In this document: one piece after another, positions 1-22,910 of the stretch | How the letters are laid out: each line of letters starts with the position of its first letter | Position numbering within the stretch: position 1 is the stretch's first letter | IMG/VR virus record: IMGVR_UViG_2713896903_000002 | Reading direction: 5' to 3' (one strand) | Source of the DNA: a virus | Lineage: Duplodnaviria; Heunggongvirae; Uroviricota; Caudoviricetes | Length of the DNA stretch: 22,910 bases | Notes under the pieces: generated by a model | The model's database searches: none | The model's input: the letters and a program-made list of their open reading frames with translations, nothing else | What the model was told of the DNA's origin: nothing | Made by a program: the position numbers and the translations under genes

Positions 1-184
1 TTGTCTGTCGAATACGAAGGATGAAAGATGATCACATATTTGATTATATGCGCGGCAATAAATAAAAGTCATTGCACCTGCACATTAAACAATCAAATAT
101 ACAACATGAAATAAACATTCTGTGTATATATATTTTTGCCTCCAGGTAGATATAAACCTCTTTCCTTAGAGACTTGGAGGCATC

Positions 185-397
185 GTGAAAAAATCACAGA
201 AATCTTTTGGCGCTAAATTTGCAGTCATACGTTGTGATGATCTGTCAGTTATTGTTGAAATGGATTATTTCCCTGATACACAAAAAGCAATGATGTATCG
301 GAATGGTCGCAAGGCAATTTTTTTACCGATGAGGAATAGTGATATTATGGGAAATGATAAATTGCCAGATGAGTTGCGAGTCAGGGCATCCTGTTAG
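185..397 (+). CDS. hypothetical small protein (70 aa), GTG start
   Basis: ORF with GGAGG at 176-180 four nt upstream of GTG 185; preceded by AT-rich promoter-like DNA; no recognisable motif. Confidence 0.3.
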   Translation: MKKSQKSFGAKFAVIRCDDLSVIVEMDYFPDTQKAMMYRNGRKAIFLPMRNSDIMGNDKLPDELRVRASC

Positions 398-468
398 TAT
401 TGGCATTGATTCTGGTATACTACACAACGGGCTGAACACCCATTCTACTGCGCCAGCGGAGAACTACG

Positions 469-1068
469 ATGGCGCATATACAACTGGTTAAACAAACATC
501 TTCCGGCTTACTGCTCCCGGCGACACCGGAGAGTTGCGATTTTCTGCATCAAATCAAAATAGGCGAGTGGATACATGCTGATTTTAAGCGTGTGCGTAAC
601 TATGCATTTCACAAGCGTTTTTTCAAACTTCTGCAACTTGGATTCGATTACTGGACTCCGGTCGGTGGGGCGATCACACCTCGCGAACGAGAAATGGTGT
701 TCGGCTTCGTTGATTACCTGTGTGAATCAGTAGGCAGGGAACATACGCCAGCTCTGAGTGATGCCGCGGAACAATATCTGAATACCGTTGCGACACGCAG
801 AACCCAGGATATGGCATTGCTCAAATCATTTGACGCTTTCCGCGAGTGGGTGACCATTCAGGCCGGCTTCTACACCGAGCATTTTTATCCAGACGGTAGC
901 CGCGGGCGTCGGGCGAAGTCCATTGCTTTTGCGAATATGGACGAAACTGAATTTCAACAGGTTTATAAAGCTGTACTTAACGTCCTGTGGAACTGGATCC
1001 TGTTCCGTAAATTCTCCTCTCTGGAGGAGGTCGAAAATGTGGCCGCGCAGCTACTGGAGTTTGCGTAA
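469..1068 (+). CDS. DUF1367-family lambdoid nin-region protein (YbcN-like)
   Basis: 199-aa ORF; N-terminal MAHIQL...; position immediately upstream of a YbcO-like gene and Q as in DLP12-type prophages; stop overlaps next start (TAATG). Confidence 0.65.
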   Translation: MAHIQLVKQTSSGLLLPATPESCDFLHQIKIGEWIHADFKRVRNYAFHKRFFKLLQLGFDYWTPVGGAITPREREMVFGFVDYLCESVGREHTPALSDAAEQYLNTVATRRTQDMALLKSFDAFREWVTIQAGFYTEHFYPDGSRGRRAKSIAFANMDETEFQQVYKAVLNVLWNWILFRKFSSLEEVENVAAQLLEFA

Positions 1069-1358
1069 TGGTGAGTTTACGTAAAGCAGCGCGGGGCCAG
1101 ATGTGCCAGGTCAGAATCCCTGGCTACTGCAATCACAATCCCGAAACGTCTGTGCTGGCGCATTACCGACTGGCGGGAACGTGCGGAACAGCGATAAAGC
1201 CACATGATATGCAGGCAGCGATTGCCTGTAGCTCGTGCCACGATTTAATCGACGGGCGGGTAAAAACCAGTGATTACACCAAAGAAGAATTGCGCCTGAT
1301 GCATGCAGAAGGTGTTTTTCGCACACAAGAAATCTGGAGAAAGGAAGGTTATTTATGA
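1068..1358 (+). CDS. DUF1364 / YbcO-like putative nuclease (Cys/His-rich)
   Basis: 96 aa; recalled similarity to DLP12 YbcO (KAARG..CQVRIPG.CN.NPETSVLAH.R..G.CG...KP.D..A.IACS.CHD); translationally coupled to Q by ATGA overlap. Confidence 0.65.
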   Translation: MVSLRKAARGQMCQVRIPGYCNHNPETSVLAHYRLAGTCGTAIKPHDMQAAIACSSCHDLIDGRVKTSDYTKEELRLMHAEGVFRTQEIWRKEGYL

Positions 1359-1909
1359 TTTACCCAACAAATACAGGCAAAAGCGGGGAACACCTTCGTC
1401 TCACCACGCTGGAAAGTGTCTGGATTCAGGGAAAACTGCGCATGTGGGGGCGCTGGTCGTATATTGGCGGCGGTAAGATGGGAAATATGTTTAACCAGTT
1501 GCTGGCATCCAAAAAATTGACGAAAACAGCCGTCAATGAAGCCCTGCGCAGGATGAAAAAAGCGGGAATAGAGAAACCTGAGCTGGAAGCGTTTTTGCGA
1601 GAGATGATCAATGGCAAGCAAAAGACCTGGCTGGCGCATTGTACTGATGCAGAGGCGTTATGTATTGATCGAGTCATAAGTGAGGTGCTGGCAGAGCATC
1701 CTGGATTGATTTGTATCCTCCGGCAACGGTATGAGGGACGGGGGATGACCAAGCGCAAAATGGCTGAATTGCTAAATGATTCACACCCTGAGTGGTGTTA
1801 CGCCACGTGCCGTAATCGCATAGATGCGTGGTTGAAAATGGCAGAGTTTATGCTCTATCTGCCGATGCGTGATGCATTCTCTTCCGGGGATCTAGAAACC
1901 GTCTGTTGA
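1355..1909 (+). CDS. late-gene antitermination protein Q (Phage_antitermQ-like family)
   Basis: 184 aa; RMWGRW...C..AEALCIDRV...LLNDSHPEWCYATCRNRIDAWL pattern resembles QuuD-type Q proteins; followed immediately by a consensus-like promoter and the lysis/packaging genes. Confidence 0.65.
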   Translation: MIYPTNTGKSGEHLRLTTLESVWIQGKLRMWGRWSYIGGGKMGNMFNQLLASKKLTKTAVNEALRRMKKAGIEKPELEAFLREMINGKQKTWLAHCTDAEALCIDRVISEVLAEHPGLICILRQRYEGRGMTKRKMAELLNDSHPEWCYATCRNRIDAWLKMAEFMLYLPMRDAFSSGDLETVC

Positions 1910-1935
1910 CTCAATCTGTTATCCGGGGCTATATT
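1906..1935 (+). promoter_or_regulatory. candidate late promoter (PR'-like): -35 TTGACT (1906-1911), 18-nt spacer, -10 TATATT (1930-1935)
   Basis: Near-consensus sigma70 hexamers directly read from sequence; -35 overlaps the Q stop codon, as the lambda PR' -35 TTGACT lies just after Q. Confidence 0.5.
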
Positions 1936-1997
1936 CCTCACACGCCAGCAAAATCTGGCGTCGGGATTGGCGTCCCGGATGTTTACGGAGCGATATG

Positions 1998-2018
1998 AGA
2001 CGCGCCCGCGTCTTTTTT
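1998..2018 (+). terminator. intrinsic terminator (tR'-like) about 60 nt downstream of the putative late start
   Basis: 6-bp GC-rich stem agacgc/gcgtct (1998-2003 with 2008-2013), 4-nt loop, followed by T6 run. Confidence 0.45.
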
Positions 2019-2181
2019 CATATCGTTTGCACAGTCACATTCGCGATTTATGGCGAGCTGTGTGGGGGAGCCGAAAGGCTCGCCGGTTTCCGTACCCGGT
2101 TACGCCAACCCCGCACGGTTCGCCACCAGTTCGATTGGCGTCGTCGGTGGCGATAATTTCCAAATGTACGGAGTTATCGTT

Positions 2182-2739
2182 ATGACCACTCAAATCTCTG
2201 TTGAAACTCTCTCCCCGATCATCCATAACCAGATTCCTGTTATTACCACCGAACTTTTGGCGCAGCTTTACGGCACTGAGCCGGTGCGTATTCGCCAGAA
2301 TCATCATGAGAACAAAGTACGCTTCGTTGAAGGGAAACACTTTTTCAAAGTTGTTGGTAATGACCTTAAAGAATTGCGGGTAGCTTTAAACTACTCACAA
2401 AATTCAGTTTCACCCAAAACCCGCTCGCTCATACTCTGGACAGAACGAGGCGCAGCACGCCATGCCAAAATGCTCGAAACCGATCAGGCGTGGGATGTGT
2501 TCGAAAAACTGGAAGACTGCTATTTCAGCCAAAAGGATCCGTCAACGCCAGTTTCATGTCAGAAAAGTTACGACACGCGAGTTCTCTGTTATCAGCGAGG
2601 CGGTGTCGCTGTTTCCACAATTCAGTTGCGGGATGATGAAATTGTTATTTCCCTTGAGTCATGGCTGGAATTGGCTAGAGCCAATGGTTGGTTTGTTGTT
2701 CGCAAAGAGCAACTGCTGGAAAGGTTGATGCAGCTTTAA
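2182..2739 (+). CDS. ORF6N-domain phage antirepressor-like protein
   Basis: ATG 2182 with GGAG 8 nt upstream; N-terminal LAQLYGTEP.RIRQN...N..RFVEGKHFFK..G.DLKEL ... LWTERGAARHAKML matches the ORF6N domain pattern as recalled; the upstream in-frame extension to 2050 is GC-rich, structured and lacks an RBS. Confidence 0.55.
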   Translation: MTTQISVETLSPIIHNQIPVITTELLAQLYGTEPVRIRQNHHENKVRFVEGKHFFKVVGNDLKELRVALNYSQNSVSPKTRSLILWTERGAARHAKMLETDQAWDVFEKLEDCYFSQKDPSTPVSCQKSYDTRVLCYQRGGVAVSTIQLRDDEIVISLESWLELARANGWFVVRKEQLLERLMQL

Positions 2740-2836
2740 AAAAATTCTTGCAATTTTAGCCATAAACTGCTTCAATTTTGCTACGCTTCGCAAAGCTGTA
2801 TCGCGAGGCGAACCAAATGCAATTGAACTTTAATAG

Positions 2837-2860
2837 AACCCGCCATTGAGCGGGTTTTGT
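2837..2860 (+). terminator. intrinsic terminator downstream of the ORF6N gene
   Basis: acccgc / cattga loop / gcgggt hairpin followed by TTTT. Confidence 0.45.
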
Positions 2861-3039
2861 TGTTTGAGGAGGGGGAGAATGAATCAGACTGGTCAACCCA
2901 ACTATGCGCTTTTCGCCGGGAATGATAGCAATAGAGAAAGCCATAAGTGAATTAAAAATCTGTCAGCGCCAGTTCGGCCAAGGAAATGATTCTGGTGTCA
3001 GAGCTTTTATTCGCTAATTTTTTCACTGGGAGGCTATTT

Positions 3040-3297
3040 ATGCATTCACACCATCATCAAATATCTATGATCCCACTTACCATGAGTTCACCCATTAAAG
3101 GTTTTTCACTGTATGTAGAAAGCGAAGACATGGCTGTCGCTATAGCTGAGCTTGAAAATGCCTTATCACAGCTCAAGAACGGAGATAAGGCATTCAAAGA
3201 AAGTGGCACGTTGGTTGGTAACGTCAGAGCAAGTTATTGCTATCCTTACCGTCCTCATTGTGCCGCGAAAGGTCTTTATTGGGATGAAGGGGATTAA
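3040..3297 (+). CDS. hypothetical protein (85 aa), convergent partner of the 3294..3806 gene
   Basis: ATG 3040 with GGGAGG 6 nt upstream; AT-rich; its stop shares the TTAA tetranucleotide with the stop of the minus-strand gene. Confidence 0.4.
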   Translation: MHSHHHQISMIPLTMSSPIKGFSLYVESEDMAVAIAELENALSQLKNGDKAFKESGTLVGNVRASYCYPYRPHCAAKGLYWDEGD

Positions 3298-3806
3298 GCA
3301 AGGACTTGTTCACCGATAGTTACTGGTAATGGACAAATGTATTCCCAGACTGGATCAGGGTTAAAAGTTTTTCCTGACCAGTAAAGCTCCATTCTGTAGG
3401 TGAATTCCAATACCGATGTATCATTTCTTAATAATGACATATCTCCACGATGATAACTATCTGTTTGTATTATAAAAATTTTATCTGATGGTTTTCCGTC
3501 TGTAAGTCGAAAATGTTTAGCCTCCTCCAGGTTACCCCAGGCGAAGAGTGACGTATAGCGAGAAGGTTTTTGCGGGCAAACTCCTCTTCGGTAAAACTCA
3601 AGTCCCCAGTCGATGAGTTCGTTTTTATTATAAATTTTTGCCGCATTATTAATGAGATATCCTTCGCCTTGTGGAGCAAGCCCGCGCGGAAAAAGTTTGT
3701 CTACCAGAGATGACATTTCAACAGGAGTTATATCGGAGAATTGCTTTGGTGTAACGATATCGCCTGTTGAGTATATTCCTCGGCGATCAACCATAAATAG
3801 TTTCAT
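3294..3806 (-). CDS. hypothetical protein (170 aa) in AT-rich moron; function unknown
   Basis: Long minus-strand ORF in an otherwise + strand operon; GGAG 6 nt upstream of the ATG at 3804-3806 (alternative upstream ATG at 3816-3818 without a good RBS); visibly lower GC than flanks. Confidence 0.5.
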   Translation of the reverse strand: MKLFMVDRRGIYSTGDIVTPKQFSDITPVEMSSLVDKLFPRGLAPQGEGYLINNAAKIYNKNELIDWGLEFYRRGVCPQKPSRYTSLFAWGNLEEAKHFRLTDGKPSDKIFIIQTDSYHRGDMSLLRNDTSVLEFTYRMELYWSGKTFNPDPVWEYICPLPVTIGEQVLA

Positions 3807-4046
3807 TAATTTCTCCATTGATAGTTGTTACTTTTGGCGATGTAACGATATCAAACGAGAATTTATATCGCCAGATGCTTAATCTGATACTTCATCTGAC
3901 CCTAGTATGTGTCGGTTTTTTTATTTAAGGCCACTGACAGGTCCATTTAGTGCAACGCCTTTCCCCGTTTCCGCTCCTGGAATATTCGGGGATTTTTTAT
4001 TCCCTAAACTTACACCCGCGATATGTGCGAGGTGAGAGATGATGAA

Positions 4047-4382
4047 ATGCCTCATAACCCAAATACCTGGCCGGACTGGCTGGAGTTGTTTCAGAGCTGG
4101 TGGCGTGGAGACACCCCGCTGGGCGCAGTGATTATGTCGATCGTTATGGCTGGTTTGCGCATCGCCTATTTTGGCGGTGGTGGGGGCTGGAAACGAAAAA
4201 CGCTTGAGATTTTGCTCTGTGGTGCCCTGACGTTGACCTTTGCATCCGCGCTTGAGTATGTCGGATGGCCTAAATCACTTTCTGTTGCCATTGGTGGTGG
4301 GGTGGGGCTGATTGGTGTTGATGCTATTCGTGGTGCGGCAATGAGGGTCATCGGTAACAAGTTTGGTGCTCATAAGGAGTAA
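4047..4382 (+). CDS. holin (predicted three transmembrane segments, class I-like)
   Basis: GAGGTGAG 9 nt upstream of ATG 4047; three hydrophobic stretches and a charged C-terminus; directly precedes the endolysin. Confidence 0.65.
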   Translation: MPHNPNTWPDWLELFQSWWRGDTPLGAVIMSIVMAGLRIAYFGGGGGWKRKTLEILLCGALTLTFASALEYVGWPKSLSVAIGGGVGLIGVDAIRGAAMRVIGNKFGAHKE

Positions 4383-4385
4383 TTA

Positions 4386-4862
4386 ATGCAGACACTGAAT
4401 TCCCAGCGTAAAGCTTTCCTTGATATGGTGGCATGGTCAGAAGGAACGGATAACGGACGGCAGAAAACCAGAAATCACGGTTATGATGTTATTGTCGGTG
4501 GCGAACTGTTCACTGATTACTCCGATCACCCCCGCAAACTTGTCACGCTAAATCCGAAACTCAAATCAACAGCCGCCGGACGTTACCAGCTTCTTTCACG
4601 CTGGTGGGATGCCTACCGCAAGCAACTTGGCCTGAAAGATTTTTCGCCAGAAAGCCAGGACGCTGTAGCGCTGCAGCAGATTAAAGAGCGTGGCGCATTA
4701 CCGATGATTGACCGCGGCGATATTCGTCAGGCAATCGACCGTTGCAGCAATATCTGGGCTTCGTTGCCGGGCGCTGGTTACGGTCAGTATGAACATAGAA
4801 TCGGTGACCTGATTGCCCGATTTAAAGAAGCTGGTGGGGTGGTAAATGAAGCTGAGATATAA
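4386..4862 (+). CDS. R: endolysin, lambda R-type lytic transglycosylase
   Basis: Near-identity over most of its length to lambda R as recalled (NSQRKAFLDMVAWSEGTDNGRQKTRNHGYDVIVGGELFTDYSDHPRKLVTLNPKLKST...). Confidence 0.9.
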   Translation: MQTLNSQRKAFLDMVAWSEGTDNGRQKTRNHGYDVIVGGELFTDYSDHPRKLVTLNPKLKSTAAGRYQLLSRWWDAYRKQLGLKDFSPESQDAVALQQIKERGALPMIDRGDIRQAIDRCSNIWASLPGAGYGQYEHRIGDLIARFKEAGGVVNEAEI

Positions 4863-5238
4863 GCTGGTTATTGTTGCCTTCTTTGTTACCGTCATCGGTT
4901 CTTTTATCTGGTATGCCGGGCATTACTACAGCAAATATCAACACGAAAAGGAGCGCGCTGATGAGGCTGTACGAAATGCTGAATCAGCAACAGCCATTAC
5001 CCGTAACGTCCTGCAATCACTGCAAATCATCAACACAGTTATAGAGGCTAACCAGCATGCAAAACAGCAGATCGCACTGGAGTCACAGAGAATTCAGAAA
5101 GAGATCAAAGTGGCTGTTGCGGATGATGATTGCGCTGTTCGTATCGTTCCTTCTGGCGCAGTTAAGCGGTTGCACGAATACGCGAACGGTATACGTGTCG
5201 GTGCCGGTGGTTCCGTTACCAGCCAGTCTGACGGCTGA
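4846..5238 (+). CDS. i-spanin (Rz-like)
   Basis: Overlaps the R stop; N-terminal transmembrane segment LVIVAFFVTVIGSFIWYAG; coiled-coil-like periplasmic part; another frame carries an Rz1-like lipoprotein. Confidence 0.6.
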   Translation: MKLRYKLVIVAFFVTVIGSFIWYAGHYYSKYQHEKERADEAVRNAESATAITRNVLQSLQIINTVIEANQHAKQQIALESQRIQKEIKVAVADDDCAVRIVPSGAVKRLHEYANGIRVGAGGSVTSQSDG

Positions 5239-5401
5239 AACACCCCAGCCAGATTTACCCGACCCGTTTACGTGGGGGGCAAGCCTTAACCTGAATGTTG
5301 CATTGTTGTCAGCGTTAGCACAGTGCAACAGGGATAAGGCTGATATCAGGACTTTTGAGAAAAACAGGGCAGCACAAACCAATGGCACGATTAAACGTTG
5401 A
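5123..5401 (+). CDS. o-spanin (Rz1-like outer-membrane lipoprotein), overlapping the 3' part of the Rz-like gene
   Basis: +1-frame ORF inside/after Rz; MMIALFVSFLLAQLSGC lipobox signal; proline-rich mature region (PVVPLPASLTAETPQPDLPDP). Confidence 0.55.
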   Translation: MMIALFVSFLLAQLSGCTNTRTVYVSVPVVPLPASLTAETPQPDLPDPFTWGASLNLNVALLSALAQCNRDKADIRTFEKNRAAQTNGTIKR

Positions 5402-5686
5402 AGTTATCCCACCAGACAGCGAAACGATGAACGGGATTTTTTGCAGTGATTGAATGTAAATATGCGCATCAGCCGATGACGCCAAAAGTTATCGATGAAA
5501 TGCAACGCGAAGCAGCGCGTCTTGTACTGCGAGCGACAAATACAAAGGTTGCGTTCGTTCTGGACTGACATTACAGAAGCTCCTTTGATAAGGGGCTTCG
5601 ATAATGTCAAAGCTCGTTATCTGCACCCGCCGCGCACCCAGCGCACTGGCCGATAGCGGGCTTTTTTATTAATAAAGCGAGGCTGT

Positions 5687-6466
5687 ATGAGCGAGAAATT
5701 GAAGATCGTCTATCGCCCGTTACAAGAACTGTCTCCGTATGCACACAATGCCAGGACACACAGCCCTGAGCAGGTAACGCAACTGGTAGAAAGCATTAAG
5801 CAATTTGGCTGGACTAATCCGGTGCTGATTGATGAAAAGGGCGAAGTTATTGCGGGTCACGGTCGCGTTATGGCGGCTGAAGTGCTCAAAATGGATTTCG
5901 TTCCGGTCATCGTTCTGTCTGGTCTGACGGATGATCAGAAAAAGGCGTACCGTCTGGCAGATAATCGCCTGCCGATGAATGCTGGCTGGGATGAAGATCT
6001 GTTACGGATGGAGCTGTCGGACCTAATTAATGCTGATTTTGATGTCTCCCTGACAGGCTTCAGCCCGATAGAAATTGATGAACTGTTGACGGATATTTTG
6101 CCTGGTACAGGAAATGAGGAGGAGCCGTATACGACGAAAATTGATACGCCTGTTTATGAGCCGTCAGGCGATAAACCGGATATCTGTGAACTGTACGACG
6201 ATACGAAAACTCAGGAGCTGATCAGCCGGATACGTTCGGCGTCCCTTAATCCTGATATTGAGAAATTCCTCCTGTGCGCGGCAGAACGTCACACGGTGTT
6301 TAATTTCAGCAGAATCGCGGACTATTACGCTCACGCCCCCGCTGAAATTCAGAGCCTTTTTGAGGAATCGGCTCTGGTGATCATTGATTATCAGCAGGCA
6401 ATTGAAAATGGGTTTGTCAGGATGACGCAGCGCATGGTGGAGATCATGCATGGCGAGGAGGAGTAA
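5687..6466 (+). CDS. ParB N-terminal-domain (ParB/sulfiredoxin-like nuclease domain) protein
   Basis: N-terminal LSPYAHNARTHSPEQV..L..SI..FGWTNPVLID..GEVIAGHGRVMAA pattern typical of ParB-N/ParBc domains; translationally coupled to the next gene. Confidence 0.65.
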   Translation: MSEKLKIVYRPLQELSPYAHNARTHSPEQVTQLVESIKQFGWTNPVLIDEKGEVIAGHGRVMAAEVLKMDFVPVIVLSGLTDDQKKAYRLADNRLPMNAGWDEDLLRMELSDLINADFDVSLTGFSPIEIDELLTDILPGTGNEEEPYTTKIDTPVYEPSGDKPDICELYDDTKTQELISRIRSASLNPDIEKFLLCAAERHTVFNFSRIADYYAHAPAEIQSLFEESALVIIDYQQAIENGFVRMTQRMVEIMHGEEE

Positions 6467-6467
6467 T

Positions 6468-7400
6468 ATGCGTGATGATTTTTGCGCCTTTATTCTGACT
6501 CACGGGCGACCGGACAAAGTTCTGACTTACCGGACGTTGCGTCGTGCTGGCTATACCGGGAAAATTTTTATCGTTGTTGATGATGAAGATAAAACCCGGC
6601 ATCAGTACGTAGCAGAATTTGGTGAACAGGTGCTGGTGTTTTCCAAAGCCGATATCGCCAGTCGTTTTGACGAAGCCGACAACTTTGGCGATCGACGTTC
6701 AATCTTTTATGCCAGGAATGCCTGTTTGGGCCTGGCAAAAAAGGTTGGGTGTAAATACTACATCCAGCTTGATGACGACTATCACGAGTTTCAGTTTCGG
6801 GTGGATCGCAACTATGACCAGGCTTATTTTCCGATAAGGAAACTGGACTCGATCCTTTCTGAAATGCTGGCGTATTACGAATCAATTCCTGCGCTTTCCA
6901 TCGCTATGGCGCAGGGGGGGGATTTTCTTGGTGATAATGGTGGTCATGCTGCATGGGTGAAACGCAAAGCAATGAACAGCTTTATTTGTTCTGTTGACCG
7001 ACCATTCTCATTTATGGGGCGTATTAACGAGGATGTGAATACATACACGAATCTCGGTCGTCGTGGTGAATTGTTTTTGACGATTGGCGCTGTCCAGTTA
7101 GGGCAGAAGCAAACGCAGAAAAACAGCGGCGGAATGACCGAACTGTATCTGGATTCCGGCACCTACGTTAAAAGTTTTTACTCCGTCATGTATGCGCCGT
7201 CGTGCGTAAAAATCTCACTGATGGGCGCCAGCCATAAACGCATTCACCATCAGGTCACCTGGAACAACGCTGCAGTAAAAATCCTTCACGAAAAATACAG
7301 GAAGAAGACACCCTGCATATCAATGGGGGTGATAAATGATTCCGTATTCGAAAGTCGAGTCTCTGGCAGCGTGCCGGATGACTGCACAACAAATCGCTGA
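6468..7400 (+). CDS. hypothetical protein with DxD-type acidic motifs (possible GT-A-like nucleotide-sugar transferase fold); function unverified
   Basis: GAGGAGGAG RBS before ATG 6468; motifs IFIVVDDEDKT and YIQLDDDYHEF; no methyltransferase or PAPS-reductase motifs seen. Confidence 0.5.
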   Translation: MRDDFCAFILTHGRPDKVLTYRTLRRAGYTGKIFIVVDDEDKTRHQYVAEFGEQVLVFSKADIASRFDEADNFGDRRSIFYARNACLGLAKKVGCKYYIQLDDDYHEFQFRVDRNYDQAYFPIRKLDSILSEMLAYYESIPALSIAMAQGGDFLGDNGGHAAWVKRKAMNSFICSVDRPFSFMGRINEDVNTYTNLGRRGELFLTIGAVQLGQKQTQKNSGGMTELYLDSGTYVKSFYSVMYAPSCVKISLMGASHKRIHHQVTWNNAAVKILHEKYRKKTPCISMGVINDSVFESRVSGSVPDDCTTNR

Positions 7401-7587
7401 CGTTCTGGATGTTGATCTGAACAGACTGAAAGAAAATCGGGAAGCAATGACAAATTTTTATGCGTCCATCCGTAAGGGCAGAGCGAAAGGTGAAGCCGAG
7501 CTACGGGCGGCATTGTTTAAGCTTGCCAGAAAAGGGGATGCCTTTGCTCTGCGTGCATTACTCAGGGTGGATAAAAATCAGGACTAA
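7336..7587 (+). CDS. small helix-turn-helix-like protein (83 aa), overlaps the 3' end of the upstream gene
   Basis: GGGGGTGA RBS before ATG 7336; TAQQIADVLDVDLNRL HTH-like segment; 65-nt overlap with upstream ORF makes the start uncertain (alternative ATG 7378). Confidence 0.4.
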   Translation: MIPYSKVESLAACRMTAQQIADVLDVDLNRLKENREAMTNFYASIRKGRAKGEAELRAALFKLARKGDAFALRALLRVDKNQD

Positions 7588-7590
7588 CTG

Positions 7591-8685
7591 ATGAGCAGAC
7601 CGGACTGGGGGGCGTTGCAGCAGGAATATATTGCTGAATACACCCGCTCCGGTGTATCTCCGGTGGCGTGGTGTGAAGCAAAGGGACTGAATTACGCAAC
7701 AGCCCGTCGTTACATCAAGAAACCTCCGAAAAATGCGCAGACAGAAGTGCGCAAAACTGCGCAAAAAAGTGCGCGAAAAAAAACTGCGCAGACTGCGCAA
7801 AAGCAAAACGGAAAATCTCAGAAAAAAAAGACTGTATCCGATGCACTCCTGATTGAGGAGGACACGGAAGAAATTTCGTTCTGCCCCGATGAATTCGGTA
7901 TTTCTGACCAGCAGGCAAAATTCGCCATGTTGGTTGCTCAGGGGAAAAAGCCGACAGAGGCATACCGCCTGGCTGGTTACGAGGGGCAAGGTGCGACAGC
8001 AAACAGCAATGCCAGTCGTATGCTTAGAAATGCCAGGGTTTTTCGTGCCATCAGCTACTTTCGCAATCATTACCAGAAACGCTATACCGCAGACCTGGAT
8101 TTACTGGTGAGTCAGTTGATGGCCATCGTGCAGGCTGATCCCAATCAGCTTGCGCAATTTCGCCGTGTTAACTGTCGCTATTGCTGGGGGGAGAATCACC
8201 TCTATCAGTGGCGCGATATAGCAGAATTTGACAGGGCTGCCGCGCAGGCATCCAAAGATGGTAAACCAGAACCTGAATATGGTGGCCTCGGTTTCGTTGA
8301 TAGCGCCATACCAAATCCAGACTGTCCGAAATGCGGTGGAGAAGGTACAGGTCAGCTTTATATGGCTGATACCACTTTGCTTGATGGAAATGCGCGGCAA
8401 TTGTATGCAGGAGCAAAGCTCGGAAAATTCGGCGTTGAGATCCTGCTGGAGAATAAAGCTGCCGCCCGGCGTGAATTATTGCGTTTGCTTTCCGCTGGCG
8501 GGGCATTATGTGCAGATAAGCGACTACAGGAACTGGAAATTGAACGGCGCAGAATGGAAAACCAGAAACTGCGCAAAGAGATCGAAACGGTGGAGGGTAA
8601 TGAACATCCCCAGCCTGTGGCGATCAATATTAATGTGGTTGATGCCAGAGTGAGGAGTGATGAAGATGATCTCTCCGACGCTTAA
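7591..8685 (+). CDS. terminase small subunit (Terminase_2-type core with N-terminal HTH, K/A/Q-rich linker and C-terminal Cys4 zinc-ribbon-like segment)
   Basis: KFAMLVAQGKKPTEAYRLAGYEG...NASRMLRNARV matches the small-terminase signature as recalled; CxxC...CxxC (NCRYCWGEN / PDCPKCGGEG); sits directly upstream of TerL. Confidence 0.75.
   Translation: MSRPDWGALQQEYIAEYTRSGVSPVAWCEAKGLNYATARRYIKKPPKNAQTEVRKTAQKSARKKTAQTAQKQNGKSQKKKTVSDALLIEEDTEEISFCPDEFGISDQQAKFAMLVAQGKKPTEAYRLAGYEGQGATANSNASRMLRNARVFRAISYFRNHYQKRYTADLDLLVSQLMAIVQADPNQLAQFRRVNCRYCWGENHLYQWRDIAEFDRAAAQASKDGKPEPEYGGLGFVDSAIPNPDCPKCGGEGTGQLYMADTTLLDGNARQLYAGAKLGKFGVEILLENKAAARRELLRLLSAGGALCADKRLQELEIERRRMENQKLRKEIETVEGNEHPQPVAININVVDARVRSDEDDLSDA
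7734..7799. repeat. six copies of palindromic hexamer TGCGCA (one TGCGCG) spaced 9-15 nt apart inside terS; candidate pac / TerS-binding array
   Basis: Direct reading: TGCGCR at 7734, 7748, 7758, 7770, 7785, 7794, mostly followed by A-runs. Confidence 0.45.
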
Positions 8686-10975
8686 TGTGCCTCAGGCGCG
8701 ATTTCTTTCTATGCCTCATAAATTTAAAGCCTATGTTGCTGGTTTTGGTTGCCTGAGGGGAAGTACGCCTGTGGTTACAGAGAATGGGATTCTACCCATT
8801 CAGGAAATAACTCGACCAATGCGCGTTTTATCTTGGTCGGATGAGAATAATCGATTTGAGCTTTCGCTAAGTGGTGGTGCGTACCCAAAAGGTGTGGCGA
8901 ATCTATACCGAGTAGTGACGCAGCGAGGAGAATTTGTAGCAAGCGGACATCACCGCGTTTTTTGCGCTGACGGTAGCTATCGATCTGTGGATAGTCTGGA
9001 CGAATCGGTGAAGGTATTTGCATCTTCGCAAAACCTTCTTCTGACCAGTTTGGCCGCCGTCCCGAAATCGTTGCACGCAGGTGATCCACGTTTGAATCAA
9101 AAACTCGCAGATTACTTGGGGTGTTATGCAGATGAAGCCCGTCGATATGGTCAACAACTTCTGATGGCAGCAGATAACGCCCCAGCTTCTTTTCAGCGAT
9201 CAAACGATGTTCAAACATCATGCCTGTTCTGCGCATATATGGATGGTCAGCAGGCGCTGGAACAACGGCATATTCATCCAGATCAACAATTCGACCACCA
9301 CGAAAGCTGGGGTTCAACTCACCCTTTCTGGCGCCACGGGAGAGCCGGTTGGTGTTGTGAATTCGGAGAATATTTTGAACGTGCTTTTCTGTGCAACCAA
9401 CTTCCGCCGCGATCTCTGCCGACGTACAGTGACCATCAGCAAGAGCGAGGATTCTGTCCTTCGCACTTTCTCGAGGGGCAGGCTTCTGGCGTTGTTTCAG
9501 CGTTAACCCATAACGAGATATGCAACGATAAACATGACTACGGTCACAACCTGCCAGAGAAGCAACTTCTGAAACGGTACGTTCTGGATGTGCTAAATCA
9601 CAAATTAAATGGTCAAGAGGCGTCAAAACCAAACGCCTTAATCGAAACCTGCAACATATTGAGTGTAACACTGTTGCAGGAGGCCGAGCCATATTATGAC
9701 CTCCAGGTATTGGATAATAACTGCTACGTAACTGCTGATGGGACGATTCATCACAATAGCGGTAAAACATGGGTTGGGTGTGGTGGCATATGTAAGGGGA
9801 TTTGGGAGCATCCGGGTATCAATCAGGGATATTTCGCGCCTACATATCCACAAATTCGCGATATTTTTTATCCTACAGTTGAAGAAGTTGCTGCCGACTG
9901 GGGGCTAAATGTAAAAATTAACGAGGGAAATAAAGAAGTTCATTTTTATTACGGACGTCAGTATCGGGGAACCACTATCTGCAGATCGATGGAGAAGCCA
10001 CAAACGATCGTCGGTTTCAAAATTGGTAATGCGCTGGTGGATGAACTGGACATTTTGCCGAAGGAAAAAGCCAGAACAGCGTGGCGCAAGATAATTGCGC
10101 GTATGCGTTATAAGGTTGATGGACTTCGTAACGGTATTGACGTTACAACCACGCCGGAAGGATTCAAATTTGTCTACGAACAGTTTGTTAAAGCCGTACG
10201 TGAAAAAACAGAGCTGGCCTCACTGTATGGCCTGGTACAGGCATCTACTTTCGATAATGAAAAGAATTTGCCAGCAGATTACATTCCCTCGCTCCTTGAG
10301 TCATATCCTCCAGAGCTGATTAAAGCCTATCTTCGGGGACAGTTTACTAACCTGACAAGTGGTACTGTTTACCATCAGTTTGACCGAAAACTGAATAATT
10401 GCGAAGAAGAGGAACAGCCAGGTGAGCCGATATATATCGGGATGGATTTTAACGTCGGAAAAATGGCTGGAGTCGTTCATGTGTTACGTTTTGGGCTTCC
10501 ATGCGCAGTAACTGAAATCATTAACGCTTACGATACACCAGATATGATCCGTATTATTAAAGAGCGCTTCTGGTTATATGACGGGAATGATTATCGGAAA
10601 GTAAGGGAAATTTATATTTATCCTGATGCATCCGGGGATTCCAGAAAATCAAATAACGCAAGTGCGACGGATATTGCTCAGCTTAAACAGGCTGGTTTTA
10701 ACGTTGTTGTAAACAGTTCGAACCCGCCAGTAAAAGATCGCGTTAACTCAATGAATGCAATGTTCTGCAATGCCAATGGTGAGCGTCGCTATAAAGTTAA
10801 TGTGAAGCGTTGTCCGGTATATGCCGAATCTCTGGAGCAACAGGTCTGGGATGATAAGGGTGAGCCTGATAAAAAATCTGGTAACGATCACCCGAATGAT
10901 GCCGGAGGTTATTTTATTGTTAAGCAATTCCCTATTGTCAAACCGACCGGAAGAGTTACATCACTTCGGATTTAA
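8657..10975 (+). CDS. terminase large subunit, intein-containing precursor (probable start ATG 8666; spliced product about 433 aa)
   Basis: Walker A split as ...YVAGFG | intein | SGKTW...; Walker B-like ALVDELD; nuclease-domain motifs IYIGMDFN and DHPNDAGGY; continuous 772-codon frame. Confidence 0.85.
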   Translation: MMKMISPTLNVPQARFLSMPHKFKAYVAGFGCLRGSTPVVTENGILPIQEITRPMRVLSWSDENNRFELSLSGGAYPKGVANLYRVVTQRGEFVASGHHRVFCADGSYRSVDSLDESVKVFASSQNLLLTSLAAVPKSLHAGDPRLNQKLADYLGCYADEARRYGQQLLMAADNAPASFQRSNDVQTSCLFCAYMDGQQALEQRHIHPDQQFDHHESWGSTHPFWRHGRAGWCCEFGEYFERAFLCNQLPPRSLPTYSDHQQERGFCPSHFLEGQASGVVSALTHNEICNDKHDYGHNLPEKQLLKRYVLDVLNHKLNGQEASKPNALIETCNILSVTLLQEAEPYYDLQVLDNNCYVTADGTIHHNSGKTWVGCGGICKGIWEHPGINQGYFAPTYPQIRDIFYPTVEEVAADWGLNVKINEGNKEVHFYYGRQYRGTTICRSMEKPQTIVGFKIGNALVDELDILPKEKARTAWRKIIARMRYKVDGLRNGIDVTTTPEGFKFVYEQFVKAVREKTELASLYGLVQASTFDNEKNLPADYIPSLLESYPPELIKAYLRGQFTNLTSGTVYHQFDRKLNNCEEEEQPGEPIYIGMDFNVGKMAGVVHVLRFGLPCAVTEIINAYDTPDMIRIIKERFWLYDGNDYRKVREIYIYPDASGDSRKSNNASATDIAQLKQAGFNVVVNSSNPPVKDRVNSMNAMFCNANGERRYKVNVKRCPVYAESLEQQVWDDKGEPDKKSGNDHPNDAGGYFIVKQFPIVKPTGRVTSLRI
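8750..9757 (+). other. intein (336 codons) inserted in the TerL P-loop
   Basis: Block A CLRGSTPVVTENG starting with Cys at 8750; block B-like GEFVASGHHRVF; blocks F/G EPYYDLQVLDNNCYVTADGTIHHN ending in HN followed by Ser +1 (9758); extein halves rejoin to AGFGSGKT. Confidence 0.8.
8775..9692 (-). CDS. HNH endonuclease with N-terminal HTH-like modules, encoded antisense within the intein
   Basis: Minus-strand ORF shows HNH core FEHRLIAEKKLGRYLLPSEVVDHIDGLHLHNTPSNLRVFDSNVDHL (antisense of about 9075-9215); GGAGG + 7-nt spacer before ATG at 9690-9692; ORF is open from 9770 to 8775, so the true ends are uncertain. Confidence 0.55.
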   Translation of the reverse strand: MARPPATVLHSICCRFRLRRLVLTPLDHLICDLAHPERTVSEVASLAGCDRSHVYRCISRYGLTLKQRQKPAPRESAKDRILALADGHCTSAEIAAEVGCTEKHVQNILRIHNTNRLSRGARKGELNPSFRGGRIVDLDEYAVVPAPADHPYMRRTGMMFEHRLIAEKKLGRYLLPSEVVDHIDGLHLHNTPSNLRVFDSNVDHLRATISGRRPNWSEEGFAKMQIPSPIRPDYPQIDSYRQRKKRGDVRLLQILLAASLLGIDSPHLLGTHHHLAKAQIDYSHPTKIKRALVELFPEWVESHSL

Positions 10976-10977
10976 TT

Positions 10978-12384
10978 ATGGCTGATATATCAACACCCAA
11001 CCTCGACTATAACGATATGCTGGAGGCGTGGGATATTAACGACGCACTGATGGGTGGCACGCTTGAAATGCGCAGGCAGGGGAAAAATTATCTCCCTAAA
11101 TGGCCTAATGAAGATGAAGACACATATAAAAAACGCTTGTCTGTGGCTACGCTACTTCCTGTGTATGAAGAAAGTATTAAGCAAAATATTGGGCGCATAT
11201 TTGCAGAGCCGACAGTGCTGAGTGAAGAGACGCCGGAAAAAATCAGGGAATATGCAGAAAATATCGACATGGAGGGGAGTCGACTGGATGTGTGGGCGCA
11301 GCAATTTTTCTGTCTAGCGCTTCAGTATGGCGTGGCGCATGCGCTGGTGGATTATCCTCGAACAGATATGAAAGGGATTCGGACAAAAGCTGATGAAAAT
11401 GCGGTTGGTAGTCGCCCATACGTTACGATGCTGAATCCCCGTCAGGTTATTGGGTGGAAATCGAAAGTTGAAAAAGGAAAAGTTGTTCTCACAGATTTGC
11501 GTATAAAAGAAGTCATCATTATCGATGGTGATGATTTCGGGCAGAAGAAGGTGGAGCAGATCCGCCATATCATGCCCCGTCGCGTTGAAATTTATCGACG
11601 CAGCGAAGGTACTAATGGTGAATCTGTCTGGACGCTTCACGAGTCATGGGAAACCAGCCGTGATGATATTCCCTTGGTAACGCTTTACACGAAGAAAATC
11701 GGGTTTATGCGCGGTACACCGCCATTGCTTAATCTTGGCTTGTTGAATATCAAGCACTGGCAAAGCCAGAGCGAGCAGGACAATATTCTGCATGTTGCTC
11801 GGGTTCCATTGCTGGTGGCTTACGGACTGGACAGGAACGAAGAACTGACGGTAGGAGCATCGACCGCGACGATTTTTGATGACAGGGCAAAAAATGGCCT
11901 TGAATATGTTGAGCATAGCGGTGCCGCGATAGAGTCTGGCGAAACATCTCTGGAGAAACTGGAAAATCAGATGCGTCATGCCGGCGCTAAACTTCTTCGG
12001 GCTGAAAATACATCCACTAAATCTGTGGATCAGACCAATGAAGAACGGATGCAGGAAAACTCGCCACTCTATACGATGGCAAATGCTCTCGAAGATGCTC
12101 TCGATAATATCCTCCAGATAATGGCAGAATGGATAGGTGAAAGCAGTGGCGGTAATGTGGATGTACGCACTCAACTGGATGTATCTGCCCAGATGTTTGA
12201 CTCATCCTCCGCGCTGGCTGTTCAGTCATTGCGTCAGGGCGGTGATATACGTCAGATTGATGCGGTTCGGGTGTTGCAGGCGTTGAAATTTATCGATCAG
12301 GACTCCCGCCCAGAGGAAGTGATCGATGAATTAAAAAATCAGGGCGTAACGCTGATGGGAATCAATGATGCAAACAGTGAATGA
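10978..12384 (+). CDS. portal protein
   Basis: 468-aa ORF directly after TerL; size and position typical of portal; no search run. Confidence 0.7.
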   Translation: MADISTPNLDYNDMLEAWDINDALMGGTLEMRRQGKNYLPKWPNEDEDTYKKRLSVATLLPVYEESIKQNIGRIFAEPTVLSEETPEKIREYAENIDMEGSRLDVWAQQFFCLALQYGVAHALVDYPRTDMKGIRTKADENAVGSRPYVTMLNPRQVIGWKSKVEKGKVVLTDLRIKEVIIIDGDDFGQKKVEQIRHIMPRRVEIYRRSEGTNGESVWTLHESWETSRDDIPLVTLYTKKIGFMRGTPPLLNLGLLNIKHWQSQSEQDNILHVARVPLLVAYGLDRNEELTVGASTATIFDDRAKNGLEYVEHSGAAIESGETSLEKLENQMRHAGAKLLRAENTSTKSVDQTNEERMQENSPLYTMANALEDALDNILQIMAEWIGESSGGNVDVRTQLDVSAQMFDSSSALAVQSLRQGGDIRQIDAVRVLQALKFIDQDSRPEEVIDELKNQGVTLMGINDANSE

Positions 12385-13480
12385 ACGGCTGCGTGATGAA
12401 TCGATTGCCCATGCTATCTGGATATCTCGCTATAGCACAGGTGTAGCGGCCAGAATGGTGAAAACGCTGAACGACAGCGACGCAGAGCTTACAGCTCGTT
12501 TGCTGGTGGCTCTGGATAATCTTGGGCCGGGGAGTTTCACCGTTACGCGTCTGGAATCACTTCTGGTGAGTGTGAGGGAAGTTAACCGCACTGCTATTAA
12601 CAGTATGTTTGCTCGTCTCTCAGGAGAGTTAAACGAGCTGGCGATATATGAGGCTAGCTATCAGTTAAGTCTGTTTGACTCTTTGCTTCCTGATTTTGTG
12701 GCGGATATTCATCCTCTGATTGGTATCTCACCTGACACCCTTTATGCCGCTGCAATGGCGCGTCCATTTCAGGGAAGACTACTCAACGAATGGGCCTCAG
12801 ACCTTGAAGCAGATCGGCTCAGGCGTATTACAAATACGGTACGTCAGGGTTTTTTGCTGGGGGATACCAATGAGCAGATCGCAAGAAAAATTCGTGGGCA
12901 TGTCAGCAAGGGATTTCAGGATGGTGCATTGCAGATGAGTCGAGTTAATGCGGCCAGTATTGCAAAAACAGCAGTTGGGCATCTTGCTGCTACTGCCCGT
13001 GAGAGTTTCGCCATGGCAAACAATGATTTGATAAAGGGCAAACAATGGTTATCCACACTTGATAATCGTACTACACCACAGTGTCGAATCAGGGATCGCC
13101 TCAAATATACGCTGGATAATAAACCTATTGGTCACAAAGTACCTTATTTACAGGGGCCGGGAAAAATTCATTTCTGCTGCCGTTCAACAGAAACGTTTAT
13201 TCTGAAATCTGCGAAGGAACTGGGGATTGATGTTCGGGATGTTTCTCCTGCCGAGAGGGCAAGTATGGATGGGGTTGTAGCCGGAGATACGACTTACAAG
13301 GAATGGTTTTTGCGCCAGCCTTATGCCAGGCAAAAACAAATAGTGGGAGAAACACGGGCAAAACTGATTCGTGATGGAGGTATGTCACCAGATGAATTTT
13401 ACACCGATAAAGGTGAATGGTTGACGCTGGGACAACTCCGTGAGCGTGATGCTCAGGCATTCAGAAAAGCCGGGATTTAA
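12365..13480 (+). CDS. head morphogenesis / minor head protein (SPP1 gp7 / Mu F-like)
   Basis: 371 aa immediately after portal and overlapping its stop; the usual position of gp7/F-like genes. Confidence 0.6.
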   Translation: MMQTVNERLRDESIAHAIWISRYSTGVAARMVKTLNDSDAELTARLLVALDNLGPGSFTVTRLESLLVSVREVNRTAINSMFARLSGELNELAIYEASYQLSLFDSLLPDFVADIHPLIGISPDTLYAAAMARPFQGRLLNEWASDLEADRLRRITNTVRQGFLLGDTNEQIARKIRGHVSKGFQDGALQMSRVNAASIAKTAVGHLAATARESFAMANNDLIKGKQWLSTLDNRTTPQCRIRDRLKYTLDNKPIGHKVPYLQGPGKIHFCCRSTETFILKSAKELGIDVRDVSPAERASMDGVVAGDTTYKEWFLRQPYARQKQIVGETRAKLIRDGGMSPDEFYTDKGEWLTLGQLRERDAQAFRKAGI

Positions 13481-13499
13481 ATTAATTATTTATTACAAC

Positions 13500-13526
13500 A
13501 GGCTACCTTCGGGTGGCCTTTTTTAT
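13500..13526 (+). terminator. intrinsic terminator between head morphogenesis and scaffold genes
   Basis: 8-bp stem aggctacc/ggtggcct with UUCG tetraloop followed by T6. Confidence 0.5.
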
Positions 13527-13584
13527 TGCTGCAATCTGGATAGTGAGCAGTGTAACAGTCGGAAGACTTAAATCAGGTATTAAT

Positions 13585-14349
13585 ATGAAACTGAAAACAG
13601 TAGAGATTAACGGAAAAAAATACGCAGAAATCGACACTGCTGGTCTGCCAGTTTATGTGCATGATGATGGTAAAGAAATCGGCTTCGATGCACCGCTGGC
13701 AGCCAGAAAAATTACAGAACTTAATGGCGAGGCGAAAAATCATCGTCTGGCTAAAGAGGCCGCAGAGGAAAAACTTGCCAGGTTCGCTGCCATCGATGAC
13801 CCGAAAAAGGCGGTTGAGGCGCTGGAAATGCTGTCCAAAATTGACCAGAAAAAACTGATTGATGCGGGACAGGTTGACCAGGTTAAAGCAGAAATTACGA
13901 AAAATTTTCAGCAGCAATTAGACGAAGAAAAGCAACGCTCTCAGATGCTGGAGAAGCAGCTTTACGATTCCATGATTGGCGGTAGTTTTGTCGGTTCAAA
14001 ATATATTGCCGATAAAATTGCGATCCCGGCAGATTTATTACAGGCCCGCTTCGGACAGTCATTCAAAGTGGAAGAAGGGAAGATCGTTGCTTATGACGCT
14101 TCTGGCAACAAAATTTACTCCCGCACGAAGCCAGGCGAACTGGCGCAGTTTGATGAGGCGCTGGAGTTCCTCGTCGAAAATTACCCTCAGAAAGACTACA
14201 TCCTGAAAGCCAGCGGCAACAATGGTGGCGGCTCCCGTCAGACACAGCATGATATTGGTCAGAAAACGATGAAGCGATCAGCTTTTGATGCACTGGATGT
14301 TGCAGGTAAGCAAAACGCACTGAAAGACGGTATCACTATCGTTGACTAA
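13585..14349 (+). CDS. scaffolding protein (K/E/A-rich, coiled-coil-like)
   Basis: ATG 13585; highly charged helical composition; located between head morphogenesis and capsid genes. Confidence 0.55.
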   Translation: MKLKTVEINGKKYAEIDTAGLPVYVHDDGKEIGFDAPLAARKITELNGEAKNHRLAKEAAEEKLARFAAIDDPKKAVEALEMLSKIDQKKLIDAGQVDQVKAEITKNFQQQLDEEKQRSQMLEKQLYDSMIGGSFVGSKYIADKIAIPADLLQARFGQSFKVEEGKIVAYDASGNKIYSRTKPGELAQFDEALEFLVENYPQKDYILKASGNNGGGSRQTQHDIGQKTMKRSAFDALDVAGKQNALKDGITIVD

Positions 14350-14448
14350 CATATTTTGCCAGTCCCTGGATGGGGACTGGCGTCAGGGCTGGATAGCTCA
14401 CTACTCAATTCATTTACAATTACGCAAAATTTTAAGGAATATTTAATC

Positions 14449-15588
14449 ATGGCTGGAAATACCCTGACCGGGTTGATCCCGACTATTTACACCGCCCTGG
14501 ATGTTGTATCCCGTGAGCAGGTAGGTTTTATTCCTGCGGTAGCAAAAAACGCAAAAGCTGACGCTGCAGCAAAAGATCAGACGGTAACCGCGCCAGTTGC
14601 GCCTGATGCGAAAACTGAAGATATTGTACCGGGTCCGTCAGCTCCGAATACTGGAGATCAAAATATTGGCACTGTTGATGTAAAAATTACTAAATCTAAA
14701 ATGGCGCCAGTTAAATGGAATGGTGAAGAACAACTGGCGCTTGGTCCTTCCGGGACTTACAACACCATTCTGGCGGATCAGTTCAAGCAAGCTTTTCGAG
14801 CACTTGCAAACGAGGTTGAGGCTGATCTTGGTGCACTGTATTTCGGTGCTTCCCGCGCCGTGGGTACTGCAGGGACAACGCCGTTTGGTGTTAAAGATGA
14901 TCTTTCTGATGCTGCTCTGGCTCGTCAGGTTCTGGAGGATAACGGCGCACCGACAACCGATCTGCAGATGGTGCTTGGCTCCACTGCCATTGCTTATTTG
15001 CGCGGAAAACAGTCTGTACTGTTTAAAGTGAATGAATCCGGCACTGAGCAGCTACTGCGCGAGGGCGTGTTGGGACGTCTGGAAGGATTCAATATTCACA
15101 GTTCGGCAGGTGTAAAACGAGTACCAAAAGCCACTGCAACTGGTTATCTTGTGAATGGTGAGAAGAAAGAAGGTGATGTTCTTATTTCCATTGATACTGG
15201 TTCGGGGAATATTTCGGCAGGGCAGATTGTTACTTTCGATGGCGATCCTAATCAGTATGTTGTGGCTGCTGCAACCAGTAATCTGATTACCCTTGCTGCA
15301 CCAGGTCTACGTCAGGATCTGGCTGATGATACTGCAATCACGGTTGTCGGCTCATTTACTGCAAATATGGCGTTCGATCGCAACGCATTTCTGTTGGCAT
15401 CCCGTACCCCGGCAATGCCGGAGGGCGGCGATAGCGCTGATGATGTAATGAATGTTACGGACCCAATCTCGGGAATTACATTTCAGATTGCGCTGTATCG
15501 TCAGTATCGTCAGGTACGTTATGAAGTTGGGCTGGCATGGGGCGTTTCGTCAGTGAAACCTGCGCATAGCTGTCTGATTATTGGATAA
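14449..15588 (+). CDS. major capsid protein
   Basis: ATG 14449 after TAAGGAAT; 380 aa; follows scaffold and is followed by a strong terminator; A/P-rich linker near the N-terminus and a beta-rich insertion-like segment. Confidence 0.65.
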   Translation: MAGNTLTGLIPTIYTALDVVSREQVGFIPAVAKNAKADAAAKDQTVTAPVAPDAKTEDIVPGPSAPNTGDQNIGTVDVKITKSKMAPVKWNGEEQLALGPSGTYNTILADQFKQAFRALANEVEADLGALYFGASRAVGTAGTTPFGVKDDLSDAALARQVLEDNGAPTTDLQMVLGSTAIAYLRGKQSVLFKVNESGTEQLLREGVLGRLEGFNIHSSAGVKRVPKATATGYLVNGEKKEGDVLISIDTGSGNISAGQIVTFDGDPNQYVVAAATSNLITLAAPGLRQDLADDTAITVVGSFTANMAFDRNAFLLASRTPAMPEGGDSADDVMNVTDPISGITFQIALYRQYRQVRYEVGLAWGVSSVKPAHSCLIIG

Positions 15589-15592
15589 AATC

Positions 15593-15618
15593 AAAAAGGG
15601 GCTTCGGCCCCTTTTTTA
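15593..15618. terminator. strong intrinsic terminator after the capsid gene (A-run / GC hairpin / T-run, potentially bidirectional)
   Basis: aaaaa-ggggc-ttcg-gcccc-tttttt read directly. Confidence 0.6.
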
Positions 15619-15629
15619 ATGGAGGGTAT

Positions 15630-15854
15630 ATGGCTGGATTGACTAAAGCTCAAAGAGCACAGCGTGATGCCGCGCAAAAAAATGCAGTGTCGGAGCGGAA
15701 GGCGGCGCAAACCAGGGAACCACAAAAAACACCGATTAAGTTGGTAGTTATGATGACCGAGAATCAGATATTCCCCGGCGCCCCAACAATCGCTAATGTT
15801 CATCCTGATGAAGTTGACAACTGGAAGGCGCTGGGCTGGAAAACACAGGAGTAG
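15630..15854 (+). CDS. hypothetical small protein (74 aa; possible head decoration or accessory protein)
   Basis: GGAGGG RBS 6 nt before ATG 15630; K/A/Q-rich N-terminus; no identifiable motif. Confidence 0.45.
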   Translation: MAGLTKAQRAQRDAAQKNAVSERKAAQTREPQKTPIKLVVMMTENQIFPGAPTIANVHPDEVDNWKALGWKTQE

Positions 15855-15857
15855 CGC

Positions 15858-16250
15858 ATGATCACTTACGTTACCTGTGATGATGTTGATAATACGCTTG
15901 GGAAAAACTGGGCGAATGAGGATGTTAAAAATAAAGCGGTTTTAATGGCCAATGCCTGGTTGAATAACTTTAGTCTGAAGGTTGATCCATCCAGTATTCC
16001 TGACGAGGTAAAGCTCGCTGGAGCATATGCAGCCAGAGTCGCTTCTGTAGGTAAGTTATTTCAGCAGAAAAATGATTCTGGTGTTGTTATAAATAAAACT
16101 GTGTCGGCTGATGGGGTTAGTGTATCGAAATCATTTGTTGAATTATCAGCAAACAGCACTGCATTGCTTGAGCCTGATTTACAGCTTGCGCTGGCGCTGC
16201 TGAAACCGTACGGACTGAGTCACTCACAAGTCAGGGTTGTGAGGGGGTGA
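15858..16250 (+). CDS. head-tail connector / adaptor protein (gp6-like), by position
   Basis: 130-aa ORF at the usual position after the capsid gene; coupled to the next ORF. Confidence 0.45.
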   Translation: MITYVTCDDVDNTLGKNWANEDVKNKAVLMANAWLNNFSLKVDPSSIPDEVKLAGAYAARVASVGKLFQQKNDSGVVINKTVSADGVSVSKSFVELSANSTALLEPDLQLALALLKPYGLSHSQVRVVRG

Positions 16251-16636
16251 TGATGGGGATTCGTGATGAGATTCAGGATGAGGTTACCGCTGCTTTTGAT
16301 GGTGATTTAGCTGATGCGGTGAATAATTTTTCTGGTTCTTACGTTACGCACCAGGATTGGGATCCTGTGGCGGAGACAGGCCGCGAACTTACAACAACAT
16401 ATACCGGACGAGGTGTGTTGGCACGCTATAAGCTTGGCAGAGTTGATGGAATTAATATTTTGCACGGTGACCTTAAGTTAACTGCTCTGGCCTGTGAGGT
16501 TGCGGATAAACCTGCTATCGGACATATTATTGAGACTTATGACCCTGTATCAAGGCAGTTACAACGATATGAGATAATTACAGTACGTGTAGATCCTTCC
16601 GCATCGGTTTATTCTATCCAGTTAAGGAGAAAGTAA
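16247..16636 (+). CDS. head closure / head-tail joining protein, by position
   Basis: 129-aa ORF overlapping the upstream stop (ATGA-type coupling) in the connector module. Confidence 0.45.
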   Translation: MMMGIRDEIQDEVTAAFDGDLADAVNNFSGSYVTHQDWDPVAETGRELTTTYTGRGVLARYKLGRVDGINILHGDLKLTALACEVADKPAIGHIIETYDPVSRQLQRYEIITVRVDPSASVYSIQLRRK

Positions 16637-17017
16637 ATGGCAAAGGCATGGGATCTGGAACCGTCAATATTTGTTGGGATGATTGAGGAAGATGTAGGAC
16701 TGAAAATTCGCTACATCGCTATTCAGATTCTTACAGCTATTGATATTGCCGCTCCGGTTGATACCGGGCGTTTCAGAAATAATAATCTGGTATCGTTACA
16801 GCACCCAGATTTTAGTATATCTGATAATGTGGATCCGAATGGCACGATTGCACTTCAACGTGGAATCGGGGTTATTTCAAAAGCGGCGAATTACGGAATC
16901 ATCTACATCCAGAATAACCTGCCTTATGCCGAATCTATTGAGGATGGACATTCTCAACAAGCGCCAACAGGTGTATATGCTAATGCTTTTAATGGTGTTT
17001 CGCAGATTTATAAATGA
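16637..17017 (+). CDS. HK97 gp10-family tail component
   Basis: PVDTGRFRNN motif typical of the HK97 gp10 family as recalled; 126 aa. Confidence 0.55.
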   Translation: MAKAWDLEPSIFVGMIEEDVGLKIRYIAIQILTAIDIAAPVDTGRFRNNNLVSLQHPDFSISDNVDPNGTIALQRGIGVISKAANYGIIYIQNNLPYAESIEDGHSQQAPTGVYANAFNGVSQIYK

Positions 17018-17406
17018 CTTTTACTGAAATCAGAAATGCTGTTATTTCCAGAATGACGGCACAGACGGTTATTGATGGAAAAGATGTATTATATCCAAAC
17101 GGGCCAACATTCGATCCGTCAGGTAAGTTAATCTGGGCGCGGTTAAGTGATATCCCCGGTCTGGCTGGGACTAATGAAATTGGTGCGGGGCCGCTTGTTT
17201 ATCGCACGGGGATAATTATTATTCAGTTATTTGTTCCCGCAGGCACTGGCTCAAAACTTATTACTGAGACGGCGGATAAATTGCGGGAATTGTTTGAATT
17301 TCAGGATGATGATCGTCTCAGCTACCAGGCTGTTTCCTCAATAGCCGTTGGTGAAAAGAATGGCTGGTTCCAGCTTAATCTTCAAATTCCATATCGAGCG
17401 CTCTAG
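17014..17406 (+). CDS. tail terminator / tail completion protein (lambda U-like position)
   Basis: 130-aa ORF immediately upstream of the major tail protein gene. Confidence 0.4.
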   Translation: MTFTEIRNAVISRMTAQTVIDGKDVLYPNGPTFDPSGKLIWARLSDIPGLAGTNEIGAGPLVYRTGIIIIQLFVPAGTGSKLITETADKLRELFEFQDDDRLSYQAVSSIAVGEKNGWFQLNLQIPYRAL

Positions 17407-17432
17407 CGCAATTAATGACATAGGAGGCTCCT

Positions 17433-18395
17433 GTGAGTTCAGGTGCAAAGGTTATCTCGGCATTTATCCGGGAGACAATTGCAGGCACCACGCCAGCTAG
17501 TGGTGACTGGAGTTTATTAAAGCGCACAAGCTGGGGAGTAAAACCAACCCAGAATAAAGGCGAAAATAATGAGATCGGTGGTTCTCGTATGGCTCAGGGG
17601 GCGACGCCTGGCACTGTGGATGTCGGCGGTGATGTTGGTACCAAATTTCGCTGGGGCCAACATGATGATTTCCTTGCATCCTGTTTTGGCGCGGAATGGT
17701 CAGGAGATTCTCTGACTATGGGGAATGAGCGAATAACATTTTCTCTGGCAACATATGCGTCAGATGTGGGAATTGCCTCTATCGTCAGGGGGGCACAGGT
17801 TGGATCGTGGAAAATGCAGATTCCTAACGACGGTGATATTACTGCGACAGTCACTTTTGCCGGGCTGGACTGGGAATCAAAGGCCGATGATACAAATTTT
17901 ATCAAAGGCGAGCCTGTAGATAGTGCAGGAAAGTTACGTTATTCGTTTAAGGAAGTTTCAGCAGTAAGTCTGAATGGTGTTGCCGGAGGTAACGGTTTTT
18001 GTATCGACAGCTTTGATATCCAGTTCGATAACAAACTTCAGACCCAGCGTTGTGTCGGGACTGGTTCTCCTTATGCAGGAGCAAATATTCCGACTACTTT
18101 TACACCGTCCGGTACGGTGACGCTTTCATGGTCTAAAGCCGCGTGGGAAATCTGGAGTAAAACATTAACTGGAGAAACAGTTCCGTTCAGCTTCACGCTT
18201 TCGAATGGAGAGGGGGCATATACTTTCAGTTTCCCGAAGGTTCAGATATCAGGTGAATGGCCTGACGGCGGTAATACCGATATTATCCAGGTCCAGTTGA
18301 GTATTACCGCTGCTGACGAAGCGCCAACTATCACCAGAAAAAAAGCTTCCCCGGCTGCAGTGATTGCAAAAGCCAGTGCTGAGTCGATTAGTTGA
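17433..18395 (+). CDS. major tail (tube) protein, GTG start
   Basis: AGGAGG RBS before GTG 17433; 320 aa; position before the G/GT chaperone pair; C-terminal beta-rich Ig-like-looking segment. Confidence 0.6.
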   Translation: MSSGAKVISAFIRETIAGTTPASGDWSLLKRTSWGVKPTQNKGENNEIGGSRMAQGATPGTVDVGGDVGTKFRWGQHDDFLASCFGAEWSGDSLTMGNERITFSLATYASDVGIASIVRGAQVGSWKMQIPNDGDITATVTFAGLDWESKADDTNFIKGEPVDSAGKLRYSFKEVSAVSLNGVAGGNGFCIDSFDIQFDNKLQTQRCVGTGSPYAGANIPTTFTPSGTVTLSWSKAAWEIWSKTLTGETVPFSFTLSNGEGAYTFSFPKVQISGEWPDGGNTDIIQVQLSITAADEAPTITRKKASPAAVIAKASAESIS

Positions 18396-18455
18396 TTTTC
18401 CGTTATTCCCCCTGTGGTATTGCGCTACAGGGTGGTGTTTTGAATGAGGTTATAG

Positions 18456-19007
18456 ATGTTTATTCTTGAACAGAAAACTATCATCGGTGGAGAACGCTGG
18501 TTTACGCCAATGAAGGACTTAGAACCTATTGCTGGGTTACAACTGTTGGTGGCAAGCAGTGATAATGATCAGTATCGCTCCCGTAATGCATTAATCCGTC
18601 GCCACATTGAGAAAATGGATGCCAGTTTGCATGTCGGAACGAAGGCGTTTGATATTGCAAAGGTCGTCGAGGTGGACTCTGTTGATGATTTACTCATTGA
18701 TAACGCCGCTCGTTATCTGCTGAAAGACTGGAAAGGGGTTGGAGAGCTGGTAGATGGTGTTGAGGTCGCGCTGGAATATACACCAGAAAGAGGTGCTGCG
18801 CTGCTCAAGCAGAATCCAGAGTTGTACTGGCAAATCCTTACAGAAGCCGCCAGAATCGCCCAGGGAAAAGAGCAGCAAAAGCAGGATACGATAAAAAAGC
18901 CATTGCCGCCCAGCGGTGGATATCGGAGTTCGGGGGAGAAAAGGGTGAAAAGGCAAGGTGGAAACGAGAAAAGCTCAGGTTGCCGCCGCTCCCGGAGCCA
19001 GAAATAG
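18456..19007 (+). CDS. tail assembly chaperone (lambda G-like), zero-frame product
   Basis: 183-aa ORF before the tape measure; contains slippery A_AAA_AAG at 18893-18899. Confidence 0.55.
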   Translation: MFILEQKTIIGGERWFTPMKDLEPIAGLQLLVASSDNDQYRSRNALIRRHIEKMDASLHVGTKAFDIAKVVEVDSVDDLLIDNAARYLLKDWKGVGELVDGVEVALEYTPERGAALLKQNPELYWQILTEAARIAQGKEQQKQDTIKKPLPPSGGYRSSGEKRVKRQGGNEKSSGCRRSRSQK

Positions 19008-19213
19008 ACCCGGTTATTAGGGAATTGTTGTACGCCTATTCGGTGATATCCCGTGCCCGGCGTTATGCTGGAATGGCTGGGGTGCCTTTGCCTTTATCTC
19101 TGTCAGAGATAAATGAATATTTAGCCACTCATCCGGTATTGATTGAGCGCGATGAATTTGAAGCAGTGATCTTTGCACTGGATGACCAGTATTTTCAGGA
19201 GCAGTGTGTGTAG
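18456..19213 (+). CDS. tail assembly chaperone fusion (lambda GT-like) made by programmed -1 frameshift near 18893-18899
   Basis: The -1 frame is open from the slip site to 19213 and encodes a sensible extension (…AIAAQRWISEF…LPEPEIDPVIRELLYAY…); conserved G/GT logic upstream of the tape measure gene. Confidence 0.5.
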
Positions 19214-19336
19214 TTGTTAATTACGTACACTCTGTTACAGAGATGTGATAGTGTCTTTAATTAAATCGATGATGCTCCTGGAGAAAAGCATTGCGTGGCC
19301 TCGTAATCGCTATATCTACTATTATGTCGCCTGAAA

Positions 19337-19357
19337 CCCACTTCGGTGGGTTTTTTT
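19337..19357 (+). terminator. intrinsic terminator in the spacer before the tape measure gene
   Basis: cccac-ttcg-gtggg hairpin followed by T7; CAGGAG RBS and ATG 19378 follow. Confidence 0.45.
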
Positions 19358-19377
19358 GTTGTCAGGAGTTTTAATAA

Positions 19378-22300
19378 ATGGCAGAGCAGACCTCACGTCT
19401 TGCAATAATTATTGATAGCTCTGGAGCGAAAAATAATGCTGATAATCTGACCTCATCATTAGTCAAAATGACTCAGGCCGGGGAAACTGCTGCAAATAGC
19501 GCAGGGAAAGTGACTAAGGCAACAGAAGACGAGAAGAACGCGCTCGCAAAATTAAAAGCAGCTATTGATCCAGTTGGTGCCGCAATTGATACTGTCGGTC
19601 GACGCTATTCTGAATTAAAGAAATATTTCGATAAAGGGCTTATTGATAAAGAAGAATATGAATTTCTTGCCCGTAAACTTAATGAAACCACAGAGGAATT
19701 GAGCGGGGTTGCGCAAGCGCAGAGAGAAGCCGAGAAGGCCGGAAAACTTGCTGCCGCCCAGCAGGAAGCGCAGGCTCAGGCCTTTCAAAGAATGCTGGAC
19801 AAGATCGACCCTCTGGCTGCGGCGCTAAGAAATCTTGATCAACAGCAGGATGAACTTAATGCTGCACTTTTTTCCGGGAAAATAAATGGCTCTCAGTTTG
19901 ATAATTACAGCCGAAAAATACAGGAAACGCGGCGAGAGCTAACAGGAGAGGCTCAGGCAGAACGAGAAGCAGCAAAAGCGCATGATGAACAAGTTGCTGC
20001 TTTGCAACGTCTGATTGCTCAACTCGATCCTGTTGGAACAGCTTTTAACCGCCTGACAGAGCAGCAAAAGCAACTCAGCGAAGCAAAAGCCAAGGGGATG
20101 CTTTCTCCTGAAATGTATGAGGAGCTTTCAGGAAAACTCCATGCTATGCGGAGTGAGCTTGAGGTTACTCAATCGCAACTCAGCAAAACCGGAATGTCAG
20201 CAAAACAAACGGCTTTTGCTATGCGCATGTTGCCTGCACAAATGACGGATATTGTTGTTGGGTTGTCCACTGGTCAGTCGCCATTTATGGTGTTAATGCA
20301 GCAGGGCGGCCAGCTAAAAGATATGTTCGGTGGGATTGGCCCGGCGATCAAAGGTGTTGGTTCTTATGTGCTGGGATTAATTAATCCTTTTACCCTGGCC
20401 GCAGCAGCCGTTGGCGCCTTGGGGCTAGCTTACTATAAAGGTTCTCAGGAGCAGGACGAATTTAATAAATCTCTTATTCTTACCGGAAATCAGTTGGGGA
20501 CAACCAGCGGGCAATTAGCCGATATAGCTCAACGTGCCGGGGATGCTGCTGATTCGACAACTGGCGCTGCGGCGGCAGTATTAAACCAGCTTGTGCGTTC
20601 GGGAAAGGTCGCGAGCAGTTCGCTGGAGCAGGTGACGACAGCGATAGTAAAAACGAGCGAATTAACTGGAATATCGACCGATCAACTGGTTAATAATTTC
20701 AATGAAATTGCAAAGGATCCTGTCAGTGCCATATCAAAACTTAATGATCAGTACCATTTTCTGACACTGGCGACTTATAACCAGATTAAGGCGCTACAGG
20801 ATGAAGGGAACCAGCAGGAGGCCGCCCGCATTGCGACAGAAGCATACTCATCCTCAATGATCCAGCGCACCAACCAGATTAAAGAAAATCTTGGTTATCT
20901 TGAGACTGCATGGAAAGCTGTCGCAGACTCCGCAAAATGGGCATGGGATTCCATGCTGGATATTGGCCGTGAGGCCTCCCTTGATCAAAAAATCTCAGAT
21001 GTTCTCCGTCAAATTGATGAAATAGAAAAAAATACCCGACCCGGAGTTTTCGGGTTAGGTGGCATTGGAGATGGCGGAGCTCAAAATAAAAGGCTGGCAC
21101 GATTAAAGCAGCAATTGGGCGTACTTCAAGCAGAAAAAATTGCTCAGGACGTACTAAATTCATCAATAAACGATTACAACAAGCGACAACAGGAAGGAAT
21201 TGAACTCAGACAGAGAGCAGATGCCTTTTCAAAACAATATCAGACCCGGGAGCAGCAGAGAGCTAGTGAACTTGCAAAACTGGAAAAACTAAAGAGTCAG
21301 TATTCAAAGGAAGAATATAATAATCTTATCGCTCAAATAAATGAGCGTTATAAAGATCCAAAGCAACCAAAGGCGAAAGGTTATTCGGATGATGCTGCCC
21401 AACGAATGATTGATCATCTGAATCAACAGAATGCGTTACTAAGTTCACAAACTGAATTAACCGTTAAATTAAGTTCCTCTGAACAGGAACTGGTTAAGTG
21501 GCGTCAGCAGATTGCCGACCTGGAGTCACGACCGTCATCGAAATTAACCAAGGATCAGAAATCGCTTCTCTTACACCGGGAAGAAATAACCGCGTTGATG
21601 GAGAAAAATGTTGCGATTGAAAAAAATAACAGGCTAATCAAGGAATTCGCCGAAATAGCTGCATGGCGTGATTCATTGCAGGCTTCGATTGATAATCGTC
21701 AACAGGGGTATGATATTCAGATTGCTGGTTATGGGGTTGGCGATAAAAATCAGCAACGCCAGCAGGAATTACTGCGGATTGAACGTGAATATAACAATCA
21801 GCGTCTGCAACTTGAACGTGACTATGCAGATAAATCCCGTGGGATGTCAAATCATGTTTTTCAGGAGAAAATGCAGGCTCTGAATGATGCTCTGGAACGA
21901 GAAAAAGAAATTGTCAGACAGAAAAACGAGCAGCTCGATATTCAGGCAGGAGACTGGGTTAGTGGTGCCTCCCAGGGATTCAATAACTGGTTGGATAACA
22001 CTAAGGATATCAGCGGGCAGATAAAATCAACCACGACTCAGATGTTTGATGGGATGACAGATGCGCTTGGTGATTTTGTCACGACAGGCAAGGCAAATTT
22101 TCGTTCTTTCGCTACCTCCGTGATTTCAGATCTTAGCAGAATAGCATTAAAGGCCTCAATTACCGGGATTTTCGACAGCATTAGCAACAGTTCTTCTGGG
22201 GGGATTTTAGGAACTATCGGAAGTGCTGTTAGTAAATTTATTCCTAATGCAAAGGGCGGTGTTTATGAGTCTCCATCATTGAGTACATATTCAAACGGTA

Positions 22301-22611
22301 TTTATGATTCCCCGCAATTTTTTGCTTTTGCAAAAGGTGCTGGTGTTTTTGGTGAGGCTGGACCGGAAGCTATTATGCCATTAACACGAACTTCCGATGG
22401 TTCTCTTGGTGTCAGGGCGATTAATAATAAAGGCGGTAATGGAGGCGGAGACATTAATTACTCTCCTGTATATCAAATTACTATCAAAAATGACGGACAG
22501 AATGGAGAGATTGGCCCTCAGGCAATTAGAACACTTATGGGAATGGTTGATCAGCGAGTGCAGGGCACTTTGTTAAATATGCGACGTGATGGAGGAATGT
22601 TAAGTGGCTGA
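19378..22611 (+). CDS. H: tail tape measure protein (lambda H-like)
   Basis: 1077 aa; [39 protein letters not shown] closely resembles lambda H as recalled; long coiled-coil regions. Confidence 0.9.
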
Positions 22612-22910
22612 AGAATTCCACTGGTTACCAGAGGATGGAATGAAAACAGAAAATAAACCATCGATAAAAACTGTAAGATTTGGCGATGGTTATGAGCAAC
22701 GAAGTCCAAATGGACTTAATCATTCTCTACGTGTTTTTACCTGTGATTTCAAGGTTGAGGCGAATGAACGTGATTCATTCGAAAATTTTTTAGCACGGCA
22801 TGGAGGCTATAAATCTTTTTTTTGGCGTCCACCTGGTGTTAACAGAAAAATCAGAGTGGTGTGTCGAACGTGGTCAGCTACAGAACATATCACCTATACC
22901 GATTTTTCGT
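22604..22910 (+). CDS. M: minor tail protein (lambda M-like), 5' partial (runs off the window end)
   Basis: GGAGG before GTG 22604 overlapping the H stop; [10 protein letters not shown] ... [12 protein letters not shown] parallels lambda M (VRFGDGYSQR ... HGGWKSFLWTPP) as recalled. Confidence 0.7.

Follow-up and report, generated by a model that had tools for sequence, protein, structure and literature searches.

The immI region of phages P1 and P7 is treated in Citron and Schuster (1990). In the P1 annotation (NC_005856), this region comprises the P1c4 promoter, the sites a1 and b1, c4, the site a2, the site b2 over the Shine-Dalgarno sequence of icd, and then ant. The site names used here follow this P1 nomenclature as given in the annotation. 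In the Salmonella prophage Gifsy-1, the promoter PisrK, experimentally shown to drive isrK and anrP (PMC4825925), makes the 77-nt RNA IsrK and a read-through RNA of ~910 nt, which is translationally silent (Hershko-Shalev et al. 2016, PMC4825925). IsrK in trans activates the translation of orf45 and anrP, AnrP raises antQ expression and induces the prophage, and an ~80-nt RNA, STnc1160, is processed from the orf45 region (PMC4825925). Studies of Gifsy-1 and P1 have, between them, shown the promoter, the short and long isoforms, the ~80-nt processed RNA, the outcome for the antirepressor, and, through compensatory mutations, the pairing of a1 with a' (PMC4825925; NC_005856). In APSE phages, c4 and isrK have been reported to occur together, and a 2025 review still treats IsrK and c4 as separate systems.

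Two further systems resemble parts of this design. Lambda (PR'-qut-tR' with 6S RNA) and Stx phages (StxS; PMC7547250) have, like the locus described here, a constitutive-looking promoter behind Q and a short terminated transcript. The P4 CI RNA with seqA and seqC is a processed leader RNA that pairs with sites repeated on either side of it, an analogy that the Gifsy-1 authors point out (PMC4825925), but P4 CI acts by transcription termination, and no sequence or Rfam relationship with it was found here.

The window analyzed here is a stretch of 22,910 nt from a virus of the class Caudoviricetes (IMG/VR record IMGVR_UViG_2713896903_000002). The region 1906-2739 of this window is very probably a self-contained portable cassette, which represents the lambdoid version of the P1/P7 immI (c4-ant) region and the same unit as isrK-orf45/STnc1160-anrP of Gifsy-1. 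The IsrK-C4 element in the window is thus already known, and its features are listed in Table 1.

Table 1. Features of the cassette and of its flanks, with positions in the window
Feature	Position	Strand	Basis or remark
Q-like antiterminator gene (context, outside the cassette)	1355-1909	+	Pfam, PHROG, structure similarity
Cassette promoter (PisrK equivalent), TTGACT-18-TATATT	1906-1935	+	Consensus scan, 10/12 consensus matches; -35 TTGACT 1906-1911, 18-nt spacer, -10 TATATT 1930-1935
c4-a1b1 (RF03163)	1929-1981	+	50.1 bits (gathering score, 46.7), full model covered
IsrK small RNA homologue, 77 nt	1942-2018	+	Rfam RF01394, predicted fold
IsrK hairpin 1	1942-1961	+	
IsrK hairpin 2	1962-1977	+	
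IsrK terminator	1997-2018	+	Stem-loop 1997-2014, then T run up to 2018 (T6)
a1 site GGGAUUGGCGU	1963-1973	+	Complementary to a' of C4
b1 site UACGGAG	1984-1990	+	Complementary to loop of C4 hairpin 2
C4 antisense RNA homologue (Gifsy-1 STnc1160/'orf45' region)	2046-2130	+	Rfam RF01695, fold
b' UUCCGUAC	2088-2095	+	Loop of C4 hairpin 2
a' ACGCCAACCCC	2102-2112	+	Single-stranded junction of C4
a2 site GAUUGGCGU	2133-2141	+	Loop of hairpin 2120-2153, pairs with a'
b2 site GUACGGAG	2166-2173	+	Overlaps antirepressor Shine-Dalgarno sequence GGAG 2170-2173
Antirepressor gene (AnrP-like)	2182-2739	+	Pfam ORF6N, PHROG 2379; start ATG 2182
Q-linked promoter/leader/terminator unit, better late-promoter candidate	2744-2870	+	Position, linkage to Q family; TTGCAA 2748-2753, 17-nt spacer, TTCAAT 2771-2776; conserved leader 2786-2811; terminator 2838-2866

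Comparison with Gifsy-1 and P1

In Gifsy-1, all three Rfam families recur in unchanged order; they lie after the Q gene STM2617 and before the antirepressor-like gene STM2616, which isrJ follows. The whole order is shared with the present window, namely, Q, a promoter abutting its stop codon, the 77-nt IsrK with its terminator, a C4-type RNA, an ORF6N antirepressor, and a second promoter-terminator unit. The 5' half of IsrK is almost identical in the two, and both have the a-site class UUGGCGU. The differences lie in the Q protein (DUF1133/Q21-like here versus Q82-type in Gifsy-1), the b-site class (UACGGAG versus UCACCG), the leader ORF (fused in frame to the antirepressor here versus ending on the antirepressor start codon in Gifsy-1), and the unit after the antirepressor, which is isrJ only in Gifsy-1.

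The P1/P7 immI region follows the same logic and has the same six RNA elements in the same order. In both, C4 carries a' in its junction and b' in the hairpin-2 loop, b2 overlaps the Shine-Dalgarno sequence of the following gene, and both have an antirepressor as cargo and specificity classes (compare the heteroimmunity of P1 and P7). In contrast to P1/P7, the present cassette has no icd, encodes an ORF6N protein instead of Ant1/2, and has a strong terminator after b1, giving a discrete IsrK small RNA; no C1-type operator was identified in it, and the phage that carries it is lambdoid.

Promoter, IsrK, and terminator

The cassette starts with a near-consensus promoter that overlaps the stop codon of the Q-like ORF (TGA, 1907-1909) by its -35 hexamer, as the initial annotation had it. 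Of 17 distinct modules that were aligned (the present window, Gifsy-1, a Stx2a phage, and IMG/VR prophages), nearly all, those of Gifsy-1 and the Stx2a phage among them, keep the -10 hexamer along with the spacer segment ATCCGGGGC. Transcription is predicted to start at about A1942, near which the initial annotation had also placed it; the -10 hexamer and the start context agree with those of Gifsy-1, and the isrK match in Rfam begins at 1942. The hairpin and T6 terminator proposed downstream of the promoter were recovered as well. A short terminated transcript of ~77 nt is expected, which is the homologue of IsrK, so that the proposal of a short 6S-like RNA holds for the transcript but not for the Q-dependent PR' logic attached to it.

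The RNA family scan that had been suggested for this stretch returned isrK (RF01394; 74.7 bits against a gathering score of 50; model positions 1 to 77 of 77), c4-a1b1, and C4 (RF01695; 76.3 bits against a gathering score of 45; model positions 1 to 87 of 87), all above their gathering scores and with E values of about 1e-13 to 1e-14. A permissive Rfam scan of 1800-2400 revealed nothing beyond these three. By fold and scans, the locus has the two 5' hairpins, the intrinsic terminator, and the promoter of its own that define isrK. Neither promoter-like sites (6 found in 6 kb versus 8.7 expected) nor terminator-like sites (8 versus 5.8 expected) exceed chance, and the case therefore rests on the Rfam matches, the fold z-scores, and the conservation of the unit in many phages. 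The fold of the 77-nt RNA alone is unremarkable (z of -1.55), and that of 1942-2200 has a z of -6.2. The pairing of 63% obtained for the terminator helix is an alignment artefact, since MAFFT fails to align the differing IsrK terminators, whose GC stem and T run are particular to each variant.

C4 antisense RNA and its complementary sites

The leader at 2019-2181 is GC rich and contains the hairpins named in the initial annotation, with small offsets in their coordinates. Its G+C content is 55.8% (63.5% in 2046-2130), compared with 46.5% in the whole window; the hairpin gagcc-GAAA-ggctc lies at 2068-2081, and the arms cgccacc and ggtggcg lie at 2120-2127 and 2146-2153. Of the options that had been offered for this leader, the small RNA is the one borne out by Rfam, as a C4 homologue. 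The minimum free energy of 2046-2130 is -49.1 kcal/mol (z of -5.66), and the corresponding structure, with a closing stem that encloses two hairpins, is identical to the Rfam model. The three helices of C4 are 100% paired, with 9 covarying pairs. The RNA keeps P1-like ends (GG at the 5' end and CACC followed by A at the 3' end), and by analogy with the annotated ends of P1 c4, the mature C4 RNA would extend from ~2052 to ~2127. Cleavage by RNase P may generate the 5' end in the present cassette.

The a' and b' segments of C4 are complementary to a2 and b2 downstream, with b2 at the ribosome-binding site, and a second copy of the sites (a1 and b1) lies upstream of C4. A repeat finder independently recovered the arms of a1 and a' as inverted repeat I1 (1962-1973 with 2102-2113), and the hairpin at 2120-2153 that presents a2 has a fold z of -3.15. 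Across the 17 modules, a1:a' comprises 11 pairs, of which 4 covary, together with a co-inserted A:U pair, and is paired in 100% of the cells; a':a2 comprises 9 pairs, also 100% paired, with 4 covarying. When the partner columns were shifted by 1 to 3 positions, a-site pairing fell to 20 to 57%. An independent set of 81 occurrences was retrieved with a 25-nt pattern; in 78 of them, the a1 core occurs together with both its reverse complement and its second copy, and the a sites of this set form 7 sequence classes. The three site copies change together across at least seven specificity classes.

The b sites form five classes, and in each the C4 loop is complementary to its own b1, in the IsrK spacer, and to its own b2, which adjoins or covers the Shine-Dalgarno sequence. 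In the present window, b':b2 is an 8-bp complementarity overlapping GGAG 2170-2173. The statistics are weaker for the b sites because their helices are short (6 to 9 bp). Shuffled loops attain both observed helices in 0.15 to 4.5% of trials per class, and unrelated combinations reach 5 to 7 bp when G:U pairs are allowed. The diagonal is highest in the matrix of longest helices across classes, but the background is high with G:U pairs, and the matrix is for this reason taken as supportive only.

The compensatory mutants described for Gifsy-1 are G28A/C162U and G31A/C159U (PMC4825925). G28A and G31A map to a1 and C159U and C162U map to a', which indicates that the IsrK:orf45 pairing published for Gifsy-1 is an a1:a' pairing of the P1 type. 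In the P1 annotation, a1 is placed in the loop of hairpin 2. The invariant loop of hairpin 1, GCAAAAUC, was also considered as a1 and was rejected, as it has no consistent partner in C4 or near the ribosome-binding site.

Antirepressor gene and leader ORF

The gene under control is a predicted antirepressor (Pfam ORF6N, 72 bits; PHROG 2379 anti-repressor, 306 bits) from a protein family other than that of P1 Ant1/2. Upstream of its start, the reading frame remains free of stop codons as far as AUG 2050, a codon within C4 that is invariant in the 17 aligned modules. The leader ORF varies in length from 27 to 45 codons and is found in each of the three frames with respect to the start of the antirepressor gene. 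In most variants it stops 24 to 53 nt short of that start, and in the present window it runs in frame into the antirepressor. As a coding sequence, the leader ORF is thus not conserved, which argues that the region is conserved as RNA. Since its frames and ends vary, the coupling by stop/start overlap of the Gifsy-1 type appears as the exception.

Proposed switch

In the proposed switch, transcription would start from the near-consensus sigma-70 promoter at ~A1942, and most transcripts would end at the IsrK terminator, giving a 77-nt IsrK that carries a1 and b1. The read-through RNA would continue via the C4-type RNA into the antirepressor gene, and a' and b' of C4 would pair with a2 and b2. 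Because b2 overlaps the Shine-Dalgarno sequence, the antirepressor is proposed to be kept untranslated by this pairing, and occlusion by b':b2 may be the means in the present cassette. Because IsrK has duplicates of the sites, it is proposed to compete, in cis or in trans, for the same segments of C4 as a decoy, which would relieve the block and account for the published activation of anrP translation by IsrK. A repressing antisense role of the C4 homologue in lambdoid cassettes is likewise proposed. In Gifsy-1, constitutive co-expression of orf45/STnc1160 strengthened IsrK toxicity rather than weakening it (PMC4825925), which a simple scheme of C4 repressing and IsrK acting as a decoy fails to predict; the authors attribute activation to a structural switch together with orf45 translation (PMC4825925).

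The published Gifsy-1 model may also be taken as the main route here, although it is the less probable account. The read-through RNA would adopt an inactive fold and be opened by IsrK in trans, the leader ORF would be translated from AUG 2050, the antirepressor would follow by translational coupling, and the C4-like RNA would be a by-product that does not act as a repressor. This model is favored by direct genetic evidence and 30S footprinting from Gifsy-1 (PMC4825925), by the invariance of AUG 2050, and by a full-length fold that pairs the IsrK region with the region around C4. Against it stand the poor conservation of the leader ORF as a coding unit and two features that it leaves unexplained, namely, the exact second copies a2 and b2, which co-vary with a' and b', and the location of b2 on the Shine-Dalgarno sequence of the antirepressor itself. 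In addition, a P1-like maturation of C4 would strip the A and the U of AUG 2050. The switch based on C4 pairing and competition by IsrK is the preferred reading.

Distribution of the cassette and position of the late promoter

The upstream ORF has Pfam matches to DUF1133 (360 bits) and, marginally, to Phage_antitermQ (27.3 bits versus a cut-off of 26), belongs to PHROG 753 ("anti-termination protein Q-like"), and shows weak similarity to the Q21 structures 6jnx and 6p18 (E of about 6e-4). The Q21 cassette itself has been defined previously (10.1101/651190). The initial annotation had read 1906-2018 by the lambda logic, as a Q-dependent late promoter with qut and tR' from which Q-modified polymerase would read into the late genes, the short RNA being a 6S-like by-product. 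This reading is highly improbable in view of the distribution of the cassette, and the cassette itself is not supported as a Q-dependent late promoter.

The Q gene is indeed followed at once by a promoter and a terminator. As in Gifsy-1, the -35 hexamer and the Q stop codon overlap, and 1906-1935 is the sole near-consensus promoter between Q and the lysis genes. The Gifsy-1 long transcript increases ~8-fold in conditions that also induce AntQ (PMC4825925). By its sequence, CAAAAU at +8 to +13 could pass as a -10-like pause element, to which it has a 4/6 match; it is also conserved in Q-less contexts, and P1 has CAAAUU at the equivalent position. Upstream genes could be assigned for 79 of the independent occurrences and were a DUF1133 Q in 16, a Q82-type Q in 11, a PF06530 Q in 9, NinE in ~22 to 24, and another gene in roughly 20. 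The cassette is thus directly behind a Q gene in 36 of 79 copies (~46%), an enrichment that could reflect some functional coupling to Q.

The same numbers speak against the late-promoter reading, as the promoter, spacer, and initial transcribed sequence are identical behind three unrelated Q families, NinE, and other genes, and the promoter and leader are not inherited with the Q family. Targeting of Q proteins relies on binding elements that are specific to each family and adjoin a pause element (10.1101/651190), and a single unvarying promoter and leader therefore cannot serve three unrelated families as qut. In Stx2a phages, the cassette is located in the nin region right after ninE (promoter TTGACG-18-TATATT), ~3 kb upstream of the PF06530 Q gene and tRNAs. 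P1, which has no Q, shows the same leader architecture. Expression of Gifsy-1 fusion plasmids was obtained in E. coli MC4100, a strain without Gifsy-1, although this point is weak because K-12 carries cryptic Q homologues. Late genes were not found directly after the terminator at 1997-2018, where the next gene is the antirepressor; the lysis genes begin at 4023, after the second promoter-terminator unit. In these respects, namely, a promoter and leader that do not co-vary with the Q family and are found without an adjacent Q, the cassette is unlike lambda PR' and StxS.

Close relatives (88 to 97%) of the present Q were surveyed in 80 IMG/VR loci. The cassette was present in 32 and absent from 48, and in the latter, as well as in phage vB_EcoS-666R9, a homologue of the unit at 2744-2870 abuts the Q stop codon. 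Where a cassette is present, a unit of this type follows it in 13 of 13 cases behind a DUF1133 Q, in 0 of 22 behind NinE, and in 0 of 8 behind a PF06530 Q. The isrJ unit behaves similarly, following 9 of 10 cassettes behind a Q82-type Q and 0 of 22 behind NinE, and it abuts Q genes in cassette-less Klebsiella and Enterobacter phages. The downstream unit thus tracks the Q family, which the IsrK unit does not, and this makes it the better late-promoter candidate. It also fits the lambda PR'/StxS family better than the IsrK unit does.

The leader of the downstream unit (2786-2811) is identical across six aligned sequences and contains a TAYGCU -10-like element, and 2744-2870 has a fold z of -3.9. 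Some relatives carry a different terminator in the homologous unit. The candidate promoter has a poor -10 hexamer (TTCAAT, without the A at position 2) and is absent from the list of the consensus scan. A permissive Rfam scan for isrJ in 2680-3000 gave chance-level matches only. From the arrangement of these units, 1906-2739 appears to be an insertion between Q and its own promoter-leader-terminator unit, and the Q-dependent late promoter most likely lies ~800 bases downstream of the cassette promoter.

The remaining proposal for the leader, a decayed version of the tRNA genes that lambdoid phages often carry after Q, has almost nothing left to recommend it and was rejected: a T-loop-like GGTTCG and AGTTCGATT, a CACCA end, and the reported status of P1 C4 as an RNase P substrate count in its favor, but the tRNA scan that had been called for returned 0 tRNA or tmRNA genes in the whole window (ARAGORN), Rfam gave no tRNA match in the window, nor in 1800-2400 even at E up to 10, and the stretch fits the C4 model end to end.

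Implications

A broader reading has two parts, and the chances that both apply are evenly balanced. In the first, the literatures on IsrK and on P1 c4 would describe one portable RNA "immunity" cassette, with IsrK as a decoy for C4 and with at least seven a-site and five b-site classes that change in three places. In the second, the cassette would insert between Q and the promoter of Q, and the role of true 6S-like late leader would fall to the unit at 2744-2870 in the present window and to IsrJ in Gifsy-1. Neither part was found stated in the literature searched. The additions made here are modest and consist of mapping IsrK onto the a1 and b1 sites of P1, describing the specificity classes, and relocating the likely late promoter. 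The comparison also provides a testable site for Q utilisation by the uncharacterised DUF1133 family, at ~2744-2811.

The 295-nt unit matches 766 of 5,426 complete E. coli genomes, with identities of up to 98.6%, and in the best 8 of the 766 matches, the PGAP annotation of the matched stretch contains only the DUF1133 and ORF6N genes and no RNA gene. The cassette is thus carried by about one in seven complete E. coli genomes, including those with Stx phages. In annotations, 1906-2181 should be labelled as isrK and C4 RNA genes that control 2182-2739 and not as a late promoter. The cassette is probably a prophage-induction switch, which in Gifsy-1 leads from IsrK through AnrP to prophage induction and Q expression.

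Diversity and leader features of the IsrK-C4 cassettes

The a sites, which lie in IsrK (a1), in C4 (a') and before the antirepressor gene (a2), fell into seven specificity classes among the 81 cassette occurrences (L087 to L166): TTGGCGT, TTAGCA, TTGGAA, TTAGGAA, TTTGCA, TTGAGA, and TTGGTCT. A few cassette copies are hybrid or broken; the a2 sites of cassettes L114 and L008 come from a different class, and L128 consists of an IsrK fragment only. Two cassettes (284-613 and 3546-3875) occur in a single prophage, L004, one behind Q and the other in the nin region, and they share an a-site class and differ in b-site class.

The loop of IsrK hairpin 1, CAAAAU (window 1949-1954), is unchanged across all of the cassettes, and phage P1 has CAAAUU at this place. 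No consistent complementary partner of the loop was found in C4 or near the ribosome-binding site. Perfectly complementary 8-nt arms (window 1991-1998 and 2018-2025) flank the IsrK terminator and would lengthen its stem in the read-through RNA, and other IsrK terminator variants have analogous arms of other sequence.

The start codon of the antirepressor gene is in frame with AUG 2050, the orf45 equivalent, and no stop codon interrupts window 2050-2184. Translation from AUG 2050 would yield an N-terminally extended antirepressor of 229 amino acids. If C4 matures as in P1, it would begin with the G of this AUG.

In the Stx2a phage LC616031 (L001), the IsrK-C4 cassette is followed directly by an Rfam match to sRNA-Xcc1 (4777-4860; 75.7 bits) and, just 3' of it, a second antirepressor gene (4900-5574) with ORF6N and P22_AR_C domains. 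The APSE paper also describes sRNA-Xcc1 paired with an ORF6N gene.

Candidate late promoters downstream of the antirepressor gene and Q

Inheritance of the unit at window 2744-2870 follows the DUF1133 Q family, both in loci that carry the IsrK cassette and in loci that lack it. The two hexamers of its promoter-like element are covered by a 16-nt direct repeat, with copies at 2742-2757 and 2764-2779. This unit is probably the true late promoter and qut site. Two ORFs without Pfam matches separate the second terminator from the holin gene (4023), a location typical of morons.

Features of the window and of the comparison loci
Feature	Locus	Position	Strand	Detail
Promoter-like element	window	within 2744-2870		TTGCAA-17-TTCAAT
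Leader	window	2786-2811		invariant
Terminator	window	2838-2866		
ORF	window	2986-3297	+	no Pfam match
ORF	window	3294-3818	-	no Pfam match
isrJ sRNA gene	L083 (Gifsy-1)	33406-33512	-	
isrJ sRNA gene	L085	2501-2589		

The isrJ promoter reads TTGCAA-17-TATATT. In cassette-less phages, isrJ and its promoter immediately adjoin Q82-type Q genes, and isrJ also lies downstream of nine of the 10 cassettes located behind such genes. The literature searched yielded no statement of IsrJ as a 6S-like late-leader RNA. Both arrangements suggest that IsrJ may be the 6S-like late-leader RNA of Gifsy-1.

Follow-up and report, generated by a model that had tools for sequence, protein, structure and literature searches.

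A convergent gene pair, encoding a DUF2441/BC2332-like protein of the ADP-ribosyltransferase superfamily and a small orphan partner, on a mobile moron of a lambdoid prophage

The convergent gene pair and its surroundings

We analyzed a 22,910-nucleotide stretch of viral DNA (Caudoviricetes, IMG/VR record IMGVR_UViG_2713896903_000002), which is called the window below. The order of genes around the locus is DUF1367, YbcO, a DUF1133/Q-type antiterminator gene (1355-1909), an ORF6N gene (2050-2739), the two-gene cassette described here, a holin gene, a GH24 lysozyme gene and Rz/Rz1. The Q-type protein matched DUF1133 at 1e-108, and its match to Phage_antitermQ was weak. The features of the locus are as follows (ART stands for ADP-ribosyltransferase).

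1906-1935, plus strand: pR'-like promoter TTGACT-18-TATATT, just 3' of the Q-type gene (consensus scan)
1997-2014, plus strand: tR'-like terminator, just 3' of the Q-type gene (consensus scan)
2837..2865, no strand assigned: GC-rich hairpin AACCCGC-CATTGA-GCGGGTT and then a T-tract, the last backbone sequence before the insert
2866..3017, plus strand: left part of the insert, absent from other cassette copies; its sole ORF has 23 codons (2880-2951)
3028..3033, plus strand: Shine-Dalgarno sequence GGGAGG of the 85-aa gene, 6 nt 5' of its ATG
3040..3297, plus strand: 85-aa orphan partner gene, ATG at 3040 and TAA at 3295-3297, co-directional with the late operon
3294..3297, no strand assigned: TTAA common to both stop codons, giving a TAA on each strand
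3294..3806, minus strand: 170-aa DUF2441/BC2332-like gene of ART fold, ATG at 3806 and stop at 3296-3294, antisense to the late operon
3478..3506, minus strand: promoter-like CTTACA-17-TAAAAT inside the 170-aa gene, in its sense direction
3807..3880, minus strand: conserved region 5' of the 170-aa gene, with TCTGGCG (3875-3869) followed by TTGATATCGTTACATCGCCAAAAGTAACAACTATCAATGGAG (3854-3813), from an alignment of six copies
3897..3925, plus strand: right boundary of the insert; backbone homology is back at about 3914
3975-3991, plus strand: terminator-like hairpin in the backbone, ahead of the holin gene
4047-4382, plus strand: lambda-family holin S, backbone
4386-4862, plus strand: GH24 lysozyme, backbone, with Rz/Rz1 after it

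By analogy with lambda, late transcription presumably starts in the region 1906..2014 and must then traverse the cassette.

The stop codons of the converging 85-aa and 170-aa genes share the tetranucleotide at 3294-3297, as the first-pass annotation of this DNA had read it. Its remark that both genes have good ribosome binding sites was borne out as well. The sequence, read directly, has GGGAGG ahead of the small gene and GGAG at 3816-3813, 6 nt 5' of the ATG of the 170-aa gene. Its description of the 170-aa gene as the only reverse-strand gene besides an HNH gene was approximately right. A second in-frame ATG of this gene, at 3818, is not kept among homologues, and therefore we place its start at ATG 3806. 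Annotated starts of the small protein disagree (71, 76, 85 and 100 aa). The 85-aa start is supported by the conservation of the N-terminal residues, and the length and the ribosome binding site of the gene are also conserved among copies.

The 4-nt overlap of the stop codons reads TTAA or CTAA in copies from E. coli, Salmonella, Arsenophonus and metagenomes (YTAA in all copies of clade A). Since it is retained across all these sources, the overlap is not a product of chance. In one copy (L016) an IS10 element sits exactly in the shared stop site with a 9-bp duplication, TGCTTAATC; there the two genes are separated and both are intact. We compared five diverged copies and observed purifying selection on both genes, with pairwise dN/dS of 0.09-0.39 for the 85-aa gene and 0.06-0.21 for the 170-aa gene. 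These values are well below 1, and both ORFs are therefore real genes.

Further, we wanted to know whether the segment is foreign to its backbone. The GC content falls to 0.41 in 2866-3913, whereas segments of the same length (1,048 bp) average 0.468 +/- 0.024 over the window, in agreement with the lower GC noted in the first pass. The segment ranks 8th of 875 and is the lowest-GC stretch of the 22.9-kb window, as every segment with a lower or equal value overlaps it. We searched complete E. coli genomes with 2750-4100 by megablast. Both flanks were found in more than 1,200 of the 5,426 genomes and, among the matches listed, the two pieces lay approximately 540 bp apart. The empty site is seen in the prophage of E. 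coli P4, in which 240 unrelated bp replace approximately 1,048 bp between the flanks 2008-2865 and 3914-4500; identity with the window ends at 2865. The same two-piece match was obtained for hundreds of genomes. The cassette itself was carried by 7 of the 5,426 genomes, and the exact proteins are encoded on several hundred contigs of E. coli, E. albertii, E. fergusonii, Shigella and Salmonella.

The core of the cassette (approximately 3018-3937) is also present in at least five other prophage backbones. It lies behind a DNA methyltransferase gene in strain C311, behind Q and ahead of a class II holin gene in PCP06235, between Q and a type-2 holin gene in Salmonella, and between genes for RusA and an N6/N4 methyltransferase in Arsenophonus; further contexts come from ten prophage contigs of IMG/VR. 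Homology of the cassette begins at 2982 in comparison with one copy (L001) and at 3018 in comparison with another (L002). A consensus scan of 2866..3017 found no promoter-like site on the plus strand. In the Salmonella copies the hairpin of 2837..2865 stands approximately 20 nt ahead of the ribosome binding site of the small gene, where it scores as a terminator on both strands (5790-5809 of copy L009). At the right boundary the empty-site prophage has an intact hairpin terminator; in the window this hairpin is degraded, and its T-tract is left.

We conclude that the segment from approximately 2866 to 3913 is a moron of two genes that moves horizontally and that occupies, in this lambdoid prophage of Escherichia, the slot between Q and the holin gene. 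The proposal that this interval serves as a cargo site is thus supported by the empty site in relatives, by recurrence in other backbones and by deviant composition. A tRNA-linked cargo site was also considered and was rejected, because a tRNA search of the window found none.

The insert resembles known lambdoid morons (bor and lom of lambda, stx in the Q-S interval) in that it is extra DNA amid conserved late genes, bounded by putative terminators, deviant in composition and missing from sister phages. The bor gene of lambda lies opposite to the late operon and is expressed from the repressed prophage; the 170-aa gene is aimed against the late operon in the same way. In contrast to bor, lom and stx, the cargo of the window is a convergent two-gene unit with one gene on each strand, and its product has a cytoplasmic enzyme fold instead of being an outer-membrane lipoprotein or an exotoxin. 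As to transcription signals of its own, the insert has a conserved 75-nt block 5' of the 170-aa gene without a consensus-grade promoter, and the bracketing terminators are clear in Salmonella and partly degraded in the window.

The encoded proteins

Direct Pfam and NCBIfam scans of both proteins returned nothing, and hmmscan of the 170-aa protein of the window against PF10386 (DUF2441) gave no match even at E<=10. In PHROGs this protein matched phrog_5663 at 1e-57, a family annotated as of unknown function. PF10386 was matched by 11 of 13 close homologues (best 4.6e-8), and precomputed PF10386 matches cover a 99%-identical homologue and approximately 130 relatives. Family profiles made from relatives of the 170-aa protein matched the founding structure of the family, 2AUA, at 4.8e-7 and 2.3e-12. 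Fold tests showed that the protein shares the fold of BC2332 (2AUA) and the core fold of ARTs; a fold search of BFVD matched uncharacterised phage proteins exclusively. As the window protein itself had no direct hmmscan match, the DUF2441 assignment rests on its close homologues, the profiles and the fold. By profile and by fold, the 170-aa protein is a DUF2441/BC2332-like member of the ADP-ribosyltransferase superfamily. The first-pass annotation had seen no recognisable motif in either protein and had proposed profile and structure-based homology searches. These overturned its statement for the 170-aa protein and left it standing for the 85-aa protein, which had no domain or fold match.

A crystal structure of DUF2441/BC2332 has been known since 2005; it is that of BC2332 of Bacillus cereus (PDB 2AUA). 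Pfam includes DUF2441 in its ART clan (PMC7955679), BC2332-like proteins are placed in the ADP-ribosylation superfamily of SCOP as d.166.1.6 (PMC3000352), and the ProFunc active-site template from 2AUA matches diphtheria toxin, ExoA (exotoxin A) and cholix toxin (PMC3024214). In the searchable literature we found no functional study (activity, interaction or expression) of any DUF2441 protein and no assigned function, target or partner for DUF2441/BC2332. BC2332 has 16% sequence identity to the 170-aa protein and is approximately 45 residues longer at the N-terminus. It also differs in that no function or partner is known for it, while the 170-aa protein is carried as cargo by a prophage and has a conserved partner, encoded convergently.

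Among 113 family members the near-invariant positions are D7, R8, E70, R73, R74, P81-S82-R83, S86, D122-M123, Y142-W143 and W154-E155. The catalytic triad of ARTs, placed in the NAD+ cleft, is H-Y-E or R-S-E, and the candidate residues for it are kept, namely R8 in 99, R83 in all 113, S86 in 97 and E155 in 112 of the 113 members. E155 sits on the beta-strand 154-159 and its context, 'WEYI', resembles the 'VEYI' of diphtheria toxin. E155 is a candidate for the catalytic Glu of motif III. R8 or R83 (motif I) and S86 (motif II) are candidate NAD+-binding residues. Conservation of the near-invariant positions among the 113 members argues for an active enzyme. E70, R73 and R74 form a family-specific conserved cluster.

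No sequence similarity to the 170-aa protein was found for AcrIF11, an anti-CRISPR ART, or for Arr, a rifampin ART. Their motif sets differ from that of the 170-aa protein, and both are without a convergent small partner. One explanation of the locus is lysogenic conversion by an enzyme acting on small molecules. The 170-aa protein would then ADP-ribosylate an antibiotic, toxin or metabolite as Arr does, or would be an NAD+ hydrolase or an enzyme of phosphotransferase type, and the small protein would be unrelated to inhibition. We consider this reading improbable.

The 85-aa protein has an N-terminal His cluster, a strand-helix core with the pattern FSLYVESED-x3-AI-x2-LENAL and a C-terminal SYxYPxRPHC...YWDE motif. 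Speculatively, its His and Cys residues might bind a metal. An indexed search with this protein gave 17 matches, and an exhaustive HMM search found approximately 11 representatives among 1.84 billion proteins. Two of these representatives are repeat proteins of eukaryotes, which we regarded as spurious noise; apart from them, the exhaustive search added only three distant homologues from bacteria. There were no Pfam or PDB relatives and, as far as these searches reach, the 85-aa protein is an orphan. Its structure model is of low confidence (pLDDT 66, beta-beta-alpha-beta-beta) and had no fold match. DNA-binding or macrodomain-like features were not found in the protein.

Pairing of the genes and signals for their expression

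At every locus whose ART had 71% or more identity to that of the window, the small gene was present, convergent and joined by the same 4-nt overlap (TTAA or CTAA). With a profile of the small protein and a small search space, we detected diverged homologues (E-values of 2e-9 to 1e-5) in Mu-like prophages from Salmonella, Enterobacter and Klebsiella. There the diverged partner is convergent and lies 8-15 nt from an ART gene whose product has 37-38% identity to the window protein. The copy in 'Klebsiella phage KP12 clone 2' is unannotated and possibly frameshifted. The Mu-like partners keep the strand-helix core, and the C-terminal motif is absent from them. In all loci examined, the small-protein family was found solely beside ART genes. 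The two genes, which had been treated as one unit in the first pass, are thus conserved together across backbones, and by these comparisons the pairing is an old one.

These observations bear on a rival explanation, in which the two genes adjoin each other with no functional link, or the 85-aa ORF does not act as a gene, and the overlap is an accident of compaction. Such a reading would agree with a small protein that has no recognisable domain, a low-confidence model and varying annotated starts. However, the low dN/dS of the small gene, the conservation of its length, ribosome binding site and N-terminal residues, its co-occurrence with the ART gene in at least five backbones, the diverged pair of the Mu-like prophages and the confinement of its family to ART loci all speak against it. 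We hold this explanation to be very improbable.

The enzyme is also found alone. The partner profile matched nothing at the loci with solo DUF2441 genes (L004, L007, L008, L026-L031 and L040). Such genes were observed on an environmental contig, on an ICE adjoining an AAA_15/OLD-like ATPase gene, in the Rz-to-terminase (lysis-terminase) slot of lambdoid prophages, antisense to late genes, and in temperate phages of Gordonia, close to the integrase/repressor and to a RelBE pair. Several partner-less DUF2441 clades are closer to the window ART than the Mu-like clade is, so the partner is dispensable for carrying the enzyme. No alternative conserved partner was seen in the ART clade of 45% identity, in which neighbours vary by locus. 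In a crude neighbour-joining tree the solo lineages fall between the two partner-bearing clades, which suggests repeated loss of the partner.

The signals upstream of the two genes differ. Approximately 75 nt 5' of the ART gene are conserved far above synonymous sites, which are saturated (dS 1-2). The sequence shared 5' of the small gene across cassette copies is only approximately 20 nt long and comprises the ribosome binding site. The block 5' of the ART gene carries a TGGCG/CGCCA inverted repeat and two weak sigma-70 candidates, TTGATA-18-TAACAA or GTTACA-17-TATCAA, with 8 of 12 matches each; a promoter scan called no consensus-grade promoter there. The region 3807..3880 is presumably a promoter or operator travelling with the ART gene. 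An RNA structure in this block was considered and rejected, as it would have -3 kcal/mol and showed no covariation.

In the Salmonella copy a second late-strand terminator stands beyond the block 5' of the ART gene, and terminators of this strand flank the module on both sides. Throughout the clade-A contexts examined, the small gene is on the Q/holin strand and the ART gene is opposed to it, and between the two genes there is no room for a terminator. Therefore, before it arrives at the lysis genes, Q-modified late transcription would have to read the small gene in the sense direction and the entire ART gene in the antisense direction. Because the ART gene has its own conserved 5' region and is oriented against the late operon, it is most likely expressed from the repressed prophage. 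The small gene has a ribosome binding site only, stands behind a terminator and would be crossed by Q-modified RNA polymerase; thus its product is most likely made in the lytic phase or at low level by read-through.

In the Mu-like clade the ART gene is co-directional with the holin and lysis genes and the partner has an upstream region of its own of 180 bp. Since the orientation is reversed there, wiring of the partner to the late operon is not a general rule.

Possible function of the pair

The pair looks like a putative toxin/inhibitor or phage-defence module. One form of such a module would be a classical proteic toxin-antitoxin system, in which the ART is the toxin, the 85-aa protein is a labile antitoxin and the system stabilises the prophage or acts by abortive infection, in the manner of DarTG, ParST, Res-Xre and MbcTA. 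The fold neighbours of the ART fit this idea. Nevertheless, the genes do not form an operon but converge with overlapping stops, and the clade-A small gene, which lies behind a terminator and has no conserved promoter, would leave the lysogen with a toxin and no antitoxin. The partner is devoid of DNA-binding or macrodomain-like features. Solo DUF2441 genes are common, also in lineages nested between partner-bearing clades, and in the copy split by IS10 both genes stay intact. Two features of type II systems are thus missing here: a co-directional operon with an autoregulating antitoxin, and a toxin that never occurs without its antitoxin. The known pairs of an ART toxin with an antitoxin or immunity protein (DarT-DarG, ParT-ParS, Res-Xre, MbcT-MbcA, TreX-TriX and Tne2-Tni2) are operons, in contrast to the convergent genes of the window. 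The partner in the window is unrelated to macrodomains, Xre/HTH proteins and known immunity folds; partners of its type are missing from many DUF2441 members and had no PADLOC match. A toxin-antitoxin system therefore seems rather unlikely to us.

Counter-defence or host takeover was considered as well. The ART would modify a host immune or core component, like AcrIF11 or Alt, ModA and ModB of T4, and the small protein would regulate it or give it specificity. However, the clade-A ART gene is antisense to the late operon and no early promoter points its way, so it is poorly placed for lytic expression. Anti-CRISPR loci usually carry a regulator of the HTH type, 'aca', and such a regulator is absent from this locus; the similarity of the ART to AcrIF11 is no greater than to any other ART. 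We think that this explanation is quite unlikely.

Our preferred reading, to which we give a probability of roughly 0.4, is that the ART is a lysogen-expressed, NAD+-dependent effector against other phages or mobile elements, that its cognate modulator, and most probably its inhibitor, is the 85-aa protein, and that the overlap makes expression of the two genes reciprocal. From the features described above we infer the enzymatic activity, the timing of expression, the physical interaction and the biological role of the pair in the following way. The ART would most likely ADP-ribosylate some target using NAD+. In the repressed prophage it would be made from its own putative promoter, as the anatomy and the analogy with bor suggest. 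Upon induction the small protein would be made, and late transcription would run antisense through the whole ART gene and interfere with its expression. By binding to the ART the small protein would modulate it, most likely as an inhibitor, and owing to the convergent overlap expression of either gene would work against that of the other. Such a pair would serve the lysogen for defence or exclusion in conflicts with other phages or mobile elements, and would spare the prophage's own lytic growth. When the PADLOC-DB v2 defence models were searched, neither protein had a match at E<=1.

A more specific form of this proposal is a switch between self and non-self that relies on convergent transcription. 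The ART of the lysogen would attack incoming phages or mobile elements, and the 85-aa inhibitor, encoded on the Q-antiterminated transcript and gated by the terminator, would shut the ART off in the induced prophage alone. This specific form is doubtful. If it were true, it would give a first function to DUF2441/BC2332, an ART family orphaned for 20 years, and would add a new inhibitor family.

Enzymes of ART fold that accompany a small cognate protein on a prophage moron are known in kind; this locus stands apart by its uncharacterised ART lineage, its new partner family and its unusual, conserved tail-to-tail layout. The locus is therefore unsurprising in kind, yet it is a clean entry point, open to testing, to a long-orphaned enzyme family. 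The 0.8-kb cassette offers a compact genetic handle on DUF2441: relatives with an empty site provide natural controls, a conserved candidate modulator lies next to the enzyme gene, and the layout predicts the timing of expression of each gene. If the enzyme is active, it would be a new ART lineage in phage-host and phage-phage conflict, and the locus would also illustrate the coupling of a moron to antitermination of the late operon. If it is inactive or gives no phenotype, the cassette would join the other prophage morons that have no known function.

A minor observation concerns the promoter-like sequence inside the ART gene (3478..3506), which is kept in the Salmonella and Arsenophonus copies. 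This conservation may only reflect the codons; if the site is active, it would give an RNA antisense to the small gene.

IS10 separates the ART gene from its small partner in L016

L016 (IMGVR_UViG_2657244961_000008), 6505-7860: IS10 insertion, 402-aa transposase

We observed that in L016, one of the compared loci, IS10 had inserted exactly at the TTAA stop overlap shared by the gene of the DUF2441 protein with an ADP-ribosyltransferase fold (ART) and the small convergent gene. The target duplication was 9 bp (TGCTTAATC), and because of it the stop codons of both reading frames remained intact despite the insertion, while the two frames now lie 1.3 kb apart. L016 is therefore a natural uncoupling of the pair.

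Neighbours of other DUF2441 genes

L034 (Klebsiella phage KP12 clone KP12_2, OM835952.1), 3904-4284, minus strand: unannotated ORF, converging on the gene for DUF2441
L033 (Gordonia phage Guacamole gp33/gp34), 3492-4222: DUF2441 gene and convergent small gene
L007 (ICE), 5510-7381, minus strand: solo DUF2441 gene and 623-aa ATPase

The L034 ORF matched the small-partner profile (E 3e-7). It extends approximately 77 nt into the 3' end of the ART gene, with an out-of-frame TAA just beyond the ART stop, and either a frameshift or an error in sequencing may lie behind this run-in. The record itself looks like a Mu-like prophage, not a Vequintavirinae phage. In Guacamole the DUF2441 gene is followed, after a gap of 5 nt, by a convergent gene of 75 aa, for which homology to the enterobacterial partner was not detectable. 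In Gordonia phage JuJu, a RelBE pair and an integrase adjoin the DUF2441 gene. The ICE of L007 carries DUF3438, DUF2895 and RAQPRD transfer genes. Its solo DUF2441 gene lies beside an AAA_15/AAA_21 ATPase of the OLD/Gabija-like kind, which suggests a neighbourhood of defence-type cargo.

Promoter-like site and left part of the insert

Window 3478-3506, minus strand: promoter-like site CTTACA-17-TAAAAT, inside the ART coding region, sense direction
L009 (Salmonella cassette copy) and L013, 5301-5329: equivalent site, conserved

The site is kept in three diverged copies of the cassette. If active, it would yield RNA antisense to the small gene; its conservation may be a mere consequence of conserved codons for RLTDGKPSDKIF. 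Further, approximately 150 bp (window 2866-3017) separate the backbone hairpin from the conserved cassette core, and sequence comparison found no counterpart of them in other cassette copies or the empty site. The sole ORF there has 23 codons (2880-2951) and a strong RBS.

Possible cargo and terminase genes of the window

5687-6466: ParB_N-like protein, weak match (25 bits)
6450-7400: TET-associated glycosyltransferase (TAGT, PF20691; 3e-35)
7591-8685: terS
8657-10975, plus strand: 772-aa ORF with Terminase_6N match
8775-9770, minus strand: HTH and HNH_3 endonuclease ORF

The first two genes, located between Rz and the small terminase, overlap end to start and may be DNA-hypermodification cargo; no TET/JBP gene was seen. 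The first-pass annotation had placed the HNH gene inside an intein. However, the Terminase_6N match begins only at residue 368 of the 772-aa ORF, so the HNH gene reads as free-standing and looks like a homing endonuclease between terS and terL, with the true terL start apparently near 9750.

Follow-up and report, generated by a model that had tools for sequence, protein, structure and literature searches.

In a Rac-like E. coli prophage, two late genes that are translationally coupled code for a 259-aa ParB/Srx-like protein and a 310-aa glycosyltransferase of the TAGT family. In this study, we analyzed this pair within a window of 22,910 nucleotides (the whole stretch of DNA examined). We give about an even chance to the reading that the two proteins form a post-replicative DNA glycosylation system, in which an adaptor works with a glycosyltransferase. 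A role in DNA modification, raised in a preliminary description of the locus, remains the best reading, and our confidence in it is evenly balanced.

Sugar modifications of phage DNA determine how restriction, CRISPR, and type IV defence turn out, and epigenomics uses them as tools. The module described here has no recognisable hydroxyl-installing step. Even so, it is conserved and extremely common, and selection acts on it. If it modifies DNA, a chemical mark would so far have been overlooked in the packaged DNA of many ordinary lambdoid prophages. If it acts on canonical bases, this would be new chemistry and a DNA modification of an undescribed type, extending from viruses of Bacteroidota hosts to haloarchaeal viruses. 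If it modifies a protein, the annotation of a large family as 'DNA glycosyltransferase' would be misleading.

Gene organization of the module

The features of the locus are listed by their positions in the window.

5687..6466, + strand: partner ORF, the putative adaptor (ATG 5687, TAA 6464-6466, 259 aa; PHROG 620, 4.8e-87)
5687..6094, + strand: ParB/Srx-type N-domain of the partner, residues 1 to ~136 (Spo0J alignment, Foldseek)
6128..6166, + strand: conserved peptide YTTKIDTPVYEPS of the partner, residues 148-160, within an acidic linker predicted to be disordered
6182..6451, + strand: C-terminal helical domain of the partner, residues ~166-255, outside every Pfam family
6455..6470, + strand: coupling junction (GAGGAGGAG RBS 6455-6463, TAA 6464-6466, 1 base, ATG 6468-6470)
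6468..7400, + strand: TAGT-family GT-A glycosyltransferase, 310 aa (ATG 6468, stop 7398-7400; core, residues 1-282)
7336..7587, + strand: small ORF of 83 aa, after the TAGT gene and before that of the terminase small subunit (PHROG 309, terminase small subunit, middle part, 8e-22)
7591..8685, + strand: terminase small subunit (Pfam Terminase_2, PHROG 51)
8657..10975, + strand: terminase large subunit with an intein (Terminase_6N, Terminase_6C; comparison with an intein-less homologue)

The preliminary description had placed the pair just ahead of the packaging genes and had proposed translational coupling. Both points agree with this layout, as the two terminase ORFs follow the pair and the 259-aa ORF stops at the RBS, one base before the ATG of the 310-aa ORF. 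In relatives, the partner and TAGT genes overlap by a few nucleotides, whereas a 1-base gap separates them here. An alternative in-frame ATG at 6450 would give a protein of 316 aa, and every homologue begins with MRDDF, which corresponds to 6468.

The 83-aa ORF overlaps the tail of the TAGT gene, and a homologue of ~85 aa was found 3' of the TAGT in 13 of 48 diverse loci. This ORF probably belongs to the packaging genes and not to the partner-TAGT module. No promoter or terminator belonging to the module itself was found, and the late operon has no internal promoter at the pair. The ParB-fused form usually lies directly upstream of terminases of four unrelated families, or at most ~3 kb from them.

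The downstream gene encodes a TAGT-family glycosyltransferase

The family of TET-associated GT-A glycosyltransferases, or TAGT, was reportedly defined by Iyer et al. in 2013 (NAR), and the 310-aa protein belongs to it. The protein scored 122.5 bits against Pfam PF20691 (cut-off 27.5, E 2.8e-35, residues 8-222) and matched PHROG 842 at 1.9e-99. The same family is called 'GREB1-related' by NCBI and 'beta-glucosyl-HMC-alpha-glucosyltransferase' in PHROG. PF20691 takes in the T2/T6 enzyme that puts a second glucose on glucosyl-hmC (PMC13216743, PMC13390438). The two acidic motifs pointed out earlier, VVDDEDKT and LDDDYHEF, are present at residues 35-42 and 101-108, respectively, and D38, D41, and D102-D104/Y105 show little or no variation among homologues. 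At R14, D102-D103-D104-Y105, and N187-E188-D189...Y193, alignments down to 39% identity show either no variation or conservation of at least 90%. The active-site motifs R...DDD...EDY/F, known from phage DNA GT-A enzymes and JGT (bioRxiv 10.1101/2023.12.21.572611), are thus present in this protein. The 28-residue tail is of low confidence, is missing in the aligned non-E. coli homologues, and partly overlaps the next ORF.

The protein has the GT-A fold, and the earlier suggestion of a GT-A type sugar transferase was borne out. A profile match to an unrelated family was also looked for, and the match was instead to the functionally related TAGT family. The proposal that the 310-aa protein is of an uncharacterised type has to be dropped. 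These results indicate that it is a member of PF20691 and a GT-A glycosyltransferase, for which sugar transfer is predicted from sequence.

The upstream gene encodes an acidic ParB-like partner

The Pfam ParB_N profile scored 25.1 bits on the 259-aa partner, slightly under the gathering threshold of 26.3. The assignment to ParB stands because this sub-threshold score is backed up by PHROG 620, TIGR00180 (1.6e-8), phmmer, and Foldseek. In phmmer comparisons with Spo0J/ParB structures, GHGR (residues 57-60) aligned on the GERR box II. G57, G59, and R60 are invariant in the family alignment, and of GERR only the second arginine is kept. D92-N93 occupies the position of box III. Foldseek with the partner model returned Noc, ParB (CTPase domains), and PadC at E 3e-6, with the matches arising from the N-domain. 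The ParB/Srx likeness given in the preliminary description was thus confirmed, and the arginine motif of ParB-N, whose loss was looked for, is present as the reduced box II. The N-domain is of the ParB/Srx type (ParB-CTPase fold) despite its Pfam score.

With a pI of 4.5 and a net charge of ~-24, the partner is very acidic, and each of its three parts is strongly so. Its linker (residues 137-161) has pLDDT values below 50, and Y148 and Y157 of the conserved peptide are invariant in ParB-fused and stand-alone forms alike. The C-terminal domain showed only sub-threshold similarity to PF23887 in Pfam. Pfam scans of the partner found neither a recognisable DNA-binding domain nor a methyltransferase domain, and the PADLOC library of defence systems gave only an N-terminal MTase_II match.

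A canonical partition ParB was considered and rejected. The partner has no HTH_ParB match in Pfam and carries a net charge of -24, and its N-terminus, MSEKLKIVYRP, lacks the ParA-binding LG(K/R)GL motif. In addition, parA is absent from the window and from relatives, and parS-like repeats were not found.

The linker and C-terminal domain are the constant part of the pairing

The linker and C-terminal domain of the partner also exist alone, as proteins of ~130 aa without the ParB domain. These stand-alone homologues lie directly upstream of the TAGT in Vibrio and marine phages and are surrounded by primase, helicase, and polymerase genes. An N-terminal QxxhF motif was present in 30 of 65 stand-alone partners, compared to 0.25 expected from shuffles. 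The QxxLF of these relatives, which is absent from the window protein, resembles a beta-clamp-binding motif and is a putative one. By hmmsearch, the linker and C-terminal domain were detected upstream of the TAGT in all 186 fetched loci of this TAGT clade. These results demonstrate that the constant partner of the clade is the linker plus C-terminal domain and not the ParB domain. An exchange of the ParB domain with a clamp-binding-like motif would offer a specific model, open to testing, of how these enzymes are recruited to DNA.

The gene pair is widespread and under purifying selection

The two genes form a self-contained module, and of 5426 complete E. coli genomes 1149 carry it (about one fifth). 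Lactobacillus, Nocardia, and Porphyromonas phages also have the pair, as does a haloarchaeal virus, whose TAGT shares 43% identity with that of the E. coli prophage. An intact pair is carried, for example, by phage vB_EcoS-683R6 (ON470595) and Lactobacillus phage c5. Across hosts with unrelated envelopes, the TAGT is kept at 40-48% identity, and the family comprises thousands of sequence clusters. Compared to a typical E. coli allele, dN/dS was 0.13 for the partner and 0.055 for the TAGT, which indicates purifying selection. Neither gene is disrupted in 60 of the 61 distinct E. coli-type sequences, and the last one is also essentially full-length. Since all 173 loci of an earlier fetched set carry the two genes and both are under purifying selection, the pairing is obligate and not due to chance. 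Only the partner and the TAGT are common to all loci, and no third recurring family was found.

Remnants of the module also occur. The K-12 gene ynaK is one, matching the ParB-family profile at positions 2-90 (about its first 90 residues), and fragments are found in the Lactobacillus phages LL-Ku and Ld25A. K-12 ydaY was considered as a TAGT remnant and rejected, so that ynaK alone remains.

At related loci, fusions or neighbours include a second TAGT domain, a class I methyltransferase, a sulfotransferase, GT1, and a kinase-like domain recognised solely by a P-loop motif read in the sequence. The sugar-tailoring functions among them match known DNA-glycan clusters and were therefore counted in favor of DNA glycosylation. 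Fusions of ParB to TAGT were rejected as Rosetta-stone evidence because there are only two cases (P0080 and P0231), both doubtful and on single contigs.

No recognisable hydroxylating enzyme accompanies the pair

To our knowledge, a hydroxyl acceptor is required by all superfamily members characterised so far, canonical DNA has none, and all known routes to DNA sugars first put a hydroxyl handle on a pyrimidine. Pfam scans of the window, including the early and lysis ORFs, found no TET/JBP dioxygenase or hydroxymethylase for 5hmC, 5hmU, or another hydroxylated base. A hydroxylating enzyme was also not found in two Rac-type prophages, which were inspected from the integrase to the terminase genes or beyond and carry ordinary lambdoid functions only. 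The same was true of Lactobacillus phage c5 over its complete genome of 31.8 kb, where all unannotated proteins are of 208 aa or less and the four largest have no significant Pfam match. Pfam scans of the recurrent neighbours of the pair likewise found none, nor did those of 100 neighbour-family representatives (best 25 of 69 families, a weak single match being possible). Recent studies counted 'solitary' TAGTs in 288 of 753 phage genomes and found neither 5mYOX nor ThyS on ~65% of GT contigs, and they offered no explanation (PMC13216743; bioRxiv 10.1101/2023.12.21.572611).

Proposed mechanism and alternative explanations

In the mechanism that we propose, the 310-aa TAGT would be the catalyst, and a nucleotide-sugar donor would supply the sugar that it puts on phage DNA after replication, late in infection. 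The 259-aa protein would be a dedicated adaptor or activator rather than a partition protein, and its linker and C-terminal domain may bind or position the basic transferase. The ParB/Srx N-domain would link the transferase to double-stranded DNA under the control of a nucleotide, like the ParB activators of phage thymine dioxygenases. In relatives without the ParB domain, the putative beta-clamp-binding motif may fill the same role. Experiments have shown that a ParB without a DNA-binding domain can activate, on double-stranded DNA, an enzyme by which a phage modifies DNA (PMC13229309). Since the module lies in a late operon beside the terminase genes, the mark would be set on progeny DNA ahead of packaging, and it may protect this DNA from nucleases in the next host. 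The occurrence of the pair in an E. coli prophage, a haloarchaeal virus, and Gram-positive, actinobacterial, and Bacteroidota phages suggests an acceptor common to all of them, and DNA fits. The ParB subtype of the partner N-domain is otherwise fused to DNA N6/N4 methyltransferases, which was also counted for a DNA target.

Several points argue against DNA glycosylation. The searches above found no enzyme making a hydroxylated base, and canonical DNA offers no hydroxyl acceptor; the partner is acidic throughout and has no recognisable DNA-binding domain. We know of no modified base reported for any phage carrying the pair. GREB1, of the same superfamily, glycosylates protein (PMC7968844), and the NEB group rated GT contigs without 5mYOX or ThyS as 'less likely' DNA pathways (bioRxiv 10.1101/2023.12.21.572611). 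In a tentative proposal that we regard as rather improbable, the adaptor-TAGT pair would place the sugar straight on a canonical base of double-stranded DNA, without prior hydroxylation or hydroxymethylation. By analogy with arginine-GlcNAc transferases of the GT-A fold, an exocyclic amine would be a possible site.

We consider it unlikely that the transferase glycosylates a protein instead of DNA. In the most specific form of this explanation, the TAGT modifies its own partner at the disordered, hydroxyl-rich YTxKIxxPxYEP in a glycogenin-like or mucin-like manner, and the product is an acidic glycoprotein for anti-defence or packaging. In a broader form, a phage or host protein is modified and the ParB-like subunit is a nucleotide-gated regulator. 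The conserved short peptide is, however, equally well explained as a docking motif, and the diverse carriers share no candidate target phage protein except the partner itself. The joining of this ParB N-domain subtype to DNA methyltransferases elsewhere, and the location of the stand-alone partners in replication modules with their clamp-binding-like motif, also argue against a protein acceptor. A further explanation keeps DNA as the target and assumes glycosylation of a pre-formed hydroxylated base in the manner of classical TAGTs, with the base made by an unrecognised phage enzyme encoded elsewhere or by a host enzyme. Thousands of 5mYOX-like sequences without TET/JBP annotation were described in a 2026 PNAS study (PMC13229309), many neighbours of the pair are unannotated, and at one locus a radical SAM enzyme is encoded directly upstream. 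However, no third family recurs beside the partner and the TAGT, phage c5 has no unannotated protein above 208 aa, and the two Rac-type prophages inspected carry ordinary lambdoid functions only. A shared host enzyme is unlikely because the hosts span archaea to Bacteroidota, and we judge the pre-formed base as a whole to be quite unlikely.

It is very improbable that the pair serves lysogenic conversion or envelope modification, with a cell-surface polymer decorated as by prophage TarP or Gtr and the ParB-like gene an unrelated neighbour or a nuclease. The pair lies in a late operon and is not a lysogeny-expressed moron, and it occurs in phage c5, which has no integrase in its annotation, and in an archaeal virus. 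The level of TAGT identity among hosts with unrelated envelopes also speaks against an envelope role, and strict pairing with translational coupling speaks against an unrelated neighbour. We find it scarcely credible that the pair is a decaying, functionless relic of a ParB-dioxygenase-glycosyltransferase cluster that has lost its dioxygenase. ParB, 5mYOX, and GT are found together in other phages (PMC13229309), and remnants such as ynaK and the LL-Ku and Ld25A fragments are known. However, the dN/dS values of both genes, their intactness in nearly all distinct sequences, the invariance of the catalytic motifs to ~40% identity, and the thousands of sequence clusters argue against decay.

Comparison with known systems

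The T2/T6 TAGT shares with the 310-aa protein the family PF20691, the GT-A fold, and the GR, DD(D), NED, and TQ..GG..RxHH motifs. Identity to the enzyme of the T4-like Aeromonas phage 65 is 23%, and the T4-like branch does not conserve the first acidic motif, VVDDEDK. The substrate of the T-even enzyme is glucose already present on 5hmC that was produced before replication, and this enzyme has neither a ParB nor a C-terminal-domain partner. In contrast, the present module has no hmC pathway and no alpha- or beta-GT, and its partner gene is obligate. JGT of kinetoplastids and GREB1 belong to the same GT-A superfamily by NCBI naming and the literature (bioRxiv 10.1101/2023.12.21.572611; PMC7968844). 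JGT needs 5hmU made by JBP, and GREB1 glycosylates protein. The T4 alpha-GT, which is bound to the gp45 sliding clamp, shares the idea of a DNA glycosyltransferase tethered to a DNA-tracking clamp (PMC13216743). However, its fold is GT-B and it binds the clamp directly, while a separate adaptor is proposed here and the candidate clamp motif is found only in the stand-alone relatives.

The partner also resembles ParB176 of the 5mYOX176/ParB176 system, which has a ParB-like nucleotide-binding N-domain and a C-terminal domain, has no DNA-binding domain, and lies beside a post-replicative DNA-modifying enzyme (PMC13229309). This match is one of architecture, between a predicted model and a published description. 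ParB pairs with the dioxygenase in that system and with the glycosyltransferase itself here. Glycosyltransferases (31%) and terminases (19%) are frequent neighbours in the surveyed 5mYOX pathways (PMC13229309), and ParB genes beside phage TET/GT clusters and terminases have been reported earlier (PMC8256090, PMC13229309). Among the papers searched, none names both TAGT and ParB.

Fusions of ParB-N to DNA N6- or N4-methyltransferases have the same ParB subtype as the N-terminal 140 residues of the partner, which matched phrog_498 at 4e-50 (positions 31-171 of 633) and PADLOC MTase_II at 1e-37 (positions 13-151 of 436). Such fusions occur in ~500 phage records. Their catalyst is fused, whereas in the present module the glycosyltransferase is separate and would be reached via the linker and C-terminal domain. 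In Streptococcus prophage records, the fusion genes cluster around a similar genome coordinate, ~12-15 kb.

Organization of the locus

By gene content, the window comes from a Rac-like prophage of the lambdoid type and covers its late region. Genes for a ParB-like protein (the partner) and a GT-A glycosyltransferase (TAGT) lie between its lysis and packaging genes, in the following order.

Upstream: DUF1367, YbcO and Q-like antiterminator, then holin, lysozyme and spanin
5687-6466, + strand: partner ORF, 259 aa, TAA stop at 6464-6466
6468-7400, + strand: TAGT ORF, 310 aa, ATG at 6468
7336-7587, + strand: 83-aa ORF
Downstream: terminase small subunit, terminase large subunit, then head and tail genes

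The ORFs, coordinates and junction of the pair were as reported in the preliminary description. GAGGAGGAG at 6455-6463 stands directly before the TAA of the partner gene, and the next ATG is at 6468. An in-frame ATG at 6450, upstream of TAGT, is unused in homologues, all of which start MRDDF. No sigma-70-like promoter was found inside the region of the pair, and both genes were therefore taken to belong to the late transcript. In typical Rac-type prophages, the potassium transporter gene trkG separates the lysis genes from the ParB-like gene; in the window, about 280 nt of non-coding sequence (5404-5686) stand there instead. ORFs 2986-3297 (+) and 3294-3818 (-) had no family match.

The transferase and its relatives

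The 310-aa protein clearly falls into a known family, Pfam PF20691 'TET-associated glycosyltransferase', whose profile it matched with E 2.8e-35 (122.5 bits; cut-off 27.5). It also matched PHROG 842 'beta-glucosyl-HMC-alpha-glucosyltransferase' (1.9e-99), and NCBI names its close relatives 'GREB1-related protein'. The acidic motifs noted earlier in this protein are present and conserved: R14, D38, D41, D102-D104, Y105, Q149-G150-G151-D152, N187-E188-D189 and Y193 remain invariant, or almost so, in homologues with as little as 39% identity. At the level of sequence, these residues match the R...DDD...EDY/F motifs that phage DNA GT-A enzymes share with the base-J glucosyltransferase (bioRxiv 10.1101/2023.12.21.572611). 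The protein is basic, with a pI of about 9. The suspicion of a DNA-modification module of an uncharacterised type was borne out in part: a ParB-like protein does lie beside a GT-A transferase for which DNA modification is the preferred reading, but the transferase belongs to an established family.

In this clade, the branch paired with the partner, the fusion partner of some TAGTs is a class I SAM methyltransferase, a sulfotransferase or a second TAGT domain, and another carries an N-terminal domain of about 180 aa with a P-loop motif, kinase-like by sequence reading only (P0252, P0253, P0281, P0267, P0268, P0274, P0299 and P0313, including the P-loop fusion). GT1 is also found as a neighbour. 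The fusions indicate that the sugar can probably undergo additional tailoring of the kind seen in known DNA-glycan clusters. At one locus, a radical SAM enzyme (L176, 80-1042) lies directly upstream of the ParB-like gene. On a 107-kb marine contig (L183, 8001-15000), the genes for a stand-alone partner, TAGT and a methyltransferase have as neighbours an HNH gene and those for a C5 DNA methylase and a PF18909 (dGTP diphosphohydrolase domain) protein; this gene set suggests a phage with several DNA modifications.

The partner protein

By sequence and predicted structure, the partner carries a ParB/Srx N-domain. Its GHGR (residues 57-60) aligned on the Spo0J GERR box, its model matched Noc and ParB (Foldseek E 3e-6), and the protein matched PHROG 620 (4.8e-87). 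No HTH domain, ParA-binding motif or parA neighbour was found, and the net charge is about -24, spread across all three parts; a role as a partition protein was therefore rejected. Residues 1-140 are the subtype that heads phage ParB-DNA methyltransferase fusions (phrog_498, 4e-50; PADLOC MTase_II, 1e-37), and about 500 phage records of this subtype are annotated as DNA methylases.

The part of the partner that consistently accompanies this TAGT clade is the linker, which contains the peptide YTxKIxxPxYEP, together with the helical C-terminal domain, and not the ParB domain. The C-terminal domain falls outside every Pfam family and was modelled with moderate confidence. This domain was encoded upstream of TAGT in 186/186 fetched loci of the clade. 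By contrast, Aeromonas phage 65, with its distantly related T4-like TAGT, lacks such a partner. In 195-kb Vibrio phages, a 139-aa protein consisting of the linker and C-terminal part alone (54% identical to partner residues 141-244) is encoded immediately before TAGT, between genes for a primase and a helicase. The same stand-alone arrangement occurs in marine contigs, and a search with the C-terminal part returned about 60 clusters of such proteins, each of about 130 aa.

The stand-alone forms start MKQxx[LM]F. Of 65 such proteins, 30 had a strict Q-x-x-hydrophobic-F among their N-terminal 14 residues; composition-preserving shuffles yielded 0.25 on average and never more than 2. The bacterial beta-clamp-binding motif is QL[SD]LF, which is N-terminal in Hda. 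We take the stand-alone motif to resemble it in sequence and placement, and regard it as a putative beta-clamp-binding motif.

Distribution and conservation of the pair

DNA similar to window 5600-7600 was found in 1149 of 5426 complete E. coli genomes, with at least 80% query coverage in 866. The typical Rac prophage order is lysis genes, trkG, ParB ('ynaK'), TAGT and terminase. K-12 ynaK (L187, 3878-4141) is the first 87 codons of the ParB-like gene; this strain has lost TAGT and the terminase genes from that site by deletion. In JNEC-KY178 (L001, 20088-20876), RefSeq calls the ParB-like gene a truncated pseudogene, yet an intact 263-codon ORF is present.

Each of the two families comprises at least 8000 clusters at 90% identity, and the TAGT family has 1328 representatives at 50%. 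A full-length partner ORF accompanied TAGT in all 173 first-fetched loci, which include 48 diverse ones (TAGT identity 55-83%); apart from L168, where it is about 3 kb upstream, it was always the gene immediately before TAGT and slightly overlapped it. Neighbour clustering left partner and TAGT as the sole universal genes. Downstream of ParB-fused pairs there are usually terminases, of four unrelated kinds (Terminase_2 with Terminase_6N; Terminase_4 with TerL_ATPase; Terminase_3; lambda Nu1 with GpA). The pair also occurs in Lactobacillus phages c5 and phi jlb1, Nocardia phage NTR1, a Porphyromonas phage (26% identity) and haloarchaeal virus HHTV-2 (43% identity), in which the large terminase is about 3 kb further on.

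Possible role of the pair

A hydroxyl group is the acceptor of all characterised relatives: glucose on 5hmC for the T2/T6 enzyme (PMC13216743, PMC13390438), 5hmU for JGT, with phage-TET-made 5hmC as another acceptor (PMC8256090; bioRxiv 10.1101/2023.12.21.572611), and Ser/Thr for GREB1 (PMC7968844). No TET/JBP dioxygenase, thymidylate-synthase-like (ThyS) hydroxymethylase or other candidate was found in the window. None of these was found either in two Rac-type prophages, from integrase to the terminase genes or beyond, in the complete 31.8-kb genome of phage c5, where the pair is ORF1 and ORF2 adjoining cos, or among the 25 strongest of 69 families matched by 100 neighbour-family representatives. 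The class is known in the literature but set aside: 'solitary' TAGT was reported in 288/753 phage genomes (PMC13216743), and about 65% of GT contigs, which had no 5mYOX dioxygenase or ThyS, were judged 'less likely' DNA pathways (bioRxiv 10.1101/2023.12.21.572611).

We consider the chances about even that the partner is an adaptor bringing TAGT to DNA for late marking before packaging. The linker and C-terminal domain would hold the basic transferase, and the N-terminal module would bring the complex to DNA. This module would be the ParB/Srx nucleotide-binding domain in packaging-linked versions, such as that of the window, and the putative clamp-binding motif in replication-linked ones. Late expression beside the terminase would allow progeny DNA to be marked before packaging. 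A canonical base may serve as acceptor, or a base first altered by an enzyme that escaped recognition; the target may also lie outside DNA altogether. The model has two experimental precedents: a phage thymine dioxygenase acts on double-stranded DNA only with its cognate ParB, which has no DNA-binding domain (PMC13229309), and the gp45 clamp was co-purified with T4 alpha-glucosyltransferase (PMC13216743). Marking before packaging was also proposed by Aravind and co-workers for ParB in TET clusters (cited in PMC8256090).

The strongest alternative, that TAGT glycosylates a protein, perhaps its own partner on the conserved Tyr/Thr-rich peptide, is rather unlikely, and a hidden hydroxylating enzyme that supplies the acceptor base is less probable still. 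Envelope modification is very improbable: the pair has a late-operon position and is also carried by an archaeal virus and by phage c5, for which no integrase is annotated. A decaying relic is hardly credible, as both genes are under selection (dN/dS against the typical E. coli allele 0.13 for the partner and 0.055 for TAGT), the motifs are intact, and 60 of 61 distinct E. coli-type sequences retain both genes undamaged, the single exception being essentially full-length.

ParB proteins near phage DNA-modification genes and terminases have been seen before. Compared with known phage DNA-modification systems, the window pair has no hydroxylating partner, its ParB-type protein goes with a glycosyltransferase rather than a dioxygenase or methyltransferase, and the partner has a dedicated C-terminal domain and an apparently interchangeable N-terminal DNA-targeting module.

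Other features of the packaging genes

The 83-aa ORF overlaps the final 65 nt of the transferase gene and matches the middle of a small-terminase PHROG (8e-22); the small terminase of the window has 364 aa. A homologue of about 85 aa follows TAGT in 13 of the 48 diverse loci. Within the small terminase gene (7729-7793 and 8547-8577), several short direct repeats, AAAA(A/C)TGCGCAGAC and CTGCGCAAA, may be a pac-site element of this headful-type terminase.

The large terminase gene (8657-10975) contains a 336-residue intein at 8750-9757 (+), exactly in the Walker A loop (AGFG|SGKT). Its first residues are CLRGS and its last HHN, with S as the next residue, and an intein-less homologue shows 98% identity on either side of the insertion. 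Read on the sense strand, the central part of the intein does not look native, and an antisense ORF at 8775-9770 (-) encodes 331 aa with HTH and HNH_3 endonuclease domains, so a homing endonuclease is apparently encoded antisense to the intein.

Follow-up and report, generated by a model that had tools for sequence, protein, structure and literature searches.

Why does the small-terminase gene of a temperate phage carry six copies of one palindromic hexamer within 66 nt? The window, i.e. the whole stretch of 22,910 nt analysed here (IMG/VR virus record IMGVR_UViG_2713896903_000002), is the late region of a Rac-like lambdoid prophage whose close relatives adjoin trkG. In gene order, a Q-like antiterminator and lysis genes are followed by genes for a ParB-like protein and a TET-associated glycosyltransferase, a small TerS-like ORF, terS, terL and, downstream of terL, genes for a DUF4055 portal and a Mu F-like head protein, and the terS segment is found in 905 of 5426 complete Escherichia coli genomes (about 17%). 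Experimentally defined pac sites are available for just a handful of phages, and pac sequences and cut positions 'vary widely' (review, PMC13595956). In headful phages such as P22, SPP1 and Sf6 the pac signal lies in or beside the small-terminase gene, and small terminases, which are ring oligomers, act as pac or cos recognition factors (PMC13595956). The initial annotation of the locus accordingly interpreted the repeats within terS as TerS-binding motifs and hence as a candidate pac site, a proposal which gains comparative support from selection on the DNA itself, from the way in which the motif tracks a domain of TerS and from the likeness to phage P1.

TGCGCR starts at positions 7734, 7748, 7758, 7770, 7785 and 7794 of the window, exactly as annotated, with TGCGCG at 7770 and TGCGCA at the five other positions. 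The start-to-start spacings of 14, 10, 12, 15 and 9 nt (mean 12) make the description 'roughly one helical turn apart' an approximation, and the A-tract said to follow each copy is present directly after four of the six hexamers, GAC standing after the remaining two. The K/A/Q-rich linker peptide had been given correctly as KTAQKSARKKTAQTAQK, which represents aa 55-71 of the 364-aa ORF at 7591-8685, while the six hexamers encode residues 48-71 (...NAQTEVRKTAQKSARKKTAQTAQK). Over the whole window and both strands TGCGCR shows no clear enrichment, as the 47 occurrences (34.9 expected) are reached in 4 of 100 shuffles; 26 start positions are on the + strand. Six hexamers within 66 nt far exceed chance, the largest cluster in 300 first-order Markov simulations being one to three, and the array is the only such cluster of TGCGCR in the window, in which a second one does not appear even when one mismatch is allowed.

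The gene that contains the array codes for a protein of three parts (Table 1). The C-terminal core matches PF03592 with 31.5 bits against a gathering cut-off of 26.1 over residues 122-321, and a Pfam match to a Nu1-type small terminase is absent from the TerS of the window, in agreement with the annotation as a Terminase_2-type TerS rather than a lambda Nu1. The PF03592 match covers neither the first 43 residues nor the linker. For residues 1-43 a single-sequence AlphaFold2 model predicts helices at 6-20, 24-31 and 35-41 with a mean pLDDT of 85, residue 39 falling in helix 3, and a Foldseek comparison of this model with the PDB placed HTH DNA-binding domains on top, none of them significant (E about 1). 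An alignment-based AlphaFold model of the full TerS (mean pLDDT 49) can be used only with respect to the N-terminal domain, the disorder of the linker (residues 47-94 below 50) and the helices predicted with confidence over 99-160. From codon 43, with which the N-terminal domain ends, it is 15 nt to the start of the array. As reader of the hexamers, the additional N-terminal HTH-like domain outside the Pfam match is likelier than the Terminase_2 domain mentioned in the initial annotation.

Table 1. Features of the terminase region, with positions as in the window
Feature	Coordinates	Strand	Basis
terS, small terminase, 364 aa: N-terminal HTH, linker, Terminase_2 core	7591..8685	+	PF03592; phrog_51 E=2e-74
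N-terminal three-helix (HTH-like) domain, aa 1-43, proposed hexamer reader	7591..7719	+	AlphaFold2 model, profile match to PacA family
Codon 39 (CGT, Arg), helix 3; tracks hexamer base 5 across relatives	7705..7707	+	covariation counts
Disordered linker, aa 47-94; array in its 5' half	7729..7872	+	pLDDT below 50
Hexamer array, proposed TerS recognition part of pac site	7734..7799	.	motif positions, clustering, homologous arrays
terL, large terminase (Terminase_6N/6C), presumed nuclease and motor	8657..10975	+	domain matches; intein at nt 8750-9757

The hexamers are selected at the DNA level and are not a by-product of a peptide rich in Lys, Ala and Gln. When the same peptide was re-encoded in 100,000 draws of synonymous codons according to the codon usage of the window itself, the hexamers averaged 0.46 and never exceeded five per draw, compared with the six observed (P < 1e-5). 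Ala-Gln is spelled TGCGCA in 4 of 4 instances within the array and in 2 of 26 elsewhere in the ORFs of the window. The copies are furthermore distributed over more than one reading frame, as five are read xxT GCG CRx (x-Ala-Gln/Arg) and the copy at 7748 is read GTG CGC AAA (Val-Arg-Lys). Codon resampling, the use of multiple frames and the bias in codon spelling together identify the array as a DNA signal. The predicted disorder of the linker, in which no conserved peptide was found, probably explains why such a signal can be written there.

Relatives, defined as TerS genes with the N-terminal domain and collected from annotated phages and IMG/VR, amount to 185 distinct domain-plus-linker sequences, 184 of which carry an array directly after the domain; one (L145) possesses the domain with no array within 2.5 kb. 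In every group the density of hexamers peaks 0-100 nt past the end of the domain and is at background on both sides, and spacings are mainly 7-16. Two types of array can be distinguished. Genes with Arg39 (ARRYIK) are associated with TGCGCA in 132 of 133 cases (mean 5.2 copies per 120 nt), and genes with Lys39 (AKRYIK) with TGCGAA or its complement TTCGCA in 52 of 52 (mean 5.3 copies), here called R-type and K-type. K-type arrays are irregularly spaced and of mixed orientation, both orientations being present in 48 of 52. The features of a DNA signal recur throughout these sequences. Hexamers are read as x-Ala-Gln (78%), as Val/Leu/Met-Arg-x (17%) and as Cys-Ala (5%), so that all three frames are used, and in Pasteurella phage Pmp11 TGCGAA is translated as Cys-Glu instead of Ala-Asn. 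TGCGCA accounts for 538 of 576 Ala-Gln/His (93%) in the linker of R-type genes and for 131 of 408 (32%) in the rest of terS; in K-type genes the figures for Ala-Asn/Lys as TGCGAA are 164 of 191 (86%) and 44 of 260 (17%), respectively. A frameshifted pseudogene (L060) has kept its hexamers. In 12 Rac-like genes six of seven four-fold sites within hexamers are invariant, against 57% elsewhere, a comparison with too few sites for significance.

Which part of TerS does the type of array go with? Judged by sequence comparison, array type follows the N-terminal domain and not the Terminase_2 core. Clustering of the C-terminal cores at >=60% identity brings both array types together in the same cluster, domains that differ at just 2 of 43 residues are followed by different arrays, and no column of the domain other than residue 39 predicts the array type fully. 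Actinobacillus phage pPE4 possesses the core of the window (65% identity) with an unrelated HTH, just after which six TGGAAA/TTTCCA are found. Among Stx phages with a common helix 1, a GER2 class (ARRYIK, TGCGCA) is to be distinguished from a 933W class (ARTRIK, four to five YGATCA with 12-nt spacing). In Rac-SA53, where the domain has been deleted, three of the five surviving hexamers carry point mutations.

A neighbour-joining tree of the domain-coding DNA requires at least eight changes between Arg39 and Lys39. The closest K/R pairs share about 90 nt of near-identical 5' terS with unrelated DNA on both sides, the junction being located just upstream of helix 3, and these switches may thus represent swaps of a module or cassette rather than independent co-evolution of residue and motif. 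With the recognition helix encoded 15-100 nt from the array, physical linkage alone would keep both together. The covariation suggests that residue 39 would read base 5 of the hexamer. The signal at this position may also be imposed in part by the DNA motif and not reflect a reading code, as codons 37-39 are part of a hexamer in 26 of 52 K-type and 20 of 133 R-type genes; in the window, codons 37-39 (GCC CGT at 38-39) form no hexamer themselves. Residue 39 is in any case not the whole code, because PacA of phage P1 has ARRY but TGATCR sites.

P1 is indeed the right comparator for the locus. That pac can reside in the terS region of headful phages holds for the P22, SPP1 and Sf6 parallels drawn by the initial annotation, and the architecture of the array is closer to that of P1. 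In P1, pac is recognised by PacA/PacB (Sternberg and Coulby, 1987; Skorupski et al., 1994, as cited in PMC10028697) and occupies 161 bp within pacA, where seven TGATCA/G hexamers form one group of four and one of three, accompanied by an IHF site and a cut in the middle; when the hexamers are recoded synonymously, the P1 titre drops about 9-fold (PMC10028697). The P1 record places the two groups at offsets 193-232 and 323-351 of the gene, distributed over two reading frames with spacings of 7, 12, 15 and 12, 11, and annotates the cleavage sites between them. As in P1, several copies of one hexamer lie inside the small-terminase gene of the window, downstream of an apparently related N-terminal HTH-like domain, in more than one frame and at irregular spacings of about 7-15 nt. 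Relatives of the Klebsiella type even possess a second cluster about 220 nt downstream, recalling the HEX4 and HEX3 groups of P1.

The relationship between the readers is a remote one. P1 PacA belongs to phrog_1711 (E=4e-202), to which residues 6-82 of the window's TerS show a weak match (E=4.3e-5), the reverse comparison of PacA with phrog_370 giving E=1.9e-4, and BLASTP aligns the PacA N-terminus (…LNPNTARRYLR…) with the domain of the window (…LNYATARRYIK…) at 29% identity, again weakly (E=0.001). A scan with the P1 PacA N-terminus recovered near-identical P1-like sequences only. On the basis of these weak but mutually consistent matches the N-terminal domain of the window appears distantly related to the N-terminus of PacA.

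The differences from P1 are equally distinct. The hexamer is TGCGCA and not TGATCR and hence without a Dam GATC, which leaves no basis for methylation control. GATC is absent from 7734-7799, the nearest being at 8137, and Dam-methylation control as in P1 was therefore rejected for the array; a scan of the larger ORFs around terS and upstream of it revealed no DNA methyltransferase. Instead of two clusters the window has one, of six hexamers, without an IHF consensus nearby (no WATCAR-N4-TTR in 7500-8100), and its array begins 15 nt past the domain compared with about 70 nt in P1. Unlike in P1, the core of TerS is Terminase_2 and not PacA-like, and TerL is of the Terminase_6 type, with BLASTP of the TerL extein against PacB (E=0.77) giving no indication of a PacB-type large subunit. 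Because Dam sites, IHF site, two clusters and PacB are absent, the array is not a strict member of the P1 pac family and would only work like it.

Consistent with a pac site, the large terminase points to headful packaging. The TerL extein is 44-45% identical to TerL of Jersey-like Salmonella phages (Jerseyvirus), for which headful packaging with pac initiation is indicated by PhageTerm, restriction patterns and PFGE (PMC10783031), and Pavtok and PEp14, which are relatives of the TerS core, fall into a headful class by TerL phylogeny. The DUF4055 portal and the Mu F-like head protein encoded after terL belong to the same headful context. By homology, then, the phage presumably uses headful packaging, and the initial preference for pac over cos is backed by this kinship of TerL as well as by the likeness to P1 pac. 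A phi345 record that ends inside terS was considered as a physical DNA end and rejected, the record having merely been opened at the terL start codon.

Taken together, these comparisons argue for the six hexamers as the recognition element of the prophage's pac site, at which headful packaging would start in a P1-style layout, a reading to which we assign a probability of roughly 0.7. Physical binding of TerS to the hexamers, the location of the TerL cut and the direction of packaging are inferred. In the proposed mechanism, each subunit of a TerS oligomer would carry the small HTH (aa 1-43) on a flexible tether of about 50 residues in front of the Terminase_2 oligomerisation core, and several tethered HTH domains would occupy one 6-bp site each. 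On its own such a site, probably weak and, with its 26 occurrences on the + strand, common, would not suffice, while five or six sites in 66 bp would provide avidity and uniqueness. TerS bound to the array would then recruit TerL, which would cut nearby and initiate a headful packaging series. The irregular spacing and the mixed orientation of K-type arrays would suit flexible tethers better than a rigid lattice, and the linker-coding DNA would be free to evolve into a binding array at little cost for the protein because almost any amino acids would be tolerated there.

Binding of the TerS N-terminal domain to the array could alternatively serve regulation, for example of transcription or translation of terS-terL, or TerS could nucleate on its own gene for some other purpose. 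Co-occurrence and covariation fit any function that depends on binding, and the site is situated inside the terminase operon. We consider such a role improbable nevertheless, as P1, the only characterised relative of the layout, uses its hexamers as pac, TerS proteins are known as pac/cos recognition factors (PMC13595956) and a promoter scan of 7200-8300 revealed no promoter-like site.

Still less probable is that secondary structure is the functional unit, be it as hairpins in mRNA or single-stranded DNA or as minus-strand terminators, composed of a hairpin and a T-run, against antisense transcription. The RNA of 7715-7830 is predicted to fold into three hairpins (z = -3.6), weak terminator-like sites are present on the minus strand at 7800-7784, 7763-7748 and 7753-7734, arrays fold better than shuffles in 99% of R-type and 77% of K-type genes, and the two orientations present in 48 of 52 K-type arrays would likewise allow pairing. 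Palindromic copies will, however, pair with one another as a matter of course, without any selection. In the Pmp11 group, i.e. the four K-type arrays with one orientation, folding is hardly or not at all in excess (z of -2.0 to +2.1) and yet three to five hexamers have been kept, and variants L034 and L039 have mutations in single hexamers for which no change in a pairing partner compensates. The stems are only 6-7 bp long, Rfam provided no match for 7300-8300 at E up to 1, and the tracking of the motif with helix 3 of TerS would be left unexplained. The hairpins and terminator-like features are therefore regarded as a by-product of the palindromes.

That the array is bound by the product of another gene nearby, the ParB-like (5687-6466) or the small TerS-like one (7336-7587), is very unlikely. 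Both genes are located just upstream of terS, ParB-type proteins bind repeated sites and the 83-aa ORF matches the TerS profile phrog_309 (E=8e-22), but in Klebsiella, Yersinia, Providencia, Aeromonas, Pasteurella and Stx phages, where arrays are present, lysis genes and not these two genes are located upstream of terS, and the type of array goes with the N-terminal domain of TerS. Least credible of all is an origin of the Lys/Ala/Gln linker in tandem duplication or slippage with the DNA motif as a by-product, since, although the peptide is repetitive (TAQK-like) and copy number varies by in-frame indels (four copies in L016, one 12-nt unit gained in L430), the resampling of codons, the use of all three frames to encode unrelated dipeptides, the predicted disorder of a linker devoid of a conserved peptide and the retention of hexamers in the frameshifted L060 all stand against it.

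Among other known packaging systems, lambda cosB resembles the proposed recognition of the hexamers by TerS in that an oligomeric small terminase uses its HTH to read several short sites next to the cut, with avidity arising from the repeats. It differs in that R1-R3, bound by the winged HTH of gpNu1, are located upstream of Nu1 and not in the coding sequence, and in the cos-type packaging of unit-length genomes with IHF. A lambda-type cos/Nu1 system was rejected for the window, where the repeats lie inside the gene and not upstream and a Nu1-type domain is not matched. P22 has one asymmetric pac site of about 22 bp, whereas SPP1 possesses pacL, pacC and pacR with bent DNA; unlike in the window, an array of a single hexamer directly after the coding region of a reader domain is not known from either.

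A further parallel, outside the two array types, is terS of Stx phage 933W. It codes for the same family of N-terminal domain, with a helix 1 identical to that of TGCGCA-type GER2, and its array likewise stands just after the domain; helix 3 is different (ARTRIK), as are the four to five YGATCA at exactly 12-nt spacing, which thus are P1-like Dam sites. In the literature covered, which comprised papers accessible without subscription, no description of TGCGCA-type or 933W YGATCA arrays was found.

Can these observations be extended to a larger family of small terminases? We tentatively propose, as a possibility that falls somewhat short of an even chance, a portable 'specificity cassette' common to a large TerS family, which consists of helix 3 of a PacA-like HTH together with its cognate hexamers in the adjoining linker DNA. 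If so, the family would include P1, 933W-type Stx phages, Rac-like prophages and phages of Klebsiella, Yersinia, Providencia, Aeromonas and Pasteurella, and specificity would be readable from the pairs ARRYIK/TGCGCA, AKRYIK/TGCGAA and ARTRIK/YGATCA. A change of one residue (Arg39/Lys39) and one base (C5/A5) could then be enough for a switch.

Should the assignment of the array as a pac site hold, the packaging start of very common enterobacterial prophages, including Shiga-toxin phages, could be read from the terS sequence, and predictable packaging specificity would indicate which DNA enters generalised transduction or is captured by satellites. Re-engineering of specificity, as for P1 phagemids, would also become possible. 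Apart from packaging, the array represents a clear example of a cis-acting DNA signal in the coding region of a disordered linker. With respect to the Stx phages, the GATC version of the hexamer would, if the cassette is real, imply Dam-controlled packaging as in P1.

In the 933W-type Stx phages (L311; loci L392-L430), the N-terminal domain of the small terminase TerS occurs as a variant with ARTRIK as helix 3, and the hexamers, of the form YGATCA, are present in four copies, or five in one variant, at a spacing of exactly 12 nt (peptide at the array IDHEIDHKTDHEIDH). Every YGATCA copy contains the Dam site GATC, as do the hexamers of the P1 pac site. The 933W-type TerS N-terminus is common to approximately 220 Stx-phage records; a literature search found no paper describing the array. 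The TerS of Actinobacillus phage pPE4 combines a core as in the window with a different, HTH_50-like N-terminal HTH. This different HTH is accompanied by its own six TGGAAA/TTTCCA copies, which suggests that the layout of a reader domain followed by its sites extends beyond the domain family of the window.

Coordinates of features in the window and in related phages
Feature	Sequence	Position	Strand	Remarks
ParB_N-domain protein and TET-associated glycosyltransferase (PF20691, E=3e-35; phrog_842)	window	5687-7400	+	directly ahead of the terminase genes
83-aa ORF	window	7336-7587	+	adjoins terS upstream; matches phrog_309, a small-terminase profile, with E=8e-22 over positions 145-215 of 319
Intein in terL, 336 aa	window	8750-9757	+	splits the Walker A motif (…AGFG/CLRGST…TIHHN/SGKT…)
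ORF with HTH and HNH_3 domains, 331 aa	window	8775-9770	-	inside the terL intein; phrog_10730, E=8e-48
YGATCA hexamer array	933W (NC_000924, L311)	1640-1682		directly after a variant of the TerS domain of the window
Six TGGAAA/TTTCCA copies	pPE4 (L005)	2334-2400		directly after the HTH_50-like N-terminal HTH

Klebsiella-type relatives (Klebsiella phages L003/L004, 2802-2845; locus L007, 2288-2365) possess a second group of three TGCGCA hexamers (peptide SVAQAIAQQQKA), which follows the main array at a distance of approximately 220 nt, lies within the part coding for the Terminase_2 HTH and gives a two-part hexamer layout similar to that of P1. No second TGCGCA group was found in the window.

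In Rac-SA53 (L002), a deletion fuses terS to an upstream gene and removes the N-terminal domain. At 2500-2570 of this locus, hexamers 2 and 3 are intact and hexamers 4, 5 and 6 read TTCGCA, TGCGCT and TGCCCA respectively, changes which are consistent with decay following loss of the reader domain. The sole relative with the domain and without an array is L145 (IMG/VR contig 3300025607_000090, 1201-1500), where the domain (…NYSTARRYIK) is present, the linker is rich in Lys and Val and no hexamer array occurs in the 2.5 kb of sequence covered.

In four pairs of loci (L117/L115, L110/L115, L121/L113 and L149/L276) the first ~90 nt of terS, coding for helices 1-2, are 90-97% identical between phages that otherwise have unrelated sequences upstream, in helix 3, in the array and in the TerS core. 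This segment behaves as a recombination linker would where two modules meet.

On the minus strand of the array (7734-7800), three sites resembling intrinsic terminators are scored where a T-run follows a pair of hexamers; 5 such sites were found in 7200-8300 versus 1.4 expected. They are probably a by-product of palindromes adjoining Lys AAA codons.

The 83-aa ORF upstream of terS is found in Rac-like relatives and missing from those of Klebsiella, Yersinia and Stx type. Its match covers the central part of a small-terminase profile different from that of the terS in the window; the ORF may represent a remnant, or its product may bind DNA in an accessory role. The TET-associated glycosyltransferase is named 'GREB1-related protein' by PGAP; the scanned ORFs include neither a TET dioxygenase nor a cytosine methyltransferase.

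Approximately 1 kb of the terL intein region is open on both strands, and the antisense ORF is an endonuclease gene which presumably mobilises the surrounding intein; its antisense position relative to that intein is unusual. Pectobacterium phage Ymer (TerL of 754 aa) shows the identical arrangement at the identical insertion site, with an antisense HNH protein 49% identical to that of the window and intein ends that align (E=3e-46). The insertion is absent from relatives such as SPF_0923, and just one of 5426 complete E. coli genomes, MEI003, carries the intein (99.5% identity).

Follow-up and report, generated by a model that had tools for sequence, protein, structure and literature searches.

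Inteins with a homing endonuclease encoded on the opposite strand have been described before. Citing Gorbalenya 1998 and Gogarten et al. 2002, a 2025 preprint (bioRxiv 10.1101/2025.01.02.630785) lists antisense LAGLIDADG open reading frames (ORFs) in the Synechocystis (Ssp) DnaX intein and in a SpoVR-like intein of Chloroflexus. Actinophage inteins, including some in the terminase large subunit (TerL), carry antisense LAGLIDADG, antisense VSR-like/EDxHD or frame-3 endonuclease VII-like ORFs; there is evidence for their continuing transfer, and they are proposed to have originated when a free-standing endonuclease gene invaded an intein (Gosselin, Arsenault and Gogarten, bioRxiv 10.1101/2025.01.02.630785). 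In ShiLan, a phage DNA methylase contains an insertion that conceals an out-of-frame HNH ORF (Arsenault et al. 2025, PMC11855218); since this insertion has no detectable splicing domain, it is thought to remain in the protein as a loop. In fractured genes the intein itself is split, and its two halves flank a free-standing endonuclease gene (Dassa et al. 2009, PMC2677866), and inteins are also described in mycobacteriophage terminase large-subunit genes (Kelley et al. 2016, PMC5050341).

The window, a 22,910-nucleotide stretch of Caudoviricetes DNA (IMG/VR record IMGVR_UViG_2713896903_000002), contains a terL gene interrupted by an intein. The original prediction was that this intein has an HNH endonuclease gene on its antisense strand, and profile searches and the exact intein limits confirmed that arrangement (Table 1). 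None of the three outcomes named as refuting it (no HNH profile match, stops in related alleles, constraint on the sense frame alone) was observed. Its further remark, that no intein with an antisense homing endonuclease was known to its author, overstated the novelty, as the LAGLIDADG and VSR-like cases show. As far as they are described in the 2025 preprint, the DnaX and SpoVR-like inteins likewise have a splicing domain on the sense strand, an endonuclease ORF on the opposite strand and a sense frame that stays open; they differ in having LAGLIDADG enzymes and cellular hosts, as opposed to an HTH-HNH_3 protein and a phage terL gene. The actinophage inteins share with this locus a phage host, in some cases the terminase large subunit, a separate endonuclease ORF and a sense centre of no recognisable structure, but the preprint reports HNH endonucleases in frame only, and the present family occurs in proteobacterial and environmental phages. 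In that preprint the typical non-canonical intein has its secondary ORF confined to the stretch separating the splicing blocks, outside the splicing domain. One distant group of relatives (L094-L099) conforms to that pattern, whereas in the window the overlap with block B takes in approximately 70 HNH codons, in a stretch constrained on both strands.

ShiLan resembles this locus in that an HNH homing endonuclease occupies an alternative frame of an insertion that is open in the host frame. That frame is not described as antisense, however, whereas here the gene is on the opposite strand and the full set of intein blocks is present. The fractured genes, one of which is a terminase locus, also pair an intein with a separately translated homing endonuclease and support a model in which splicing came first and the endonuclease invaded later. 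They differ in having a split host gene, a trans-acting intein and endonucleases of the GIY-YIG or VSR-like type; the intein here is contiguous because the sense frame has been kept open. Neither an antisense HNH gene in an intein nor an overlap into the splicing domain was found in the literature searched, and the antisense HNH version looks undescribed.

The terL intein and its antisense HNH gene

Table 1. Features of the terL locus in window coordinates. A slash marks a splice junction.
Feature	Position	Strand	Details
TerL precursor ORF	8657-10975	+	772 aa from GTG 8657
Insertion junction, last N-extein codon GGT	8747-8749	+	alignment to intein-less allele
Class-1 intein, 336 aa, 1008 nt	8750-9757	+	inside TerL Walker A loop (GFG/C...HHN/SGKTW)
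N-terminal splicing domain, intein residues 1-93, blocks A and B	8750-9028	+	AlphaFold2 beta strands, pLDDT 80-86
Sense-frame linker, intein residues 94-296	9029-9637	+	antisense read-through of HNH gene
C-terminal splicing domain, intein residues 297-336, blocks F and G, ...YYDLQVLDNNCYVTADGTIHHN	9638-9757	+	AlphaFold2 beta strands, pLDDT 67-89
First C-extein codons AGC GGT	9758-9763	+	alignment to intein-less allele
HNH endonuclease ORF, 305 aa from ATG 9692	8775-9692	-	wholly within intein; stop codon 8775-8777
GGAGG Shine-Dalgarno	9700-9704	-	7 nt before ATG 9692; ggaggtcataatATG
AAGG(CG) Shine-Dalgarno	~9636-9639	-	AAGGCG here, AAGGAG in relatives
Family-conserved HNH start TTG, 283-aa protein	9624-9626	-	column is ATG in relatives
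Two helix-turn-helix modules, residues 31-61 and 81-116 of 305-aa form	9345-9602	-	Pfam HTH_29/28/23
HNH catalytic core, residues 161-205 (EHR...DHIDGLHLHN..NLR.F..N..HL)	9078-9212	-	HNH_3 at residues 162-198
HNH C-terminal helical domain, residues 228-305	8778-9011	-	antisense of N-terminal splicing domain
Dual-constraint zone	8804-8983	both	intein residues 19-78 (+) against HNH residues ~237-296 (-)

The intein lies in a prophage DNA-packaging gene. Pfam analysis of the sense-strand protein identified Terminase_6N (residues 368-577) and Terminase_6C (residues 594-756); the start annotated for the intein-less allele is an ATG equivalent to position 8666. Alignment to an annotated intein-less allele (L101) gave exact intein ends at C32 and N367, and removal of the insert rebuilds GFG/SGKTW, the Walker A loop. 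The insert is an in-frame one of 1008 nt at a conserved site that is uninterrupted in alleles elsewhere. Nucleotide-binding sites such as the P-loop are reportedly preferred for intein insertion, and mycobacteriophage terminase inteins are said to be mini-inteins or to have in-frame endonucleases; to our knowledge no antisense HNH has been reported among them.

The sequence had the hallmarks of a class-1 intein, namely Cys or Ser at position 1, the block B His, the penultimate His and terminal Asn, and Cys, Ser or Thr at +1. Residues C1, H68, D317, H334, H335 and N336 were invariant in an alignment of 43 members, and the residue following the intein was Ser, Thr or Cys in 73 inteins. Pfam Intein_splicing was matched by 36 of the 43 members (best 6.8e-9); the window's own copy gave a weak match of 18.3 bits, under the gathering score of 35.8. 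The intein profile matched the PDB mini-inteins 7cfv, 1mi8 and 4o1r and, in the N-terminal splicing domain, the Spl DnaX mini-intein; together with beta-rich predicted ends (pLDDT ~67-89), these matches indicate a HINT-like fold. Between the two ends the linker has retained an open frame and no conserved protein sequence, its second sense codon position being saturated (1.5-1.84 bits). In the AlphaFold2 model, which was built from 7 sequences only, pLDDT values of ~80 or more were reached by the two HINT parts alone. The intervening segment was for the most part predicted to be disordered, with pLDDT below 50 at residues 94-105 and 143-296 (means of 10-residue blocks 22-32 between residues 151 and 290), and a helix was predicted at residues 113-142 (pLDDT 65-70). 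In agreement with the original prediction that the sense-frame centre has no recognisable endonuclease, no Pfam nuclease family was matched there in any of the 43 members.

On the opposite strand the full open frame extends from 8775 to 9770 (331 aa), with an internal ATG at 9690-9692. Its translation contains the HNH core EHRLIAEKKLGRYLLPSEVVDHIDGLHLHNTPSNLRVFDSNVDHL and has the domain order HTH-HTH-HNH_3. The window protein matched HNH_3 (PF13392) at 25.3-25.4 bits, against a gathering score of 24.8, and PHROG 10730 'HNH endonuclease' at 8.1e-48; 65 of 66 family proteins matched HNH_3 (best 4.7e-10). The HTH-like modules that had been predicted upstream of the core corresponded to Pfam HTH_29, HTH_28 and HTH_23, and short-form relatives have the second module only. 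Consistent with the catalytic His/Asn/His-type residues conserved in the beta-beta-alpha core of HNH endonucleases, H162, R163, E167, D181, H182, D184, H189, N190, N194 and N201 were invariant among 66 sequences, down to 43% identity.

The AlphaFold2 model of this protein had a mean pLDDT of 85.6, with residues 1-18 of the 305-aa form predicted to be disordered, and its closest PDB fold was I-HmuI (1u3e), the HNH nicking homing endonuclease of the Bacillus phage SPO1 group I intron. The modelled fold indicates that the antisense protein is related to the I-HmuI-type phage homing endonucleases. I-HmuI is sense-strand and intron-encoded and has its HNH domain N-terminal and its HTH C-terminal, an order that differs from that found here; the structural match covers the core only. 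C-terminal to the core, residues 231-300 were predicted to be helical (10-residue block mean pLDDT 85-94). In this domain G247, L255, S265, L268 and I280 were invariant in the 66 sequences, and amino-acid entropy was as low as in the catalytic region (0.8-1.5 bits). A search of 1.84 billion representative proteins found the domain in this family only, and no known-fold match was found for it.

The HNH start had been predicted at ATG 9692. The GGAGG located 7 nt upstream is indeed present and, as also predicted, is embedded in intein block F on the other strand, which reads tat gac ctc cag gta (YDLQV) there. However, this ATG and its GGAGG are confined to the window's clade, and in one relative (L010) a stop follows shortly downstream of it, whereas the column of TTG 9626 is ATG in relatives, with GGAG or AGGAG 7 nt upstream. 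To judge from these alignments, the HNH start is likely to be TTG 9626 and not necessarily ATG 9692. In 53 of 73 loci a candidate start (ATG, GTG or TTG) with a Shine-Dalgarno-like motif before it lies upstream of the conserved N-terminal HTH. A search of both strands from 8500 to 10300 detected no sigma-70-like promoter, and sense wobble sites 5' of the HNH start had no strong extra conservation that would mark one.

Coding constraint on the two strands

It had been argued that two long overlapping frames are improbable by chance, and resampling bore this out. When the HNH codons were resampled synonymously, a mean of 9.3 stops appeared in the TerL frame; the reverse resampling gave a mean of 9.4, and none of 20000 replicates was stop-free in either direction. 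The remaining four frames hold 13-18 stops, and codon choices that a dual frame would force were observed, such as ATA AAA for Ile-Lys. A chance origin of the two open frames is excluded. Relatives were also checked for stops, as the original prediction had proposed: both strands were open in 96 of 97 loci with an HNH homologue, where the opposite frame spans 650-1400 aa, and the junction G.G/C...HHN/[STC]GK[ST] was common to all of these loci.

The antisense register was identical in 73 of 74 unique inteins. In 73 unique inteins the endonuclease ORF was antisense and within the intein limits, and its frame remained open for ~70 codons past the core. The HNH stop codon fell 16-52 nt inside the intein, so that HNH residues ~228-305 overlap intein residues ~10-87, including block B. 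The arrangement was present in at least 160 viral contigs (160 confirmed IMG/VR stretches), ranging from gamma-proteobacterial prophages to environmental phages. Two kinds of relative depart from it: a mini-intein at the same site (L102), which has stops in all three antisense frames and no antisense ORF, and the L094-L099 group, in which the HNH gene is confined to the central loop, outside the splicing domain.

Substitution analysis, another of the proposed checks, divided the insert into three zones, with selection on the HNH frame only in the centre, on the sense frame only in blocks A, F and G, and on both over intein residues 19-78. In the centre, dNS was 0.795, dSN 0.161 and dNN 0.151, corresponding to a dN/dS of 0.19 for the HNH frame and 0.94 for the sense frame. 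Sense dN/dS was 0.14-0.15 in blocks A, F and G; the C-terminal splicing domain (0.14) had the normal codon pattern of a gene read on the sense strand only. In the overlap zone, dSN was 0.129, compared to 0.90-0.94 in the non-overlapped blocks, and dNS was 0.083, compared to 0.795 in the centre. Both silent classes were thus depressed 7-10 fold, a result with which the entropy profiles and the 4-fold sites agreed: entropy was low at all three codon positions, and wobble entropy at 4-fold sense codons was 0.89 bits, compared to 1.78 bits elsewhere (p = 3e-7). Because the overlap register offers no doubly silent sites, it does not allow a clean dN/dS and the ratio tests were weak (0.48, 0.74), so the case for dual selection rests on the comparison of absolute rates with other regions.

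We lean slightly towards the view that these ~200 bp encode two selected domains, of which the helical one was born de novo by antisense overprinting of the intein. An alternative is that silent variation in the N-terminal splicing domain is low for a nucleic-acid-level reason, such as transcript structure, an antisense RNA or a binding site, and that the HNH tail is unselected read-through. The lack of doubly silent sites and of homologues or a known fold for the tail leaves room for this explanation, which we nevertheless consider unlikely in view of the open frame past the core in 73 unique inteins, the low amino-acid entropy and invariant residues of the tail, its confidently predicted helical domain, and the antisense stops in the mini-intein relative of the same fold.

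Mobility and alternative explanations

The insert was present in 1 of 5426 E. coli genomes, approximately 785 of which have an uninterrupted prophage terS-terL junction. The HNH gene thus lies within a putative self-splicing element that is present or absent at a single precise site of genes otherwise alike, the pattern expected of a homing endonuclease gene. HNH proteins that are 56-60% identical occur in TerL exteins that are just 22-28% identical; extein and HNH identity were nonetheless positively correlated (Spearman 0.59), so that much of the spread may be vertical. At the junction the intein-less allele reads GGC/TCG GGC, with 5 synonymous differences within 7 nt, a cluster that, like the contrast in identities, is indirect evidence of transfer. 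The intein-less P-loop region, GCTGGTTTTGGCTCGGGCAAAACATGG plus its flanks, is the putative HNH target. The HNH gene was also considered as a conserved terminase partner of the HK97 gp74 type and rejected, there being no HNH gene in the terS-terL region of the close intein-less relative L101.

These observations are most probably explained by a composite homing element, in which the intein rescues TerL and the antisense HNH enzyme drives invasion of intein-less terL genes; we hold this reading with considerable confidence. The terL transcript would be translated straight across the insert, whose ~93 N-terminal and ~40 C-terminal residues would form a class-1 HINT splicing domain. This domain would remove the whole 336-aa insert and join GFG to SGKTW, so that the packaging ATPase regains its Walker A loop, and the ~200 intervening residues may serve as a flexible tether where canonical inteins hold an endonuclease domain. 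The HTH-HTH-HNH_3 protein would be made from a separate antisense gene whose Shine-Dalgarno and start both lie within the intein. Where a phage or prophage with intein-less terL shares the cell, this enzyme would nick or cut that gene at or near the conserved stretch coding for the P-loop, and recombinational repair from the intein-bearing allele would copy the intein and HNH gene jointly. The final ~70 HNH codons, for the predicted helical domain, run antisense to the N-terminal splicing domain including block B. Most likely the HNH gene was first limited to the central loop and acquired the overlap when its 3' end was extended (overprinting). The suggestion that a mini-intein had been joined by a free-standing HNH gene fits both L102 and the loop-only group.

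Other readings would dispense with one of the two products. The antisense ORF could be a relic or by-product, unexpressed or functionless, in a plain mini-intein with a long linker; the promoter search, the conflicting annotations given by PGAP and other gene callers, and one locus (L054) in which the HNH gene is deleted at its N-terminus are in keeping with this idea. It is highly improbable, given the low HNH dN/dS in the centre, the invariant catalytic residues and nearly universal HNH_3 matches, a frame kept open where about nine stops were expected, the conserved Shine-Dalgarno and start, and the existence of a true mini-intein relative without the antisense frame. Conversely, terL could have been broken by a free-standing HNH gene, leaving the sense frame unused and TerL made from an internal start, in two pieces or as a pseudogene. 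The PGAP annotation implies as much, the RefSeq MEI003 copy being an 'incomplete, missing N-terminus' terminase large subunit domain-containing protein, and a 5.8-billion-protein database held 424 antisense HNH proteins and only 6 sense-frame proteins. Very little weight can be given to this reading when the sense frame is open in all but one locus over large divergence, the insert runs from Cys to HHN followed by Ser, Thr or Cys precisely in the Walker A loop, the splicing blocks have a sense-only purifying pattern, most members match Intein_splicing, and the C-terminal TerL fragment would be without GxxGxGKT.

The remaining alternatives accept an expressed HNH gene. It could serve mainly as a terminase packaging cofactor of the HK97 gp74 type, a role that the original prediction had raised; the gene sits in the terminase region, and HNH genes are described as commonly adjoining terminase genes (PMC3592412). 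This role was made very doubtful by the ~785 E. coli genomes with a near-identical junction and no insert, by L101, and by the confinement of the gene, even among unrelated TerL families, to an intein at a single site; the nearest solved fold is moreover a homing enzyme, and HTH DNA-binding modules are present. Cofactors of the gp74 type are known from HK97-like cos terminases, whereas TerL here is of the Terminase_6 type. Group I introns with antisense-strand endonuclease genes have been described and offer a precedent for reading the insert as a group I or II intron with such a gene. That possibility is scarcely credible: the sense ORF is continuous and in frame, intein blocks are present at both ends, and no Rfam covariance match (E ≤ 1) was found on either strand between 8500 and 10000.

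Implications of the proposed composite element

With this locus, HNH, the commonest phage homing nuclease, joins the short list of antisense intein endonucleases, in an arrangement that is widespread. The mini-intein relative, the loop-only HNH group and the overlapped form look like successive stages of the splicing-first model. The element is usually mis-annotated. Gene callers choose the HNH ORF and give TerL as a truncated protein or a pseudogene (RefSeq MEI003, PHS3), which affects estimates of prophage completeness and terminase phylogenies.

Antisense dual coding can moreover be studied in this family on a large scale and in natural replicates, with sense-only, antisense-only and doubly constrained zones within 1 kb, which suits it to tests of overprinting and of methods for detecting overlapping genes. 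If the overlap does encode two selected domains, the helical one born by overprinting, nuclease expression could in addition be timed by the transcription of terL and the HNH gene towards each other. A new protein domain would have arisen antisense to an old one and been retained across many divergent phage lineages. The splicing element and the nuclease would then be locked together, since point-mutational decay of either would harm the other, and this could slow the loss of the endonuclease in the homing cycle.

Organization and products of the nested genes

The limits of the intein in the window were set by comparison with the intein-less allele L101 (E. coli strain 98193), which reads ...GCT GGT TTT GGC / TCG GGC AAA ACA... 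where the window reads ...GGT TTT GGT [TGC...AAT] AGC GGT AAA ACA.... The insertion point lies within the Walker A loop of TerL (GFG/SGKTW), and the whole HNH ORF, from either candidate start through its stop codon, falls within the intein limits. The details on which the original prediction had been built, namely the HNH core and a GGAGG located 7 nt ahead of ATG 9692 and antisense to YDLQV of intein block F, were all found in the sequence. Reading the insert as an intron was rejected, as no Rfam family matched positions 8500-10000. The upstream terS gene, whose stop overlaps the terL start, encodes an unusually long small terminase; Cys pairs (CRYCWG...CPKCGG) were seen between its Terminase_2-matching parts, and its C-terminal 107 aa matched PHROG 29114, of unknown function.

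Features of the terminase region and of the element nested within it
Feature	Coordinates	Strand	Description
terS	7591-8685		364 aa
TerL precursor ORF	8657-10975	+	772 aa; Terminase_6N, residues 368-577; Terminase_6C, residues 594-756; weak Intein_splicing match
Intein insert	8750-9757	+	1008 nt = 336 aa; Cys first, His-His-Asn last, Ser next
HNH ORF	8775-9770	-	331 aa; internal ATG at 9692; stop 8775-8777
Family-conserved HNH start column	9626-9624	-	TTG in the window; 283-aa form
Zone selected on both strands	8804-8983		Intein residues 19-78
Sense motif DxLGxYAxxARxYGQQLL	9104-9163	+	Intein residues 119-138
Intein-less terL P-loop sequence			Putative HNH target, GCTGGTTTTGGCTCGGGCAAAACATGG

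Profile searches of the minus-strand protein confirmed its proposed identity: HNH_3 was matched over the Pfam gathering score, together with several HTH families and PHROG 10730 ('HNH endonuclease', 8.1e-48). Its AlphaFold2 model (mean pLDDT 85.6) comprised two HTH modules, a beta-beta-alpha core and a helical C-terminal domain, for which the 10-residue block means were 85-94 across residues 231-300. The C-terminal 80 residues had just 34 matches among 1.84 billion representative proteins; apart from one spurious TPR protein, these were full-length HNH proteins of the same family, matched at the C-terminus, or short domain-only fragments. When the HNH profile was compared to PDB sequences the sole match was a designed HTH repeat protein.

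In an alignment of 43 sense-frame inteins, residues C1, T10, G13, H68, D317, H334, H335 and N336 were invariant and 36 members matched Intein_splicing. The intein profile matched the solved mini-inteins 7cfv, 1mi8 and 4o1r; its top match, a designed repeat protein, was judged to be spurious. No nuclease family was matched by any of the 43 members, in agreement with the earlier observation that the sense-frame centre carries no recognisable endonuclease motif. An AlphaFold2 model of the sense intein, built from only seven sequences, had beta structure at residues 1-93 and 297-336 (pLDDT approximately 67-89), whereas pLDDT was below 50 at residues 94-105 and 143-296, with block means of 22-32 at 151-290, and the helix at 113-142 did not exceed 65-70. 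The motif DxLGxYAxxARxYGQQLL, which is nearly invariant across the 43 inteins and helical in the model, was considered as a functional sense element and rejected: it is a shadow cast by the HNH catalytic core VVDHIDGLHLHN encoded on the other strand, and, since the codons of that core are mostly two-fold degenerate, variation is restricted.

Comparison with 73 related inteins placed the family-conserved HNH start column at TTG 9626 in the window. Five relatives (L011-L013, L015 and L016) have ATG in this column, preceded at a distance of 7 nt by AAGGAG or GGAG. The start originally proposed, ATG 9692 with its GGAGG, is present but is restricted to the clade of the window and is not the family-conserved start; one relative (L010) has a stop codon shortly downstream of that position, and residues 1-18 of the 305-aa form that begins there are disordered in the AlphaFold2 model. 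A scan of 8500-10300 revealed no sigma-70-like promoter on either strand; a weak TATTAT near 9714-9719 was seen by eye.

Codon register and selection on the two strands

The two frames are placed with codon position 1 opposite position 1, 2 opposite 3 and 3 opposite 2. In this register a sense stop needs an HNH codon of the form NTT, NTC or NCT followed by a codon starting with A, and none of the 45 dipeptides at risk in the window uses such a combination (for example, Ile-Lys as ATA AAA and Ser-Ile as TCA ATA). When the HNH protein was held constant and its codons were drawn from the usage of the window itself (20000 draws), the TerL frame acquired a mean of 9.3 stops, and the reciprocal resampling gave 9.4; no stop-free draw was obtained in either direction (0/20000 each). 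The four remaining frames contain 13-18 stops each. The original argument that two long opposed frames are very unlikely to arise by chance was thereby upheld.

Entropy at each codon position was determined over 73 unique inteins. The exteins and intein residues 1-18 and 301-336 had the normal sense pattern, with sense wobble entropy of 1.4-1.85 bits. At residues 99-289, approximately, the pattern was inverted: sense position 2, which is the HNH wobble position, was saturated (1.5-1.84 bits), with low values at positions 1 and 3. Residues 19-78 had low entropy at all three positions, with sense wobble at 0.3-0.9 bits. Third-base entropy at four-fold degenerate sense codons whose amino acid is conserved averaged 0.89 bits in the overlapped N-domain compared to 1.78 bits elsewhere (Mann-Whitney p = 3e-7), and invariant codons in the former included GGA (73/73), GCA (67/67) and GCG (57/57).

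Substitution rates were obtained from a 16-sequence clade by an OLGenie-style count, in which NS changes alter the sense-frame amino acid but are silent in the antisense frame, SN changes are the reverse, and NN changes alter the amino acid in both. In the centre (residues 99-289) dNS was 0.795, dSN 0.161 and dNN 0.151, corresponding to dN/dS of 0.19 for HNH and 0.94 for the sense frame. In blocks A and F/G the values were 0.155-0.180, 0.90-0.94 and 0.13, respectively, and sense dN/dS was 0.14-0.15. In the overlap zone (residues 19-78) they were 0.083, 0.129 and 0.062, so that the silent class of each frame was slowed 7-10 fold relative to the region in which only that frame is under selection. 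These rates, together with the codon-position and four-fold-site entropies, define three zones: the centre of the intein is under selection as HNH only, the ends as intein only, and residues 19-78 on both strands. Constraint confined to the sense frame, which would have spoken against a functional antisense gene, was not what was observed.

Recurrence, relatives and annotation of the element

A search of 5.8 billion proteins yielded 424 HNH homologues at E <= 1e-3, compared to only six sense-frame proteins. IMG/VR supplied 80 loci with HNH relatives, kept out of 160 confirmed stretches, and GTDB genomes supplied 17. The strand opposite the HNH match was stop-free, within an open frame of 650-1400 aa, in 96 of the 97 loci, which are thus open on both strands; the stop codons in related alleles that could have undermined the original prediction were almost absent. 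The junction G.G/C...HHN/[S/T/C]GK[S/T] is common to the entire main family; the antisense register is the same in 73 of 74 unique inteins, with the HNH stop 16-52 nt into the intein. The extein contexts differ (VAGFG..SGKTW, MGPVG..SGKSV, VGGFG..SGKTF, GGLG..SGKSE and GAG..SGKSH). Because single linkage of exteins at 40% identity joined nearly all of them, pairwise discordance was used instead: TerL exteins that are only 22-28% identical host HNH proteins that are 56-60% identical. At two C-extein junctions the rebuilt Walker A would be G-S-S-K-T (L036) or G-S-T-K-T (L052), compared to G-S-G-K-T; possible explanations are an unusual P-loop, an inactive terminase or a sequencing error.

Cultured phages with the element were seven Pectobacterium phages, Dickeya phage Setonix and Pseudoalteromonas phage PHS3. 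It was also present in GTDB records titled as a Thermoplasmata archaeon MAG (L091) and an actinobacterium MAG (L089); since these contigs are short (3-14 kb) and viral-looking, mis-binning is likely.

A related mini-intein of approximately 137 aa occupies the same TerL P-loop site (VGGLG/C...HHN/SGKS) in L102 (ENA metagenome contig k141_756757, 2890-4692). All three of its antisense frames contain stops; therefore, antisense openness is not a side effect of HINT sequence. A mini-intein was also noted in L103 and L104. A distant second group of TerL P-loop inteins (junction GGRG/C...NHN/SGKS) was found on the GTDB MAG contigs L094-L099, one of which (L096) has a sense frame of 1418 aa. Their HNH core is 40-46% identical, and the antisense ORF is situated in the loop that usually houses the endonuclease, downstream of block B, without the overlapping C-terminal domain. 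The mini-intein may be ancestral or may have arisen by deletion; together with the loop-only HNH genes it suggests an order in which a mini-intein acquired an HNH gene nested in its loop, which would then have extended at its 3' end across the splicing domain. L054 (IMGVR_UViG_3300034072_000605) has an intein of only 224 aa with an HNH frame of 170 aa, from which the N-terminal HTH part has been deleted, and its sense frame is still open (666 aa); this HNH is possibly a decaying endonuclease.

The overlap is reflected in existing annotation. The MEI003 copy appears in RefSeq as an HNH gene beside a TerL pseudogene 'missing N-terminus'; for PHS3, a shortened TerL accompanies the annotated HNH gene, and in the Ymer record the 754-aa precursor is a 'hypothetical protein'. 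PHROG 38319 ('unknown function') appears to gather truncated TerL calls, since it matches C-extein residues 367-608 of the window TerL over nearly the whole model (28-269 of 271, 1.8e-167).

The original prediction had taken an antisense homing endonuclease in an intein to be undescribed, but such ORFs are not new. Antisense LAGLIDADG ORFs are attributed to the Synechocystis DnaX intein and a Chloroflexus intein (Gorbalenya 1998 and Gogarten 2002, as cited in 10.1101/2025.01.02.630785), and actinophage inteins, some in TerL, carry antisense LAGLIDADG, antisense VSR-like and frame-3 endonuclease VII-like genes (10.1101/2025.01.02.630785). Free-standing endonuclease genes also accompany known split inteins (PMC2677866), and a methylase insertion that lacks a splicing domain is known to hide an out-of-frame HNH (PMC11855218). 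No antisense HNH in an intein was found in the literature searched, which covered few subscription journals, an absence that is not proof. What therefore looks new is the different nuclease family, the large and widespread lineage and the dual-coded splicing domain.

Mobility and proposed homing

The insert was found in one of 5426 complete E. coli genomes (MEI003, 99.5% identical), and approximately 785 of these genomes have an uninterrupted terS-terL junction. The window and MEI003 (L001) had seven mismatches over 8353-10500, but 47 within 8010-8352 in terS, many of them 3 or 6 nt apart; this stretch looks like a recombination boundary or mosaic segment. The suggestion that the HNH protein is a terminase packaging cofactor is unlikely, because close relatives, namely L101 and the genomes with an uninterrupted junction, do not have the gene.

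Compared to L101, the closest intein-less allele, the window (8747-8763 and 9755-9763) has five synonymous differences no more than 7 nt from the junction (GGC->GGT, TCG->AGC, GGC->GGT). This cluster could be a short co-conversion tract, or may confer target-site immunity. Across the family, 48 inteins use AGY for the +1 Ser and 23 use TCN; therefore, there is no obligatory codon at this position.

These results showed that the insert, which is polymorphic at a precise site, consists of two overlapping genes and that purifying selection acts on each of them in its own right. The sense product would splice to restore the TerL ATPase. The HNH protein, made from its own Shine-Dalgarno sequence and start, would nick or cut intein-less terL near the P-loop codons, and repair after the cut would copy the entire element.

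Follow-up and report, generated by a model that had tools for sequence, protein, structure and literature searches.

Frameshifting between G and T is widely conserved in long-tailed phages and is by now textbook material. A second familiar case of −1 frameshifting is dnaX, where an SD-like element lies 10 nt upstream of the site, a strong stem-loop lies downstream and the shift amounts to about 50%. For phage lambda, gpG and gpGT were described by Levin, Hendrix and Casjens (1993) and by Xu, Hendrix and Duda (2004, 2013, 2014), as these works are cited in PMC5009743, which gives a ratio of about 30:1. Reporter assays on two tail chaperone genes from prophages, which resemble the HK97 chaperone, gave 6–7% frameshifting (PMC3711429).

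Here these systems are compared with a locus in a stretch of 22,910 nt of DNA from a virus of the Caudoviricetes (IMG/VR record IMGVR_UViG_2713896903_000002), which was analysed as a whole and is referred to below as the window. Judging from comparative sequence evidence, this locus very probably uses a programmed −1 frameshift of the lambda G/GT type at the slippery heptamer A_AAA_AAG (18893–18899), which would fuse a tail assembly chaperone, G, to a C-terminal extension, T. The anatomy of the locus, its family assignment and the conservation of both the site and the −1 reading frame are direct observations. The window contains a complete siphovirus morphogenesis module, in which small and large terminase, portal, head morphogenesis, scaffold, major head, adaptor and tail terminator genes are followed by those for the tail tube protein, the G/T pair and a tape measure protein of 1077 aa. 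The large terminase ORF of this module (8657–10975, 772 aa) opens with a GTG and overlaps the small terminase gene, and its PHROG terminase matches reach only residues ~366–769; no match accounts for its N-terminal half, unless translation really begins at a later codon.

At the locus itself all features are on the plus strand. The tail tube (major tail) protein gene at 17433–18395 (Pfam Phage_tube_2, 1.3e-30; PHROG 290, 3.9e-111) precedes G at 18456–19007, the −1 frame ORF ends at 19213, and the tape measure gene follows at 19378–22611 (Pfam TMP_2, 7.6e-82; Tape_meas_lam_C, 7.8e-26; PHROG 24), i.e. an overlapping ORF pair lies between the tube and tape measure genes. Terminator-like hairpins with T-runs flank the pair, one between the tube gene and G (18410–18432) and the other (19333–19354, GAAACCCACTTCGGTGGGTTTTTTT) in the 164 nt that separate the T stop from the start of the tape measure gene. 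Close relatives in E. coli, Shigella and Salmonella retain the second of these, its loop being longer there, but it is absent in Citrobacter and Klebsiella. Both hairpins may serve transcription attenuation or mRNA stabilisation, and so set the ratios of tube, chaperone and tape measure proteins. Two minus-strand ORFs in the region (18690–18956 and 19017–19178) have no family matches and were treated as non-coding by-products.

The zero-frame ORF G encodes a product of 183 aa and 20.6 kDa, which a PHROG profile search places in PHROG 313 (‘tail assembly chaperone’; E 2e-47, profile positions 21–165). The best structural match of the predicted G model is the HK97-type tail assembly chaperone (PDB 2ob9), and the G product falls within a tail assembly chaperone family or fold. 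The −1 frame is open from 18764 to a TAG stop at 19211–19213. When counted from the re-read base 18899 to this stop, the T segment (18899–19213) comprises 104 aa (AIAAQRW...QEQCV) and matches PHROG 1189 (E 1.2e-35) as well as positions 180–246 of the 258-position PHROG 313 profile, which bears out the proposal of an earlier sequence-only reading that the −1 frame continues to 19213 and encodes a sensible extension. In the copy of Pfam searched, no family was matched by G itself, and relatives of G carry the precomputed assignment PF27119. Against Pfam PF23812 (Phage_TAC_18) the T segment scores 21.3 bits (E 2.9e-4), under the gathering cutoff of 27 bits, and only four of 15 diverse T segments match this family at E ≤ 0.01. 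An NCBIfam scan of GT returned no family, and a PDB sequence search with GT as the query returned nothing meaningful.

The sequence from 18860 to 18899, ccaGGGAAAAgagcagcaaaagcaggatacgatAAAAAAG, contains two slippery heptamers, GGGAAAA at 18863–18869 and AAAAAAG at 18893–18899, and both are in the X_XXY_YYZ phase of the ORF 18456–19007 (CAG GGA AAA; ATA AAA AAG, 145... 147/148). For A_AAA_AAG, the position and the zero-frame phase given by the sequence-only reading are confirmed, and it is an in-phase slippery sequence within the overlap of the two frames. Taken alone, this heptamer is not beyond chance. There are 12 copies of AAAAAAG in the window where 8.1 are expected, and the genes of the window hold 37 in-frame X_XXY_YYZ heptamers in 6649 codons, including two other in-frame A_AAA_AAG. 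One of these two lies at 6737–6743 in a glucosyltransferase-like gene (6450–7400, PHROG 842), where the −1 frame closes after three codons, and the other at 7824–7830 in the small terminase gene (7591–8685), where it closes after eight; an in-phase G_GGA_AAG also occurs at 20601–20607 in the tape measure gene, with the −1 frame closing after 28 codons. These three heptamers are probably incidental. When the codons of G were shuffled, some X_XXA_AAG arose in 18% of the shuffles, and in only 1.2% when a given stretch of 12 codons was considered. The signal that exceeds chance is the positional conservation of the site across 108 related loci.

These 108 phage and prophage loci, from about 15 genera, comprise ten phages for which conceptual fusions were made and 98 loci from scans of species-representative genomes and IMG/VR; the scans were seeded with a four-sequence G alignment, an alignment of G from six genera being too diverged for use as a seed. 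The sequence-only reading had made its case depend on conservation of the heptamer in related phages, and in the column of 18893–18899 a canonical heptamer, A_AAA_AAG or G_GGA_AAG, is indeed found in 104 of the 108 loci (one of the GGG-type sites being G_GGG_AAG). Among the 98 scanned loci the counts are 90 for A_AAA_AAG, seven for G_GGA_AAG and one for G_GGG_AAG. The remaining four of the 108 have the near-slippery G_GAA_AAG (three, from Pseudomonas phages) or C_GCA_AAG with a direct TAA (one, from Erwinia). Orthologous G_GGA_AAG sites occur in Raoultella, Serratia, Pantoea, Tatumella and Acinetobacter. Between GTA AAA AAG and GTG GGA AAG the encoded residue changes from Lys to Gly and the canonical heptamer is kept. 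The Val, Ile or Leu codon in front follows suit at its silent third base, which without exception is A where AAA comes next and G where GGA comes next. This exchange and the matching silent base show selection for slipperiness, not for the peptide.

The two-frame layout is shared as widely as the site. A tblastn search with the conceptual fusion as the query found 40 phage records, and every phage hit covering both parts consisted of two pieces in different frames. Conceptual fusions that step back one base at the in-frame A_AAG were assembled from ten phages, belonging to six genera and a bat-faeces virome (Escherichia, Salmonella, Klebsiella, Erwinia, Pseudomonas and Acinetobacter, with Flyfo from the virome); all ten are free of internal stops and align colinearly through the junction, e.g. 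...TIKK|AIAAQRW, ...TVKK|AIEAQKW, ...TLEK|AIARFQW and ...ILGK|VMELYKY. Site and layout are thus conserved in diverged relatives, and sequencing error or pseudogene decay, which were also considered, are excluded by the two-frame layout common to the 108 loci. In the commonest relatives G and the −1 frame overlap by 37 nt, and no more than 30 nt (10 codons) of open −1 frame precede the end of the heptamer, which leaves A_AAA_AAG as the sole possible site there. Gene order, the PHROG 313 match and the conservation of the heptamer column all concur with the proposal, made in the sequence-only reading, of a G/GT device upstream of the tape measure gene.

Some individual loci depart from this pattern. 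In Tatumella (L024, L026 and L027) G_GGA_AAG is followed directly by TAA, and so is the non-canonical C_GCA_AAG of the Erwinia phage Gungnir39 (L005, 1086–1095), which suggests that in some lineages a P-site A_AAG slip is aided by a slow stop codon in the A-site. A natural in-frame G–T fusion is found in an E. coli protein of 240 aa (P0001), in which sequence ahead of the heptamer has been deleted, so that ...ILAEA runs directly into GYDKKAIAAQ... of the −1 frame; its prophage would be able to produce GT alone, without G, and is presumably defective.

The frame in use after the site was examined over the 28 codons past the slip in 17 diverged lineages, as mean pairwise amino acid identity. This identity is 0.55 in the −1 frame versus 0.30 in each of the other two frames, and the variation after the slip is concentrated at third codon positions of the −1 frame. 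The shifted-frame ORF has a conserved N-terminal part without a start codon of its own: the first NTG of the −1 frame lies 14–58 codons downstream in 17 of 18 lineages, at positions that are not conserved. In the window it lies 27 codons after the site (TTG at 18980), and the peptide encoded by the 27 codons from the heptamer to this TTG, AIAAQRWISEFGGEKGEKARWKREKL, is conserved in the −1 frame across genera. These data weigh against the explanation in which no recoding occurs, T being made from an internal start (TTG 18980 or an ATG near 19070) and the overlap being an instance of compact gene packing. A 77-aa ORF with a TTG start does exist in the window (18980–19213), and a short ORF of its own is annotated there in several public records, but conservation of AIAAQRWISEFGGEKGEKARWKREKL upstream of the TTG, together with start positions that are not conserved, is not explicable by independent initiation of T. 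Relatives, moreover, have no start codon where the window has its TTG, an AGG directly abuts TTG 18980 with no spacer, and the slippery heptamer is held at one column despite the amino acid change, so that an independent T start is very unlikely. It is scarcely credible that the frame is changed by RNA polymerase adding one A to the mRNA on the A6 run, instead of by a ribosomal slip. There are six consecutive A at 18893–18898 and poly-A runs can support transcriptional slippage, but in the known cases such runs exceed 7 A (PMC3711429), and the G_GGA_AAG orthologues, which are classic ribosomal sites, have only three A, where no polymerase slippage is possible.

If ribosomal slippage is accepted, the upstream heptamer G_GGA_AAA (18863–18869) might be the main site or an additional one, giving a GT isoform with the junction ...IAQGKRAAKAGYDKKAIAAQ..., and this we regard as improbable. 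The heptamer is in phase, its product in the window would reach 19213 by way of the −1 frame open from 18764, and GGGAAAA is also present in 17 of the 108 relatives. In 63 of the 108, however, the equivalent is GGGTAAA, in which GGT AAA puts a TAA stop in the −1 frame; GGGCAAA is found in 11, and the remainder are various; GGC and GGG are among the Gly codons at this position. With this GGN variation in a conserved Gly codon, 18863–18869 has the pattern of a neutral synonymous position. The conserved T alignment also leaves out the −1 frame peptide that lies between the heptamers. In E. coli, X_XXA_AAA is much less shift-prone than X_XXA_AAG (PMC5009743), the latter being more prone owing to the poorer pairing of AAG with the only tRNA-Lys. 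The second candidate put forward by the sequence-only reading is therefore present and in phase, but does not hold up as a conserved site, GGT AAA being the form in most of the relatives. The pattern of conservation identifies 18893–18899 as the predicted functional site and 18863–18869 as incidental.

A downstream stimulatory stem-loop, which the sequence-only reading had proposed to look for, was sought by single-sequence folding, alignment folding and pair counting, and none was found. The minimum free energy of the downstream RNA (18900–18990, 91 nt) is −23.5 kcal/mol versus a shuffle mean of −26.2 kcal/mol (z +0.9), and RNAalifold applied to 16 diverged sequences gave a consensus of −1.6 kcal/mol with no compensatory pairs. 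The local hairpin of the window is paired in 54.5% of cells across relatives, the same as in shuffles, and an Rfam scan of 18300–19500 had no match. Upstream, the only SD-like motif is AGGA at 18883–18886, 6 nt from the heptamer, which is missing from the Serratia, Pectobacterium, Siccibacter and Flyfo orthologues. Such a position is nearer than the spacing that stimulates −1 shifts; the spacing rule for SD-like elements, about 10–14 nt upstream of the heptamer, reportedly goes back to work by Larsen et al. from 1994. The description of the site as ‘dnaX-type’ accordingly suits the heptamer, but not its surroundings, which lack both a downstream stem-loop and a properly spaced, conserved SD-like element.

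From these observations we infer that the slip occurs, how efficient it may be and what the roles of G and GT would be. Most ribosomes on G (18456–19007) would read through to give the G chaperone, and a small fraction would slip back one base at A_AAA_AAG, with the P-site tRNA-Lys re-pairing from AAA to AAA and the A-site tRNA-Lys from AAG to AAA. The slipped ribosomes would follow the −1 frame to 19213 and produce a predicted GT fusion of 252 aa and 28.7 kDa, join(18456..18899, 18899..19213), with its junction at ...QDTIKK|AIAAQRW.... The predicted junction peptide is ...DTIKKAIAAQRW..., and QQKQDTIKKAIAAQRWISE would be diagnostic of a slip at A_AAA_AAG. On the model of lambda gpG/gpGT, the tape measure protein would be coated by G and by the G portion of GT, and the T part would recruit the tail tube protein, so that the rate of slipping would fix the G:GT ratio. 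Acting by itself, with no RNA stimulator, the heptamer should cause slipping at a rate of a few percent, which is also the efficiency that would be expected from lambda and the HK97-like prophage chaperone genes.

The lineage of the window differs from most relatives in its zero frame, which runs past the second heptamer for 35 sense codons to 19007 (PLPPSGGYRSSGEKRVKRQGGNEKSSGCRRSRSQK); this extension is Gly/Ser/Arg-rich, has a pI of 11.4 and gave no family matches. Of the 98 scanned loci, 70 have the stop of G a single codon past the heptamer (CCA TAG), and in others it comes after 0, 7 or 25 codons. TTG replaces this TAG in the window, in seven IMG/VR contigs, in E. coli MEI003 and in a diverged Salmonella protein, and G runs about 35 codons further in carriers of TTG than in carriers of TAG. 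The change from TAG to TTG is silent in the T frame (ATA to ATT). The last 34 aa of G are consequently lineage-specific and basic, and with the extension G has a pI of 9.1 instead of 5.3. The sequence-only reading was correct that the zero frame continues into low-complexity sequence, but this is not part of the device, as most relatives have CCA TAG; on this comparison the tail is best read as a by-product of out-of-frame reading of the T coding sequence in a rare lineage. Given the lost stop and the basic 34-aa tail, the zero-frame G of the window lineage may be less than fully functional. In the same lineage a GGT to GGA change created the second slippery heptamer and removed the stop in the −1 frame. 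It is conceivable, if rather doubtful, that through these two silent changes the window lineage now makes GT in two isoforms, alongside a G whose 34-aa tail is strongly basic; were this true, it would imply altered chaperone stoichiometry or tape measure binding, of a kind undescribed for G/GT systems.

Of 5426 complete E. coli genomes, about 1050 carry prophages with 92–93% identity to the G/T region, and there G is named YdaY; identity to the window of at least 95% is found in only three of 1074 matching E. coli genomes. The window-type G of E. coli MEI003 (L110, NZ_CP071263.1, 651–1007; 99.1% identical) is annotated by PGAP as an incomplete pseudogene, ‘missing C-terminus’, and T is without annotation there; this mis-annotation arises because of the lost stop codon and the unrecognised frameshift. 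None of 14 public records inspected has an annotated slippage join, and no paper was found on the YdaY/PHROG 313/PF27119 family with its Rac-type tail module, including on a frameshift in ydaY. The G/GT frameshift itself is known; what is new here is an unannotated member, the YdaY/PHROG 313/PF27119 family. Current annotation either treats T as a short hypothetical protein of its own or misses it, and for G about a thousand E. coli genomes and all phage records inspected give the name YdaY or ‘hypothetical’. A join(18456..18899,18899..19213) with the ribosomal_slippage qualifier would correct the annotation of a widespread enterobacterial prophage family, including the K-12 Rac remnant, and the conserved G/GT rule would extend to one more family. 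A clean example of selection on slipperiness over the encoded amino acid would also be provided by the way in which A_AAA_AAG and G_GGA_AAG replace each other at a single codon column.

Among the closest known systems is the Rac remnant of E. coli K-12, whose ydaY is an N-terminally truncated orthologue of G, 93.6% identical. In K-12 MG1655 (L109, about 840–852) A_AAA_AAG CCA TAG ends ydaY and the T frame is kept, both lying upstream of the truncated tape measure gene ynaA; Rac is, however, a defective remnant, whereas the window carries the full morphogenesis module. With the HK97-type chaperone (PDB 2ob9) and the HK97-like prophage cluster the locus would share, by analogy, the same role and the same recoding device. 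The comparison with E. coli dnaX gamma/tau is more divided. The A_AAA_AAG heptamer is identical and the same tRNA-Lys slippage logic would apply, but neither a stem-loop nor an SD-like element about 10–14 nt upstream is found in the window, and frameshifting in dnaX truncates the protein, whereas in the window it would extend it. The pair is unlike lambda gpG/gpGT in its A_AAA_AAG, where lambda has G_GGA_AAG (a heptamer that some orthologues of the window site do carry), in that its G and T have no detectable match to the lambda-type G/T Pfam families, and in a zero frame that runs 35 codons past the site, that of lambda ending close to it. It is like lambda in having an overlapping ORF pair, with the downstream ORF in the −1 frame, between the major tail and tape measure genes, in an X_XXA_AAG near the 3′ end of G, in a fusion that is expected to be the minor product, and in a heptamer found here without an RNA stimulator. 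By analogy, then, the device resembles the lambda G/GT system, heptamer-driven and of low efficiency, and not the dnaX cassette.
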